A stretch of 64,000 nt of DNA, taken from contig OZ242372.1 of the NCBI GenBank assembly GCA_965209035.1, positions 768,001 through 832,000 of the forward strand, read 5' to 3'. The notes under the pieces were generated by a model. It was given only the letters and a program-made list of their open reading frames with translations. It searched no databases and had not been told where the DNA came from. This document shows, piece after piece, positions 1 through 64,000 of this stretch; positions within the stretch are counted from its first letter, which is position 1, and each line of letters starts with the position of its first letter. The translations under genes were made by a program, and so were the position numbers. The DNA comes from Gammaproteobacteria bacterium (lineage in GTDB: Bacteria > Pseudomonadota > Gammaproteobacteria > CBDBNL01 > JAAOII01).

Positions 1-649
1 TAACCTTCGCATCCAAACACAACAGGTTGCCGGTTTTGGTGATGACCAAAGGATTGACCTCCAACAGGGACACATCTTTTTCAATGAACAGACGCATCAA
101 GTTGGCAAACAGAGGAACAAACTGTTTTATTTGCGCCGCGTTCATACCACAATGAAAGCCCAGTTCGCGCGCCTGAAACGCCAGCGGTCCCAACAAAGGA
201 TCAACGGACACACGGCGAATTTTATCGGGTGTTTCCCGGGCAACTTTTTCTATATCCATACCGCCCGCCGGCGATGCCAACGCCACGGGTAACCCGATCT
301 TGCGATCCACAAGGATACTCAAGTACAATTCGGTTTCTATATCCGTGCAGTGCTCCACAAGAATATGATGAATCGGTTGACCCTTGGCATCTGTCTGCAC
401 AGTGACAAGATTCGTCCCCAAAAATTTGCGGGCAAAGTCCGCAACTTCCTTGGGACTGTCGGCAAGAATCACACCACCCGCTTTGCCTCTGCCGCCCGCA
501 TGCACCTGCGCCTTTGCCACCCATTTGGTTCCGCCAATTTCCGCCGCCGCCGATTCGGCCTCTTCCGGGGTCTGTGCAACTTTCCCGCGCGCCACGGGCA
601 ATGCGTAATCGGCAAAAAGTTTCTTTGCCTGATATTCGTGCAGATTCAT
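1..649 (-). CDS. sucC: Succinyl-CoA synthetase beta subunit, 5' part (runs off the window start)
   Basis: Not in the ORF track. Manual translation from the ATG at 649 gives MNLHEYQAKKLFADYALPV...KAQVHAGGRGKAGGV, the SucC N-terminal signature. Lies directly downstream of lpdA. Confidence 0.95.
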   Translation of the reverse strand, partial: MNLHEYQAKKLFADYALPVARGKVAQTPEEAESAAAEIGGTKWVAKAQVHAGGRGKAGGVILADSPKEVADFARKFLGTNLVTVQTDAKGQPIHHILVEHCTDIETELYLSILVDRKIGLPVALASPAGGMDIEKVARETPDKIRRVSVDPLLGPLAFQARELGFHCGMNAAQIKQFVPLFANLMRLFIEKDVSLLEVNPLVITKTGNLLCLDAKV

Positions 650-661
650 TTTACTGTGATT

Positions 662-2122
662 TTACTGTGAACGCCGGGGAGGCATTATATGAATTGGTCG
701 ACCATCCGCCGCCAGAGAAGCCTCGTGCACCGCTTCGGAAAGAGTCGGATGGGCGAACATCGTTAACTGCAAATCTTCCGCGGAAGCCATAAACTCCATT
801 GCAATGACCGCCTGGGCTATCAACTCGCCCGCTTGATTGCCGATCACATGCACGCCGATAATGCTGTCGCTTTCCTTATCCGCGAGTATTTTTACCATCC
901 CCCGGGTGTCGTTGTTTGCCATGGCCCTGCCGCTGGCTGCAAACGGAAAAACACCCGTCTTAAAATCTTTGCCGGCGGCCTTTGCTTCTTCCTCGTTTAG
1001 ACCGACCCAGGCAATTTCCGGCGAAGTATAAATGACATTCGGCACCAGATCATAATTCACCTCGGCCTTCTTGTTATGAATGATTTCCGCAACCATAATT
1101 CCCTCTTCCGAGCCCTTATGCGCCAACATTGGTCCACGCACCAGATCTCCCACCGCGTAAACTCCCTGCACAGAGGTGCGGCAATATTCATCCACCGGAA
1201 TGAACCCGCGCGCATCCGGGGCAATCCCGCAATCCGCGGATAACAGTTCTTCCGTATAGGGCTTGCGACCTATGGCAACAACGACCTTATCCGCTTTCAA
1301 AAGCATCTTCTTGCCGTCCTCCTCATATGCAACTTCCGCAATCTGTTTTTTGGCGTCAGTCTTTATGCCTGTGACCTTGGAATTCAATTTAATATCCAAT
1401 TTTTGATCTTTTTTAAAGTGACGCAGAGCATCCTTCGCAATTTGTCGGTCCGTCATCGGCAAAAAGTCCGGCAGTGCCTCCAACAGGGTCACCTGGCTGC
1501 CCAGCCTTCCCCAAACACTCCCAAGTTCCAAACCGATAATACCCGCGCCTATGATACAAAGATTTTTCGGCGGCTTGGTAAAACTCAAAGCCCCGGTAGA
1601 ATCTGTCACCACTTTGTTGTCAAACGGCACACCGGGCAGTGGCATCGGCACAGAACCGCTTGCCAAAATAATATGTTCTCCCCGATAAACCTTCTTACCG
1701 CCGTTGGTCTTGCCACCGGCAACCGGAGTCACTTCCACACACTTGTCCTTAAGAAGTTTGCCATGACCATAAACCGAACTGATACCATTGGCCTTGAACA
1801 GGGCCGCAATACCGCCGGTGAGTTTTTTAACAATGCCATCCTTTCTCCGCATCATCACGGGAATATCCGCCGTCAGGCTCTTAACTCGGATGCCCTCGCC
1901 TTCAAAATGCTCCCGGGCAAACTCGTACCTGTGGGAAACTTCCAACAATGCTTTGGAGGGAATGCAACCGACATTCAAACAGGTCCCGCCCAAAGACTGT
2001 TGTTTGACATCATTTTGCCACTTTTCTATGCAAAGAGTCTTTGCTCCCAATTGGGCACACTTAATGGCGGCCACATAACCCGCCGGGCCCGCACCTATAA
2101 CAATAACATCAAATTTATCCAT
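662..2122 (-). CDS. lpdA: Dihydrolipoamide dehydrogenase (E3)
   Basis: GAGPAG FAD motif, GGTCLNVGCIPSK redox disulfide, C-terminal HPTLSE; adjacent to sucC. Confidence 0.96.
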   Translation of the reverse strand: MDKFDVIVIGAGPAGYVAAIKCAQLGAKTLCIEKWQNDVKQQSLGGTCLNVGCIPSKALLEVSHRYEFAREHFEGEGIRVKSLTADIPVMMRRKDGIVKKLTGGIAALFKANGISSVYGHGKLLKDKCVEVTPVAGGKTNGGKKVYRGEHIILASGSVPMPLPGVPFDNKVVTDSTGALSFTKPPKNLCIIGAGIIGLELGSVWGRLGSQVTLLEALPDFLPMTDRQIAKDALRHFKKDQKLDIKLNSKVTGIKTDAKKQIAEVAYEEDGKKMLLKADKVVVAIGRKPYTEELLSADCGIAPDARGFIPVDEYCRTSVQGVYAVGDLVRGPMLAHKGSEEGIMVAEIIHNKKAEVNYDLVPNVIYTSPEIAWVGLNEEEAKAAGKDFKTGVFPFAASGRAMANNDTRGMVKILADKESDSIIGVHVIGNQAGELIAQAVIAMEFMASAEDLQLTMFAHPTLSEAVHEASLAADGRPIHIMPPRRSQ

Positions 2123-2142
2123 AATTTTTTATCGGTAACACT

Positions 2143-2214
2143 CAAACTTTTTTAGCAAATTTTTTTGGCAAACTTTTTTAGCAATTTTTTTTTGGCAAAT
2201 CTTTTTTGGCAAGT
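2143..2214. repeat. Degenerate ~13-14-bp tandem repeat, TTTTTT(A/G)GCAA x5
   Basis: Read directly in the hom-lpdA intergenic region. Confidence 0.75.
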
Positions 2215-2281
2215 ATTTGTTGTGAACTCTTTGTTATTATAATCTAACGAGCACTTCGTCACAAACAACAGACAATCCGTA

Positions 2282-3592
2282 TTAGGATGAAAAGATTGGC
2301 AAACTAATCACCGGTGCCAAAGAGGCATCGCTGTTTTCAATTTTAGTGAGTGCGTTCCTCATATTCTTATAAGATGTCGTGTGAGTCAAAATGATAATCG
2401 GGACGGGGCTCTTGTCTTCTCTGGCATGTTCGCGTTGGTGCAATGCCTCTATACTAATCCCCGCTTCGCTGAGAATACCGGTAAGGTGCGCCATGACCCC
2501 CGGCTTCTCGGCCGCACTGATACGCAAGTAAAACTCACTCTCCAGGGATTCAACCGGAGTAAAACGTATTTGTCTTTTTCTTCTCATCACGGTCGGAGCG
2601 GCAGTCGTTGCAACATGGGCAAGATCGGAAAGCACCGCGGACGCGGTTGCCGGGCCGCCGGCACCGGGGCCGCTGAAAAATGTTTGACCCAGAGGATCGC
2701 TTTCTATCATCAGGGCATTCGTCACACCGGTTACCCGTGCCAAGGACGAGTCCGTTTTCACAAGAACCGGCTGAACACGCATACTGACACTTTCATCATC
2801 CAAAATCTCGGCTATGGCAAGATGCTTGATGACATAGTTCAATTGTTCCGCATAACAAACATCCTCTTTGGTCAGATGCTCAATGCCCACTCTGTAGACC
2901 TTGTCCGGCGACAAGGGGATATCAAACGCCAGACCGGCAAGAATTGTTATTTTATGCAGACTATCCGTTCCGTCAATATCAAATGTGGGATCTCTTTCGG
3001 CATAACCCAGTTCTTGTGCTTCTTTCAAGGTGTCGGCAAATGTTCCGGCCGACATTTGGGACAAGATGTAATTACAGGTCCCGTTGACGATACCGGTAAT
3101 GCGATGAATACGATTGGCAACCAATCCATCCCGTAAAACTTTGATAATCGGAATACCGCCGGCGACCGCCGCCTCATACAAATAATGTACCCCGTTTGCG
3201 TGTGCCAGGCGGATGAGTTCTTCGCCTTTTTCCGCCACCAGAGCCTTATTCGCTGTAACGACACTCTTACCGGAAGTCAATGCCTGTTTGGTTAGTTTGT
3301 ATGCATGGTCGGTTCCGCCGATTAACTCTATGAGAACAGACGCTTCGGGATGCCCGGCGGCAACAAAAATATCATTGACTCGGATCGCATCATCCAAGCC
3401 CGATTTGGAATTGGGACGCCGCGCACCGACCTGTGCCAAGTGAAAGGAATGTCCGAGGCGTGCACTCAGCGTCTCTTGATTTTGTGCCAAAAGGCGGACC
3501 ACAGAACCGCCTACTTCGCCAAGCCCGCAGATCACCATGGACAATGGCGGTGAGGTATTTGCTTTAATAGCTACTTGTTTGGATTGTTGCAA
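2282..3592 (-). CDS. hom: Homoserine dehydrogenase with C-terminal ACT domain
   Basis: GLGEVG, VVTANKAL, YEAAVAGGIP, AQELGYAE.DPTFDI, GPGAGG; start codon uncertain. Confidence 0.95.
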   Translation of the reverse strand: MQQSKQVAIKANTSPPLSMVICGLGEVGGSVVRLLAQNQETLSARLGHSFHLAQVGARRPNSKSGLDDAIRVNDIFVAAGHPEASVLIELIGGTDHAYKLTKQALTSGKSVVTANKALVAEKGEELIRLAHANGVHYLYEAAVAGGIPIIKVLRDGLVANRIHRITGIVNGTCNYILSQMSAGTFADTLKEAQELGYAERDPTFDIDGTDSLHKITILAGLAFDIPLSPDKVYRVGIEHLTKEDVCYAEQLNYVIKHLAIAEILDDESVSMRVQPVLVKTDSSLARVTGVTNALMIESDPLGQTFFSGPGAGGPATASAVLSDLAHVATTAAPTVMRRKRQIRFTPVESLESEFYLRISAAEKPGVMAHLTGILSEAGISIEALHQREHAREDKSPVPIIILTHTTSYKNMRNALTKIENSDASLAPVISLPIFSS

Positions 3593-3681
3593 TTGTGTTT
3601 GGAAAGTAGGCTTTAATGATCATTAATAAATAAAATTCCCCAAAAACCGAAAAAATTCTTAACTCAGCCGCGCTCTGTCTT

Positions 3682-4431
3682 TTAAATTCTCAGTGTTTCC
3701 GCCAGTTTGATAGAAGGAATATAACCCGGCACGACCTTGCCGTTACTAAGAAACATCGTCGGTGTCCCCCGCACACCCGCGCGCTTGCCCAAATTATATT
3801 GCTCCGTCACGGGATGATCACAAGGTGCGGCTGTGATTTTTTTTCCCTGTTTGGCAAGAGTCATAGCCTGCTGTTTGTTGGCGGAGCACCACACATTGAT
3901 TGCTTTTTTAAATGAACCCGTCCCCGGGCCTGTCCGCGGAAACGCGGCATAACGAACCTCTATACCCAATTTTGTAATCTCATTAATTTCACGATGGAGT
4001 TTCCGACAGTAACCGCAATCTATATCCGTGAAGACCAACACCCAGGCTTTGGTCTTTCCTTTGGCAGGAAAAATAATTGTCTTGTTGCCGGGAATATCTC
4101 GAACCAGGGCGAACTGTTTCTTTTGACGATTAATGCGGCTGAGGTTACGCGGTTTCCCCTTCGCATCAAACTCATACTGTTCTCCGGCGATAAAATGACG
4201 ACCGTCCGGCGTCACATACAGTTCTTCAAAGTCATCGGTAACAACAAGAAACATGTTCAATTCTTTCATCTTGCGTATCTCAACGATGTTTAAATTGGGC
4301 AAGTTGGCGGTTAGTTTTTTTTTCAATTGTGCTTTTGTCAACTCGGGGGTCAACTTAGGGGTCAACTCGGCAGCCGCAAGTCCGACCGAAAACATCAGAG
4401 CAATGCAAGTCAGAATGCGCAACAACGGCAC
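3682..4431 (-). CDS. dsbC: Thiol:disulfide interchange protein DsbC
   Basis: Signal peptide, FTDIDCGYCRKLH active site, GTPT motif. Confidence 0.93.
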   Translation of the reverse strand: MPLLRILTCIALMFSVGLAAAELTPKLTPELTKAQLKKKLTANLPNLNIVEIRKMKELNMFLVVTDDFEELYVTPDGRHFIAGEQYEFDAKGKPRNLSRINRQKKQFALVRDIPGNKTIIFPAKGKTKAWVLVFTDIDCGYCRKLHREINEITKLGIEVRYAAFPRTGPGTGSFKKAINVWCSANKQQAMTLAKQGKKITAAPCDHPVTEQYNLGKRAGVRGTPTMFLSNGKVVPGYIPSIKLAETLRI

Positions 4432-4434
4432 AGA

Positions 4435-4794
4435 TTACTTCCTAAGTTCTTCCTTAATACGGGCCGCCTTACCGGTCCGACCGCGCATGTAATACAGTTT
4501 TGCTTTGCGGACGCGACCGTGCCTTTTTACGGCAATAGATTCAATTTGCGGGCTGTGCAACTGAAAGGTTCGCTCCACCCCGACTCCGTGCGAGATTTTG
4601 CGCAAAATAAACGAAGAATTGAGGCCGCGATTTCTTCTGGCAATCACTACGCCTTCAAATGCTTGGACTCTTTCTCTTTCTCCTTCGCGCACCCGAACCT
4701 TAACGACAAGCGTATCACCTGCCGAAAAATCGGGAAAAGACCTTTTTATTCTTTCCGCCTCAATCTTTGTGATCAACGAATAATCAATTTTCAT
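4435..4794 (-). CDS. rplS: 50S ribosomal protein L19
   Basis: [30 protein letters not shown]; last gene of the trmD operon. Confidence 0.98.
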
Positions 4795-4836
4795 TGGATA
4801 TTAAACAATCATTAAATAAATATAAATATAAAAACA

Positions 4837-5616
4837 TTAAGCATTGGACTCCGTCCGATCCTCAATAAACTCTCTTAGCAACTTTTTATCGTCCGATGAC
4901 AAGCTTGCTCTCGCCAGCAAATCCGGGCGACGCAACCAGGTTCGCCCCAGCGACTGCCGGCGACGCCAACGCTTTATTTCAGCGTGGTTTCCGCTCAACA
5001 AAACCGCGGGAACTCGCATACCGTCAATACTTTCCGGTCGCGTATAATGAGGGGCTTCCAAAAGACCGCCACCTCCGTCGCCATCACCGGAAAAAGAGTC
5101 CGAATTGGCACTTGCCACATTACCCAATACTCCGTCTCTTAGACGCATCAACGCATTTACAAAAGTCATTATAGGTAACTCGCCGCCACTTAAGACATAA
5201 TCACCCGCGGATATTTCATCATCCGCATAACGAGATATGATGCGTTCATCCATTCCTTCATAACAACCGCTCACTAACACCAAAGATTCCATACGAGAAT
5301 AAGATCTTACCACATTCTGTGTCAATAAACGCCCTTGCGGCGAAAAAAACAAGCATCGCGGATTCAAATGACCTTGTTTAATTGCAGATTCTTTTCCCGC
5401 CTCAATTGCCATTTGTAAGGGCCGAAAAGACATCAGCATGCCGCCGCCGCCGCCGTAAGGATGATCGTCCGTTTGTCTGTGTTTGCCTTCGGCGTGTTCG
5501 CGCGGATTAAACAATTCAACCGCAGCACGTCCCTCACGAATACCTCTGCCGACTACTCCGTATTCGTCAAGAACCCGAAACATTTCCGGGAAAATACTAA
5601 CAATCCCTAACCACAT
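4837..5616 (-). CDS. trmD: tRNA (guanine37-N1)-methyltransferase
   Basis: PYGGG.GM, SPQG, YEG.DER, S.GDYVLSGGE, VLLSGNH; operon context. Confidence 0.96.
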   Translation of the reverse strand: MWLGIVSIFPEMFRVLDEYGVVGRGIREGRAAVELFNPREHAEGKHRQTDDHPYGGGGGMLMSFRPLQMAIEAGKESAIKQGHLNPRCLFFSPQGRLLTQNVVRSYSRMESLVLVSGCYEGMDERIISRYADDEISAGDYVLSGGELPIMTFVNALMRLRDGVLGNVASANSDSFSGDGDGGGGLLEAPHYTRPESIDGMRVPAVLLSGNHAEIKRWRRRQSLGRTWLRRPDLLARASLSSDDKKLLREFIEDRTESNA

Positions 5617-5622
5617 TTTAAT

Positions 5623-6156
5623 TCAATCCGGTGACTGCCAAGACACACAGACCCGCTTGCTCCGCAGATCCACGCGATAAACCGGTTCGGGCAGCACAAA
5701 AGGAATATAGGTTGTTCGCTTTGTGCCTTCTCGATCTGCCTCCTCTATCTCCATCACATCGGCACCGCCACAACGCCGCATTGCCAGAATTCGCCCAACG
5801 GGTGCTTCCGTGCCTGTGCCGGCGGAATTGAAAACTTGCATGCCAATCAGATCGTGCCAATAGTAACTTCCTTCGTCCGGGTGTGGCAAGTGTTCGCGCC
5901 GAACGCCCAATAACTTATTACAATAACTGTGCGCCTCTTCTTTGGTACTCACTTCTTTTATCTTGATGATGAACTTGTCGCTGTGTCGGTTAATTTGCGG
6001 CGGTTCCGAAATTTCGTACCAACCTTCGCCGGAGTTTTCTATCAACAAAGAATGATAATTGGTGACAGAAAGAGGGTCTTCCATATAGTGCGTAAAAAAC
6101 TGCCAGCCTTTCAGCCCGTAGGGCCTGCCGAGTTTTCCCAGGACGACAACATCCAT
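5623..6156 (-). CDS. rimM: Ribosome maturation factor RimM
   Basis: VLGKLGRPYGLKGW, YYWHDLIGMQV, YIPFV; between rpsP and trmD. ATG at 6156 preferred, although the ORF extends to 6243. Confidence 0.92.
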   Translation of the reverse strand: MDVVVLGKLGRPYGLKGWQFFTHYMEDPLSVTNYHSLLIENSGEGWYEISEPPQINRHSDKFIIKIKEVSTKEEAHSYCNKLLGVRREHLPHPDEGSYYWHDLIGMQVFNSAGTGTEAPVGRILAMRRCGGADVMEIEEADREGTKRTTYIPFVLPEPVYRVDLRSKRVCVSWQSPD

Positions 6157-6264
6157 CCTATGTTTTTTTATGTTTTTGCTTGTCTTGTCTTTTATTCTCT
6201 TCCCTTCCCTTCCCTTCCCCGCCCATCCACAAGCGGCATCCATCCGTTTTTCGGAGAAAAACGG

Positions 6265-7104
6265 CTATTTTGTTTTCTCTTTTTCGTCGGCGGGCGATGA
6301 TGTTGCCGGTTTTTCCGTTTTCTCTTTTTGTTGACCCGCTTCCGCATCCTCTGCAGGAGCCGAGTCTTTTACAGGTTCGGTTTCGGCAACTTTGGGTTTC
6401 TCGGAAGCCTTTATTTCCTCTTTTTGTTGACCCGCTTCCGCATCCACATCCCCTGCAGGAGCCGAGTCTTTTACAGGTTCGGTTTTGGCAACTTCGGGTT
6501 TCTCGGAAGCCTTTATTTCCTCTTTTTGTTGACCCGCTTCCGCATCCACATCCCCTGCAGGAGCCGAGTCTTTTACAGGTTCGGTTTTGGCAACTTCGGG
6601 TTTCTCGGAAGCGGCGGCAGTGGGTTCTACTTTTTCTTCCGACTCGGGCTTTTTGTCGGAAGAAGTTACGGGTTCGGAGGTTGTCGGTGCTTCTTCATTT
6701 GCCTCCCCCTCACTTGCGGGTGTTTCTCCCGTGTCCGAACCTGCGGCAGAATCCGTCTTAGCGTTTTCGGCCGCTATCTCACCCTGTTCTTTTTGTTCTT
6801 TCTCTTTTTTCTTGGTGCGACGATGTTTTTTCTCTCTCCCCAAGAGTTCGTCCGACTCACCGGTTTTTTTGAGTTTTTTAATCAGATTATCGACGGTTTC
6901 GGAAGGGAGGGCACCTCTGTCAACCCAATAATCCACTCTCTCACGATTCACCCTGATATACACTTCTTCCCCTTTGGCAAGGGGGTTATAAAAACCTAAC
7001 TTCTCAATAAAACGCCCGGCACATGCCCGGCGCCTATCCGCCAAATTAATATGGTAAAAAGGAACCTTATGTGCTCCTTGACGCGTCAAACGAATAACTA
7101 ACAT
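6265..7104 (-). CDS. rpsP: 30S ribosomal protein S16 with long acidic, repetitive C-terminal extension
   Basis: N-terminal ~80 aa S16 (MLVIRLTRQG..PFY..GRFIEKLGFYNP) followed by ~200 aa rich in E/K/A/P. Confidence 0.95.
   Translation of the reverse strand: MLVIRLTRQGAHKVPFYHINLADRRRACAGRFIEKLGFYNPLAKGEEVYIRVNRERVDYWVDRGALPSETVDNLIKKLKKTGESDELLGREKKHRRTKKKEKEQKEQGEIAAENAKTDSAAGSDTGETPASEGEANEEAPTTSEPVTSSDKKPESEEKVEPTAAASEKPEVAKTEPVKDSAPAGDVDAEAGQQKEEIKASEKPEVAKTEPVKDSAPAGDVDAEAGQQKEEIKASEKPKVAETEPVKDSAPAEDAEAGQQKEKTEKPATSSPADEKEKTK
6322..6611 (-). repeat. In-frame tandem repeat of ~102 bp (34 aa), ~3 copies, one 6 bp shorter
   Basis: EKPEVAKTEPVKDSAPAGDVDAEAGQQKEEIKAS repeated; the DNA copies are near-identical. 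Confidence 0.92.
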
Positions 7105-7422
7105 TTGTTCATTATAAATAGAAAACCAATCATTTTTAGATTTTGAATAATGTTTTTTATCCTTACCCGTTACAAAAACCGGTAAGGAATTAAAAAACGT
7201 AAAATAACCAAGATATTTTTATCTCTTTGTGGTTAATTATAGATATGGCGGATACCAAAAAGCACTTATATTGTGCCAAATTCCGTAAAAATAGAACTTT
7301 TGCAAAAAAATTGTTCTAAAATGACTTTATGGCACCAAAAGCGGACTTTTCCGGAATTTTGAAGAGAGATCGCCCAAATAGTTTCAAGATTTCAAGATAG
7401 TAAAATACTTCTTTCGATAAAA

Positions 7423-8889
7423 ATGAAAATTAAGCAAGAAGCCTATACTTTTGACGATCTGCTGTTGTTACCGCGCTACTCGCAGGTGTTACCCAGGGAT
7501 GTGGATACCAGATCCCGTTTGACTTCTCAAATAGAACTCGGTATCCCCGTTCTTTCCGCGGCCATGGACACGGTGACCGAAGCAAACATGGCCATTGCAC
7601 TTGCAAAGGCCGGCGGTATCGGTGTCATTCATAAAAATATGAACATTGAAAAACAAACGGACGAAGCGCGCAAAGTTAAAAAACACGAAAGCGGGGTAGT
7701 GCGCAACCCCATTACCATCTCGCGGGATGCCACAATTGGTCAACTTCGTGAACTCACCGAAAAGCACGGTATTTCCGGTGTTCCCGTTGTGGAAAAAATG
7801 AATTCGAAAAGTTTGGCGGGGATTGTGACCGCCCGCGACACACGCTGCGAGGAAGACGATAACAAACCGGTTAAATCCGTCATGACCCCTCTAAAAAAAT
7901 TGGTAACCGCACCCAAAGGAATTGGCACCGAAGAGGCTCAAAAACTCATGCATCAAAACAGAATTGAAAAACTTCTGTTGGTCACGGACAACTCCACCCT
8001 GTGCGGAATGATGACATTAAAGGATATTCAATATGAAGAAAAATACCCGAATGCTTGTAAGGACGAAGACGGACGATTGCGCGTTGCCGCATCTATCGGC
8101 ACAGATCCCAAATCCATGGATCGCGCCCGGGCCCTGGCGGCGGTGGGGACGGATTTTCTTGTTCTGGACACGGCGCACGGTCATTCGCGCAAAGTAATCG
8201 ACATGATCAAATACTGCCGAAAGAACTTTCCTTCCACGGCCGTTATTGGCGGCAATATCGCCACAGGCGAGGCGGCCACGGATCTGGCAAAAGCCGGGGT
8301 TTCCGCGATCAAGGTTGGCATAGGCCCCGGCACCATTTGCACCACGCGAATCGTCACCGGTGTGGGTGTGCCTCAACTCACCGCGATTGCCGAAGCCCGG
8401 AGTGCCTTACGGAAAAAATTTCCGGAGGTGGGTATCATCGCCGACGGTGGCATTCGTTTTTCGGGAGACATGGTCAAGGCTCTTGCAGCCGGGGCACATG
8501 CTGTGATGTTGGGTAGCATCTTTGCCGGGACCAACGAAGCCCCCGGAGAGGTTGTTCTTTATCAAGGCAGATCCTATAAAAAGTATCGCGGTATGGGCTC
8601 CTTGGAAGCACTCAAAAAAGGATCGCGTGACCGATATTTTCAACAGCATCCGGAAAAACTTGTGCCGGAAGGTGTGGAAGGGATGGTGCCAAATCGCGGT
8701 GCCGTCAACCTGGTGATAGATCAGATTGTCGGAGGTCTCTGTTCGGCTATGGGTTATCTTGGTTGTAAGACGGTAAAAGAATTAACGGAAAATGCCGAGT
8801 TTGTCCGCGTCACCAAGGCGGGTATGCTGGAAAGCCATGTGCATGATGTTCGCATCACCAGCGAAGCGCCGAATTATCATCGCGAATGA
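7423..8889 (+). CDS. guaB: IMP dehydrogenase
   Basis: [11 protein letters not shown] pair, [25 protein letters not shown]. Confidence 0.97.
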
Positions 8890-9515
8890 CCCGCCATCCA
8901 CACATACTTGTGACTTTCCTCGCCGAGAAACATCACTTCCTCTTCGGTTGATTCTCGGCCCAATACCGTGTTGCGGTGCGGGAAACGACCAAAACGCTTA
9001 ACAATATCACGATGTTCGCGTGCCATACTCAGACTTGATCTCACAAACTCGTATTGGTCCGCACCCGCGGCTGCGAGGAGTTTTTTAAAAAGAACCACCG
9101 ACTTTTCTTGCGAAGATATATTCTCACTGTGCATGAAGGGCAAATAACAAAAAACTCTTTCCGCCGTGTGCATTCTGACATCATAACTTTTTTCAAGGAC
9201 ATAGCCGGCAACTTCTTCGGCATGTGCCGTATATGCGAAAGCTCTCTCTTCACCCCTGAACATATTGCGCGGAAACTGATCAAATAACAGAATCAGCACC
9301 AAGCAGCCCTGGGCACTGTGTCGCCACTGCGGAAATTTTCCCGCAGCCGCGCTCTCCAACGCATGTGCATACTTATCGGCAATTTCCCCGTCCGTCTCGG
9401 GCGAATAATTGAACCATTTGTCCGTTATTTCCTGCGGCGGCATCTCCGCTTTCAGAGAGCCGAACCAAAAATGATGAACGGACTTCATCAAGGCCGTATC
9501 ATTATTATTTTGCAT
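8877..9515 (-). CDS. DUF924 family protein
   Basis: FWF, DQFPRNMFRG, YLPFMHSE, RFGRFPHRN..LGRESTEEE; its 3' end overlaps guaB convergently. Confidence 0.9.
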   Translation of the reverse strand: MQNNNDTALMKSVHHFWFGSLKAEMPPQEITDKWFNYSPETDGEIADKYAHALESAAAGKFPQWRHSAQGCLVLILLFDQFPRNMFRGEERAFAYTAHAEEVAGYVLEKSYDVRMHTAERVFCYLPFMHSENISSQEKSVVLFKKLLAAAGADQYEFVRSSLSMAREHRDIVKRFGRFPHRNTVLGRESTEEEVMFLGEESHKYVWMAGHSR

Positions 9516-9624
9516 CGCTTTATTTTATTTTTTGGCAACAGGTCTCTATTTCACCGCACATCTTTCTAATTGTAGGATATGCCGCGTTTGTTTGAAATGC
9601 GTGTATTTGTATTGCGTCTAATCG

Positions 9625-10461
9625 TTAAGAATTCAGTTGCAAGGCAATCACTTCAATCCAACCATCGTCCGGCCTTGGAAAAACGGACCCGTCCGAACCG
9701 AACATTTTTTCCAATTGATGCAAACTCAGATGCTCGGTAACCTCGCCGGGCAACAACGCAGTAATCCGCTCTTTGTTAAGGCACGTCGGTTGCCCCAGAC
9801 CGGTGCTACGTGAGATGATGTGAAACACTTCTGTTGGAATCGCACGCCTTGAAGGGTGAATATCCCGCCCGGGTAACAAATATTCCAGCAGGACTTGTTT
9901 CTTACCTTGGCCGAGAGAACAAAACCTATGCAGAACTTTTTGAATCTCGGCTTCTTTTAGATAGTAACTGATCCCTTCCATCACAAGAACGGAAGGGAGT
10001 TTTGCATCCCATCCTGCTTTTTTAATATCGGCAAAAGTTTTTTCCAAAGTAATATCGCCGGCGACAAACCGAATGGAGTCCGCCGCCTTGGCATCCAAAC
10101 TGCGGATCAATTTTTCTTTTTCCGGCAGATAACGAATATCCGTTTCAAAAATACGCAAGTCCTTATCACGATGCTTGTAATACAGATCAAGCCCCAACGG
10201 CGAGAAACCGGCGGCAAGAATGAGTATCTGGCAACCGGATGACTCGTTCAGCATTCTGTCCAAGCATGCCCCAATTCCAAGTTTACGATATTCAATCACC
10301 TTATGGTAGTGCGGCCAGACGGCATTACATTTTTTGTAAAGGAACTTGCCTTCGTCAAGTCGGACTTCGGCAAGGTAGTTACGACTGCCGACCGAGGAGT
10401 AAACCCGATTATCCCGTATCCAAAGAAGAACCAAGGCCGAACTGGCGGAGATATGTATCAT
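9625..10461 (-). CDS. Class I SAM-dependent methyltransferase (leucine carboxyl methyltransferase-like)
   Basis: QILILAAGFSP, FETD, FVAGDI, VMEGISYYL. ATG at 10461 preferred; the ORF extends to 10533. Confidence 0.75.
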   Translation of the reverse strand: MIHISASSALVLLWIRDNRVYSSVGSRNYLAEVRLDEGKFLYKKCNAVWPHYHKVIEYRKLGIGACLDRMLNESSGCQILILAAGFSPLGLDLYYKHRDKDLRIFETDIRYLPEKEKLIRSLDAKAADSIRFVAGDITLEKTFADIKKAGWDAKLPSVLVMEGISYYLKEAEIQKVLHRFCSLGQGKKQVLLEYLLPGRDIHPSRRAIPTEVFHIISRSTGLGQPTCLNKERITALLPGEVTEHLSLHQLEKMFGSDGSVFPRPDDGWIEVIALQLNS

Positions 10462-10740
10462 ATTCCAAGCCCCGGATCCAAACGAAAACGCGGCTGCCGG
10501 TAAGGCGGTACATAAAGATCCGCAAACACCCAATAGGAAAGAAAGTTAGTGCAAAGAACAAACATCTTGATAAGATTTTACCCAATTGATTAAAAAATTC
10601 ACCGGTAACCGCGGGCGTCCAAATGCAAGTAGCGATAAAAACACCTACTTTGCTCCCTTCTCTTTGGAAGTATTTTTTTAATGTGATATAATGAAATTCT
10701 TGTTATAAAACTTAATCCATTATTACATTATTTGAATATT

Positions 10741-11361
10741 ATGAAAACAAATCTATTAACAGTATGGTGTGTTGCGTTAGCAGCCGCCCTGGCAATGCTT
10801 GTCACAGGGTGTGCCGGCAAACAAGTCAAGGAGCAGACTTTGGAAGAAGTCAGCCACATAGACGAATGCTTTTACCCGGATGTGCCCGATAAAAAAGCCC
10901 CTCTGTGGGTATGCGGTGCGCCAATAGAAGGCCTGGCAATGCACGCGGTGGGTATAGCGGAACATTCACAGGCAGGTTTTGGCTTCATGCGTCAACTTGC
11001 CGCAACCGATGCCAGAACTCAGATGGCACAACAGATGCAAGTGCAGGTACAAAACATGATTAAGTCCTTCGTGGAAACTACGGGACAGGGCGACACAGAA
11101 ACAGTCGACAGGGTAAATACTCTGGTGACAAAACAGATTACGGACGAAAGTCTTGTGGGCAGCCGAGTCATTCGCTACATTTCAAGTCCGAATGAAACTT
11201 TGTATGTTTTGGTCGGCATGGATGAAGCGTCTGTTCGTCAATCCGCCCAAGATGCAGTAAGCAGCAGTGTGCGCGACGATAGCGCGGCCTGGCAGCAATT
11301 CCAAGCCGACAGAGGGCAGGAAGATCTGGCAAACAGTATTGCCAATCAACCCCTTAACTAA
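10741..11361 (+). CDS. Lipoprotein, probable LPP20 family
   Basis: Signal peptide with lipobox LVTGC; AP.WVC motif, then A...AR..MA helix and LYVLVG, as recalled for LPP20-type lipoproteins. Confidence 0.72.
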   Translation: MKTNLLTVWCVALAAALAMLVTGCAGKQVKEQTLEEVSHIDECFYPDVPDKKAPLWVCGAPIEGLAMHAVGIAEHSQAGFGFMRQLAATDARTQMAQQMQVQVQNMIKSFVETTGQGDTETVDRVNTLVTKQITDESLVGSRVIRYISSPNETLYVLVGMDEASVRQSAQDAVSSSVRDDSAAWQQFQADRGQEDLANSIANQPLN

Positions 11362-11461
11362 ACATTGCATTGATTGTATGATGCAAGCAAGGAAGGCATG
11401 TTGCGCAGCGGTATTAATGAAACTCTGCCCGATTCTTCTTCCTTTTTAATAATAATTAGCC

Positions 11462-12535
11462 TTGCTTAAGGAACCGAAACAAACATATATCGGCACGGAC
11501 CAAGTCATTCAAAGACAAAGAGTGCCGGAACATCTTGCGGGCCTGCGAGTTACACCTCCCTTATCGCAAGAAAGAAAAACTCTTTTGCAAAAAGAAATTA
11601 AACGGGTTATTAAAAAGAAAAATGCCGTCCTGATCGCACACTACTATGTGGATGAGGATTTACAGAAATTATCCGAAGAAACGGGCGGTTTTGTCGGCGA
11701 TTCTTTGGAAATGGCTCGCTTTGGCAAAAATCACCCTGCGGACATTCTTATCATTGCCGGGGTTAAGTTCATGGGCGAAACGGCGCAAATTCTCAGCCCG
11801 GACAAGACGGTCCTGATGCCCACTTTGGATGCCACCTGCTCTTTGGATTTGGGGTGTCCGGCCGAAGAGTTCAACGCTTTTTGTGAAGAGCATCCGGACA
11901 GAACCGTCATCGTCTATGCCAACACCTCGGCAGCCGTCAAAGCAAGAGCGGACTGGGTGGCGACTTCGTCAATTGCCATCAGTCTGGCAGAGCATCTGCA
12001 CGACCGCGGCGAAAAAATTCTGTGGGCACCGGATAAGTATCTGGGCAACTATATCGCACGCACAACGGGTGCCGATCTGCTATGCTGGAACAGTGCCTGC
12101 ATTGTTCACGAAGAATTCAAAGCACAGGGAATCAAGCGTCTTCTCAATGTGTATCCGCAAGCCGCTGTTTTGGTGCATCCCGAATCACCTCCGCCTGTCA
12201 TTGAAATGGCGGACAGGGTGGGTTCCACTTCTCAGCTGATTGCCGCAGTCAACGAACTGCCAAACGATACTTTTATCGTCGCCACAGATCGCGGGATATT
12301 CTACAAGATGCGGCAACAGGCGCCGAATAAACAACTGATCGCCGCACCGACAGCCGGCAAGGGTGCCACATGCCGAAGTTGCGCCCATTGCCCCTGGATG
12401 GCAATGAACGATTTGGAACGACTGGCGCAGTCTATCGAGGAAGAAACCAACAGAATTGACGTTCCCAAAGCACTTGCCCAAAAAGCGATCCTGCCGCTGC
12501 AACGCATGCTGCGATTTCGCCAAAAATACCACTAA
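11462..12535 (+). CDS. nadA: Quinolinate synthase
   Basis: [40 protein letters not shown]. Confidence 0.96.
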
Positions 12536-12571
12536 AAGCGCACATCTCACCCACGCACATAACAGACTGCG

Positions 12572-13153
12572 ATGTCTGAAATAGCAATTATTCTGCTCAG
12601 CACTGTTTTAGTGAACAATTTTGTTTTAACACAGTTTCTGGGTTTATGCCCCTTCATGGGGGTTTCGTCCAAGTTTGCAAACACCCTGAGTATGTCCGCG
12701 GCTACTTCGTTTGTTCTGACGCTCTCCGCAGCCGCCGCTTATCTTATTTATCATTACATTCTCGTCCCTCTCAATGCCGAGTTCATGCGAACAGTCGTCT
12801 TAATTATGGTCATTGCCGCCCTGGTTCAACTGACGGAGATGATTATCCGGCGAGTGAGCCCATTAATGTACCGAGTTCTGGGAATTTTCTTGCCTCTCAT
12901 CACTTCCAATTGTGCCGTGCTGGGTGTCGCCCTGCTCACCTTAACTCGCACGGATTCATTTACCGATGCTTTGTTTTATGGCTTTGGCGCCTCTCTCGGC
13001 TTCTCTTTGGTTCTCATTCTTTTTTCCGCATTGCGCGAAAAAATGGCACTGGCGGATATCCCCAAGCCGCTGCGAGGCACCGCGATTGCCATGATCACGG
13101 CCGGGCTGATCAGTATGATCTTCATGGGATTTGACGGACTGGTCAAATCTTAA
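12572..13153 (+). CDS. rsxA: Rnf/Rsx electron transport complex subunit A
   Basis: [34 protein letters not shown]; hydrophobic. Confidence 0.92.
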
Positions 13154-13182
13154 AAGATCCCGGGCGAGGTTAAAAAGCCTCT

Positions 13183-14394
13183 CTAAGAAATAACATTAAA
13201 CCGCAGGGTCCCTTCCGCGCCGGCTAAACGCTCGGTTAACCGTTTGCCGTAATTTTTGTCAATGTCGGAAATAACATAGCCCAGCAACTCGTTTGTTTTA
13301 AGATGCTGAGCAAGAATATTACAGTTGTTCTCGGCAAAGATGCCGTTAATCCGTGCTAGCATGCCGGGCACATTTTTATGAATATGGAGCATCCTGTGTG
13401 TACCGCGCACAGGCGTCAATCGGACATTTGGCAGGTTGACGCTGCCAAAACTGCTCCCGGTAGACAAATAGTCTATTAAGATATCGGGCACATACTCGCC
13501 AATGGCTTGTTGTGCCTGCTCCGTGCTACCGCCTATATGAGGTGTCAGTAAAACATTTGACAGGTTTCGCAAGGGCGATTTGAAAGAGCCGAGGCTCTTG
13601 GACGGCTCATCCGGAAAAGCATCCATGGCCGCACCCGCCAAATGTTCGGCAGCAAGAGCCGCTACAAGCGCAGCCGTATCCACAAGCATCCCCCTTGAGA
13701 TGTTCAATAACAGAGATCCTTTTTTCATCATCGCGATTTCTTTTTTGCCAATGATCCGAATATTGTCTTTGCCTCCGTCCACATGCAGGGTAACAACATC
13801 CGCCAGTCGCAGCAATTCGGTCAAACTGCGACATTTGCGGGCATTGCCATGGGCAAGCCTTTCCGCCAGGTCATAGTAAACCACGCGCATCCCCAGGGCT
13901 TCCGCCAATATGGAAAGTTGCGAGCCCACATTGCCGTAACCGACAATACCGAGCGTCTTGCCGCGCACTTCCTGTGCCCCCGCACTCTTTTTATTCCATT
14001 TGCCGTTATGCATTTCACGATTGCGATCTCCACTCTGACGCATCAAAGCAAAAATCTGCCCCAAGGTCAGTTCCACCACGCTTCGGGTATTGGCATAGGG
14101 GGCATTAAAAACGGCGACCCCCATTTCTGAGGCGGCCGAAATGTCTATTTGATTCACCCCGACACCAAAGGCACCGATTGCTTGTAAGCACGGAGCCTGC
14201 CGCAACAACTCGGCCGTCAGTTTCGTTTTGGAGCGAATTCCCAAAACGGTCGTATCCGCCAGCATGGAAGCCGGGTTCTTGATAGGCAAGTTATCGGCTG
14301 TGCTGACTTGAAGACCCGCCGCCTCAAAGCGAGTTTTTGCAACCGGATGAATCTTATCCAGCAACAACACTTTTTCTTTTTTTATCTTATGCAT
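13183..14394 (-). CDS. serA: D-3-phosphoglycerate dehydrogenase with ACT domain
   Basis: GIRSKT, FNAPYANTRSV.EL, GIVGYGNVG, TPHIGGST, HKNVPGML. Confidence 0.95.
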   Translation of the reverse strand: MHKIKKEKVLLLDKIHPVAKTRFEAAGLQVSTADNLPIKNPASMLADTTVLGIRSKTKLTAELLRQAPCLQAIGAFGVGVNQIDISAASEMGVAVFNAPYANTRSVVELTLGQIFALMRQSGDRNREMHNGKWNKKSAGAQEVRGKTLGIVGYGNVGSQLSILAEALGMRVVYYDLAERLAHGNARKCRSLTELLRLADVVTLHVDGGKDNIRIIGKKEIAMMKKGSLLLNISRGMLVDTAALVAALAAEHLAGAAMDAFPDEPSKSLGSFKSPLRNLSNVLLTPHIGGSTEQAQQAIGEYVPDILIDYLSTGSSFGSVNLPNVRLTPVRGTHRMLHIHKNVPGMLARINGIFAENNCNILAQHLKTNELLGYVISDIDKNYGKRLTERLAGAEGTLRFNVIS

Positions 14395-14441
14395 TTTCGT
14401 TTTGCATTTGCATTATTAAGTTTTAAATTTTATGGTATCTC

Positions 14442-15230
14442 TTATCCGCCCGACTTACCCCGCTTACCTCGATTCCCCCGCTTACCCGGTATTGTTTCGG
14501 TTATCCGCGGATGCGGGGCATTGCATTGTTCAATAAAGTGAAAAAATTCCTCCATAAATTCTTCAATGCTGCTTACCTCAACATCCGCAGATGCCACAAC
14601 TTCCGGCCGGCGAACATTTTCCGTGAATACACAAAAAAAATCCGCCAGACCCTCCGCGCGAATCTCGTAATCCGTAAACCCATCTCCAAGCACCACCGTC
14701 CGGGAGTCTTTATGTTGTTTCAAATCCGGCAAACTCCGCATCAATTCCGGCTTGCCACCCACCCGCGACAGCGGGTTATCTTTGTCATAACCGGTTACCT
14801 TGCCGGCACGGTCAAAAAGAAACCGGTTTGCATAGGTCCGACAGCGCATTAAACCGCAGGTTTCCAATACAGGCCCCATGTAATCAATAAACCCGCCGGA
14901 AACAACAACAATTCGTTTTGCGTTTTGACGAAAAAAATTGAGATTACGTCGGACGGAAGTACTTAAAAGAGAAGGCAATCGTCCCGCCAATTCGTTGATA
15001 TGCGCGCGTTCAATGCTAAGCAGCGACAAACGCTCGGCAAGTGCTTTGCCGAAATCCAGTTCACCCGCCATAGATTTTTGAGTGACAGATTCTATGCGTT
15101 GTAAAGTCCTATTCCGAACTGTAGCGGACGCATCTTGCAAAGAAATCTCGGCAAGAAGTTCCAAACTTTCAACCTTCACCAAAGTGCTGTCAAAATCCAG
15201 AACAATAACAGGGATATTTTTATCCGTCAC
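14442..15230 (-). CDS. HAD-IB hydrolase, probable phosphoserine phosphatase
   Basis: DFDSTL motif I, VSGGF, K, GDGFTD; directly upstream of serA. Confidence 0.82.
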   Translation of the reverse strand: MTDKNIPVIVLDFDSTLVKVESLELLAEISLQDASATVRNRTLQRIESVTQKSMAGELDFGKALAERLSLLSIERAHINELAGRLPSLLSTSVRRNLNFFRQNAKRIVVVSGGFIDYMGPVLETCGLMRCRTYANRFLFDRAGKVTGYDKDNPLSRVGGKPELMRSLPDLKQHKDSRTVVLGDGFTDYEIRAEGLADFFCVFTENVRRPEVVASADVEVSSIEEFMEEFFHFIEQCNAPHPRITETIPGKRGNRGKRGKSGG

Positions 15231-15276
15231 CGGATATTAATAAAAAGAACTCTTACTCAGTATCGCAAGCAAACCG

Positions 15277-17238
15277 TTACATTAACAGAGAATCCGTCAT
15301 AACTTCCACCAAAGCAAATCCTTTGTGGTTCATTGCTTTCTCAAAAGCCGCATCCAATTCCTCTTGCTTTTCCACCCGCAAGCCCAAGCCGCCGCAATTG
15401 GTCGTGAATTCGGAAAAGTTCGGATTGTGCAAACTCGTTTGCCACACATCGAAGTTTGCCACTCTCTGTTCCTTACTAATCTTACCCAACTCCTTATTAT
15501 GCAAAAGAATGTGTGTGATATTCATATCATACTTAACGGCTGTGGTAATCTCCGCCAAAAACTGTCCCAGACCGCCGTCGCCGGAAACAGAAACCACCTT
15601 GCGTCCCTTAAAAGCCGGATCCTCTTCGCCGGTCGCCACCCATGCCCCCATGGCGGCAGGCAAGGCAAAACCGATGGAACCCAGGTAACCGGACATCAGC
15701 ACCGCCTGCTGATCGCATTCAAAATACCGACCAAAAGAGTAGGTGTTGTTTCCAACATCTACGGCGATAATGGCATCCGCGGGTGTCCGCCGCGCCAATC
15801 TGTCAAACAGAACGGCGGAATTAATGCCTTTGCCGGCATCGTCTTGCATACGCTTCTCTTTTTCGGCACGCCATAGTCTCCACCGTTCTTTAATCTGTTC
15901 TTGCCGATCCTCCTTGACAACTCCCGCAAGTTCCTTGGCAAGAATGTCGGCGGTGATTTCTATTTCTCCCCAGACGGGAATATCTACGGGATGGAACTTA
16001 CCAAGTGCCATCACATCATAGTCCACCTGAATGAGTTTCTTTTTGGTCGTGATCCCCGTATGATTGCTAAAACTTGCTCCGAAAACTAAAATAGTGTCGC
16101 ACTCGTTCATAAACCAACTGGCAATGGGAGTCCCGCTGCGCCCAAGCACCCCGCAAGCCAGAGGATGCGCATCGGAAATAACTCCTTTGCCCTTAAAGGT
16201 TGTCAATACCGGGACATTCAATTGCTCCGCCAGATTCAAGATACTATTCATCGCAAAGCGCGCCCCATGCCCGCATATGATCACCGGCCTTTTGGACTGC
16301 TTCAATGTGGCCACGGCCTGCCGCACCGAATCCGCCGCCGGTGTGATAGCACGGTTGCCCAGCCTCCCGACCGGCGAGCCCGCCTTCGCGTTCTCATCCG
16401 CTGCGAGAGTTTGCACCTGATCCGGAAAAATCAGGTGGGAAACATTACGATTCAAGATGGCACTTTTACATGCCAAGTTCACCAATTCGGCGTGCTTACT
16501 TGAAGGAAGAACTTGCTGACTAAACCCCGCCACCTGACCGAATGCGGCTTGCAAATCGATCTCTTGAAAAGCACCGGGGCCGAGAAACTGTGTTTCCACT
16601 TGCCCGGACAATGCGATCACGGGGGCCCTGTCCACATGCGCATCCCAAAGTCCTGTGAGAAGATTAGTAGAGCCGGGGCCCGCAATCGCCAAACAGGCAA
16701 TCGGACGCCCGGTTAATTTTGCATAACCGGAACAGGCAAAAGCGGCCGCCCCCTCGTGCCGGATACCGAAGTAGCGCATGTCGCCTTCTTCGCATTTGCG
16801 CCGCACCGCATCCGCCAATCCCAAATTGGAGTGCCCCACCATACCGAACACCGCTTTGATACCCCAGTTCACCAAAGTATCCGCCATCACATCGCTCACG
16901 GTCACCGGACGGGCTTCTTCCTCTTCCAAACAAACATAAACCCCGTCTGCGCGATCTTCCACCGTATAGGTCGGAACGCCGTCATCATGCGAACCGGGCG
17001 AGCGGCCCGTGTGCGGATGAAAATCCCAGCCGTGCCAGGGACAACGCAACCAGCCATCTTCGATGGAACCTTCTCCCAAGGGACCTCCCTGGTGCGGGCA
17101 TTTATTATCCATAGCCCCGTACTTACCCGCATACTTTGTCAGGCAAAGTGTTTTTCTGCCGCAGGCAACGGATGTCACACGGTTTTCACCAAGTTCGTCC
17201 TTGGCAAGAACCTTATACCATTTTTTGTTCTTGTTCAT
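15277..17238 (-). CDS. Rieske [2Fe-2S] domain fused to a ThDP-dependent pyruvate oxidase/acetolactate synthase-like enzyme
   Basis: N-terminal CPHQGGPL...CPWHGWDF; IRHEGAAAF, GPGSTN, GDGG...N ThDP motif. Confidence 0.88.
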   Translation of the reverse strand: MNKNKKWYKVLAKDELGENRVTSVACGRKTLCLTKYAGKYGAMDNKCPHQGGPLGEGSIEDGWLRCPWHGWDFHPHTGRSPGSHDDGVPTYTVEDRADGVYVCLEEEEARPVTVSDVMADTLVNWGIKAVFGMVGHSNLGLADAVRRKCEEGDMRYFGIRHEGAAAFACSGYAKLTGRPIACLAIAGPGSTNLLTGLWDAHVDRAPVIALSGQVETQFLGPGAFQEIDLQAAFGQVAGFSQQVLPSSKHAELVNLACKSAILNRNVSHLIFPDQVQTLAADENAKAGSPVGRLGNRAITPAADSVRQAVATLKQSKRPVIICGHGARFAMNSILNLAEQLNVPVLTTFKGKGVISDAHPLACGVLGRSGTPIASWFMNECDTILVFGASFSNHTGITTKKKLIQVDYDVMALGKFHPVDIPVWGEIEITADILAKELAGVVKEDRQEQIKERWRLWRAEKEKRMQDDAGKGINSAVLFDRLARRTPADAIIAVDVGNNTYSFGRYFECDQQAVLMSGYLGSIGFALPAAMGAWVATGEEDPAFKGRKVVSVSGDGGLGQFLAEITTAVKYDMNITHILLHNKELGKISKEQRVANFDVWQTSLHNPNFSEFTTNCGGLGLRVEKQEELDAAFEKAMNHKGFALVEVMTDSLLM

Positions 17239-18860
17239 ATTGATTCGGCTTCAACGCCGCCGTAGTTGATCCCGGTTAAGCGGACCATATCGTAATTAAA
17301 TGTTGTGAGATCCTCGGTACAAAACTGACTTAAATGATCATGCCCGCAAGCCCGAGCCAACACTTGCATCAACTTGACGGAAGCATCAAAAAAGGTGGCA
17401 AGTCGCTTCGCCGATTCTTTAATAATTAACCTTGCCCGCAAATCCTTTTGCTGAGTTGCTATGCCGACCGGACAATTATTGGTATGGCACGCACGCATAC
17501 CCAAACAGCCGATGGCTTGAATGGCTGCGTTTGAAACGGCAATCCCATCCGCGCCCAATGCGAGTGCCTTGGCAAAGTCTGCGGGAACACGCAAACCGCC
17601 CGTAATGATGAGAGTGACATCCGGTCGTGCCATTTTATTCAAGTGTCGGCGTGCCCTGGCCAATGCGGGTATGGTCGGTACGGAAATATGATCGCGAAAA
17701 ATAACCGGTGCCGCGCCGGTGCCGCCGCCGCGCCCATCCAAAATAATGTAATTGACGCCTATGTCCAACGCGGCATCTATGTCCTTTTCTATGTTTTGTG
17801 CCGAAAGCTTATAGCCGATGGGGATCCCGCCTGTCTCTTCTTTAACCATATCCGCAAAGTCACGCATCCGGCTGATGTCTTCCCAGTCCGGAAAACTGGC
17901 CGGTGATATGGCGGGAGTGCCGGGTTTGAGACCGCGCACCTTGGCAATCTTGCCGGCAACCTTACTGCCGGAAAGATGTCCGCCCGTACCGGTCTTTGCC
18001 GCCTGACCGCCTTTGAAATGAAATGCTTGACACTTTTTCACTTTATCCATACCATAACCAAACCGCGCCGAAGCCAATTCGTAAAAATAACGCCGACATG
18101 CCTGTTGCTCCTCCGCCAGCATACCACCCTCGCCGCTGCATATGCCGGTACCCGACATTTCGGCCCCTTGAGCCAATGCCAGTTTCGCCTCCTCGGAAAG
18201 AGCGCCAAAACTCATATCCGAAACAAAAAGCGGGATTTTTAATTTCAACGGTTTTTTGGCCGTAGCCCCTATCACCAGATCCGTCCCTACGGTAGAATCG
18301 TCCAACAGAGGAAACTTATGCAGTTGCGCGGTGACAAACTGTATGTCATCCCACCGAGGCAACTGATCATAGGGGACGCCCATCGCCGCCATAGGGCCAT
18401 GATGACCGGCATCCAGTCCGTGTTTTGCAAGGTGTTGTATCTCCTTGTTATGCGGTTCGGCGGCTCTGAACTTCTCATCACTATGATCGGCATACTGACC
18501 GAGATAGGTATTGCGAGCGTAGGGTTGCGGATTATCTTTCTCCCATGCGGAAATTTGATCTTCGTCCACCCAAACCTTATCATCTTCCACCCAAGCATTG
18601 AACTTGGCCAACCTTTCCGTCGGGTTATAAGAACTGATACCCGTGTCATAACGAAAATCCCAGCCATGCAATCCGCAGATGAGGTTATCGCCTTCAATTG
18701 CTCCGTCCGCAAGCAATCCGCCGCGATGCAAGCAACGCCCGTAAAGAACCGAAATTTTGTCGTCATAACGGACGACTACCAGATCCACATTGGCAACCAG
18801 AGCGGCTGTCGGCTGACGATCCTTAAGCAGACTCCAAGAACAAATACTCTTTTTTCTCAT
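17235..18860 (-). CDS. Rieske [2Fe-2S] domain fused to an FMN-binding glutamate synthase-family protein
   Basis: N-terminal CLHRGG...CGLHGWDF; MSFGALS, GEGG, GQAAK.GTGG, DGRGGGTGAAP, CLGMRACHTNNCPVG [3Fe-4S] motif. No amidotransferase domain. Confidence 0.88.
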   Translation of the reverse strand: MRKKSICSWSLLKDRQPTAALVANVDLVVVRYDDKISVLYGRCLHRGGLLADGAIEGDNLICGLHGWDFRYDTGISSYNPTERLAKFNAWVEDDKVWVDEDQISAWEKDNPQPYARNTYLGQYADHSDEKFRAAEPHNKEIQHLAKHGLDAGHHGPMAAMGVPYDQLPRWDDIQFVTAQLHKFPLLDDSTVGTDLVIGATAKKPLKLKIPLFVSDMSFGALSEEAKLALAQGAEMSGTGICSGEGGMLAEEQQACRRYFYELASARFGYGMDKVKKCQAFHFKGGQAAKTGTGGHLSGSKVAGKIAKVRGLKPGTPAISPASFPDWEDISRMRDFADMVKEETGGIPIGYKLSAQNIEKDIDAALDIGVNYIILDGRGGGTGAAPVIFRDHISVPTIPALARARRHLNKMARPDVTLIITGGLRVPADFAKALALGADGIAVSNAAIQAIGCLGMRACHTNNCPVGIATQQKDLRARLIIKESAKRLATFFDASVKLMQVLARACGHDHLSQFCTEDLTTFNYDMVRLTGINYGGVEAESI

Positions 18861-18877
18861 TGCGATTATTATACACT

Positions 18878-19723
18878 CTACTCGTGATATTTTCTATAAA
18901 AGTGATGCAACGGGCCGTTTCCCTTGCCAATTTTTAAATCTTTACCCGCCGTTATGGCTCCGGTAACATATTTTTTAGAATGCTCTACGGCCGCCGGCAA
19001 GGAGTGCCCGCGTGCCAAGTAAGCACAAATAGCCGAAGACAGGGTGCAGCCGCTGCCGTGTGTGTGTGTTGTATCCTGCCTCGGGGCGGAAAACTTGCGA
19101 ATAGGGGACCCAATAGAGGAGGACCCATCCAGTAACCAGTCGTCCGAAGTGACACCGGACGAATGACCTCCCTTAATCAAGACCGCGGGAGCACCCAGTT
19201 TTCTCAAGGATGCGGCCGCTTCGGGGATGTTTGAAATCACCTCTTCCGGCCTGATGCCCAGAAGTGCCGCAGACTCGGGGATATTTGGTGTCACGATGCA
19301 AGACAACGGAAAGATTTCACCTATTAGCGAAGAAATTGCATCACCGGCAAGAAGTTTTGCACCGCCTTGGGAAAGAAGCACAGGATCCAACACAATGTTT
19401 TTCCAATTCGTCCGCCTCAACTCTTTGGCAACTTCCGAGATAATTCGCTTATTCGCCAGCATCCCAATCTTAACCGAATGGATATGCATATCCTTGGCAA
19501 CCGTTTGCATCTGAAGACGGACAAATTGTGGCGCAACCTCGGCGACGCCCGCCACCTCGCAAGTATTTTGCGCGGTCAAAGCGGTAATCACGGAAGCGGC
19601 ATATACTCCCAAAGCGGAAAATGTCTTAATGTCGGCCTGAATTCCGGCACCGCCTCCCGAATCCGAACCCGCAATCGTCACGGCTACGGGAATCCCCGCT
19701 ACCATGACCGAAGTTCTTCGCAC
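18878..19723 (-). CDS. thiD: Hydroxymethylpyrimidine/phosphomethylpyrimidine kinase
   Basis: TIAGSDSGGGAGIQADIKT, TAQNT, KGGH, THGSGCTLS. Confidence 0.95.
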   Translation of the reverse strand: MRRTSVMVAGIPVAVTIAGSDSGGGAGIQADIKTFSALGVYAASVITALTAQNTCEVAGVAEVAPQFVRLQMQTVAKDMHIHSVKIGMLANKRIISEVAKELRRTNWKNIVLDPVLLSQGGAKLLAGDAISSLIGEIFPLSCIVTPNIPESAALLGIRPEEVISNIPEAAASLRKLGAPAVLIKGGHSSGVTSDDWLLDGSSSIGSPIRKFSAPRQDTTHTHGSGCTLSSAICAYLARGHSLPAAVEHSKKYVTGAITAGKDLKIGKGNGPLHHFYRKYHE

Positions 19724-20367
19724 ATTTGCTCGGCGATTGATCGCGGATCTTTTGCAAACGCGAGACCTTCAAACAAAACAATGCCGTCCGGCCGAAGCGG
19801 GCGCAATGACCGAAGATTCCGTGCATTGATACCGCCTATACAAAATATAGGCACGGCACTTCGTTTGCGTACTTCGGCTATCACCCGCCTTGCTCCCACA
19901 ACACCCAAAATTGGCAGGCCCGGTTTTGTGCGGCTGGGAAACATACAACCGAGAGAAACATAATCCAATTCCGCATACGGGGCCATTTGGGCATGCAATT
20001 CGGAATGCAAAGTCTGGCCGATTACGGCGGAACTTCCGAGCAGTCGTCGCGCCCTGCCGACCGGCATATCGGTTTGTCCCAGATGGACACCGTCCGCTTG
20101 GATCTTCCGACAAAGAGCAACATCGTCATTAATAAGAAACAGGGCTGCGCGCCTGGCACAGATTTTTTTTAATTCCAAAAGAACCTCCGTATCTTCGGCA
20201 GTTTCGGCAGGCTCGTCCGCCACAGCGCGCCATTGAACAATTCCGACACCTCCCGCCAGAACCGAAGGAACCAAAGATGCCAAATCATCGCGAGACGCGC
20301 GAGACGCATTCGCCAAAAAGTAAATGCACGGTATCTTATCCTTTAAGGAAGACTGCTTAGGGAACAT
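19699..20367 (-). CDS. thiE: Thiamine-phosphate synthase
   Basis: VQWR, LINDD, DGVHLGQTD, FPSRTK, IGGI. ATG at 20367 preferred. Confidence 0.9.
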   Translation of the reverse strand: MFPKQSSLKDKIPCIYFLANASRASRDDLASLVPSVLAGGVGIVQWRAVADEPAETAEDTEVLLELKKICARRAALFLINDDVALCRKIQADGVHLGQTDMPVGRARRLLGSSAVIGQTLHSELHAQMAPYAELDYVSLGCMFPSRTKPGLPILGVVGARRVIAEVRKRSAVPIFCIGGINARNLRSLRPLRPDGIVLFEGLAFAKDPRSIAEQMCEELRSW

Positions 20368-21307
20368 ATCCCCCGCCCATTTGCCGAACATATAACCCTA
20401 TCCCCAGCAAAAATCTGTAAGATCTGCGCATCCCGTTATACAAGAACGGTAACTTACCATTCAACCACTCTTTCCAGGAGGCTCTTCTATAGCCAGCCGG
20501 TCGCCCGGTGATCGTGGAGTTTTGAAAAAAATATGCCGTCGTTTGTACCACCTTTGGATTGACACCGGCAATACCGTATCTTTTATCATAAACACCCAAG
20601 GTTAATAACAAATCCAAGGGCAGACGCATGGGCATAGACAGTTCCAATAATTTTTTTACCCCCCTCAATGTGATCAAATATCCATGGCTACCCAAGGGAA
20701 CCACTACAAAATGACCCAACTCATAAGGATGATTTAATTTAACCCGCCCCCACAAAGACAAGGGAGTTTCCTCATCCTTAAGAGAGCGGGCACCCCAATA
20801 CAAATGACCCAGGAAGATTAATTCATACCTGAGATCTTGCTTTACCAAGTGTAAAATGAATTCGCCAAAGCCTGGCATGAGTTGTGCGTCATCTTCCAAA
20901 ATAACGGCAAAAGGGTTATTCTCATGAATCATATGGCTATATATTTTCATATGGCTCAAAAAGCAACCCACCTCACCGGCCGTCAAAGGGCGCGGCAACA
21001 TCGCTTTTTCAACTTTAATTTTCTTTCGCTTTTTGGGGACCACAAAATGATGGAGACGCACCATCATGTCTTGCTCGGAACTCGCATATTCCCGCTTAAT
21101 TTCATTATAGTTATCTGTGACCTCTTCTCCCAACTTGACACCGTCCACGGCATCCACAAAACCGTAAAAAACTTTTTCTCTCGTTAACTGGTTTTCTATA
21201 CTACGCCGCCTTTCCTCACTTTGTCGCATATTAACGACATACACAGGCGGATAACCCGCCCTTTTGTCCGTCCTCTTGTACTGTGTATTGCGATACTCTA
21301 TCGTCAT
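20357..21307 (-). CDS. Glycosyltransferase family 25 (LOS biosynthesis-type)
   Basis: YVVNM..SEERR, FVDAVDG, GEVGCFLSH, ILEDDA. Confidence 0.9.
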   Translation of the reverse strand: MTIEYRNTQYKRTDKRAGYPPVYVVNMRQSEERRRSIENQLTREKVFYGFVDAVDGVKLGEEVTDNYNEIKREYASSEQDMMVRLHHFVVPKKRKKIKVEKAMLPRPLTAGEVGCFLSHMKIYSHMIHENNPFAVILEDDAQLMPGFGEFILHLVKQDLRYELIFLGHLYWGARSLKDEETPLSLWGRVKLNHPYELGHFVVVPLGSHGYLITLRGVKKLLELSMPMRLPLDLLLTLGVYDKRYGIAGVNPKVVQTTAYFFQNSTITGRPAGYRRASWKEWLNGKLPFLYNGMRRSYRFLLGIGLYVRQMGGGYVP

Positions 21308-21324
21308 GACCGGCGATGATTCTT

Positions 21325-22944
21325 TCAGTCCCGGCGCATTTGTGCGTCCCCGGATAAATCCGGATAAGGATCCTCCAGTTCCGCAAGAGCGGCGCGTAGT
21401 TCCGGGCGCAAAAAATACACATGTTCCGACTTGGCAAAGACCCGGGCAAAATGATTCCTACCCCAAGTATTATCACCGTGATAGGTGTAAATATACAATT
21501 CCGGAAAATCCAAAATCACAACGCGTTTGCGTTTGGCAAGCCGATGAACCGCCCAATAGTCCTCACCGCGCCGCATACGCGGGTACCGGGACAGGGCACT
21601 CTTGCGCGCCAACATCGTCCCCTCCCACAGACGGCTGCCGGAAATCGCCAAAGCAAGCGGCTTTCGACTATAAAGGATTTCACGCAACAAAAAGCACGCA
21701 TCGGCATCACAGGACTGACAGGCGGATAACTGATAAGATATTTTTTGCGGATGATACAGATCATCGTCATCCCATTGGCAAACATATTCGCCGTTTGCCA
21801 AAGTGATGGCGCGGTTACGCAGGGCCCCCAACGAAGTCGCCTTTTCATTGCGAAAATACTTAATTTCCGGACTGTTAATTTTTTTCAATTCCAGATAAAA
21901 TCTGTCATCTCCTTCGTCTATGACGATCAACTCTTTTGGAAAATAGTCTTGCCGTAAAAAACATCGGACCGCCCGCATCGCCAACCCGGGACGCTCTTTG
22001 GTGATCAACAAGGCGGAAACCAGCGGTTTTAATTTTCCTTGGGCTAATTTCCGCGCGGCATCCGAACAAGAAAAATCTTTTATATCCCGGACAATACGCC
22101 CGCGATCCAAAATCAGAACACGGCTCAGAACAGGGCTCAGAATACGGTATTGCTTCTCTCTTTTTGGGATGTTCACCCGGACATCATCCGTCGGATGCTT
22201 GGCAAGATATGCGCGCAACTGAAAGTTTGGCAAGAATAAGGGCAAAAAAATCTTCGCCAGTTTTTTCAACAAACGGACGGCAGCCTCCTTATACCAAGGG
22301 CGGATCCACCAGCTGCCGTGCCAGTGATGCACGGCATATGCCGTTTGCCCCGCATTAATTGTCTTGCTCGGGTTCAATTCAAAATGATCGTGTTTTTCCA
22401 AAGGCAAGATTGGCCGAAACTCCGTGTGCGCCCTCGTCAACATAAAGGGACCCGTAGCATCCAAGGGATCCCAGTCATCCTTGGCAATCTGCAAATGCTC
22501 TGTGACCCGCTTCCAAAAGGGATGTCCGGCCGCCGAAGCCATCAAAGCATTGGAAACCACATAAGAGAAACCTCGGCACTTTGATTTCCCGGTCCGCACA
22601 CGCTCCAAGGGTTCCGGCACCAATAAAATGCTCTTTTGTTGCAATAACGCATCAAGCGGACAAAGACTCTCGTAATCCAAATCCGCATAAACGCCGCCGT
22701 AATGATAAAGAAGATAGTAACGAAACGCGTCCACTCGCATAATTGCTTTCGGATAAGCATCAAAAGTGGCAAGAAATGCCGGATAGTACCGAACAAAAAA
22801 ATCCCGTATATCCGCGTCTGTCCAGAATCGGTGTTCCCAATCCGGATGGTTCCTTAACCACCCCTTCCGCAACCCTGCCAAGTACCTCGGCAAACGCCGA
22901 GTGGAATAGGTCTGATGTAAGATCTTGGGTATTTCGGATGACAT
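21325..22944 (-). CDS. Two-domain glycosyltransferase: GT32/OCH1-like DXD domain plus a GT2-like domain
   Basis: IPKILHQT, RVDAFRY.LLY.YGGVYADLD, TGP; then VSALLIT..R, LG.LRN, QWDDDD, GED. ATG at 22944 preferred. Confidence 0.85.
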   Translation of the reverse strand: MSSEIPKILHQTYSTRRLPRYLAGLRKGWLRNHPDWEHRFWTDADIRDFFVRYYPAFLATFDAYPKAIMRVDAFRYYLLYHYGGVYADLDYESLCPLDALLQQKSILLVPEPLERVRTGKSKCRGFSYVVSNALMASAAGHPFWKRVTEHLQIAKDDWDPLDATGPFMLTRAHTEFRPILPLEKHDHFELNPSKTINAGQTAYAVHHWHGSWWIRPWYKEAAVRLLKKLAKIFLPLFLPNFQLRAYLAKHPTDDVRVNIPKREKQYRILSPVLSRVLILDRGRIVRDIKDFSCSDAARKLAQGKLKPLVSALLITKERPGLAMRAVRCFLRQDYFPKELIVIDEGDDRFYLELKKINSPEIKYFRNEKATSLGALRNRAITLANGEYVCQWDDDDLYHPQKISYQLSACQSCDADACFLLREILYSRKPLALAISGSRLWEGTMLARKSALSRYPRMRRGEDYWAVHRLAKRKRVVILDFPELYIYTYHGDNTWGRNHFARVFAKSEHVYFLRPELRAALAELEDPYPDLSGDAQMRRD

Positions 22945-22951
22945 AAAAGCC

Positions 22952-23770
22952 TTAGTCTCCAAGAAGTTGTCTCCTAAGGCGCCCCAGTTTTCTGCGAGTG
23001 ACGCTGATCGGAAATTCCACCGCATAATAAAGATACTTATTGAGCCTTGGAAACGGACCAAAATCTTGAGCCGTATCACTAAACAAATAACCGCTACTAA
23101 AAGTCCCTTGCCAGCCGATGTGTTGAACTACGGAAGGTTTGGCGGCTAATATTCGGTAACCGCGTTGCGACATCCGCCAAACCACGAGTTCATCCCAACT
23201 GTTCTGTAAGGGTAGGAATAATTTTTTGTACAAAGCGACAGAAAAAAAGAGACTAACCCCGCCGATGTCCGCCTTTTGACAGTAATTGGCAGTTTCTTTC
23301 AAATTTTTCTTTCTTAAAGAATTAAATCCCGAGAGCAGGATGTTTGGTTTATCTGTCTGTTTTTCATACAAAGAACGCAAGACAAGTAGCCAGTTTTTTT
23401 TGACAATCGTATCCGAATCCAGCACCGCCAGATAAGAGCATTCAAAATGGGACAAGGCGTAATTGAAAGCAAACATTAAGTTATGATGCAGCGTATCGAA
23501 CAACCCGGCCTGCGGCATTCTATTTCTGCGTGTTATCCGCAAACAGTCCGCTTGCGGATGACGAAATTTTTTGATCAATTGCAGTGTCTCGGCGTCGTCG
23601 CTGCCGTCATCAAAAAAAATAAGCAAAGTCGCCGACAATTGGGAAGCACGCACAGACTCCAAGCAACGTTTCAAGTATTTCGGTCTGTTGAATACAGGTA
23701 TCACCACGCAAACTCGATAAGAAGAAGCAAGCAGATCTCCGTTCCAAGAGATCAGATAATCGTGTTTCAT
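22952..23770 (-). CDS. Glycosyltransferase family 2 (paralog B)
   Basis: VVIPVFNRP, FDDGSDD, LDSD, SVVQHIG. Confidence 0.85.
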   Translation of the reverse strand: MKHDYLISWNGDLLASSYRVCVVIPVFNRPKYLKRCLESVRASQLSATLLIFFDDGSDDAETLQLIKKFRHPQADCLRITRRNRMPQAGLFDTLHHNLMFAFNYALSHFECSYLAVLDSDTIVKKNWLLVLRSLYEKQTDKPNILLSGFNSLRKKNLKETANYCQKADIGGVSLFFSVALYKKLFLPLQNSWDELVVWRMSQRGYRILAAKPSVVQHIGWQGTFSSGYLFSDTAQDFGPFPRLNKYLYYAVEFPISVTRRKLGRLRRQLLGD

Positions 23771-23927
23771 TTAAAGAATTTTCCCGACAGCCCGACAGAA
23801 TGCCCAATTCTTGGAAAAGCGACGAGATACGTGCCTAATTCCGGGGGCACAGAATGGTCATCCCGATTTGCTGCGCGCATACCGCCCAAGCGACGGGGAT
23901 GCTTGGCACACCGTATTTCCTGCCGCT

Positions 23928-24755
23928 TCAATTTCCAAGAAGGTGTCTCTTAATGCGTCCCAGTTTTCCGCGAATAAATCTGATCGGAAAATCCGTCGCA
24001 TAATAAAGAAACTTGTTGAACCTTGGAAACGGACCAAAATCCGCCGCCCTTTCGCTAAAAAAATAGCCGCCGCTGAAGGTTCCTCGTTTTCCTATGTGCT
24101 GAATCACGGAAGGTCTGGATGCCAACATCCGGTAACCGCGTTCGGACATCCTGCGCGACAGGCAATCGTCCCAATAGGGCTCCATAGGAACAAATATCTT
24201 TGTATAAAAAGCAACGGAAAAAAAGAGACCCACTCCGTTTAAGAGATTGACTTGATAGTAATCTGCGGTCTCTTTCAAAATTTTCTTCCGTAATGAACTT
24301 AAGGATGTAAACCCCGAAAGGATCATGTTTGGTTTATCGACTTGCTTTTCATATAAAGAACGCAAGACAAGCAACCAATTCTTTTTGACAATCGTATCCG
24401 AATCCAGAACCGCCAGATAAGAGCATTCAAAGTGAGACAGTGCATAATTGAAAGCAAACATTAAGTTATGATGCAGCGTATCCAACAACCCGGACTGTGG
24501 CAGTCTATTTCTGCGTTTTATCCGCAAGCAGTCCGCTTGGGGATGACGAAATTTTGTTAGCAATTGCAGTGTCTCGGCATCGTCGCTGCCGTCATCAAAA
24601 AAAATAAGCAAAGTCGCCGGTAATTGGGAAGCGCACACAGATTCCAAGCAACGTTTCAAGTATTCCGGTCTGTTGAATACCGGGATCACCACGCAGAATC
24701 TATAAGAATGTGCGAGAAGATCTTCGTTCCCGGAAATCAGATAATCATGTTTCAC
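23928..24755 (-). CDS. Glycosyltransferase family 2 (paralog A)
   Basis: Same motifs; highly similar to 22952..23770 at DNA and protein level. Confidence 0.85.
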   Translation of the reverse strand: MKHDYLISGNEDLLAHSYRFCVVIPVFNRPEYLKRCLESVCASQLPATLLIFFDDGSDDAETLQLLTKFRHPQADCLRIKRRNRLPQSGLLDTLHHNLMFAFNYALSHFECSYLAVLDSDTIVKKNWLLVLRSLYEKQVDKPNMILSGFTSLSSLRKKILKETADYYQVNLLNGVGLFFSVAFYTKIFVPMEPYWDDCLSRRMSERGYRMLASRPSVIQHIGKRGTFSGGYFFSERAADFGPFPRFNKFLYYATDFPIRFIRGKLGRIKRHLLGN

Positions 24756-24892
24756 TTTTTACCGAACTTTTTAATCGACCAACACGCAAAAAATACAATG
24801 GCAATAGCATCACCAACAGAATAAAACGGACATAGGGTTTCCAATTTTTAAAGCCCGCTTATAAATGAAACAAAAACCAATACTCGCCACTT

Positions 24893-25417
24893 CTATCTTG
24901 TCCCTCCGTGAGTTCCGGCAGAACTGATCTTTTTTCGTTTAATCACAAAAAAAGATTGCAGCAGATCCGCAGATTCCTCCTTACAAACACCCGAGCGAGA
25001 CATGGGTTTCCATGAGAGCATCTGTGTGTCGGTCAAACACCCCCGGCTGACCACTGCGCCGGTTTTCGGCTCCGGCAAAGCATAAACAATCGCGACAATG
25101 CGCGCATGTGATGCCGCCGCCAGACACATCGCACAGGGTTCCAGAGTAACATAAAGAATACAATCCGTCAAACGATAGTTTCCCTCAAAAGCACCGGCTT
25201 GGCGCATAGCCAGGATCTCGGCATGCCCGGTGGGGTCCGATGTTGCAATCATCCGGTTGTGCCCCCTCCCTATTATCTTGTTCTGTTTAACAATCACAGC
25301 ACCCACGGGCACCTCATCAACAGACATTGCCAACCGGGCCTCCCGTATGGCAGCCTGCATCCAGTGGGTGTCTTCTTTTTCAGAACGCGTATTTGGTCTC
25401 GGTGAGCTGCCTTTCAT
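24893..25417 (-). CDS. tadA: tRNA adenosine(34) deaminase
   Basis: EVPVGAV, DPTGHAE, NYRL, TLEPCAMC. Confidence 0.93.
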   Translation of the reverse strand: MKGSSPRPNTRSEKEDTHWMQAAIREARLAMSVDEVPVGAVIVKQNKIIGRGHNRMIATSDPTGHAEILAMRQAGAFEGNYRLTDCILYVTLEPCAMCLAAASHARIVAIVYALPEPKTGAVVSRGCLTDTQMLSWKPMSRSGVCKEESADLLQSFFVIKRKKISSAGTHGGTR

Positions 25418-25436
25418 ATTCGGATGTCCGCCCGGC

Positions 25437-26996
25437 TCATTCCCACTCTATGGTTGCCGGCGGTTTGGAAGAGCAATCATAAACAACCCGACCGACATCT
25501 TTGACCTCATTGATGATGCGCGTTGCCGTCCGGTGCAAAAAAGGACCGGGCAGATCCGCCACAGCCGCTGTCATGAAATCCTCGGTCACTACGGCTCGCA
25601 AAGCAATCACATATCCGTAAGAGCGTTCATCCCCGCCCACGCCCACGGAACGTATCGGCAAAAACACACAAAATGCCTGACTCACCTTGCGATCATAGCC
25701 GGCCGCCCGCAATTCCTCCAGGTAAATACGATCGGCGGAACGCAAAATCTCCGCATGCTTGCGGTTAACCCGCCCCATAATTCGCACCGCCAACCCGGGG
25801 CCCGGGAAAGGATGCCGCATCAACAAAGAATCCGGTATCCCCAATTCTTTGCCCAGGCGACGCACCTCGTCTTTGAACAGCATTCTAAGCGGCTCCAACA
25901 ATCGTAACTTCATCTTAGCCGGCAAGCCGCCGACATTATGATGCGATTTAATCACCCGAGCGTCCGCAACGGCCGCGGATTCAATCACATCCGGATAAAT
26001 GGTCCCTTGGACTAACCAGTCGGCTCCCCCCACCTTCCGCACCTCTTTTTCAAAAACGCGAATAAAATTCTTACCGATGATCATCCTCTTTTTTTCGGGG
26101 TCCTGTGCGGTCCGCAAAGCATCAAAAAATAACCGCACGGCATTCACCTTGCGCACCTTAATATTCATCAGGGTCTTCAGTTCCCGCACAACTTGATCCG
26201 CTTCGCCGCAGCGAAGCAGACCCGTATCCACCAAAATGGGCCTAATTCTGTTGCCCAGGGCGCGTGCCGCCAGAACACAGGCAACGGTCGAATCCACGCC
26301 ACCGGAAAGTGCGATAATGGCGTTCTCCTTTTCACCCACTTTGTCTTGCATATCGGTTAGGATCTCATCAATAATGTGTCCTTCCGTCCAAGAAGGACGG
26401 CAACCGCATATGCGGGCAAAATTGACAAGAATTTTTGTTCCGCCGACAGTATGTGAAACCTCCGGGTGAAACTGAACCGCATAGATTTTTTGGGCGGAGG
26501 ATTCAAACGCCGCGATCTGTCCGTCCGCATTACGGGCTGTGCATACAAATCCCGCCGGCAAGGATTGCACTTCGTCACCGTGGCTCATCCAAACTTTGCG
26601 CGTGCCGGGCGATTGCATTCCGCGCCAAAGAAGCCCCCCTTTTTCAAGAGAGACCTCGCTCGCACCATACTCACCGCCCTGCCCCTCGCCGACAGTGCCC
26701 CGATAAAAGTTTGCCAACAGGTGCATCCCATAGCATATGCCCAACACCGGCGGATGCTCGCGCCCGCCCAACACGAATTCCCGGACGGCGACATCCGCAT
26801 CGTCCGCCGCGGATCTGTAACTGCCGGCAAGAATAATGCCCGCCCCCTTAAAAGAATGCAAGGTATTTTCTTTGAGAGCGGACCGCGGTGTAACAGTCGC
26901 ATAATAACCGGCCTGCCGCAACCTTCTGGCGATTAATTGCGTGTATTGCGAACCAAAATCAACGATTAACAATTCGTCATTATTATTATGATTCAT
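25437..26996 (-). CDS. guaA: GMP synthase (glutamine-hydrolysing)
   Basis: DFGSQYTQLIARR, GICYG, QFHPEV, SGGVDS, IKSHHNVGGLP, KPPATIEWE. Confidence 0.97.
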   Translation of the reverse strand: MNHNNNDELLIVDFGSQYTQLIARRLRQAGYYATVTPRSALKENTLHSFKGAGIILAGSYRSAADDADVAVREFVLGGREHPPVLGICYGMHLLANFYRGTVGEGQGGEYGASEVSLEKGGLLWRGMQSPGTRKVWMSHGDEVQSLPAGFVCTARNADGQIAAFESSAQKIYAVQFHPEVSHTVGGTKILVNFARICGCRPSWTEGHIIDEILTDMQDKVGEKENAIIALSGGVDSTVACVLAARALGNRIRPILVDTGLLRCGEADQVVRELKTLMNIKVRKVNAVRLFFDALRTAQDPEKKRMIIGKNFIRVFEKEVRKVGGADWLVQGTIYPDVIESAAVADARVIKSHHNVGGLPAKMKLRLLEPLRMLFKDEVRRLGKELGIPDSLLMRHPFPGPGLAVRIMGRVNRKHAEILRSADRIYLEELRAAGYDRKVSQAFCVFLPIRSVGVGGDERSYGYVIALRAVVTEDFMTAAVADLPGPFLHRTATRIINEVKDVGRVVYDCSSKPPATIEWE

Positions 26997-27961
26997 TGCA
27001 CTCGCAACCTATTCTCGTTCTCCTTAAACCACTCATATGCCATGCGAATCCCTTCCTTTAAGTTAATGCGATGCTTCCAGCCCAGTTTGTGCAGTCTGGT
27101 CACATCCAAAACCTTCTTCGGTGTCCCGTCCGGCATAGAAGTATCCCAAGTCATCTTCCCGTCATAATCCACAATTTCCTTGATCAGTTCGGCAAGTTCG
27201 CGCACCGATATGTCTTCGCCGCAACCGACATTAATATGCTCGTTCGTCCGATCCCCGGTGTGCAACTTGGCGGCGGGAACATGCATAACAAAAAGAGAGC
27301 CTTCGGCCAGATCTTCGGCATGAATAAATTCCCGCCGCGGCTTTCCGCTCCCCCACAAAACAATCTCCGGCAATCTTTCTTCCTTGGCGCGATGAAACCT
27401 CGCCAACAAGGCGGCCATCACATGGCTGTTTTGCGGATGATAGTTGTCGCGCGGCCCGTAGACATTGGTCGGCATCACGGACCGAAAATCCGTTCCGTAT
27501 TGGCAGTTGTAGGCTTCGCACAACCCTAGCCCCGCTATCTTTGCCAGAGCGTACGGTTTGTTGGTGGGCTCCAAAAAACCGCCAAGCAAGGCGTCTTCCG
27601 TAATCGGTTGCTCGGCGAACTTGGGATAAACGCAAGAACTGCCAAAAAATAGCAAGCGTTTCACATGACTGCGGCGAGATGCCTCTATGACATTCGCCGC
27701 AATCATCAGGTTATCATAAATAAACTCCGCGGGATAAGTGTGATTGGCATAAATACCTCCCACCTTGGCGGCGGACAAAAACACATACTCCGGTTCGGTT
27801 TCGCGAAAGAATGCGTTTGTTTGTGCTTGATTGCGTAAATCTGTGGTCCGTCTGTCAACAATTATGATATTGGTATGCCCGCGTTTTTTTAGCAGATCAC
27901 AAACCGCACCGCCCACCATGCCGGTGGCTCCCGTAACCAAAACTCGGGATTTTCCTTCCAC
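26993..27961 (-). CDS. fcl: GDP-L-fucose synthase
   Basis: GATGMVG, AAKVGGI, GSSCVYP, YALAK, WGSGKPRREF. Confidence 0.95.
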   Translation of the reverse strand: MEGKSRVLVTGATGMVGGAVCDLLKKRGHTNIIIVDRRTTDLRNQAQTNAFFRETEPEYVFLSAAKVGGIYANHTYPAEFIYDNLMIAANVIEASRRSHVKRLLFFGSSCVYPKFAEQPITEDALLGGFLEPTNKPYALAKIAGLGLCEAYNCQYGTDFRSVMPTNVYGPRDNYHPQNSHVMAALLARFHRAKEERLPEIVLWGSGKPRREFIHAEDLAEGSLFVMHVPAAKLHTGDRTNEHINVGCGEDISVRELAELIKEIVDYDGKMTWDTSMPDGTPKKVLDVTRLHKLGWKHRINLKEGIRMAYEWFKENENRLRVQ

Positions 27962-27991
27962 GATCGCAATTAAAAATTAAAAGAAGCGAAT

Positions 27992-29029
27992 TTACGCAAG
28001 ACTGCGCAACTCGCTCTCAACCATTTCTTCTATCAATTCCTCCAAACTTACCGCGGGTTCCCAACCCAGCTCCCGCTTCGCCTTGGAATAGTCGCCGCGC
28101 AGATTCTCCACCTCTGTCGGGCGGAAATAACGCTCGTCAATGCGGACAACCGTCTTGCCGTTGCTCTTGTTTATACCGATTTCCCGCAGACCTTCTCCCT
28201 CCCAAATGATTTCCATACCGGCACAGGCAAACGCCTGTTCCATGAAAAAACGCACCGTCGCCGAACACCCCGTTGCCAACACAAAATCATCCGGCGTATG
28301 ATGCTGTAACATCAGATACATGCCGCGCACATAGTCGCGCGCATGCCCCCAATCGCGCACGGCACCCAAGTTTCCCATATAAACGCAATCTTTAGACCCT
28401 TTTTTGATACGCGCGACGGCCATGGCAATTTTGCGGGTAACAAAGGTTTCACCGCGCCAAGGAGATTCGTGATTAAATAAAATCCCGCTGGCAACAAACA
28501 TATCGTATGCCTCGCGATAATTAATGGCTATCCAATGGGCAAAACATTTTGACACGGCATAAGGAGAACGCGGGTAAAATGCGGTGCCTTCATTCTGCGG
28601 CGGCGGCGCCGCACCAAACATCTCGCTGGAAGATGCCTGATAAAAACGAACTTCTTTTCCCATTCCGCATGAACGCAACGCAGCCAGCAGTCTGAGCGTC
28701 CCCATACCCACCGTATCCGCGGTATATTCCGGCACATCAAAGGATACGCGCACATGACTCTGGGCGGCCAGGTTGTAGATTTCGGAAGGCTTAACCCGAT
28801 GCAAGATATTCACCGTGGCCATCCCATCGGTGGCATCGCCGTAATGCAAAAACAGTTGTGCGCCCTTCAGATGCGGATCCTTATAAAGTTCGTCTATGCG
28901 GGTGGTATTAATTAACGATGTTCGCCGTTTTATGCCATGCACCTCATAGCCTTTTTCCAGCAAGAGTTTTGCAAGATAATAACCATCCTGACCGGTAATG
29001 CCCGTAATAAGCGCCTTTTTTATTCCCAT
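27992..29029 (-). CDS. gmd: GDP-mannose 4,6-dehydratase
   Basis: GITGQDG, NLAAQSHV, YQASSSE, GETFVTRK, DWGHA. Confidence 0.97.
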   Translation of the reverse strand: MGIKKALITGITGQDGYYLAKLLLEKGYEVHGIKRRTSLINTTRIDELYKDPHLKGAQLFLHYGDATDGMATVNILHRVKPSEIYNLAAQSHVRVSFDVPEYTADTVGMGTLRLLAALRSCGMGKEVRFYQASSSEMFGAAPPPQNEGTAFYPRSPYAVSKCFAHWIAINYREAYDMFVASGILFNHESPWRGETFVTRKIAMAVARIKKGSKDCVYMGNLGAVRDWGHARDYVRGMYLMLQHHTPDDFVLATGCSATVRFFMEQAFACAGMEIIWEGEGLREIGINKSNGKTVVRIDERYFRPTEVENLRGDYSKAKRELGWEPAVSLEELIEEMVESELRSLA

Positions 29030-29062
29030 GCCTGCAAAAGATATGAATACACTGAGTATGCG

Positions 29063-30403
29063 TTAAGCGGAAAGATGGTTAATTGAAATTGCATCACCTC
29101 CCGCGATGAATTCGGGAGAACGCAAAATAGAACGATGCAACTCCGAGTTACTTTCTATGCCGGCAATGTAAATCTCTTCCAAAGCAGAGCACATCCGCGC
29201 GATAGCCGTCTTGCGCGTGTCGCCGTGAGCTATAATTTTTGCCACCAACGAATCGTAATAAGGCGGGATTGTATAACCGTCATACAAATGCGAATCTACG
29301 CGCACACCGGGCCCTCCCGGCGCGTGGAAATGCGAAACCTTGCCGGGGCTCGGAATAAAATTTTTGTAGTCCTCGGCATTGATGCGGCATTCAATCGCAT
29401 GGCCGCGCATGGTAATGTCTTTTTGTCGAAAAGACAAAGGCTGGCCGCTCGCCACCAGAATCTGCTCTTTCACCAGGTCATATCCCGTCACCATTTCCGT
29501 GACCGGATGCTCCACTTGGATGCGCGTGTTCATTTCTATGAAGTAAAACTGTCCGTTTTCATAAAGAAATTCAAAGGTCCCCGCCCCCAAATACTTAATC
29601 CGTTTACAGGCATCCGCACAGGTCTGTGTGATCTGTTGATAGGCATCCGCATCTATCCCCGGTGCGGGCGCTTCTTCTATCAGTTTTTGATGCCGTCTCT
29701 GAATGGAACAATCGCGTGTCCCAAGATGCACCGCATTTCCGTGTCCATCCGCCATCACCTGAATTTCCACATGACGGGGAGATTGCAAAAATTTTTCCAT
29801 ATAAACGGCGGCATTGCCAAACGCCGCTTTCGCTTCGCTTTGTGTCAGCTCTATGGCCTCGGGTAATTCATCCGCCGCACGGACAACTCGCATCCCTCGG
29901 CCACCGCCACCGGCGACCGCTTTAATAATCACCGGATAACCGATACGATTCGCAATATCCGCATGCTCTTTGTGGTTACCACTCAATTCACCGTCCGAAC
30001 CCGGCACAGTCGGCACGCCCGCTTCTTTCATCGTCGCTATGGCGGAAACCTTGTCGCCCATCGTGCGAATCACATCGGGCGAAGGACCCACAAAAGTATA
30101 ACCGCTGCGCTCCAATTGCTCCGCAAAATCGGCGTTCTCCGCCAAAAACCCGTAGCCGGGATGCACCGCCTCGGCGCCCGTAACCTCACAGGCACTGATG
30201 ATCGCCGCCGTATTTAAGTAACTTTCCGTCGCACTGTTGGGACCAATGCATACGGATTGGTCCGCCATACGCACATGCATCAGTTCTTTATCCGCTTGCG
30301 AGTACACCGCAACGGCGAACACATCAAGTTCTCTGCAGGCGCGCAACACTCTGAGTGCTATTTCACCGCGATTTGCAATCAGCAATCGGTTAAACACGAA
30401 CAC
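29063..30403 (-). CDS. accC: Acetyl-CoA carboxylase biotin carboxylase subunit
   Basis: [34 protein letters not shown]. Confidence 0.97.
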
Positions 30404-30430
30404 ACCCCGGACAAGATCGCATCCGCTTCT

Positions 30431-30877
30431 TTACTGCAAAATGCAAAGAATCTGATTATATTCCACAGGCGCCGCATTGTCCACCGGTAATTCTTTGACA
30501 ATTCCCGCGCGATCGCTCTTGATCTTATTCAAGGTTTTCATCGCTTCCACAATACAGATTGTATCCCCTTCCTTAATCTGACTGCCGACCTTGACAAACG
30601 GAGCACTGCCGGGAGAGGATGCATTGTAAAAAGTGCCGACCATGGGTGAACGCACGGCATGTCCTTGCATCTCTTCGGGCGATACCTTCCCTGTTTCCGG
30701 TGAGGCCGGTTCCTTCGCAACATGCGCAGGCGGCGGTGTTGCCGCCGCTGCCATAATTGCGCCCCTGCTTTTTCGTTTTACCAGCCTAACGGAAGAGTCC
30801 TTTTCCGTTACTTCCAGTTCATCCAAATCGGATTCTTCAAGAATCAGAATGAGTTGCTTAATTTTTTTTATCTCCAT
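30431..30877 (-). CDS. accB: Acetyl-CoA carboxylase biotin carboxyl carrier protein
   Basis: SPMVGTFY, EAMK biotinylation site. Confidence 0.96.
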   Translation of the reverse strand: MEIKKIKQLILILEESDLDELEVTEKDSSVRLVKRKSRGAIMAAAATPPPAHVAKEPASPETGKVSPEEMQGHAVRSPMVGTFYNASSPGSAPFVKVGSQIKEGDTICIVEAMKTLNKIKSDRAGIVKELPVDNAAPVEYNQILCILQ

Positions 30878-30921
30878 TTTTATTTTGTCGTATTATTATC
30901 CGTTACATTCATTGCATTACA

Positions 30922-31368
30922 TTAATTATTTAACTGAATTTCCTTTATGGCAAAACGCAAAGCATACATATAACCGTCAACCCCAAAACCGCAGATCACT
31001 CCTCTGGCAATGTCACTCAAATAAGAGTGATGCCGAAAAGATTCCCGGGCATAGATATTGCTAATATGCACTTCAACGAAAGGCACACCGACTAATTTTA
31101 ACGCATCACGCAAACCGATACTTGTGTGCGTCAATGCGGCCGCATTAATGATGATAAATGCCCAATCCGGCGACGATACCGATTGAATACGGTCTATCAG
31201 ATTTCCTTCACTATTGGACTGAAATACTTCCAGACTGTGTCCCGCGGCCGTCGCAATTCGCCGCAGTTCGCTATTTAAAGCATCCGGCGTTGTCGCGCCA
31301 TAAATTTCGGGCTCTCTCTTTCCCAGAAGGTTCAAGTTTGGTCCGTTAATCACAAGAATTTTTGCCAT
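30922..31368 (-). CDS. aroQ: Type II 3-dehydroquinate dehydratase
   Basis: NGPNLNLLGKREPEIYG, QSNSEG, EVHISN; aroQ-accB-accC order. Confidence 0.96.
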   Translation of the reverse strand: MAKILVINGPNLNLLGKREPEIYGATTPDALNSELRRIATAAGHSLEVFQSNSEGNLIDRIQSVSSPDWAFIIINAAALTHTSIGLRDALKLVGVPFVEVHISNIYARESFRHHSYLSDIARGVICGFGVDGYMYALRFAIKEIQLNN

Positions 31369-31466
31369 CTGTCAATTATTATTACACTCTTTCTATTGTA
31401 TATCATTTTGAATATGCGTTTGACACGCCTTACCCGATTATCCCGCCCCCCTGGCCTTTTAGCCTT

Positions 31467-32102
31467 TTAGCCTTTTGCCCGTTGCATCCCGCCACTCAAA
31501 GAAGAAGCCAAAGAAGAAGCCACATAGCGCGCCAACAGATCCGCTTCCAAATTAACGCCTGTGCCCCGGCAATAATGTTTGGCGATCGTGCGTTTCAAAG
31601 TCATGGGTATCAAACCAACCGAGAACTCGGATGCTGTCACTCTGTTAACCGTCAAACTGATACCATCCACCGCCACACTGCCTTTGACAGCTAACAGACC
31701 GCCTATTTCCGACGGATATTCAATTTCTAGCAGTCTATTCATACCATCCTCTGTCATTTTTTTTATGATGCCCACCCCATCCGCATGGCCGGTAAGATAA
31801 TGACCGCCAAGAGCATCACCCACCCTGAGGGAACCTTCAAGGTTCACTTCGTCACCTTCGGACCATCGCCGGGCGGTGGTAACCGCCAGCGTCTCTGTTC
31901 CAAGTTCAAACAAAATATTTTTCCCTCTCAAATCCAAATCACTCACCGTAAGGCAGATACCGTTGACTGCAATACTGTCACCGGGAACCGGGCTATTTTT
32001 TTGTGCAAACAATACTTCACAATTAATCCCCAATGCCAAACCGCCGGACACAGGCCGCAGCCTCTCCACTCTACCGGTCCCCGCAATCAGACCGCTAAAC
32101 AT
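31467..32102 (-). CDS. ribE: Riboflavin synthase (alpha chain)
   Basis: MFSGLI, GDSIAVNGICLTV, VNLE, GGH, KGSVAVDGISLTV. Named ribC in E. coli. Confidence 0.93.
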   Translation of the reverse strand: MFSGLIAGTGRVERLRPVSGGLALGINCEVLFAQKNSPVPGDSIAVNGICLTVSDLDLRGKNILFELGTETLAVTTARRWSEGDEVNLEGSLRVGDALGGHYLTGHADGVGIIKKMTEDGMNRLLEIEYPSEIGGLLAVKGSVAVDGISLTVNRVTASEFSVGLIPMTLKRTIAKHYCRGTGVNLEADLLARYVASSLASSLSGGMQRAKG

Positions 32103-32153
32103 GATGCTTTGGATGTTCCGGGTGTTCGGGGTATCCCGGGATGCGCGACAAAT

Positions 32154-34112
32154 TCATCTGTATCTGTAATTGATATCACGCATGGAGTGGTGCAAAGAGA
32201 CCGTCTCTACTTTACCCAAGCGCCATTCAAAAATAACCCAAGAATACAAAACTCTGCGAACATACTTGCGAGTCTCGCCGTAGGGGATGGTCTCAATCCA
32301 TTCAATCGCGGGCTTGGAACCCCGTTCCGGTAGCCAAGACTTCACAGCCGTAGGACCCGCATTGTAAGAGGCTATGGTCAGAACCAGATGGCCTTGATAT
32401 GTATCAAAAAGTTGGCGCAGATACAGACCGCCAATATCTAAAGAAACCTTGGGGTTTATCAAGCGCAGAGGCTGCGCATAATTATAGCGACGCTTAACCT
32501 CTCTGGCTGTTGAGGGCAGGACCTGCAGCAATCCTACGGCACCCGCCCTGGAACGCACTTCCGGACGATAAGAACTTTCCGTCCGCATAATGGCGTATAA
32601 CAAAGCGGGGTTTAAGTTATTGGCACGAGCCGTATTTTTTACCAACGAAGAATACGGCAAAGGATAACGCCGCTGTAAGTCATCCCAATATTCCGCTTCG
32701 CTAAAGGCCCTTATGGCAAGATAATAATTATGTTGCTCATGGGCAAATCCCGCCAGTGCCAAGATTTGATTCTTTGATGCATGATCCAGCATGTTACTCC
32801 ATTCTTTGTAAGCGTTGCCTCGCTGCCCCAGATAAACAAACTCCATAAAACGCAAAAACGGACGGGATTGCATAATACTCACTCCGATTTGCGTATTGGC
32901 CGGCCTATGTTCAATCTTTTTGTTTTTACCGCGTATCTCCGCTGCCAAAAATCCGTAAAAATCGCGACTATCCGACGCCGACTCATAGTACATCGCCGCC
33001 TCCTGTTGTTTACCGAGTTTACTCAACGCATAGCCCTTCCAAAAAAGCCACGCGGATTCTTGTGCCAAGTCCGGCGGAAAAGAATCCATGATTTTTAGCA
33101 AGTTTTTCCAATCAGAAAACTTAATTGCACTGCGGACACGCCATTCGTGTTGTTTGTCATCCAACAAAAACTGCGGCTCAAGAGAAAGCATGGCTGCCAG
33201 CCCTTCGCTCTCACCGTTCAAAGTTAAATGCAATCCAAGGTAATAGCGGATCTGTGTGTGCTGTAAAGGGCTCAGTTTACATTTTCGGGCATATGTTTTA
33301 TAATCCTTATAGCCTTCGACGACATGCGCATCCGGATAGTGAGTCAGCGCATAGGTAATCAGATCGCAATGATGCGGCAAGTTTTTCAACAAAGAAGCGT
33401 ATCGTTTAATCTGCCGCGTATTGTGCCGAATTTTGAGTAAAATATCCAAAGTCGCTTTTTGTGAATCACTTAAATAATGCCGCAAAGATCTTGCCAATCC
33501 CCATTTTCTGTTTTCCAACGCCAATACCACCCGTTGCCAAACCAAGGTTGGGTCCGAATAAAAATCAAACCCGTTCTCACGCAAGATTTTCACACATCTG
33601 CCATCCAATTCCTTACCGCTATTCCAAATTTGCAACGCCCGTTTCCGCAGTTCCTCCCGATCACTTTGCTTTAATTTTGCCACAGAAGCGAAATGCAAAC
33701 AAGGCATAAAAGCAGGATCCGTCCGAGACAACACTTCTTGCCAATTTTCCAGGCGGTGCAATTCTTCCGCCAGCATCCTTCGCACCTTCGCCAAATAGGG
33801 AAAATAAGGATAACTTTCAATAAAAGAGCGAAGTTTTGGTGCGGAACGACGCACCGCATCCTCTTTCAAAATTTCTTCGTATTCCAAATAAGCAAATAAC
33901 GGATAATGGCGCAGTTGCTGCTTGTGATTCAAATATTGTCGCCACTGCTTTTTACGCAAATGATCCCGGGTTTCTTTGTAGATACGGCGTTCTTTTTCAA
34001 AATCCTTCTCTGCCGCCATTACCTTCTCGGTCGCCATTAAGTGTCCGATGAACAAAAAAAATAGCGTAAGGAAAATAAAGATACACCGCAGGGGGGTTTG
34101 TTTAAATAGCAT
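32154..34112 (-). CDS. slt: Soluble lytic murein transglycosylase (Slt70-like)
   Basis: AIMRTES, GAVGLLQVLPSTA, ASYNAGP, IPYGETRKYV; N-terminal hydrophobic signal. Start at 34112 or 34169. Confidence 0.9.
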   Translation of the reverse strand: MLFKQTPLRCIFIFLTLFFLFIGHLMATEKVMAAEKDFEKERRIYKETRDHLRKKQWRQYLNHKQQLRHYPLFAYLEYEEILKEDAVRRSAPKLRSFIESYPYFPYLAKVRRMLAEELHRLENWQEVLSRTDPAFMPCLHFASVAKLKQSDREELRKRALQIWNSGKELDGRCVKILRENGFDFYSDPTLVWQRVVLALENRKWGLARSLRHYLSDSQKATLDILLKIRHNTRQIKRYASLLKNLPHHCDLITYALTHYPDAHVVEGYKDYKTYARKCKLSPLQHTQIRYYLGLHLTLNGESEGLAAMLSLEPQFLLDDKQHEWRVRSAIKFSDWKNLLKIMDSFPPDLAQESAWLFWKGYALSKLGKQQEAAMYYESASDSRDFYGFLAAEIRGKNKKIEHRPANTQIGVSIMQSRPFLRFMEFVYLGQRGNAYKEWSNMLDHASKNQILALAGFAHEQHNYYLAIRAFSEAEYWDDLQRRYPLPYSSLVKNTARANNLNPALLYAIMRTESSYRPEVRSRAGAVGLLQVLPSTAREVKRRYNYAQPLRLINPKVSLDIGGLYLRQLFDTYQGHLVLTIASYNAGPTAVKSWLPERGSKPAIEWIETIPYGETRKYVRRVLYSWVIFEWRLGKVETVSLHHSMRDINYRYR

Positions 34113-34134
34113 AACAAGTAACAGAATATTTTTA

Positions 34135-34346
34135 TTATACCGACCAAACCCCGACACAGAGCAAGTCATCTGTGCCCGTCTATAAAATAATATTTCTTCT
34201 GTGTTTGTTTAATGAACGATATGCAATACGAGATACAATAAAAGTACAATACATTATTAACCTTGAAGGACTATAAAAAAATTAAAATCTGTCTCTTTTT
34301 CCGTTTGGTTATTGGTTAAGTGTGTTCCCGCGAACCGCCCAATCAT
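34135..34346 (+). repeat. Left copy of a 212-bp direct repeat (IS1634 target duplication)
   Basis: TTATACCGACC...CGCCCAATCAT; appears identical by eye to 36333..36544. Confidence 0.95.
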
Positions 34347-36332
34347 CTTGACTTCGGAAAGAAATTATTATATTTTTAAAAAACCTTGTATTTTCAAGGT
34401 TTTTTTAGGATCTTTAATAGTGTATAATTAAAAGCATAATATGTATATTCGCGAATTCACTCGAAAAAACGGGCAGGTTCTGTCCGTGGTTTTTTCTTTT
34501 TATCGGTCCAAGCACAAGCAGCCGAACAATATGACTCTGTATACCAGCCAACCGGTGGAAGCCGACAGTGCGGAATATGCGGTGGTGCGGGCCGAGATGG
34601 AGCAACGCTGCCGCCGCTTGGAGAAGGAATTAAGACAAAGCACCTCACTGAATGCGTTTTTAACAAAACATCAAAAGGTGGTGGGCTGTGGTCGTGGCCA
34701 TGCTATCCGGCGCAACGACCGGGTGGATGACGATGGACCGGGGGCACTTTCGGCCTTAAGAACTTTAGGTGCGCGCAGTTACGGTCTGCCCTATGTCATG
34801 GAGAAATTATTTGCGTCCATGGGCTTGGATACGTTGGTGGCACCGCGGCGCCAACGGCTGAATGCCTGTTTGCGGGTGCTCAGTTGGGGGCGGCTGACGG
34901 CCGAGCGGATTAGTAAACGGCAATTGTCGCAGCTGTTGGAAGAAGAATATGGGATCCACTGGTCTGAGGACAGCATGTACAAAGCGATGGATCATTTGGA
35001 TGATGCCGAGATTGAGCGCATTCAGATGCGGGTGGCACGTTCCAATTTGGCATTACTTAACCAAAAGACGGTGCAGCTGTTGCTGTATGACACGACGACC
35101 TTTTATTTTGAATCGGTGCAGGCGGATGACTTCCGCTGCAGAGGTTGGTCCAAAGACGGCAAAGCCCATCGGACGCAGGTGGTCTTTGGGATGTGGATGA
35201 CGCCTTGTGGCTTGCCGTTGGGCTACAAACTATTTACCGGTAAGACCGCGGATGTGTCGACCTTGTTGCCGGCTTTGGACGAGATGCAGCGGCGGCTGGG
35301 GGCCCAAAAGACGGTGGTGATTGCTGACAACGGCCTCCTCAGTGAAGACAACTTGGCGGCGATTACGGCGGCCGGGCATGCGTTTGTCATGGCCTGTTCG
35401 CCACGCAAGTTACCCAAAGAGATCCGCACGGCGGTCTACAACTATGATTTTGAAGGCGGGGCCCGCATCTTTGAGATCGGCTTGCTACCACCCGCGCGCA
35501 CCCAACTTGCCGACAACGACCGCCCTCTGGTGGCACGCAATTATTATGCCAACTTCTCCTCCAAGCGCGCCCGCCGCGATCTCCATCAGCTGCATCTGGC
35601 CTTGAAGCGGGCCAAAAACAGTACCGGCCGCAACCACCAAGCTCTGCGGGGGATTGCCTGTCCCGATATCCGTAAGTTCTTATCCAACAACGGCATCACC
35701 ACACTGAACCCCACAGCCATCAACCGGGCGATGCAAGAAATCGGTCTCTATGGCGTGCAGGCCTCGCCCAATATTGACTACCAAACCGCCTACACTTACT
35801 ACAAACAACTGTATGCCATTGAACACGGCTTCCGGGATCTTAAAAGTGATCTGCAAATCCGCCCGACCTTCCATTGGAAACCCGAGCGCATCCGCGCCCA
35901 TTTCGCCCTCTGCTATCTGGCGTTTGCCGCCATCCGCCGCTTGCGGTATGTCCTCCGCCAACAAAAGCCCGCACCCACCACCGTGTGGACCACCGAAATG
36001 CTGCCGTTCACCGATCTAGATGCCCGACCGCAGCCGCCGCAAAAAAACAAGACCGAGGAAATCGTCACCACCAAGAAGATCCTCAAAGAACTGCGCAACT
36101 TCAAAGCAACTATCCAACGCAATCCCGTTGGCAACTATTACAGCAGCCCACACCAACTCACCCCGGGACAGCAACGCATTTTACAAGCCGTTCAACTAAA
36201 ACCCAAACAACCTGCTCTGTTGGATCACAAACACTAAGCGCAAGAAGCAAAGTCGCAAGGGCTCATAGTGTATAAAAACGGCCCGCAAACCCTTATAAAA
36301 ACAGGGTTTTTTAAGAAGTTTCCGAAGTCAAG
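34347..36332 (+). mobile_element. IS1634-family insertion sequence (1986 bp)
   Basis: Perfect 14-bp terminal IRs CTTGACTTCGGAAA (34347-34360) and TTTCCGAAGTCAAG (36319-36332); subterminal hairpins at both ends; one transposase ORF; flanking direct repeats. Confidence 0.93.
34441..36237 (+). CDS. IS1634-family DDE transposase
   Basis: LLYDTTTFYFE, GWSKDGK, VIADNG, IEHGFRDLK..L.IRPTFHW..ERIRAHF..CYLA. Confidence 0.92.
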   Translation: MYIREFTRKNGQVLSVVFSFYRSKHKQPNNMTLYTSQPVEADSAEYAVVRAEMEQRCRRLEKELRQSTSLNAFLTKHQKVVGCGRGHAIRRNDRVDDDGPGALSALRTLGARSYGLPYVMEKLFASMGLDTLVAPRRQRLNACLRVLSWGRLTAERISKRQLSQLLEEEYGIHWSEDSMYKAMDHLDDAEIERIQMRVARSNLALLNQKTVQLLLYDTTTFYFESVQADDFRCRGWSKDGKAHRTQVVFGMWMTPCGLPLGYKLFTGKTADVSTLLPALDEMQRRLGAQKTVVIADNGLLSEDNLAAITAAGHAFVMACSPRKLPKEIRTAVYNYDFEGGARIFEIGLLPPARTQLADNDRPLVARNYYANFSSKRARRDLHQLHLALKRAKNSTGRNHQALRGIACPDIRKFLSNNGITTLNPTAINRAMQEIGLYGVQASPNIDYQTAYTYYKQLYAIEHGFRDLKSDLQIRPTFHWKPERIRAHFALCYLAFAAIRRLRYVLRQQKPAPTTVWTTEMLPFTDLDARPQPPQKNKTEEIVTTKKILKELRNFKATIQRNPVGNYYSSPHQLTPGQQRILQAVQLKPKQPALLDHKH

Positions 36333-36544
36333 TTATACCGACCAAACCCCGACACAGAGCAAGTCATCTGTGCCCGTCTATAAAATAATATTTCTTCTGT
36401 GTTTGTTTAATGAACGATATGCAATACGAGATACAATAAAAGTACAATACATTATTAACCTTGAAGGACTATAAAAAAATTAAAATCTGTCTCTTTTTCC
36501 GTTTGGTTATTGGTTAAGTGTGTTCCCGCGAACCGCCCAATCAT
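36333..36544 (+). repeat. Right copy of the 212-bp direct repeat
   Basis: Starts on the base after the right IR and matches 34135..34346. Confidence 0.95.
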
Positions 36545-36612
36545 TACATCTGCCGTTTTGAGATTTTGTCGCTATCTTCTGTCCGGGGTCTTGCCACCTG
36601 TCTTTTTATTCA

Positions 36613-37890
36613 ATGCAAATAAAACCGCAAATGAAACCGTTGATCCTAATAGATAAAAACCTTGCCGAAGCCGGCGGCAGGGATCTTTTTTCACCTCACG
36701 GGGCTACAATGGAGGCGGTGGAAGCGATGGAAACGGTAGAAACGGTGGAAACCGCCGATTTCCCGCCGCATCTTCTTGCCAAAGCCGACGCTCTCATCAT
36801 CCGCACCCAAACAAAGATTGATGCCGCATTGTTAAGGCACGCACCTCGCCTGTCATTTGTTGGCTCGGCCAGTGCCGGCTTCGATCATGTTAATATCCCC
36901 GCCCTGCGCGCACGCTCGGTTCGGTTCGCCTATGCTCCCGGCAGCAACGCCTTTGCCGTAGTTGACTATGTTCTATCCGCACTTGCGGCGACCGACAAAC
37001 TTGCCGAACTGTTACAGGGTCGTCTTTCTCTGGGAGTGATCGGCTTCGGGCACATCGGCCGTCACCTTGTCGTCCGGCTCCGCTCTCTGGCGGATATTTT
37101 GCAATGGCACCCGCGTATTCTCGTTTATGATCCGATCTTAAAACCGGCAGAAGCAAAAAAATATCGGACAACATTCGGCATAGAACTCGCTCCGCTCAAC
37201 CGGATACTTTCCGCCGATTGTATCTCTCTGCATTGCTCGCTGACACGCGACCATCTTGGCAGTGCGGGGATGATCGACACGGACATTCTCCGTTCTCTAA
37301 AAAAACATCAGATGCTCATCAACACTGCCAGAGGATCCGTTCTGGCGGACAGTATCGGGATAACCGCCGATAGCGATGCCGACAAAAAGCACAAAAAGGA
37401 CAAAAATCACCGGGAACAAACCACAAAAGCGACGCTGATTTTTGATGTATGGCATAAGCAAACCTCGCCGAGTTGGGTCCGTCTGTGCTTTGCGGCAACG
37501 CCGCATATTGCCGGCTATTCCCTTGAAGCCAAACAACGGGCCTTGCGGACTGTTTATGAGGATTTCTGTCAACATTTTCATTTGGCCGCCAAAGAAAAGA
37601 AACAGCCCGCCGACAACCCGCGAGTGCCACCGCCAAGATGCCCCAAACCGCTGACCGACGAAACCGTGATGTCCTATATCAAAAGACTCCTTTTGATAAA
37701 CTACGATATTGTCCGAGACAGCTTAAATGCCAAAAGAGCGGTCAACCGGGACAGCCGGCAACCGCCCGGTAAAACCCTGACCCGCTTAAGAAACATCTAT
37801 ACTTTGCGGCAACGCATTGCTGTTCCGCCCGAACGAAACGGCGACACCTCACCGCACTCGGCTTGTGCAAAAGCCCTGTTTGAATACTGA
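36613..37890 (+). CDS. pdxB: Erythronate-4-phosphate dehydrogenase-like 2-hydroxyacid dehydrogenase (divergent)
   Basis: FVGSASAGFDHV, APGSNA.AV.DYV, GVIGFGHIG, INTARG, TPHIAGYS.E.K.R. Confidence 0.8.
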   Translation: MQIKPQMKPLILIDKNLAEAGGRDLFSPHGATMEAVEAMETVETVETADFPPHLLAKADALIIRTQTKIDAALLRHAPRLSFVGSASAGFDHVNIPALRARSVRFAYAPGSNAFAVVDYVLSALAATDKLAELLQGRLSLGVIGFGHIGRHLVVRLRSLADILQWHPRILVYDPILKPAEAKKYRTTFGIELAPLNRILSADCISLHCSLTRDHLGSAGMIDTDILRSLKKHQMLINTARGSVLADSIGITADSDADKKHKKDKNHREQTTKATLIFDVWHKQTSPSWVRLCFAATPHIAGYSLEAKQRALRTVYEDFCQHFHLAAKEKKQPADNPRVPPPRCPKPLTDETVMSYIKRLLLINYDIVRDSLNAKRAVNRDSRQPPGKTLTRLRNIYTLRQRIAVPPERNGDTSPHSACAKALFEY

Positions 37891-37930
37891 GTCGCATCCC
37901 AAAAAGCATACCCCAAAAAACATAAACATA

Positions 37931-37954
37931 CCCCCCCCCCCCCCCAAAAAAAAA
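37931..37954. repeat. Homopolymer C15 followed by A9
   Basis: Read directly, ~90 bp upstream of rpe. Confidence 0.85.
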
Positions 37955-38042
37955 GCAACCCTATGGCAAGCAACAAGTGATCCGGGATGGATGCCTTATA
38001 CTAAATTAAACTAATGCCTGATATCTCTATAATCAAAAACAG

Positions 38043-38744
38043 ATGACTCGCCAAACAACTCAAAAAGCCGGCAACCGTTGTAATTGCTTAATTGCGCCGT
38101 CTGTTTTAACCGCCGACTTCACAAACCTGGGCGAGCAAATCCGTGCGCTGGAACAAGGAGGAGCGGATTGGTTGCACTTGGATGTGATGGACGGGCACTT
38201 TGTCCCGGAAATCTCTTTTGGCGCATCCCTTGTTGCCGCTATGGACAGGATCACCAATCTGTTTTTGGATGTTCATTTAATGATCATGAGACCGGAAGAC
38301 GCCATCAACAAGATGCTTGAGGCGGGGGCGGACCAAATTACTTTTCATATTGAAGCCACGCAACATCCTCACAAACTACTGGAACAAATCCGCCGGGCAG
38401 GCAAACTGGCCGGCATTGCCCTGAATCCCGGCACCCCGCCGCAGGCGGTGCAAGAGCTGACCGAACTGGCGGACACGCTGGTGGTGATGACCGTCAATCC
38501 CGGCTATGGCGGCCAAAAACTGATTCCAACCCAACTCAACAAGATTGCCCGCCTGCGGGAGCTGTTAGAAAAAACAAAGAATCGGCGGACACGCATTATG
38601 GCGGACGGCGGGGTTAATCAAAAAACCGTGGCGGACTGTGTCCGGGCCGGCGCGGACACCCTGGTGGTCGGCTCGGCAATCCTGGGAACGACCGACTACA
38701 AAAAAGCCATCGACGAGATTCGCTCGCTGACCCAAAGTATCTAA
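38043..38744 (+). CDS. rpe: Ribulose-phosphate 3-epimerase
   Basis: IAPSVL, HLDVMDGHFVP, DVHLM, MTVNPGYGGQ, DGGV. Confidence 0.96.
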   Translation: MTRQTTQKAGNRCNCLIAPSVLTADFTNLGEQIRALEQGGADWLHLDVMDGHFVPEISFGASLVAAMDRITNLFLDVHLMIMRPEDAINKMLEAGADQITFHIEATQHPHKLLEQIRRAGKLAGIALNPGTPPQAVQELTELADTLVVMTVNPGYGGQKLIPTQLNKIARLRELLEKTKNRRTRIMADGGVNQKTVADCVRAGADTLVVGSAILGTTDYKKAIDEIRSLTQSI

Positions 38745-38747
38745 TAA

Positions 38748-38940
38748 CTGCTGCCAATATCTGCCAACTGCTGCCAACCGCCGGCAATCGCTGCCAACCT
38801 CCGCCAGCCCCCGCAGGTCTCGCGAACGGGCGTATCAATCAAAAACAATCCAAAAATAACCCGGAAACAATCCAAACATCATCCGTTGATTGACAACGAT
38901 ATCAACAATGACAACAGTGTCAATGATGTCAATCATGCCA
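38748..38940. repeat. Cluster of degenerate short tandem repeats (10-bp CTGCCAA-type, ~11-bp AAACAATCC-type, 9-bp CAATGAT-type)
   Basis: Periodic motifs visible immediately after the rpe stop. Confidence 0.65.
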
Positions 38941-39211
38941 CCGACGCCGCTTTGCTCTGTCCAAAAAGTTCAATCAGAGACCTGCGGAAGTTTTCGCAAA
39001 AATTTCCGAAGCCACGTTAGAGGTCCGGTTAGAAGCCAAGTGACCGGAAACACAGCCGGCGGGCTTGCCTTGCCGGATCAACCTCGCCCGATTGCAGGGT
39101 TTAACTTGTAGAAAAATCGGGCTTGTCCATACCCGCCGCATCGAGGGATGCCAAAACGATCTGTTTGGCTCGCCGAAGCAGCCAAACGAGATTTCAGTCT
39201 GCTTTAATTAT

Positions 39212-39704
39212 GGGAATTAGATACTTGACAACCCATCCGAAAATAAGGGACGGCTATAATGGGATTATGAGTAAAAAAAGAATAGAAAAAACGATCTCGG
39301 TGTTTGACTTCGTTAGGATGTTTCCAACGGAAGAGAAAGCCCGGGCATTTGTCGAGAAGGAGTTATGGCCGGAAGGAGCACAGTGTCCGCATTGTAATAG
39401 TCGTCGTGTCAGCGAGAAAGTGAGTATTGCGGGTTATCGGTGTAAGGATTGTCGGAAGAATTTTACAGTTCGGATTGGGACAGTCTTTGAAGATTCTCAT
39501 CTGCCACTGAAGACCTGGTTATATGCGATGTATTTGATTCAGCCAAGTCGTAAAAGTATCTCGTCGTTACAATTATCCAAAGAGCTGGGCGTGACCCAGA
39601 AGACGGCTTGGTTTTTAGGTCATCGCATCCGGGCGGCGAGTCACCAAAGCCATCGTTTATTAAGCGGTCTGGTTGAGATGGATGAATCCTGTGAAATCAA
39701 GTAA
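39212..39704 (+). mobile_element. Truncated IS1595-family element (left end plus N-terminal transposase fragment)
   Basis: End sequence GGGAATTAGATAC resembles the MITE IR. ORF from ATG 39267 has F.TEE.A, WP.G.CPHC...YRCKDC..F.V..GTVFE.SHLPL..W, ISSLQL..ELGVTQKTAW and LSG.VEMDE, and stops just after the first catalytic Asp. Confidence 0.88.
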
Positions 39705-39717
39705 TTAGTGCAACACC

Positions 39718-39763
39718 GTGAAATGTTTCCTTGAATTTTGTAAAATTCAAGGAAACATTTCAC
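39718..39763. repeat. Palindrome with perfect 22-bp arms and a 2-nt spacer
   Basis: GTGAAATGTTTCCTTGAATTTT-GT-AAAATTCAAGGAAACATTTCAC. Confidence 0.9.
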
Positions 39764-39767
39764 AAAA

Positions 39768-40206
39768 ATACCGGTTCTGTTCCGTGCCATCGAACGTAAA
39801 CTTCCCAGCCCGTCTATTAACCCCAATTCCAACGCTCGCTCGCCGTTATAGATGTAGCCGGAAAAAATATCCGGGTCATCGCTGAGCCTATCACCCCGCC
39901 CTCGCTTGACATCCGCGACAAAGTTGTCATAAAGTGCATCCGGCACCTGTTGCCGGAAAGCTTCTTGGTCGAGTTTTACCGGCGCAAAGGGATCCAAAAA
40001 TGCTTTATTTTCACCTCTGGTGTAGAATCTTCTCTCCAACCCGAGTTTTTCAACCGCCTCTTCAAGCCCGAACCCGCCGGAAATGATGCCGATAGAACCA
40101 ATCAGACTGCTGTCATCCGCATAAATCTCATCCGTGGCGGATGCGATATGATAAGCGGCCGATGCCGCCAACTCATCAACCACCGCATAAACCTTCTTCG
40201 CCGGAT
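39768..40206 (-). pseudogene. Partial duplicate of the sppA 3' half
   Basis: ~440 bp closely matching 42131..42569 with scattered substitutions; lacks both the N-terminus and the last ~40 codons. Confidence 0.9.
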
Positions 40207-40313
40207 GTTCATACAAAAAACATTGCAAAAAACATTAAAGACCTGTTACTTTTTAATATGTGGTTTAAGTTTTACCACTGCAAAACCAAAAGACTTTTTA
40301 ATCCTTTACCGGA

Positions 40314-41228
40314 TTAGGAATCAGCCAATTCTTTGGCGGAAGTATTGAGGGCCGGGGAATCAAAAAGTGTCCCTTCAATAAAAGAACTTTTTGACTTCTT
40401 TGACTCTTCCGGATCCATTTTGATGTTTTTAAAACCGGGCTTCGTATTTGTTTGCATATGACGAATTCGCATTCTTGCCAACCGACAATATTTCTCACTG
40501 ATATCCATCCCAATATATTGCCTATCCAATAAAGAAGCCATTATTGCGGTAGAACCACTGCCTACCATAGGGTCCAACACCAGATCATTTTTATTGGTAA
40601 ATACGCTGATAAAATCATAAGGAATTTTGTCGGGATAAACGGCCGGGTGTTGGCGTTTAAGATGCACCTTGTCGCCGCCGTTACTATAATCCCATATGGT
40701 CCCGGGGCACTTGGTCGCATTAATTTTAATGCGACGTGAATTGACAGTCAGTCCGTCTTTGTTGCGATTAGCCCCCCCGTTCATCGTTTTTCCCGCATGT
40801 TTGCACGGCACTTTAACCGGTTCTTTATTAAAGGCTTTGGGTTTTTTACCCTTCAAAAAAATTGGCATATACTCATGGTCCACTCTGAATCGTTTGGACC
40901 ACCAGGCACCGTCTTTACTTTGCTTCTTATAAATGTTGCATTCAAAAAGACTAAAACCAATGTTTTCACACCAATCAACAATTGTTTTGAAGGAAGTGAG
41001 ACTCTTATGCCCATTAATAGTTTGATCTTGAATCACCATAACAACCATACCGCCATCCTTTGTTGTCCTATATAGTTCCAGACCCAGAGTATGCAGATCC
41101 AGTTGATAGCCGTTGTAATCCCGCAAGCCGTCATAAGGCGGAGAAAATACTGTCAGGTCAAAAAAATTCTCGTCAAACGCCGATAACAGAGTGAGGCAAT
41201 CACCTTGAAGTATTTTATTGGGTTTCAT
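40314..41228 (-). CDS. Site-specific DNA methyltransferase, beta class (SPPY, probably N4-cytosine)
   Basis: ILQGDCL, FSPPY (motif IV) before HPAVYP and VLDPMVGSGST (motif I); AT-rich relative to the flanks. Confidence 0.9.
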   Translation of the reverse strand: MKPNKILQGDCLTLLSAFDENFFDLTVFSPPYDGLRDYNGYQLDLHTLGLELYRTTKDGGMVVMVIQDQTINGHKSLTSFKTIVDWCENIGFSLFECNIYKKQSKDGAWWSKRFRVDHEYMPIFLKGKKPKAFNKEPVKVPCKHAGKTMNGGANRNKDGLTVNSRRIKINATKCPGTIWDYSNGGDKVHLKRQHPAVYPDKIPYDFISVFTNKNDLVLDPMVGSGSTAIMASLLDRQYIGMDISEKYCRLARMRIRHMQTNTKPGFKNIKMDPEESKKSKSSFIEGTLFDSPALNTSAKELADS

Positions 41229-41972
41229 TTTTTCTTATAGTTGTCGGGGTTTCTTTGATCTTGCCGGGACATGTTACAGTTGCCACATCTCCAATCCAAA
41301 AATTGATGCGTATCCGGGTCATGATGCCGATGCCCGGCACCTTTCAGGTACCTTCCCAAACACGATTGCAAACGGAACATTTGTCACCGGAGCTCGGGCG
41401 GGGAGGCATTTTGTCTTTGTCTCGATCAAAAACTTTTTGTCTAATCTTGTCCGTTTGTTTTTGGCAACTTTTGCATAAAGCATTGGAGCGCATTAGGTAA
41501 CCCTTGCTCTCAACTCTTGTCTGATAATAAGAAAATTAATTCGCGGGAAGCATTTTTCCGCACTCGCGGCACTCTAATGGCTTTTGTGGGATTCCATGCG
41601 TTAATATAAAACTGATGGCGTTTGGTTTCTTCTTTTTGTAATTTTCCAACACAGTATTGTGCGTCTTAGAATTGGTAAGTAATTTACTTTTTATTAACTT
41701 CTCTATAAATATTAATACGTCCTTCCTCTTTATTTTTGGGAATTATATACAATACTCCCCAATTTGATCCATACTTTATTTCACTAAATCACAATACTTG
41801 ATCCGTTTGCCCCGAAGGGCAATACAAAGGGATTTCAATCGATCTAAGGTATCAATCGCACAATTTGTTTTTTCTTCTTGTCTTCATAGTGGTATGAATA
41901 CCATTATTATACTGTGAAATATTTACTTTTTAAGGTTGGGGAGTATTGTATATAATTCCCTTATTTTTTCAT
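41215..41972 (-). pseudogene. His-Me finger (endonuclease VII/Hpy99I-like) zinc-finger endonuclease pseudogene, probable cognate restriction enzyme
   Basis: Manual translation: ...PLECRECGKMLPAN*FSYYQTR...NALCKSC...PSSGDKCSVCNRVWEGT[frameshift]HRHHDPDTHQFLDWRCGNCNMSRQ...NETQ*. Four CxxC pairs; the 3' end overlaps the MTase ATG; interrupted by a MITE. Confidence 0.72.
41738..41960 (-). mobile_element. 223-bp IS1595-derived MITE
   Basis: Perfect 25-bp IRs GGGAATTATATACAATACTCCCCAA; 8-bp target duplication TTATTTTT (41730-41737 and 41961-41968); interior encodes a transposase-like C-terminus DTLDRLKSLCIALRGKRIKYCDLVK*. Confidence 0.9.
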
Positions 41973-42012
41973 ATTAACGCATTAATAAGTTCGCCGCATA
42001 CGGTGTTTTCTT

Positions 42013-43113
42013 TTACCGAAAGGCAGGGCGCAAAATGCGGTCGTAGAAGCTGTGAGTCAGTTGTTGTGCCGTCCCATCCAAAAGACGATTCAGGTAATCC
42101 ACTTTAGGCGAATAGTCAATAAAATTGTCCATACCGGTTCTGTCCCGCGCCACCGAACGCAAACTCCCCAGCCCGTCTATTAACCCCAAGTCCAGCGCGC
42201 GCTCGCCGTTATAGATGTAGCCGGAAAAAATATCCGGGTCATCGCTGAGCCTATCACCCCGCCCTCGCTTGACATCCGCGACAAAGTTGTCATAAAGTGC
42301 ATCCAGCACCTGCTGCCAGAAAACTTCTTGGTCGGGTTTTACCGGCGCAAAGGGATCCAAAAATGCCTTGTTTTCGCCGCTGGTGTAGAGTCTTCTTTCC
42401 AACCCGAGTTTTTCAATCGCCTCTTCAAACCCGAACCCGCCGGAAATGATGCCGATAGAACCGACCAGACTGCTGTCATCCGCATAAATCTCATCCGTGG
42501 CGGATGCGATATGATAAGCGGCCGATGCCGCCAACTCGTCAACTACCGCATAAACTTTCTTCGCCGGATATTCCGCACGCAGACGCATCAGTTCGTCATA
42601 AATACGACCGGAATGCACCGGACTGCCGCCGGGGCTGCTGATGGACAGAAATATTGCCTTACTGTTCTTATTTTCAAAAGCACGCCGCAGGCTGTCGTTC
42701 ATGAGGCCGGAACTAATGAACCCGGCGGAACCTCCTCCGCTCGCGACAATACCTTTCATTTGAATCAATGCCAAATGCTCTCCTTGTTTTGGATAGAACT
42801 CCTTGTAAACATTGAACTCCAATTGCTGGCACCGGGCAATCAGAACCAGAACAGATAAAAAAATGAGTAAGTAAACCAAGCGAAAAAAGATCTTCCAGCG
42901 GCGTTCGCGCGCGCGTTCTCGCAGAGAATAGGTCAGAGTTTTTTCGATAACATCCCAAACATCACCGGTCTTCGCCGACGAACGGCCAAAACCGAATAAC
43001 TTTCTTTTGGAAGAAGAATCGCGCGGCGTTGTTTTTCTCTTCTCCCAAGGTCGCACCTTGGTCCCCTTGGCGGGGTTAGCGGACAAACCTTCTTTTGAAT
43101 TCTCTTCTTTCAT
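42013..43113 (-). CDS. sppA: S49 family peptidase (signal peptide peptidase SppA-like)
   Basis: TM helix, ISSPGGSP, AASAAY, VGSIG, G.NK.FLDPF, GLIDGLG. Confidence 0.9.
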   Translation of the reverse strand: MKEENSKEGLSANPAKGTKVRPWEKRKTTPRDSSSKRKLFGFGRSSAKTGDVWDVIEKTLTYSLRERARERRWKIFFRLVYLLIFLSVLVLIARCQQLEFNVYKEFYPKQGEHLALIQMKGIVASGGGSAGFISSGLMNDSLRRAFENKNSKAIFLSISSPGGSPVHSGRIYDELMRLRAEYPAKKVYAVVDELAASAAYHIASATDEIYADDSSLVGSIGIISGGFGFEEAIEKLGLERRLYTSGENKAFLDPFAPVKPDQEVFWQQVLDALYDNFVADVKRGRGDRLSDDPDIFSGYIYNGERALDLGLIDGLGSLRSVARDRTGMDNFIDYSPKVDYLNRLLDGTAQQLTHSFYDRILRPAFR

Positions 43114-43147
43114 TTATATAACCAAAAATTTACGACAGATACAAAAA

Positions 43148-45808
43148 TCAAGCGGCAAGACGAGACAGCACATAAGATAATATACCGCCGTGCTTGTAAT
43201 ATTGAACTTCCTGCGGCGTGTCTATGCGCACCCGGGCATGAAAAGAGACGGTCGTGCCGTCCGGCGCAACCGCAAGCACCTCAACTTCTTTTGCCATGCC
43301 ACCGTCAATTCCGCGAATGGTATAGACTTCTTTGCCGGAAAGTTTCAGGGTCTCGGCACTTTCGCCGTCCCGGAATTGCAATGGCAAAATACCCATACCC
43401 ACCAAATTGGTGCGATGAATACGCTCAAAACTTTCGGCAATCACCGCGCGCACACCGAGTAGTTTCGGCCCTTTTGCCGCCCAGTCTCGGGAAGAGCCGG
43501 TGCCATATTCCTTACCCGCAATAATCAAACAGGGAACCTTCTCTTTTTGATAGAGCATGGCGGCATCGTAAATACTCGTATCCTTGCCATCGGGCAGATG
43601 CACCGTGACCCCGCCTTCGCTGCCGGGCAAAAGTTTGTTGCGCAATCGGATATTGGCAAAAGTGCCGCGCATCATCACCTCGTGATTGCCGCGCCGCGAA
43701 CCGTAAGAATTAAATTCTTCGAGCGGGACTCCCAGTGATTTCAGATAATCGCCGGCGGGACTTTCCTCTTTAATAGAGCCGGCGGGGGATATGTGATCTG
43801 TCGTCACCGAATCGCCCACAAAAGCGAGCACTCTGGCGTTCTCCACCGTTTCGCGCCTCGCGTTCTCATTTTCCCCGCCCGCGAAAAAAGGCGGCTTGCG
43901 CACATAACCGGATGCGTCATCCCACTGATAGTTCGCCGATTTCGCCACATCTAACTTCGCCCAGTTTTCTTCGCCGTCAAAAATCGTGCCGTAGGTTCTT
44001 GTAAATTGGTCGCGCATCACCGATTGACGAATCAACTCGTCCAACTCTTTGTTGGATGGCCAGATGTCTTTTAAGAAAACATCCTCGCCTGTCTTGCTCT
44101 TACCCAGCGGTTCGGTATACAGATCTATGTCCATTCGGCCGGCAAGCGCATATGCCACCACCAACGGCGGCGATGCCAGATAGTTCATTTTTACTTCCGG
44201 ATGCACTCGTCCTTCAAAGTTACGGTTTCCCGACAAAACGGCACAGGCGGCCAGGTCTTGCTCTTTTATTCCCCGGGATATTTCGGATGGCAAAGGGCCG
44301 GAATTGCCGATGCAGGTAGTACAACCATAGCCCACCAAATTAAAACCGAGTTCTTTTAGGTATGTGTCCAGACCGGATTTTGCAAGATACTCGGTTACGA
44401 CCCGAGAACCCGGCGCCAAGGATGTCTTGACCCAGGGGCAACTCTTCAAACCGAGTTCCGCCGCTTTCTTTGCCAGCAATCCGGCACCGAGCATCACGGA
44501 CGGATTGGATGTGTTCGTACAAGAAGTGATGGCGGCAATCACCACGGAGCCGTCGCGCAGTTCAAATTCCTTGCCGCTATTCTTGTCCGTGATACGCGCA
44601 ACCCCGTCGGATGCAAACTCTTTCAATGCCGTCAAAAAACTTTGCTTGGATTCGCGCAGCGGCACCCGATCCTGCGGGCGTTTGGGACCCGCCAAACTGG
44701 GTTCCACATCTGCCAGGTTCAGTTTCAAGTGCTCGCTGTAGTTTGTATGATTGTCCCGCTCCCCGTCACTACCGTGAAACATCCCCTGTGCCTTGTAGTA
44801 TGCTTTGGTCAACTTGACCAGTTCTTCGCTGCGGTTACTGATCCGCATATAATTCAATGTTTCTTCGTCTATCGGAAAGATGCCGCAGGTGGCTCCGTAT
44901 TCCGGCGCCATATTGCCAATCGTTGCCCGGTCCGCCGGCGACATATTCGCAAGCCCGCTGCCGTAAAACTCAACAAACTTACCAACCACACCGTGGTTGC
45001 GGAGCATCTCCACCACAGTCAACACAATATCCGTGGCGGTAACACCTTCGGCCGGTGCGCCGCTGATTTCAAACCCAACTACCTTGGGCACCAGCATAGA
45101 TATCGGCTGACCGAGCATCGCCGCCTCGGCCTCAATGCCACCGACCCCCCAACCCAGGACACCCAGGCCGTTAATCATCGTGGTGTGCGAATCCGTGCCC
45201 ACCAAAGTATCCGGATAAACATATCCGTCCTTAACAAACGCAATCCGAGCCAGATACTCCAAGTTAACTTGATGCACTATGCCGGCTCCGGGCGGCACAA
45301 CCTTAAAGTTGTTGAACGCTTCCTGCCCCCACTTAAGAAACTGATAACGCTCGCCGTTGCGCATATATTCCAATTTGGTATTAAACGCAAGGGCTTCGGC
45401 ACTGCCAAACTTATCCACCTGCACCGAGTGATCCACAACCAACTCAACCGGTTGCAGCGGATTAATCTTTTGCGGGTCCTTTCCTTTGTCTTTCATCGCA
45501 TCGCGCATGGCCGCCAGATCGACGATAGCGGGAACGCCTGTAAAATCTTGCAAGAGAACACGCGCCGGTCTGTAAGCGATTTCCACGCTCGGCTCCGCCA
45601 GCGCATCCCAGTTGCTGAGTTTTTCAATGTCGTCCTTGGTCACTGTCTCCCCGTCTTCAAAACGCAAAAGATTTTCCAAAAGAATTTTCAACGAAAAAGG
45701 AAGTTTCTCCGCACCCGGAACCTTATTAAGATCATAATATTTATAGGACTTTCCATCCGAATGCACTTCGCTCAATGCATCGTAGCTGTTTTTATTTTTA
45801 TGGTTCAT
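43148..45808 (-). CDS. acnA: Aconitate hydratase A
   Basis: [58 protein letters not shown]. Confidence 0.98.
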
Positions 45809-45980
45809 AGTTTTATATTTGTATCACTTTTATCTTACAATATTTTTTACCACTTTGGATATAAAGGATATAAAAATCGTTCTTTGTTCCACTTTTTGTC
45901 TTGACTTTTTAACCTCACAGTAGGCATACCCGACAGAGCGCATATTAATTTAATTGGACGGCTAAAAAGCATTTAATCGG

Positions 45981-47228
45981 CTAATCGGTCGCATCTTGCC
46001 GGATGGATCCCCGCACTTCTTTTAGATATTCCAGTCGCGCCGCACGGATGCGTTTGGCGATCGTTTTTTTGTCGCCCTGGCGGGCAATCTCCGTTACCGA
46101 AAACTGCCGAAGTTTTTCGGCAGTTTCTAGGAGTATTTCATCCTTGCCGTAAACAAAATCGGTACTCCTTCCCTCTATGCCGAGAGCATCCGCCTTTGCC
46201 ACCATCGCAAATTCTTTGATTCTGTTCGGGCGCCGCCACAGATCGAAGGCTTCGCATAACTTAAGCAGCGTTGTGTCCCGCAACTCGTTCACCCTATGAC
46301 AATGTGTGTGATATCGACAACTTAGCATCGCCAGATCGCGCATCTCTGTGGGGACACGCAGGCGTTCACACAGTTTCTCCGCCAACCGAACGCCGCGCTC
46401 CTCGTGTCCGTGGTGACTCGGCAAAATGTCTTTCGGTGTTGTGCCCTTGCCCAGATCATGACACAAAGCGGCGAACCGCACCGTCGCGCGCGCGCTGAGT
46501 TTTGCCGCCTGCTCCAAGACCATCATCGTATGTAGCCCGCAATCCACTTCCGGATGCCATTTTTCCGGTTGCGGCACACCGAACAGAGCGGCAATCTCCG
46601 GATACCAGGCATCCAGACCGCCGACTTCTTGCAGTGCGGTAAAAAAGATCCAAGGCGAATCGGTCTTCAATGCCTGTTCCGTCTCTCGCCATACTCGTTC
46701 GGCACTTAAGGTTGTCAGTTCATCGCCGGCTGTCATCTGCTTTAGCAAAGTTTCGGTTTCCTCCGCCAGACGGAATCCAAGCGAATGAAACCTTGCCAAA
46801 AAGCGCGCCGCCCGCAAGATCCTGAGCGGGTCCTCGGTAAATGCCGGCGATGTGTGTCGCAGCACCCTGTTATTCAAATCGCTTTGCCCGCCGTAAGGAT
46901 CTATGAGATTTCCGTTTTCGTCGGTTGCCATCGCATTGATCGTCAGATCGCGCCGCCTGAGATCTTCCTCCAGACTAACATCCGGTTGGGCATAAAATAC
47001 AAATCCTTTGTAGCCCTGTCCGTGTTTGCGTTCGGTACGCGCCAGCGCGTGCTCTTCTTTGGTTTTCGGATGCAAGAATACCGGAAAATCTTTGCCTACG
47101 GGTTGAAACCCTTCGGCAAGGAGGTCTTCCGGCTTGGCACCCACCACCACCCAATCTCTGTCTTTGACCTCCAGGCCGAGGAGTTTGTCTCGCACCGCAC
47201 CGCCGACAATGTAACGCTTTGCTTTCAT
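45981..47228 (-). CDS. cca: Multifunctional CCA-adding enzyme with HD domain
   Basis: [41 protein letters not shown]. Confidence 0.96.
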
Positions 47229-47366
47229 TATGGTAACCGAATTAATCTATGACAATTAGGGCAACCTATGGCGGCGCCTCCCTTTCTTACAATGAAACGG
47301 ACAGAACGGTATGAACGAGAAAAAACGGGAGAAGCAAGCGATAACATCCTTATAAATTATAACCAT

Positions 47367-48143
47367 ATGGCAAACCGGACAAAACATCGCTTACATTACC
47401 CGGGCACACTGGGGCGGGATGCCGTCTTGACCCCGGATGCCGGACAGGGGCATTACCTGACAAGAGTTCTGCGGCTCGGAGCGGGCGACCGTCTGTGTCT
47501 GTTCAATGCAAAAGACGGGGAATGGTTGGCGGAAGTAATCGAAGCGGACCCGACGGGTTGCAAACTGTGTGTCCCGGAAAAGGTTGCAAACTATACAAGA
47601 AGCCCGTTACGGGTTTCTCCGGGTCAGGTGATCGCCCGTGGCAACCGGGCAGATTGGGCCATTGGCAAAGCCACCGAATTGGGAGTGAACGAAGTTTGGC
47701 CGCTGTTCAGCGAGAGATGTCAGGTGCATATCGCCCCACAATCCATCGGCGGCAAGCAACGCAGATGGCAAGAGATCGCCAACGAAAGTGCCTGCCGGTG
47801 TTTGCGGACGGATCCGCCGAAGGTGAGGCCGCCGCAGACACTTGGCACGTTTCTGACACAAGACGGTTGCGATGCCAAAATTGTGATGCATGAAAGTGCC
47901 GATGATTCGGCGCGGAGAATTAGCAAATTGCTTAACCCGGTTGCCCGGCAAAACCCGGCCGGGTTTTCATTGGCATTGCTTGTGGGACCGGAAGGGGGGT
48001 TTAGCGAAGGTGAAATTGAATCCGCCGCGGGTCTCGGTTTCCGTCCCTGGCAACTCGGTCCCCGTCTGTTCAGAACCGAAACCGCCGCGCCGACGGCTCT
48101 GGCGGTGTTGCAGTATTTATACGGAGATCTCGGCGAACAATAA
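47367..48143 (+). CDS. rsmE: 16S rRNA m3U1498 methyltransferase
   Basis: HYL.RVLRL, KATELGV, VGPEGGFS, LG.RL.R.ETA. ATG at 47367 preferred. Confidence 0.92.
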   Translation: MANRTKHRLHYPGTLGRDAVLTPDAGQGHYLTRVLRLGAGDRLCLFNAKDGEWLAEVIEADPTGCKLCVPEKVANYTRSPLRVSPGQVIARGNRADWAIGKATELGVNEVWPLFSERCQVHIAPQSIGGKQRRWQEIANESACRCLRTDPPKVRPPQTLGTFLTQDGCDAKIVMHESADDSARRISKLLNPVARQNPAGFSLALLVGPEGGFSEGEIESAAGLGFRPWQLGPRLFRTETAAPTALAVLQYLYGDLGEQ

Positions 48144-48154
48144 GGGGCATCTAT

Positions 48155-48203
48155 GTTTTTGGGTTTTTAGGTTTTTGGGTTTTTGGGTTTTTGGGTTTTT
48201 AGG
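48155..48203. repeat. 8-bp tandem repeat (G/A)GGTTTTT, ~6 copies
   Basis: Read directly between the convergent rsmE and mdh genes. Confidence 0.88.
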
Positions 48204-48349
48204 CAACTTGCTGTTAAGGTAAAAGTCGCCCGCTATCCCCGCCCGCAAGAAGCGGAGCGATAACCGGGAGCCTGTGATGACGCAGCCGCGGTTTGTTTTT
48301 TATGCTTCCTATCAGTAAGAAGGAAAAGAAAGACGGGGGCTTTTGATTT

Positions 48350-49381
48350 TCAGGGAATAAGATGTCGCACCGAGTCGCGCTCTTCCAATAATTCGGTCTG
48401 TGATTTCTCCATTCCGGCGCGACTGAACTCATTAATTTCCAGATCTTTAACGATCCTGTATTCGCCGTTGGCACATGTCACCGGATAGGAATAAAAAATG
48501 CCCTTACCCAGGTCATACTCGCCGTTGCCAAAAATTGCCATACTGGTCCAATCATCGGCACTATGATCTGCTAGGATGGCAGACATTTCGCCGCAGCTCC
48601 CATCATCAGTGGAGGTACCGAGTTGCCAGTCGCGCATAGCACAAAGTGCGGCATTGGCGGCACTGGCGGCACTGGATGCGCCGCGCGTTTGAATAACCTC
48701 TGTGCCGCGTTTTTGCACACGCGGGATCATCTCCTGTTGATACCAGGTGTTGTCAATCAATCCCAAAGCCGGTTTGTAGTCGATTGTCGCATGATGAATG
48801 TCGGGGAACTGCGTAACCGAGTGATTACCCCAAACAATGACACGCCGAACATCGGCGTTGAGATGTTCGCTCTTCATCGCAAGTTGGGCTTGAGTCCTAT
48901 TATGGTCAAGACGCATCATCGCGCTGAACCGGTTCGATGCCAGGTCCGGCGCATTGGACATAGCGATCAGCGCGTTGGTATTGGCGGGATTGCCAACTAC
49001 CAAAACTCGCACATCGCGGGCGGCCACTGCATTGATCGCCTTCCCCTGAACGGAAAAAATCTCGGCATTGGCGCCGAGTAAGTCTTTGCGCTCCATCCCG
49101 GCACTTCTGGGTCTGGCGCCGACCAAAAAAGCAAAATTGGCATCCGCAAATGCCACATTCGGGTCGGCGGTGCAGACCGTTTTATGCAATAGAGGGAACG
49201 CACAGTCGTCCAACTCCATCGCAACTCCCTTAAGCCCGTCAAGGGCTGCCGGAACTTCCAACAGATGCAAAATAACCGGCTGGTCCTTGCCTAACAATTG
49301 CCCGCTGGCAATCCGAAAAATAAGCGCATAACCGATCTGTCCGGCTCCGCCGGTGACCGTCACAATTTGAGGTTGTTTCAT
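48350..49381 (-). CDS. mdh: Malate dehydrogenase (MDH type 2)
   Basis: [43 protein letters not shown]. Confidence 0.95.
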
Positions 49382-49513
49382 AATGCTTCTATTATACTTT
49401 TATGCTTTTACTTTAACCCGATGACGCTTAAGAAAAAAGAAGTTTCCTCATAATTGAAAACCGCGAAGGACCGGATACCGCGCCTGGCCCGCCCCGGATC
49501 GCGCACTTCCATT

Positions 49514-50641
49514 TCACTTATATTCCCCTTTATCTTCTCTCAGATTGGGGGCATTGATGAGCAAGCGGAGAAGTGGCCTATGAACATAATAATAAGATCT
49601 GGCATGATATTTGTTTTCTTCTACCATGCCTATTTCTTTTAGAATACCGATATACTTGATCGCAGTTAGAGGTGAAATCCTCAGCTCGGTTGTCAAGAGT
49701 TTGCGGGTGATGATCGGATATTGAAAGAGTGCATTGAGTAGATCCTGGCTGTAAATTTTCGTTTCGTTTCGCAATCGGTCTTTTTGCTCCCGCATCAGTT
49801 CCTTTATCTTGGATATGGTTTCCAGGGTTCCGCGCGCGGTGGTATCCGCCGCACGCAGGATGTATGCAATCCACTCGCGCCAGGTTTCGGCATCTTGTCG
49901 CAACCTCACTTTCTGCAAAAGTTCATAGTATTTGGCTTTGTTGTGCGTAATGTAGCGACTGAGATATAGGATAGGGCTATCCAGCAGACCGGCCATGATG
50001 AGATAAAGAATGCAGATCATCCGCCCTGTTCTGCCTTTGCCATCGTAAAAAGGGTGAACGCTCTCAAATTGATGATGAATCAACGCCATTCGGACCAAGG
50101 GATGCAGGTCGTCCAATTCGCCCTGCTTGGTATTAATGTATTCCAACAGGTTGTTGAGCAGGGAAAGAATTTCTTGCTCATCTTGCGGCGGTGTGTAAAC
50201 GATCTCGCCGCCGCTGTTCTTAAGCACCGTGCCGGGAAGTTTGCGAATGCCCGCATTATTGGCAAGCAGTTTTTCTTGTATGGCACAAAGGAGATCCAAC
50301 CTGAAATGCCCTTCTTCCTTTATTGTTTCGTATCCGTGAAGCATGGCGGGGATATAGTTGTGAACTTCCTTGGCGGCGGGATTTTGAGAACCCATTTTTG
50401 CTCGTGCCATAAACAGATCGTCGTGGGTCGTGATGATGTTTTCTATTTCGGAACTGTCCTTTGCCTCCTGTATGGGTAAAGTGGAAAGCAGTATACTTTT
50501 GTTGGGTATGGACTCGGCCATGCCCTTTAGTTCGGCAAGGCTACTGCGAGCGTCCCCCAATAACAGAGCCAGCCGTATATCCATTAATTTTAATGATAAC
50601 GGAAGGCACTCTATTTGGGCAACTTGAGTATTGATCGTCAT
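49514..50641 (-). CDS. Fic family protein (class II) with probable C-terminal HTH
   Basis: N-terminal inhibitory motif SSEIEN, HHQFESVHPFYDGKGRTGR, PILYLSRYI; C-terminal ...ELRIS.LTA.KYI..L. Confidence 0.9.
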   Translation of the reverse strand: MTINTQVAQIECLPLSLKLMDIRLALLLGDARSSLAELKGMAESIPNKSILLSTLPIQEAKDSSEIENIITTHDDLFMARAKMGSQNPAAKEVHNYIPAMLHGYETIKEEGHFRLDLLCAIQEKLLANNAGIRKLPGTVLKNSGGEIVYTPPQDEQEILSLLNNLLEYINTKQGELDDLHPLVRMALIHHQFESVHPFYDGKGRTGRMICILYLIMAGLLDSPILYLSRYITHNKAKYYELLQKVRLRQDAETWREWIAYILRAADTTARGTLETISKIKELMREQKDRLRNETKIYSQDLLNALFQYPIITRKLLTTELRISPLTAIKYIGILKEIGMVEENKYHARSYYYVHRPLLRLLINAPNLREDKGEYK

Positions 50642-50672
50642 AAGAGGTAATTGGTGTTGTTATACCAATAAG

Positions 50673-51359
50673 TATACATAAAAAATGGTAAAAAGTATAT
50701 AACCTTCCAAAAGATTATATAAAAAATAGTAAAAAGTATATAAACCTTCAAAGGAATGTATAAAAAATAGCAAAAAGTATATAACCTTCTAAAAGATTAT
50801 ATAAAAAATAGTAAAAAATATATAAACCTTCAAAGGAATGTATAAAAAATAGCAAAAAGTATATAACCTTCCAAAAGATTATATAAAAAATGGTAAAAAG
50901 TATATAACCTTCCAAAAGATTATATAAAAAATGGTAAAAAGTATATAACCTTCCAAAAGATTATATAAAAAATAGCAAAAAGTATATAACCTTCTAAAAG
51001 ATTATATAAAAAATAGCAAAAAGTATATAACCTTCCAAAAGATTATATAAAAAATGGTAAAAAATTTATAGATATAGTATGAACTACAAACAAATAGCAT
51101 AAAAGTTTATAGATATAGTATGAACTACAAACAAATAGCATAAAAGTTTATAGATAAAGGACTATCTATAAAGAAATACCAAAAAAGTTTATAGATGAAG
51201 GACTATCTATAAAGAAATGCCGAAAAAGTTTATAGATGAAGGACTATCTATAAAGAAATGCCGAAAAAGTTTATAGATGAAGGACTATCTATAAAGAAAT
51301 GCCGAAAAAGTTTATAGATGAAGGACTATCTATAAAGAAATGCCGAAAAAGTTTATAGA
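50673..51359. repeat. Array of ~17 palindromic 41-bp units in four sequence classes
   Basis: Anchor (G/A)T(A/T)TATA recurs at 50695, 50736, 50777 ... 51351 with an exact 41-bp period; very AT-rich; non-coding. Confidence 0.96.
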
Positions 51360-51418
51360 CAAAAAAGCCTTTTCCGGTTCGGTAAACGCATGCATCCCGT
51401 CAATTGCAGACGGGTCTC

Positions 51419-51970
51419 CTATTTGTCGGGGACGGGCGAAAGTAACCCTGTCAGTTTGTTGACCGTTCGCCAATTTCTGGTAGTGGCGGACATCTTAAGT
51501 TTGGACTCAAAGAATGTATTGGATAGTCTGGTGCGCGCATAACCGGCCGGCAGGTAAAAGAACAGTTCGCGCCCGCACAGTCGCACCTCTTCGCCGGATA
51601 TCTTGACACGCTCAATTGCCGGCAGCGGCAGGGAAGCGGGTTCTTCGGACAGAAAGGTAACATAAATGATGTTGGTGCCATCCGTTGAGTTCACAAAGGG
51701 ACAAGCGGCAATTGTCTGTTGCCATTGTGCCGCCGTGCGAACAAACACTTTAATTTGCAACCCAAATGCCTTCTCTATTGTTCTTTCCAAAGAACCTTCC
51801 AATTGCTCGGCCGGCTGCCTGTGTGCGGTGAACACCACATTCCCGCTTTGAATATAGGTACTCACTTTTTTAAGCCCTGTCTCTTCGTAAACGGCCGCCA
51901 ATTCCTTCATACGGATAGGATTTCGCCCCGCCATATTGACACCGCGCAACAGAGAAACATAGGTTTCCAT
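51419..51970 (-). CDS. DUF1697 domain protein
   Basis: YVSLLRGVN.G.N.I.M.EL, TYIQSGNVVF, TTRNWRTV.KL. Confidence 0.88.
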   Translation of the reverse strand: METYVSLLRGVNMAGRNPIRMKELAAVYEETGLKKVSTYIQSGNVVFTAHRQPAEQLEGSLERTIEKAFGLQIKVFVRTAAQWQQTIAACPFVNSTDGTNIIYVTFLSEEPASLPLPAIERVKISGEEVRLCGRELFFYLPAGYARTRLSNTFFESKLKMSATTRNWRTVNKLTGLLSPVPDK

Positions 51971-52093
51971 TTCTCAAATTATACACAGAACAGCAATAGA
52001 GTAACCCGCTGCACTTCACACAAAAAAGAAAAGGTTGCCCGTATGATCGGCACACCACAGAATTTGTGGTATGAAAATGTATAAAATAAACCT

Positions 52094-53512
52094 ATGAACA
52101 TACGGGAAGAACTCAACTTCCTCGCAGACATTCTCGAACAACACTACGGACGGGACGGCCTGGCAACCCAACGCACAGAGCCTGTCGTGCGTATGGAGAG
52201 TATTCGCCAAATTATCCGGGAACTTGGCTCCGAAAAATGGATCCGCGAGGGCGGCTTGCACGGCAAGGCCATGGCGGATTTTTTACCTCTTTATCTTAAG
52301 TATTGCACCAAGATGCCGCATCCCGGCAATATGAACCATCAGGTGAGTGTGCCCAATCCGCTGAGCGGCATTGCCGGACTGATCGCGGGCACTGTTTCCA
52401 ATCCGATGAATATCTATGAGATGGGGCCGGCCGCGGCAGCCTTGGAGTTTTTTCTTATCAATCATTTTCTCACCAAGGTTGGCTGGACGCCACAGCCCTA
52501 TCCGGATGCACCACAACACATACCGTCCGGCGGCGGTCTTCTAACCCACGGCGGCACCTTGGCAACTCTTAACGCGATAGTGGCATCACGCAGCCGTGCC
52601 TTGCGGGAGAATCGTCTCAAAAATAAAACACCCGTTATTGTGTCTTCGGACACGGGGCATTTCGCTGTCGCACAGGCGGCACTCGTGATGGCCGCCGAAA
52701 ACATCACGGTTGTCACCGACGAAAACGGATCAATGATCCCGGCAGCATTAAGACAGACACTGCAAAAACACCGGGACAAGGGTGTGATTACCGTTGTTGC
52801 CAATTCCTGCAATACGCCGGTTGGGGCTTTTGACGATCTGCACTCTCTCGTCGCAATCTGTCGCGAATACGCGGTCCCGTTACATGTTGACGCGGCACAC
52901 GGAGGCAGTCTGCTGATGAGCAAAAAACTGCGCCACAGACTAAACGGCATAGAACTGGCGGATACGGTAGTCTGGGATGCGCACAAACTGATGCGCACAA
53001 ACGGGATATGCACGCTACTCTTGGCACGGGATCGCAAGGACTTGGATTTGGCTTTGCAACGCAACGCCAGTTACATTTTTCACGCAAAGGAGCAACCGGG
53101 ATTTGACTTCATGGGACGCACTCTGGAATGCACCAAAACATCTCTTGCGTTTAATCTTTTTCATTCGCTCGCCTATGCGGGCGAAGATGCCATTGGCAAT
53201 TATGTGGAGCAGGTCTGCGAACTAACCGAGACCGCATCGGAAATTCTGCGTCATGCCGGTCAAGTCTGCGCGGTGCCTCCCCAATGTAACATCTTGTGCT
53301 TTCGCCCGCCGCAATTGCATGACGACGCCATTACCCCATTAAGAGACAAACTGCGTAATGACCACAATTTTTTCCTCAGTTCCACCCTATTCAAAGGCAA
53401 ACGCTGGCTTAGATTGGTCATCATGAGCCCGCATACGCAGCAACAGGATATAGAAAAATTGGCATCTTGTTTGCGCGATACCTATTCAAAATCCCCTCAA
53501 AGATCGACGTAA
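52094..53512 (+). CDS. Group II PLP-dependent amino-acid decarboxylase (diaminobutyrate/aromatic amino-acid decarboxylase-like)
   Basis: NPM.IYEMGP, GGT..TL, HFAV, G.FDDL, LHVDAAHGG, WDAHK (PLP lysine). Confidence 0.85.
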   Translation: MNIREELNFLADILEQHYGRDGLATQRTEPVVRMESIRQIIRELGSEKWIREGGLHGKAMADFLPLYLKYCTKMPHPGNMNHQVSVPNPLSGIAGLIAGTVSNPMNIYEMGPAAAALEFFLINHFLTKVGWTPQPYPDAPQHIPSGGGLLTHGGTLATLNAIVASRSRALRENRLKNKTPVIVSSDTGHFAVAQAALVMAAENITVVTDENGSMIPAALRQTLQKHRDKGVITVVANSCNTPVGAFDDLHSLVAICREYAVPLHVDAAHGGSLLMSKKLRHRLNGIELADTVVWDAHKLMRTNGICTLLLARDRKDLDLALQRNASYIFHAKEQPGFDFMGRTLECTKTSLAFNLFHSLAYAGEDAIGNYVEQVCELTETASEILRHAGQVCAVPPQCNILCFRPPQLHDDAITPLRDKLRNDHNFFLSSTLFKGKRWLRLVIMSPHTQQQDIEKLASCLRDTYSKSPQRST

Positions 53513-53536
53513 GTTCTCGTAAAATAATCTTATCGG

Positions 53537-53619
53537 GCCGAGGTGGCGGAATAGGTAGACGCGCCGGTCTCAAAAACCGGTTCCTTTTGGGAGTGCGAGT
53601 TCAAGTCTCGCCCTCGGTA
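53537..53619 (+). tRNA. tRNA-Leu (anticodon CAA), 3' CCA not encoded
   Basis: Acceptor GCCGAGG/CCTCGGT, D loop GGTAGAC, anticodon arm CCGGT-CTCAAAA-ACCGG, long variable arm, T loop GTTCAAGT. Confidence 0.95.
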
Positions 53620-53704
53620 TTGATAAAGTAACAAAAAGAACGCAACCGATCAACTGGCGCCGCAAGTGGCATTAAACAAAAAAATACCCCAAGAAAATAT
53701 AAAA

Positions 53705-54724
53705 ATGACTCCGACCGGGCCATCCGAACTACCGGGCGTATCCCGAGCAAGCGATTTTCATGTCCCGATATGTAGCGGTGAGCCGGCCGGGATCGGGCCC
53801 GACCTGTGTCTGACATTGCCGGAAAGCGAAAGGAGGGACGCCTTGATTGTCGGAGATCGCAACCTGCTGGAACAACGTGCCCGCCAATTGGGATTAACCC
53901 TAAAAATAACCGACGAATTCGCATCTCCGGCCAAAAATAAACTGCGCGTATTGCATGTTGGCATAAGGACCCCCGTTCATCCCGGCAAACCGAACCCGCA
54001 AAATGTCACTTATTTAACAGAAATCATTCGTAAAAGCGCGGACCTCGCACGCGCACATGGCACGGGCCTGGTAACATGCCCGACTGACAAAGCACTCATT
54101 GCCGGCACAGGGATTCCTTTCACAGGTCTGACCTCCTATCTGCGCGAACTATGCGGGGCTGCCGCCACTTTGAGTATGTTCGTCGGCAAGGTTTCCGCCA
54201 AGGAGACCCTACGCGTCTCTTTTGCAAGTATGCACATCCCCTTGGCAAAGGTGCCGACCAGCCTGAATGCCAATCTCATAAAAGAAACTGTGCGACAAAC
54301 CCGCGGGGTTCTCCGCCAACACTTCGGTATCCGCCAACCGAAGTTGGCGTTGTGCGGTCTCAATCCGCATGCGGGCGAAAACGGACTGCTCGGCAATGAA
54401 GAAGCCGAGTATCTAAACAACTGTGCGGATGAACTCAAAAAAGAAGGAGTTCGGCTGTCGGGGCCGCTGCCCGCGGATTCGCTGTTTGCCTCCGTCAATC
54501 GTTGCAAGTACGATTGCATTATTGCCCTGTTCCACGACCAGGGACTGACACCTTTCAAGGCTCTTACCTTTGGCAAAGGAGCCCAAATCACATTTGGGTT
54601 GCCGTTCATCCGAATCTCGCCGGATCACGGCACCGCCTACGCCTTGGCGGGAACAGGAAAGGCGGACTGCGGAAGTTTTGCATTTGCCTGTCGTCTTCTG
54701 CGTGAAATCCGGTCGCCGCAATAA
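53705..54724 (+). CDS. pdxA: 4-hydroxythreonine-4-phosphate dehydrogenase
   Basis: GEPAGIGP, HIPL, CGLNPHAGE.G, GPLPADS, HDQGL.P.K, GLPFIR.SPDHGTA; start approximate. Confidence 0.93.
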   Translation: MTPTGPSELPGVSRASDFHVPICSGEPAGIGPDLCLTLPESERRDALIVGDRNLLEQRARQLGLTLKITDEFASPAKNKLRVLHVGIRTPVHPGKPNPQNVTYLTEIIRKSADLARAHGTGLVTCPTDKALIAGTGIPFTGLTSYLRELCGAAATLSMFVGKVSAKETLRVSFASMHIPLAKVPTSLNANLIKETVRQTRGVLRQHFGIRQPKLALCGLNPHAGENGLLGNEEAEYLNNCADELKKEGVRLSGPLPADSLFASVNRCKYDCIIALFHDQGLTPFKALTFGKGAQITFGLPFIRISPDHGTAYALAGTGKADCGSFAFACRLLREIRSPQ

Positions 54725-55535
54725 TTCACTCGGCAAAGGCAAGCCGCCGGCACGCAAGCATCTGGGGCAGCATTTTCTGACAAACCCGTTCTTCCTTGAA
54801 GCAATGTTGGAAAAAATTAATCCGCAAGATCACGAGTCTTTCGGCGAAATTGGCGCGGGGGACGGCATCCTAACCGTTCCTTTGGCAAGATCCTGTGCAA
54901 AATTGGTTGCCATAGAAGTGGACCCGCGTCTGTTCGCGCTCCTCAAAAAAAATACCGCTCAGCATGCCAATGTCACATTAATATTCGGCGATGCTCTCAC
55001 CGCGGACACGCGGTCGGTGCTGCCAACAAATGCCCGCCTTGTCGGTAATCTGCCTTATAATAGAAGCGTAGCAATTATAGAAAAATACCTTCAACGAGCG
55101 CAACGAGCGGATACCGCCAACACAGAGGACATGCACTTTTTAGTTCAACGAGAAATCGCCCAACGACTATTTGCCGAACCGGGCACCAAAGATTATGGCA
55201 GACTCAGTTTGTTGCGTCATTGGCATGCGACGGGAGAAACCCTGTTTGAGGTCCCGCCCGAGGCATTTAGCCCGCCGCCCAAAGTATGGTCCGGCTTCAT
55301 TCGCCTAAAAACGCATCACCGGGGGCCCGAACTGAAAAATGATCCGGAATTAAAAAAATTAATCCGTGCCGTGTTTCATCGCAAGCATCGCAAACTGGCA
55401 AATAACCTGGACGCCTATGCAAACGCAAAGGGTCTTTTGGACGAAATGGGCATCGCCGACAAACGCGCTTTGGATGTAACTCCGTCCGAAATCATAGAAC
55501 TATTTAAAAAAATAAAAAAGCAAAACACAAACTAA
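54702..55535 (+). CDS. rsmA: 16S rRNA m6,2A1518/1519 dimethyltransferase
   Basis: LGQHFL, EIGAG.G.LT, IEVD, GNLPYN, YGRLS, F.PPPKV.S; GTG at 54702 preferred. Confidence 0.93.
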   Translation: MKSGRRNNSLGKGKPPARKHLGQHFLTNPFFLEAMLEKINPQDHESFGEIGAGDGILTVPLARSCAKLVAIEVDPRLFALLKKNTAQHANVTLIFGDALTADTRSVLPTNARLVGNLPYNRSVAIIEKYLQRAQRADTANTEDMHFLVQREIAQRLFAEPGTKDYGRLSLLRHWHATGETLFEVPPEAFSPPPKVWSGFIRLKTHHRGPELKNDPELKKLIRAVFHRKHRKLANNLDAYANAKGLLDEMGIADKRALDVTPSEIIELFKKIKKQNTN

Positions 55536-55540
55536 AAACA

Positions 55541-55930
55541 ATGAAACAAACCCTTTCCAAAGGAAATAAATTTGAGATCCGAGTGGATGCCTATTTTGAC
55601 GAAGAGCATTCGCAAGTGGAGCAAGAGAAGTATGTGTACATCTACTCCATCCGCATCAAAAACCTCGGCAGGAAAAGTGCGCAGCTGCTTAAGCGCAAAT
55701 GGCTCATCACAAACGAAGACGGCGAATCCCTGATCGTGCGCGGGGACGGCGTGGTTGGAGAACAACCGGTGATTCTGCCCAACAATTCTTACCGGTATAC
55801 CAGCGGTGTTGTCTTGGAAACGGAAATAGGGACCATGGAAGGGGAATACACAATGCGGGATGAACGTGGCAAAGAATTCAAAATACCAATTAAAAAATTT
55901 ACCCTGTCCGTCCCCCGCCTGCTGCATTAA
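55541..55930 (+). CDS. apaG: ApaG protein
   Basis: Y.IRI.N, QLL.R.W.IT, GDGVVGEQP, YTSG, GTMEGEY. Confidence 0.95.
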   Translation: MKQTLSKGNKFEIRVDAYFDEEHSQVEQEKYVYIYSIRIKNLGRKSAQLLKRKWLITNEDGESLIVRGDGVVGEQPVILPNNSYRYTSGVVLETEIGTMEGEYTMRDERGKEFKIPIKKFTLSVPRLLH

Positions 55931-56001
55931 TATTAATACGACTCGGGAAGTCCGGGAGTTTGGAAGCTTAGCCGGGAAATCGGACTTCTGTTAACAAAAA
56001 C

Positions 56002-56895
56002 ATGGCCACCTACGCCATAGGAGACATTCACGGCTGTTACCGCTCTTTGCGAGCATTACTGGAAAAAATAAACTACCGTCCGCAGACGGACATCCTTTGG
56101 TTCACCGGCGACCTGGTCGGCAAGGGCCCCGAACCCTTACGGGTCTTGCGACAAATAAAAAGCATGCACGAGGAGAATCCGCGCCTGCAAATTGTTTTGG
56201 GGAATCACGATCTGCATCTGATAGCGACGGCTCTTGCCGTTTTTGAACCGGCGGCGGAAGCAAAGCAGGACCCAACGCTTGCCGAGACGCTCGCCGCGGA
56301 TGCGAAGGACCCGACCCTGCTGGACTGGCTGAGGTGCCAGCCGCTGCTCTGTCATAGCCGCGAACATCACACGGTATTGACCCATGCCGGCATCCCGCAC
56401 ATTTGGACATTGAACACTGCGAAGCAACAGGCACGCACCATCGAAAAATTGCTGCGGCTCCCCCGACCGGAATTAAAAAAAGCCCTGCCTCTGCTCTATG
56501 GCAACCGCCCGAACGGTTGGTCGCAATGTGCCGATTTTTGGGACAGAGCGCGTTTGAGCGTGAACTATCTCACACGCATGCGGTTTTGTGACAACCGCGG
56601 CAGCTTGGATTTGGAACAAACGGGAAAAACACACCCGAATTCGGACTATGCCCCCTGGTTTTCCTACGAACCGCTTGTCACACAACGGCAAGTCTTTGGT
56701 CACTGGGCGGCATTACGCGGCAAAACCGGCAAGCCGGGTATTTGGGGGATGGATTACGGCTGTGTGTGGGGCGATACTCTGGCCGCTCGCAGCCCGGAGG
56801 ACGGCAGGTGTTATTTCGCCCCCTATGCCGAAAAAATATCATCCGAAAAAACATCACCAAAAAAAATGCCGCCCGACAAAGTAACCCCTCAATAA
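56002..56895 (+). CDS. apaH: Symmetrical bis(5'-nucleosyl)-tetraphosphatase
   Basis: YAIGDIHGC, GDLV, LGNHDLH, HAG, TRMRF, FGHWAAL, D.GCVWG. Confidence 0.95.
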   Translation: MATYAIGDIHGCYRSLRALLEKINYRPQTDILWFTGDLVGKGPEPLRVLRQIKSMHEENPRLQIVLGNHDLHLIATALAVFEPAAEAKQDPTLAETLAADAKDPTLLDWLRCQPLLCHSREHHTVLTHAGIPHIWTLNTAKQQARTIEKLLRLPRPELKKALPLLYGNRPNGWSQCADFWDRARLSVNYLTRMRFCDNRGSLDLEQTGKTHPNSDYAPWFSYEPLVTQRQVFGHWAALRGKTGKPGIWGMDYGCVWGDTLAARSPEDGRCYFAPYAEKISSEKTSPKKMPPDKVTPQ

Positions 56896-56972
56896 TCCCA
56901 ACAATCCCAACAACCCCAACAATCCCAATAATCCCAACAACCCCAATAATCCCAACAACCCCAACAATCTCT
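56891..56972. repeat. 9-bp tandem repeat AA(C/T)AA(T/C)CCC, ~9 copies
   Basis: Starts at the apaH stop codon; G-free on the + strand. Confidence 0.9.
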
Positions 56973-57233
56973 CAAAGAACTTTAATCTTTTTTAATGCTC
57001 CCGGATTTTTTGAGTGTTTGCCGTGGCAACGGATGACCGCCAAATAGCGGAAATACGGAAAGTAGTTACAAGAACCGCCGACGGCTTGAATCGTTTTTAG
57101 AACAACTTTAAAATAACCCCCGGTCCCCGCAAAGACTATGCACTGTTTATCGCCGCTCGTCGCTTTGCGCGGTGCTTACCCGCTTTTAAGACACTTCCAT
57201 ACCGGTCATAATCATTGCAACCGCGCGCGCAAT

Positions 57234-58322
57234 TTAAGGCATCAAACTCGCCTGCTGCAGACCGGTTGTTTCCTTGAGACCGAAAAGAATATTCATATTC
57301 TGCACCGCTTGACCGGCGGCACCCTTCACCAGGTTATCCAACACCGAGCAAACGATCACATAGTCCGACTGCGGCGGCGCAAAAACAGCCAGTTGGCAAT
57401 GATTACTGCCGCGCACCGACTTGACACGCGGTGCTATGCCCGCCGGGAGTATCCGCACAAACGGCTCTTCGGCATAAAACTCCGCATAGACGCGGCGAAT
57501 CCTGTCCGCGTTCTTCTCTTTTTTACCAAGTGGTAAATACACAGTCGCAAAAATACCGCGGGCGATCGGCAACAAATGCGGAACAAACCGCAACCTCAGC
57601 GGGTGCTGCCAGCTGCCGCCGTAAAGTTCCAAAAGATGATTTTCCATTTCCGGTTGGTGGCGATGGCCTGCGGCCGCATAACAAGTAAAATCCTCACTCG
57701 CTTCGCTGAGCGACAGATGGACTGCGCCTTTGCGCCCGGCACCGCTGGTACCGGACTTGGCATCCGCCACAAGTTCGCAGCCGTCAAAGACGGCATTGTA
57801 TTCTTTTGATGCGAGCAGCGGCAAAAGAGCCAGTTGAATTGCGGTCGCATAACAACCCGGATTGGCGACAAGTCGGGCCCGGACAATCTCCTTTCGGCCG
57901 GCTTCCGGCAAACCATAGACCGCTTCCTTCAACAGATGCTGACTCTCGTGCCGCATTGCATACTGTGTTTCCCAAAGAGCGGGATCTTTAATACGAAAAT
58001 CCGGCGACAAATCTATGACCTTAATGTTTTGTTCCAACATACCCGCCGCCGCGCGCATGGCAATACCGGCGGGAGTGGCAAAGAATACGCAATCGCATTC
58101 GCTCCAATCGGGAGTATCCGTTGAACTTAAAACAAGATCGCCCGCCTTTGTCATTAAAAAAGATTCGAGATGCGGATGCAGTTCCCGTAAATGTTTGCCG
58201 CTGTGAGCATGCGAGACGATACGCGTAACACGCACCCGCGGATGTGCCAAAAGAATTCTGAGCAGCTCGCCGGCCGTATAGCCGCTTGCCCCGTAAACTC
58301 CCGCCTTAATTTGATCTGTCAT
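57234..58322 (-). CDS. argC: N-acetyl-gamma-glutamyl-phosphate reductase
   Basis: GASGY.G.EL, IDLS.DFR, YGLPE, ANPGCY, SG.SGAG, HRHQPE, DNLVKGAAGQAVQN. Confidence 0.96.
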   Translation of the reverse strand: MTDQIKAGVYGASGYTAGELLRILLAHPRVRVTRIVSHAHSGKHLRELHPHLESFLMTKAGDLVLSSTDTPDWSECDCVFFATPAGIAMRAAAGMLEQNIKVIDLSPDFRIKDPALWETQYAMRHESQHLLKEAVYGLPEAGRKEIVRARLVANPGCYATAIQLALLPLLASKEYNAVFDGCELVADAKSGTSGAGRKGAVHLSLSEASEDFTCYAAAGHRHQPEMENHLLELYGGSWQHPLRLRFVPHLLPIARGIFATVYLPLGKKEKNADRIRRVYAEFYAEEPFVRILPAGIAPRVKSVRGSNHCQLAVFAPPQSDYVIVCSVLDNLVKGAAGQAVQNMNILFGLKETTGLQQASLMP

Positions 58323-58411
58323 TTTTCGTTGGTTTTATTTGTTGTTAATATTTTATAGTGCCAACAAGAAACGACACAAATATTAAAAAATGATCCTGCG
58401 GAAGTTGCCTC

Positions 58412-61400
58412 CTACCGACCCTGACCGGAACCGACTATACCACCGGGAACACAGGCAAGTGCCGGGTACTGGTCGACACCGCCCAGATCCCAGACAGGGA
58501 CAAAGGGGGCACCGGGGCCGCCGGCCGTCCTGTTTTCCCGGATCTCGAGACTATCCGGATCACACCAGAAGTTGCCCCAATCGGCATAGATACTGTCGGC
58601 AAAAGTGGTCGGGTCTTGCAATTCCGGCATCGTTTTGCCTTCGCCGCGGCTGCCGGGAGTGCCGGCACTGGTTGACTGTCCCGTGATTTCATTATCCCAA
58701 TAGGAGGCGATAACCGTTGGTGTGAGAGTGCTACGTAACACATTGGAGCCAAGTAACCCGCCGACGGCCCTGCCGCCCGAGACAGGAGTAGCCACATAGG
58801 AATAACGAATATCGGGCCCGCCACCGCCAACCAGACCACCGACCCGATTATTACCGAAAACGCGGCCGCCGACCACATAGGAATGATGAATAGTACTAAT
58901 ATCTCCGCTGCCAATCAAACCGCCGACTTGATTATTACCGGAAACATCTACGCCGGACACATAGGAATGATGAATCTCAACAGGCTGCACATTTGAAGTA
59001 CTGGGATCCAGACTTTCACCAGTCAGTCTTTCACCGACCATGCCACCGATATTGTTAGTACCGGTAACAGTGCCACCGAATACGGACACAGCACGAATCA
59101 TAGCATCATTCATCACTCCGACCAGGCCACCGACCCCCCGGCCGGTACCGGCAACAGTGACATTGAACACGGATACAGCACGAATCGTAGCCTCGTCCGC
59201 TTGACCAATCAGACCGCCTACGGATGCATCACCGGAAACAACAATATCGGATACATGGGAATCACGAATCTCAACGTGCGACCCGCTCGCGCTTTCCGCG
59301 TAACCGATCATCCCGCCCACTCGATTCCGCCCCGGACTCGTTATCGTTCCCCCAATCACCGACAGATTTTCATAACGAGCCGACCCCGACCCGGTAAAGC
59401 CCACGAGCAGGCCCACATTAGCGGCACCACCGCTAACATTCGCATTCAAGAGACGCAAATTTTGAATGCTACCATCTTGTAAAGAGGCAAATAACCCCAC
59501 TCCACTGACGGTATCCGCCGCCGCAATGAACAGATCGGCAATATGATAACCGCCGCCGTCAAAGGTTGCCGTATAACGGGCGTTGCAAGTATTCTCATTA
59601 GAACAGGAGCCAATCGGCACCCAGCCACTGCCGGCAGGATCCGTCCAGTCGTCCATATTAACGCTGCTCGCGTTATAGGAATCCGCATCGCTAAAATTCA
59701 ACGAGCGTGCCAGTTCGTAACCGGCACAGCCGGAACTCGGACAGCCCACAGAACCCACGGCGGTAATCCCGGTAATACGGCCATCATCCGCCCCATCGCC
59801 ATCCAGATCATCGCGTAGCCGCGCCAAGTCATCCAAAGTGTGAATCTCTATCAAGCCATTGTTATCATCGTCCGCATCATTTAAGCCAATCACATTGTCA
59901 CCGTCGGTATCCTCGCAAACATCCCCTATATTGTTTCTATTCTTATCGGTCTGCAGCGGATTAAACAGCATGGGACAATTATCCGTATCATCATTCACAT
60001 CATCATTGTCATCGTCCGGGTCCAAAAAGTCCGGCAACAAATCACCGTCCGTATTCCGACCTGTAATCACACTTGTATTTGTGGGTCCATATCTCCTTCC
60101 ATCCGCGGCGATCACAAACAAGGAAATATTATATTCGGTCTCATCCGCCAGATTCTCGAGCCGATAAAATGCCCGAACCGAAGAACGCAGTTCGTCCGTG
60201 CTCAGAACCGTCCTTGTCACCCCCGCACCCTGCCAGTTAATCTCAATGGCACGGGTCTCACCGCTCGGATTCATCCAACTCAGTAGCACGCCGCCGGCCA
60301 AAGGTGCCGCAACCAGATCCCGAACAGGTCCCTTTGCCACCGGCCGCCCCTGACCGCGACTCATCACTCCACCGGGAACACAGGTCAGTGCCGGGTACTG
60401 GTCGACATCGCCCAGATCCCAGGCGCGGTAAGCATCCGTCGTCAATTCAGTCGCATCGTCCGTTTCCGCAAAGGTCCCGGTGGACGGATCACACCAAAAG
60501 TTGCCCCAAGCCGCATAAATGCCGGTAAAGTTCGTCGGTTGTTGCAAGGCGGTGCCACTCAAACCCAGTGCACCGCTCGGCTGATCGCTCGGCAAAGCCC
60601 GCGTCAGTCCCGTCGCATCCGAATTCCAATAAGAATTTTCCGCAAAATTGGGTGCGGAGAGACTAGTCCCCAGAAAAGTACCGATTTGACCCCCATTACT
60701 CGTTTCTACAATCGGGCCGTTTAACGCATAAGAAGAAACGACTTCAATCGATGAACTCACATCGCCAAATTGCGGGTCACCTACAAAACCGCCCACTCGC
60801 GAATCACCAATCACCGCACCACCCAAAGTATAAGAAGCGACTATCCGTGGCGTCATCCTATTCCCGTTCAAAATACTGTCCCGCGATGCCCCCAATAAAC
60901 CGCCGACAGCCGTAGCCACCGAATTCACAGCCGGCACGGATACGTTCACATCACTCGTATAAGAAGCAACAATCTTAACACCTTGTGTCTCACCGCCGAA
61001 ACCGCCCAGGCGACCATAACTGTTAAGGTTACCGCGCACATTCGCATCAGCCACATAGGAAAAATTAATTGCCGTTCTTATGCCAAAACCCAGCAGACCG
61101 CCCAGAACTCCGCGCCCGGACACCCGACCATCTGTAAAAAACGACGAACGAATCACCGAGCCATCCGCATCCGTCCCCAGCAGACCGCCAACCCGGCTTT
61201 CGCCCAGCACACTTCCGCCGGTTACGGACGAGAAAAGAATCTCCGTGCCCGAACCATCACCCACCAAACCGCCAACCGAAGTCGCGTCCGGGCTCGCAAT
61301 ATCCGTCCCCACAACAGACACATTGTCCGCCACAAGTCCGCGACCATAGCCCGCCAGAGTGCCTATATCTCCTTCGCCACCCGCAATGGTCACATTTTTC

Positions 61401-64000
61401 AAGCGCAGATTACGCACAGTGCCACTCGCCGCACCAAACAACCCAACACCATACCTGTTGGCCGCAGCACGAATAGGCAAATTGGATAACTCGTTCCCGC
61501 CGCCGTCAAAGATCCCGGAATAAGGCACACAGTCGTCCGCCGCGGCGCAAAAGCCAATCGGTCGCCAGTCACCGCCGCTCCAATCGGCATAGTAGGTTAC
61601 CGGACTCCGATAGGCTGCCGGGTTCCGATAAGATGCCCTGTCTTGAAAGTCCAATGAGTGCACCAGTTCATAGCCGAAGCAACCACCGATCGGACAGCCG
61701 TTATCCCCCAATGCCTCAAAAGTGTCGGCCTGAGAGTTATCCTGGCCATCGCCGTCCCAATCGGCATTCAAGCTCTCCAGATCGTCCAAAAAGTAAATCT
61801 CTATCAGACCGTTGTTATCATCGTCTCTGTCCACTAAGTTTTCTTCAAAGTCCCCGTCACTGTCCTCACAAGCATCTCCCAGACCATTTCTATCCTCATC
61901 GGTCTGCAACGGATTAGGTACAAACTGACAACTATCGAGCGTATCATTCACACCATCATTATCATCATCCGGGTCCAAAAAGTTCGGCAGCAGATCGGAG
62001 TCAAAGTTGATACCTGTGACGACACTTCTACTGACAGGACCATATCGCCGCCCATCAACGCCAACCAAAATAACCGACACATTATAACGCACGCGGTTCT
62101 GCAAACGCCGAATAGCATAAGCAGCCGTGCCATCGGAATCAAGTTGGGTTCTTTTGGTAGCCATCCTTTCCCGTCCGCCACCGCTCCAATGAATTTCAAA
62201 TGCCTTGATCGCACCAAACGGATTAACCCAGTTCAACTCAATATTGGTACTACCCGGTTGCGCCCTCAGATTAAAGACGGAGCCTATCGCACTTTCGCGG
62301 CGGCCTTGTCCTCGACTCAATAACTTTTCGAAAACACAGGTGAGTGCCGGATACTGAGCGATATCGCCCAGATCCCAAGCACGCCGAATATCCTCCGTCA
62401 AGTCCGTAGCATCGTCCGTATCCGTAAAGGCTCCCGTGGCCGAATCACACCAAAAGTCTGCCCAATTGCCGTAAACTCCTTGAAAAAGAATCTCCCTTTG
62501 CAACGCCCCGGTTGTGAGACCCTCGCCGGGGGCCGCAGGATTACTGTCCTCTTGCCCCGTTCGTTGTACATCCCAATAAGAATTTTCAGCGGTAAAATCA
62601 TCGGTCCCCGCAAGACCACCGACAAAAGAAGAACCCGTTACGGGTCCGTTGGCCGCATAAGAAGAAACAATCCGCGCGGAAGGACTTGCCACAATGTAAC
62701 CCACCAGGCCGCCCACATAACTCTCGCCACTGACCGGACCGCCGACCGCATAAGAAGCAATAATGGAAGACGAACCCCCGCGCCCGAGCAAGCCACCCAC
62801 AGCTTCGCCCCCGGCACCGCCGCCAACCCTTTGGCCGGCCGCATAGGAGCCTCTGATCATCGCATTCGTCCCGTCTCCAATCAAGCCGCCAATATTTTGT
62901 GTCCTATCGCCACCGCGGATATCTCCGCCGGACATATAAGAATTGGTGATCATCGCATCTACTCCTTTGCCTATCAGTCCGCCAAGATCACGCGAGTTGT
63001 CACCGCCACTGACATTTGTGTCCGCCACATAGGACACATCAACCTCCGCATCGCGGCCGTTGCCGATCAAGCCGCCGACAGACGTCGCCTCTCCGGACGA
63101 GCCGACAGTACCCTCCGTAAAAGACGAAAACTGAACTCTTGCATCCTGACCCGATCCCGCCAGACCACCCACGGAATAGGCATTTTGACTCAATACATGG
63201 CCTTCAATGACCACATGTTCCGCAACAATGCCGTTGCCAAATCCCACAAGAACCCCGATATGTCCTTTGCCACCGGTGATGTTGGCGTCTATCAGCCGCA
63301 AATTCCGGACAGAACCGGAAGCGGCGCCAAACAAACCGACACCATAGTCATCGGCAGCGGCGCGAATACGGAGGTTGGCAATGGTATGATCGTTTCCTTC
63401 AAATACCCCCGCGTATGGAACACACGCAGAACCGGAAGAGCAAAAACCAATAGACACCCAATTAGCCGACAGAACCGCCATACTGCTGTTCGCATCCGCA
63501 TAGGAATCTGCCAAATTAAAATCCAAAGAACGCGCGAGTTCGTAACCAATGCACCCGTCCGAATGGCAGCCAATGCTTCCCGCCGCAGTCACATTATCAC
63601 CGGCATCGTCAAAACGATTGTCATCGTTTCCGTCACCATTGAGATCATCGCGCATACCGACAAGATCTTCAATCGCATCAATTTCTATTAGCCTATTATT
63701 GTCCCTGTCACTATCCAAAAGATCTATAATGCCGTCTCCGTCCAAATCTTCCCGATCACAAACATCACCAATTTCATCGTCATCCAGATCTCTTTGCATC
63801 GGGTTGAAATCCAACGGACAATTATCATCCGCATCCGCAACTCCGTCATCATCCGCATCCGCAATTCCGTCACCATCCGCATCCGCGTGATTGTCGTCAT
63901 TGTCATCCAAAGAATCCGGCAAACTGTCATTATCCGCATTCGGACCGGGCCGACGGATAATAGCAACGGAAGAATACGCTTGACCGTCCGTGGCAACCAC
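58412..64000 (-). CDS. Giant repetitive surface/secreted protein (FN3-like, thrombospondin type-3 and GLUG modules), 3' part only
   Basis: Open frame of >1860 codons running off the window end; DNCP..FNP.Q.D.D.D.IGD.C repeats, many VGGL(V/I)G motifs, FN3-like L.W.NP...Y.(V/I)S segments; three ~650-aa modules each ending in GQGR. Confidence 0.85.
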   Translation of the reverse strand: MVATDGQAYSSVAIIRRPGPNADNDSLPDSLDDNDDNHADADGDGIADADDDGVADADDNCPLDFNPMQRDLDDDEIGDVCDREDLDGDGIIDLLDSDRDNNRLIEIDAIEDLVGMRDDLNGDGNDDNRFDDAGDNVTAAGSIGCHSDGCIGYELARSLDFNLADSYADANSSMAVLSANWVSIGFCSSGSACVPYAGVFEGNDHTIANLRIRAAADDYGVGLFGAASGSVRNLRLIDANITGGKGHIGVLVGFGNGIVAEHVVIEGHVLSQNAYSVGGLAGSGQDARVQFSSFTEGTVGSSGEATSVGGLIGNGRDAEVDVSYVADTNVSGGDNSRDLGGLIGKGVDAMITNSYMSGGDIRGGDRTQNIGGLIGDGTNAMIRGSYAAGQRVGGGAGGEAVGGLLGRGGSSSIIASYAVGGPVSGESYVGGLVGYIVASPSARIVSSYAANGPVTGSSFVGGLAGTDDFTAENSYWDVQRTGQEDSNPAAPGEGLTTGALQREILFQGVYGNWADFWCDSATGAFTDTDDATDLTEDIRRAWDLGDIAQYPALTCVFEKLLSRGQGRRESAIGSVFNLRAQPGSTNIELNWVNPFGAIKAFEIHWSGGGRERMATKRTQLDSDGTAAYAIRRLQNRVRYNVSVILVGVDGRRYGPVSRSVVTGINFDSDLLPNFLDPDDDNDGVNDTLDSCQFVPNPLQTDEDRNGLGDACEDSDGDFEENLVDRDDDNNGLIEIYFLDDLESLNADWDGDGQDNSQADTFEALGDNGCPIGGCFGYELVHSLDFQDRASYRNPAAYRSPVTYYADWSGGDWRPIGFCAAADDCVPYSGIFDGGGNELSNLPIRAAANRYGVGLFGAASGTVRNLRLKNVTIAGGEGDIGTLAGYGRGLVADNVSVVGTDIASPDATSVGGLVGDGSGTEILFSSVTGGSVLGESRVGGLLGTDADGSVIRSSFFTDGRVSGRGVLGGLLGFGIRTAINFSYVADANVRGNLNSYGRLGGFGGETQGVKIVASYTSDVNVSVPAVNSVATAVGGLLGASRDSILNGNRMTPRIVASYTLGGAVIGDSRVGGFVGDPQFGDVSSSIEVVSSYALNGPIVETSNGGQIGTFLGTSLSAPNFAENSYWNSDATGLTRALPSDQPSGALGLSGTALQQPTNFTGIYAAWGNFWCDPSTGTFAETDDATELTTDAYRAWDLGDVDQYPALTCVPGGVMSRGQGRPVAKGPVRDLVAAPLAGGVLLSWMNPSGETRAIEINWQGAGVTRTVLSTDELRSSVRAFYRLENLADETEYNISLFVIAADGRRYGPTNTSVITGRNTDGDLLPDFLDPDDDNDDVNDDTDNCPMLFNPLQTDKNRNNIGDVCEDTDGDNVIGLNDADDDNNGLIEIHTLDDLARLRDDLDGDGADDGRITGITAVGSVGCPSSGCAGYELARSLNFSDADSYNASSVNMDDWTDPAGSGWVPIGSCSNENTCNARYTATFDGGGYHIADLFIAAADTVSGVGLFASLQDGSIQNLRLLNANVSGGAANVGLLVGFTGSGSARYENLSVIGGTITSPGRNRVGGMIGYAESASGSHVEIRDSHVSDIVVSGDASVGGLIGQADEATIRAVSVFNVTVAGTGRGVGGLVGVMNDAMIRAVSVFGGTVTGTNNIGGMVGERLTGESLDPSTSNVQPVEIHHSYVSGVDVSGNNQVGGLIGSGDISTIHHSYVVGGRVFGNNRVGGLVGGGGPDIRYSYVATPVSGGRAVGGLLGSNVLRSTLTPTVIASYWDNEITGQSTSAGTPGSRGEGKTMPELQDPTTFADSIYADWGNFWCDPDSLEIRENRTAGGPGAPFVPVWDLGGVDQYPALACVPGGIVGSGQGR

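Follow-up and report, generated by a model that had tools for sequence, protein, structure and literature searches.

SoFic is a widespread single-gene toxin of phage defense, and several means of its silencing and release have been put forward: autoinhibition, the action of a small antitoxin, and binding to DNA. The SoFic dimer of Shewanella oneidensis is reported to bind the 100 bp that directly precede its own start codon, whereas a random fragment of equal GC content is left unbound (bioRxiv 10.64898/2026.07.09.737422). CccR of Yersinia pseudotuberculosis, a class II Fic protein whose C terminus carries a helix–turn–helix (HTH), is described as repressing its own promoter by way of two inverted repeats of 10 bp; binding was followed by footprinting, EMSA, and ITC, both the dimer and the HTH are needed, and the DNA-binding helices lie 70.2 Å apart (PMC9755527). 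For a further relative, CbFic2, the DNA-bound state is reported to be the deAMPylating one. Type III toxin–antitoxin systems (ToxIN) have short tandem repeats immediately upstream of the toxin gene and on the same strand. The sopC-type plasmid centromeres and iteron sets are built from tandem units, each about four helical turns long and with an internal inverted repeat that an HTH protein reads; their many sites bind many copies of one protein and titrate it.

The locus described here lies in a window of 64 kb (the whole stretch of DNA analyzed, 64,000 nucleotides) and combines a Fic gene with a tandem array of 41-bp units directly upstream (Table 1). Its product shares family and domain architecture with SoFic and EcSofic, both described as single-gene anti-phage Fic proteins, and carries as SSEIEN the motif of the N-terminal inhibitory helix that restrains toxic SoFic (bioRxiv 10.64898/2026.07.09.737422; PMC12249575). 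Unlike SoFic, for which no operator array is reported, the gene is preceded by 16 units, and its protein has a lysine in place of the asparagine of the Fic motif. The likeness to CccR consists in the class II Fic domain and the C-terminal HTH, and in the inverted repeats near the −35 and −10 boxes to which the CccR dimer binds as a repressor (PMC9755527); CccR is more distant than SoFic, since it is absent from the PDB matches at E ≤ 1e-10. The published description of CccR gives one palindrome with 10-bp arms and a 26-bp spacer, whereas the window has 16–17 tandem dyads with 7–9-bp arms and 12–15-bp spacers; CccR is also described as a type VI secretion system effector, whereas nothing suggests secretion of the window protein. 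With ToxIN the locus shares the position of the repeats, but not the family of the toxin, and neither the RNA folds, Rfam, nor the terminator criterion points to such a system; with sopC and iteron sets it shares the form of the unit, but it is chromosomal, tied to a Fic gene, and has no partition or replication genes nearby. We consider it probable that the 41-bp units are an amplified autoregulatory operator array, putatively bound by the winged helix of the Fic protein.

Table 1. Features of the Fic locus and its array, in window coordinates
Feature	Position	Strand	Evidence or remarks
SoFic-type class II Fic gene, 375 aa	49514-50641	minus	ORF, Pfam, PADLOC, PDB
SoFic-like_C winged-helix coding part, residues 282-356	49574-49798	minus	Pfam; presumed array reader
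Codon AAA, Lys202, in the Fic signature motif	50036-50038	minus	relatives carry Asn
Degenerate gene-proximal unit, 41-bp register	50654-50694		only the last ~25 nt resemble other units
A-type block, nine units	50695-51063		A1 A2 A1 A2 A1 A1 A1 A1 A1
B-type block, two units	51064-51145		left arm similar to class C, linker similar to class A, dyad weak
C-type block, five units (four identical)	51146-51350		8-nt center between 9-10 bp arms
Partial unit closing the array, 9 nt	51351-51359		start of a C/B-type left arm
Terminator-like hairpin	51396-51414	plus	37 nt beyond the array, just before the DUF1697 stop; boundary feature, meaning uncertain
DUF1697 gene	51419-51970	minus	

The Fic Gene, Its Protein, and Its Neighborhood

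The Fic gene is intact and full length. Its product matches the Pfam models Fic_N, Fic, and SoFic-like_C (E values of 2e-26, 9e-16, and 1e-6, all above the curated cut-offs), the PADLOC SoFic model over nearly its full length (E = 2e-103, residues 13–361), and the SoFic chains of the PDB (E values of 1e-63 to 2e-68); Fic_N and Fic domains followed by a SoFic-like C-terminal winged helix are the architecture expected of a SoFic protein. The inhibitory helix motif [ST]xxxE[GN] begins at residue 63, and its string is identical in 44 of the best 120 homologs. The winged helix is the fastest-diverging part of the protein, with 20 of its 75 residues differing from the closest relative, which is 88% identical, against 28 of 300 residues elsewhere (Fisher p = 2e-4).

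The Fic motif reads HPFYDGKGRTGR, so that the complete signature HxFx(D/E)GNGRxxR is broken by a lysine at the asparagine position. Among the best 120 homologs this position is N in 118, S in one, and K only in the window protein; the 88% relative has N. In SoFic the motif asparagine is reported to contact the α-phosphate of ATP (PMC3667792). The lysine in the active site may mean that the Fic gene is decaying, and in a decaying gene the amplification of the array could be neutral.

The neighboring genes encode malate dehydrogenase, a DUF1697 protein, a PLP decarboxylase, RsmE, and the CCA enzyme. Protein comparison indicates that this neighborhood is conserved in a related genome: in the closest relative the Fic gene (88% protein identity) and mdh (90%) lie on one 20.7-kb contig with cca, the decarboxylase gene, and the DUF1697 gene, the products of which share 90%-identity clusters with the window proteins. 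Downstream of the Fic stop codon there are two ORFs, of 29 and 34 aa; they were considered as a small antitoxin of the EcAS1 kind and rejected, having no match downstream of 24 other loci (best E value 0.34). No homologous small downstream gene was found among the 24 loci in this comparison, which was made without the EcAS1 sequence itself. The terminator-like hairpin beyond the array is not significant, since the region has four such sites where 2.8 are expected.

Layout and Symmetry of the 41-bp Array

The initial annotation had described 16 full units and partials with an exact 41-bp period, divided into seven A1, two A2, two B, and five C units and ending about 30 bp before the Fic ATG, and our analyses agree on each of these points. 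In a fixed register the 16 full units span 50695–51350, and the register holds over 17 units with zero indels; TRF likewise gives a period of 41 with 0–2% indels (50678–51070, score 621; 51046–51359, score 404). The last recognizable repeat base lies about 28 nt from the ATG, and since the minus strand carries the Fic gene, the array stands upstream of it in the gene's own orientation. The same class counts were obtained, with 11 distinct unit sequences among them, and the classes are grouped in blocks with identical neighbors, a pattern that tandem duplication predicts. The first four units of the A-type block form an 82-bp higher-order repeat. GC content is about 19% in the array, 52% in the surroundings, and 46% in the Fic gene. 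The array motifs have no other occurrence in the 64-kb window, and their observed counts were reached by 0 of 100 shuffles. Against plasmids and phages, blastn in distant mode gave zero matches, although a good part of this A+T-rich query may have been hidden by the low-complexity filter of BLAST. A CRISPR array was rejected: the units abut head to tail, there are no unique spacers, and the variable centers fall into four classes. Each A unit contains one sigma-70-like match aimed at the Fic gene, a weak one (9 of 12 hexamer positions), and the 14 sigma-70-like sites of the promoter scan are likewise a weak signal against the 7.7 ± 3.0 expected in A+T-rich repeated DNA.

Tandem repeats of about 700 bp are hard for short-read assembly, and the copy number or the whole array might have been misassembled. 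We regard an artifact as most improbable, given that the 11 distinct units stand in ordered blocks, that the contig is 2.18 Mb long, and that the array's flanks connect cleanly with the Fic start and with the DUF1697 gene.

Each unit contains two inverted half-sites, GTWTATAR at positions 1–8 and its complement at positions 21–28, as is seen throughout the A-type block; inverted repeats just upstream of the gene are also what is expected of autoregulated winged-helix Fic genes of the CccR/SoFic type. Pairs were counted by script in the fixed register because a MAFFT alignment had broken the register of the units. On the axis i + j = 29, 100 of 132 cells over the 11 distinct units are Watson–Crick pairs, a count reached in 0 of 5,000 column permutations, and neighboring axes give 19–69 paired cells among 99–165 cells each. 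This upholds the axis proposed earlier, in which position i pairs with 29 − i and which all classes share, with two corrections: the class B dyad is weak (7–8 of 14 pairs), and a second axis, i + j = 70, centered in the "linker," is equally symmetric in the periodic array. Between classes the right arm, linker, and next left arm are 57–87% identical, and the center (positions 9–19) is 9–64% identical; conservation favors the junction-centered axis, although either of the two may be the operator center. Because each unit has two inverted half-sites, their orientation alternates over about 700 bp, with centers alternately 19 bp (within a unit) and 22 bp (across a junction) apart. By simple arithmetic the 70.2 Å between the CccR helices corresponds to about 20.6 bp of B-DNA, near both values. 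The 26-bp spacer given for CccR, as compared with about 12–15 bp here, counts against the operator reading.

The covarying pairs listed in the initial annotation are all correct: 3:26 is A-T or T-A, 8:21 is A-T or G-C, 10:19 is C-G or T-A, and 11:18 is T-A or C-G, with A-T in one C unit. Four pairs changed on both sides were reached in 53 of 5,000 permutations. The covariation rests on few independent lineages, since three of the four pairs follow a single division of A-type from B- and C-type units. The half-sites of A-type and C-type units differ at two of eight positions, each difference having its mirror image in the partner arm; this counts against the operator reading, since simple dimer recognition requires no such mirroring.

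Pairs altered on both sides would also suit a second model of the initial annotation, in which the array is transcribed into 41-nt stem-loop RNAs that act on the Fic enzyme by analogy with type III antitoxin repeats; such RNAs would regulate or neutralize Fic, and small-RNA arrays are a further parallel. Short tandem repeats directly upstream of a toxin-like gene fit such a model, and a hairpin is possible in every class, with z scores against shuffles of −3.2 for class C on the plus strand and −3.3 for class A1 on the minus strand. However, the hairpins, rich in A-U pairs, have weak folding energies of −2.0 to −7.7 kcal/mol, and four of eight folds lie within 2 sd of shuffles. The wobbles conflict as well: the mismatches of A2 and C are G:T on the plus strand, but those of A1 are G:U only on the minus strand. 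At gathering level Rfam finds only a tRNA in the whole window and nothing in the array; relaxing the cut-off to E values of up to 10 over 50400–51600 yields matches to one microRNA and two sRNA families, all at chance level. Between 50642 and the array the minus strand has no terminator-like site. Finally, the toxin has Fic-family domains only and is no ToxN/AbiQ-type RNase, and for two relatives in the Fic family binding of the protein to its own promoter has been demonstrated. We consider the RNA model very unlikely.

Upstream Regions of Related Fic Genes

The initial annotation had proposed that homologs be scanned upstream for periodic dyads of about 41 bp, and such dyads are found. We compared the region from −130 to −1 at related loci with 42–49% protein identity from Bacteroidota, Alpha- and Gammaproteobacteria, Cyanobacteriota, and Clostridium; for L001–L004, L014, and L020 the start codon used is an inferred one, which looks doubtful in L003 and L014. 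In 23 nonredundant loci, 75 direct 6-mer matches fall at lags of 40–43 (19, 22, 25, and 9 at lags 40, 41, 42, and 43), as against a mean of 3.6 and a maximum of 14 in 200 shuffles and counts of 2 inside the gene and 3 far upstream; they come from 15 of the 23 loci, the other eight giving none. Inverted 6-mers at center distances of 16–27 number 121, versus about 14.5 in shuffles. Pairs of dyads at lags of 38–45 occur in 17 of 24 loci, compared with 3, 3, and 1 of 24 in controls. The left arms are alike at at least four of seven positions in 10 of the 24 loci; the other seven of the 17 pairs, with left arms alike at three or fewer of seven positions, may be due to chance. The clear cases are L008 (lag 42, centers 21 bp apart), L018 (42 and 20), L004 (40 and 20), and L009 and L015 (41 and 24). 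Two-dyad promoters, which also include L005 and L010, have locus-specific half-sites with centers 20–24 bp apart, and the 19- and 22-bp spacings of the array are both inside the family range. Like the window, these relatives place their inverted half-sites at a repeat distance of 40–43 bp, but with two modules, sometimes about three, within about 110 bp of the start codon, as against 16.

The peak at lags 40–43 in the 23 loci implies that the 41-bp unit is the normal operator spacing of the clade, to which the window adheres with a period of exactly 41, amplified at this locus. Eight more distant loci (29–45% identity) have a single 6-mer match at lags 40–43, and four of the eight repeat at 30–31 bp instead. 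The upstream sequences thus point to an operator plan that appears to be clade wide, in which locus-specific inverted half-sites about two helical turns apart repeat every four turns, and to a more distant clade that appears to repeat every three turns. No description of the SoFic-clade plan was found in the literature searched.

The same comparison bears on whether the array serves another protein, unrelated to Fic, as a partition centromere, as replication iterons, or as a nucleation site for a nucleoid protein. Plasmid centromeres can consist of tandem units of about 43 bp with internal inverted repeats, a shape much like that of the array, and nucleoid proteins are drawn to DNA as A+T-rich as this (19% GC). 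But the neighbors are housekeeping genes with no ParA/ParB or Rep gene adjacent. DnaA boxes are not clustered near the array either (17 in the window versus 12.7 expected, zero in the array). The motif is unique in the window, and the period and dyad form accompany SoFic-like genes across phyla. An array for another protein therefore seems extremely unlikely.

Of the interpretations in the initial annotation, the operator array is thus retained on indirect grounds (the SoFic-type protein, the published promoter binding of relatives, and the dyads of 23 loci), whereas the RNA array and the claim of a new system are not. Autoregulation of winged-helix Fic genes through promoter palindromes has already been published, and for this reason the locus is no new kind of system; its unusual element is the 16-fold amplification of a module that relatives carry twice. 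The initial annotation had also held that slippage could not account for fixed length together with covariation, but relatives already carry the 41-bp module and its dyad. Since both predate the array in the family, slippage that copies whole modules would suffice.

Proposed Origin and Roles of the Amplified Array

Under the operator reading, the Fic protein would form dimers by way of its N-terminal helix, like its relatives, and the two C-terminal winged helices of a dimer would each take one half-site of a pair. With about four helical turns in each 41-bp repeat, successive dimers would share one face of the DNA. Unequal recombination or slippage may have copied whole 41-bp modules up to 16 units, the blocks descending from perhaps two or three ancestral operators, a distal one of C/B type and a proximal one of A type. 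Far more binding sites than usual could make self-repression tighter and more cooperative or could titrate the protein, and copy-number-dependent expression is a possible consequence of the amplified array.

Alternatively, the units may be operator modules by descent and their 16-fold expansion a neutral, unstable repeat without added function, perhaps tolerated because the toxin is attenuated. The lysine in the Fic motif, where 118 of the best 120 homologs have asparagine, would agree with this, and blocks of identical neighbors are typical of recent slippage. TRF found no such array in the 600 bp upstream of any of 32 other loci, so the array is not a conserved design. On the other hand, the register is exact over 17 units, the dyad is kept in all but class B, and the 11 distinct unit sequences show that the array is not of very recent origin; the Fic gene is intact, moreover, and its neighborhood is conserved in the related genome. 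We regard a neutral expansion as rather unlikely. Even if the amplification were neutral, the locus would still supply clean operator sequences for studies of binding.

By analogy with CbFic2, the array might be a chromosomal docking platform and not just an operator, storing some sixteen Fic dimers in a deAMPylating, DNA-bound state, an idea that we consider improbable. Whatever disturbs this DNA or competes for the protein, such as phage DNA, DNA breakdown, or a change in supercoiling, would then set monomers or free dimers loose, and these would arrest growth by AMPylating a target, for example EF-Tu. Were it so, the copy number of the units would set the threshold of release, and amplification would have made out of an autorepressor a tunable sensor for the state of the DNA that serves abortive infection. 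With 16 modules the locus is a natural extreme in which operator number can be tested against expression or storage of a Fic toxin. In the set of 32 other loci, a tandem repeat close to a start codon is seen at L002 alone, where the operator region has a smaller duplication of 72 bp (1.9 copies).

The array and its Fic gene

Read in a fixed 41-bp register, positions 50654–51359 form a head-to-tail array, which lies upstream of the SoFic-type Fic gene in the gene's own orientation because the Fic ORF is on the minus strand (see table). The layout agrees with the initial annotation: sixteen full units plus partials (one degenerate, one of 9 nt), an exact 41-bp period (TRF period 41, 0–2% indels), and unit classes A1 (seven copies), A2 (two), B (two), and C (five), which follow one another as A1 A2 A1 A2 A1x5 Bx2 Cx5 and include 11 distinct sequences. 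The gap from the last recognisable repeat base to the Fic ATG is ~28 nt, where ~30 bp had been estimated. The G+C content of the array is 19% versus ~52% for the window, and its motifs have no other occurrence within the 64-kb window.

The PADLOC SoFic model hits almost the entire Fic protein (E = 2e-103), which also matches solved SoFic structures (E of 1e-63 to 2e-68) and contains the class II inhibitory motif SSEIEN. Its family is very large, with at least 8000 relatives at E <= 0.001, and relatives are found on 701 plasmid records. In a related genome, cca, mdh (90%), the Fic gene (88% protein identity; hereafter the 88% relative), DUF1697, and a decarboxylase gene lie together on one 20.7-kb contig, so the Fic gene is not a strain-specific insertion. 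The source appears to be a gammaproteobacterium-like, uncultured lineage: the best named relatives of the window malate dehydrogenase, ~60% identical, are from Cellvibrionaceae and Rhodanobacteraceae. The contig that includes the window measures 2.18 Mb.

Features of the window, with coordinates and strand where applicable
Feature	Position	Strand	Remarks
SoFic-type Fic ORF	49514-50641	minus	Pfam Fic_N, Fic, SoFic-like_C
Winged-helix domain	49574-49798	minus	residues 282-356
Lys202 codon	50036-50038	minus	
34-aa ORF	49408-49512	minus	begins at or just past Fic stop
29-aa ORF	49428-49517	minus	begins at or just past Fic stop
Malate dehydrogenase gene			downstream of Fic
DUF1697 gene	51419-51970	minus	next upstream of Fic, same strand
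Degenerate gene-proximal unit	50654-50694		41-bp register
Sixteen full 41-bp units	50695-51350		41-bp register
9-nt partial unit	51351-51359		41-bp register
tRNA-Leu (anticodon caa)	53537-53619		
Exact 212-nt direct repeat	34135-34346, 36333-36544		copies offset by 2198 bp
102-bp unit x3	6318-6612		95% matches
8-bp unit GTTTTTGG x5.8	48155-48200		between ends of rsmE-like and mdh genes
Short A/T-run tandem repeats	2143-2236, 37898-37924, 40214-40236, 56828-56865		

The 41-bp module in related loci

On the basis of sequence comparison, we consider it probable that the 41-bp unit is the ordinary putative operator module of this clade and that the window array is an amplified version of it. We compared 24 loci with SoFic-like genes (42–49% protein identity; four from genome contigs and 20 from plasmids) and quantified the region −130 to −1 in 23 non-redundant loci, leaving out L017 as a near-copy of L009 and counting two related Hymenobacter loci (L006 and L016) separately; start codons were inferred by us in six loci and are doubtful in two (L003 and L014). 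By eye, most loci carry locus-specific inverted half-sites of 6–9 bp no more than ~110 bp from the start codon, separated by an A/T-rich spacer of 12–17 bp with a G/C centre, and there are usually two such modules in tandem per promoter. The scan of homologues for ~41-bp periodic dyads, an idea of the initial annotation, was positive: there are 75 direct 6-mer matches with lags of 40–43 (19 at 40, 22 at 41, 25 at 42, and 9 at 43), versus a mean of 3.6 and a maximum of 14 in 200 dinucleotide shuffles, and 2 and 3 in control stretches within the gene and 200 bp further upstream, respectively. These matches come from 15 of the 23 loci and are absent in the other eight. Inverted 6-mers with a centre distance of 16–27 number 121 versus ~14.5 in shuffles, and a stricter count finds at least one dyad with at least 8 of 9 arm positions paired in 12 of 16 loci (17 dyads versus ~4 expected; 0/16 in the in-gene control). 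Dyad pairs at lag 38–45 are present in 17 of 24 loci (controls: 3, 3, and 1 of 24), with left arms alike at four or more of seven positions in only 10 of the 17 pairs; the pairs with less similar left arms may be due to chance.

In the clear examples, lag and centre-to-centre distance are 42 and 21 in L008, 42 and 20 in L018, 40 and 20 in L004, 41 and 24 in both L009 and L015, and 41 and 20–22 in L010, and we place the window's half-site spacings, 19 bp within the unit and 22 bp across the junction, within this family range of 20–24 bp. The comparison lends indirect support to the amplified operator array that had been suggested at first. Eight more distant loci (29–45% identity) yield a single 6-mer at lags 40–43, and the four-turn module thus belongs to the window's own clade. 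Four of the eight (L026, L029, L031, and L032; 29–40% identity), from Salmonella, Thermus, Agrobacterium, and Citrobacter plasmids, instead repeat at 30–31 bp, about three helical turns, in the upstream 130 bp (22 six-mers), and from these sequences another, more distant clade seems to use three-turn spacing. TRF detected no array in the 600 bp upstream of any of the 32 loci, the only repeat near a gene being a 72-bp x1.9 duplication in L002.

In L008, the SoFic-like gene has a gene for a class I SAM-dependent DNA methyltransferase on one side and one for restriction endonuclease subunit S on the other; in L022, it comes after the same kind of methyltransferase gene, and in L007, a DNA methyltransferase gene comes next. 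Such settings are compatible with a defence-island role.

Symmetry and origin of the array

Across the 11 distinct units, pairing position i with 29 − i gives 100 of 132 Watson–Crick cells; the remaining axes among 23–35 give 19–69, and a value of 100 is not seen in any of 5000 column permutations. The single shared axis described initially is thereby confirmed; the dyad is weak in class B, in which only 7–8 of 14 positions are paired. Being periodic, the array is just as symmetric about a second axis, which runs through the middle of the linker. The four pairs said to covary (3:26, 8:21, 10:19, and 11:18) do show at least two Watson–Crick types each, a number of pairs reached in 53 of 5000 permutations; three of them separate A-type from B/C-type units, a difference that is a single evolutionary split and not many events. 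Identity between classes is 57–87% in the conserved block formed by right arm, linker, and next left arm, and 9–64% at unit positions 9–19. In L009, the two dyads of one promoter (−86 to −8 from the start codon) show two arm-position differences, each of them matched by a complementary change in the partner arm, the same behaviour as the "covariation" of the window; in the L015 pair (−103 to −25) one of two differences is mirrored. Simple dimer recognition is no explanation for such mirroring of between-operator differences within each dyad, which might result from template switching inside a palindrome or from selection that keeps the sites symmetric.

A dyad could also be read as RNA, and the initial annotation had proposed that the array is transcribed into 41-nt stem-loops that act on Fic in a type III-like manner. 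We regard this as highly improbable: single-unit folds are weak (−2.0 to −7.7 kcal/mol), four of eight are less than two standard deviations away from their own shuffles, and the non-Watson–Crick positions would be G:U on the plus strand in A2 and C and on the minus strand in A1, so that neither strand is favoured. Furthermore, Rfam has no match to the array, no terminator-like site was found between the array and the Fic gene, and the toxin is not a type III RNase.

Returning to amplified operators, the block order (C and B distal, A proximal to the gene) suggests that two or three ancestral operators were followed by whole-module duplication; class B combines a C-like arm with an A-like linker. 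Such duplication would explain the classes, the identical neighbours, and also the fixed length, for which slippage had been judged insufficient. More sites would bind more Fic dimers, and amplification could result in tighter or more cooperative repression, or in titration. Given that each A unit contains a weak promoter-like match directed at the Fic gene, promoter number may also rise with amplification. It is unlikely that the array is a docking platform on the DNA, where the Fic toxin is stored and from which it is released.

Published relatives and divergence of the Fic protein

CccR of Y. pseudotuberculosis, a class II Fic protein with a C-terminal HTH, represses its own promoter by binding as a dimer to two 10-bp inverted repeats 26 bp apart, its DNA-binding helices being separated by 70.2 Å (PMC9755527). 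The 100 bp directly ahead of the SoFic start codon are bound by the SoFic dimer but not by a monomeric mutant, and a random equal-GC fragment is not bound (bioRxiv 10.64898/2026.07.09.737422). That proteins of the wHTH-Fic type regulate themselves through palindromes in their promoters has thus been published, which leaves the "new system" first envisaged unsupported. Full-text literature searches led to the CccR, SoFic, and CbFic2 papers, whose supplements may hold promoter sequences, and to no description of tandem operator modules at helical-turn spacing, or of an amplified operator array, before Fic genes. By our arithmetic on the CccR value, 70 Å corresponds to ~20.6 bp of B-DNA, close to 19 and 22 bp; CccR differs in that its own binding site is wider than this separation spans. 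Two further papers describe HTH-mediated DNA binding that switches Coxiella CbFic2 from AMPylation to deAMPylation (PMC10628234), and Sofic as a phage-defence toxin with, in E. coli, a 47-aa antitoxin encoded downstream (PMC12249575). No ORF downstream of the 24 comparison loci resembles the 34- and 29-aa ORFs of the window, which were rejected as probably not genes.

The Fic signature of the window, HPFYDGKGRTGR, has a Lys at residue 202, a position that is Asn in 118 of the 120 best homologues, the 88% relative among them; in SoFic, the Asn of the Fic motif touches the ATP alpha-phosphate (PMC3667792). Judging from this substitution, enzyme activity may be altered or attenuated, which adds to the alternative that the locus may be under relaxed selection. 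The presumed DNA-reading winged helix is the fastest-evolving part of the protein: compared with the 88% relative, it has 20 differences in 75 residues, versus 28 in the other 300 (Fisher p = 2e-4), a divergence that fits fast reader–operator co-evolution or relaxed constraint.

The tRNA-Leu gene is the only Rfam or ARAGORN match in the window. Of the further repeats in the table, the 102-bp unit may be coding, given that its length is a multiple of three. L001, a Lewinellaceae locus, contains a 73–74-bp unit in 2.6 copies at 1302-1493, 1869-2060, 2438-2629, 7254-7451, and 12444-12635, three of these five sites being ~568 bp apart.
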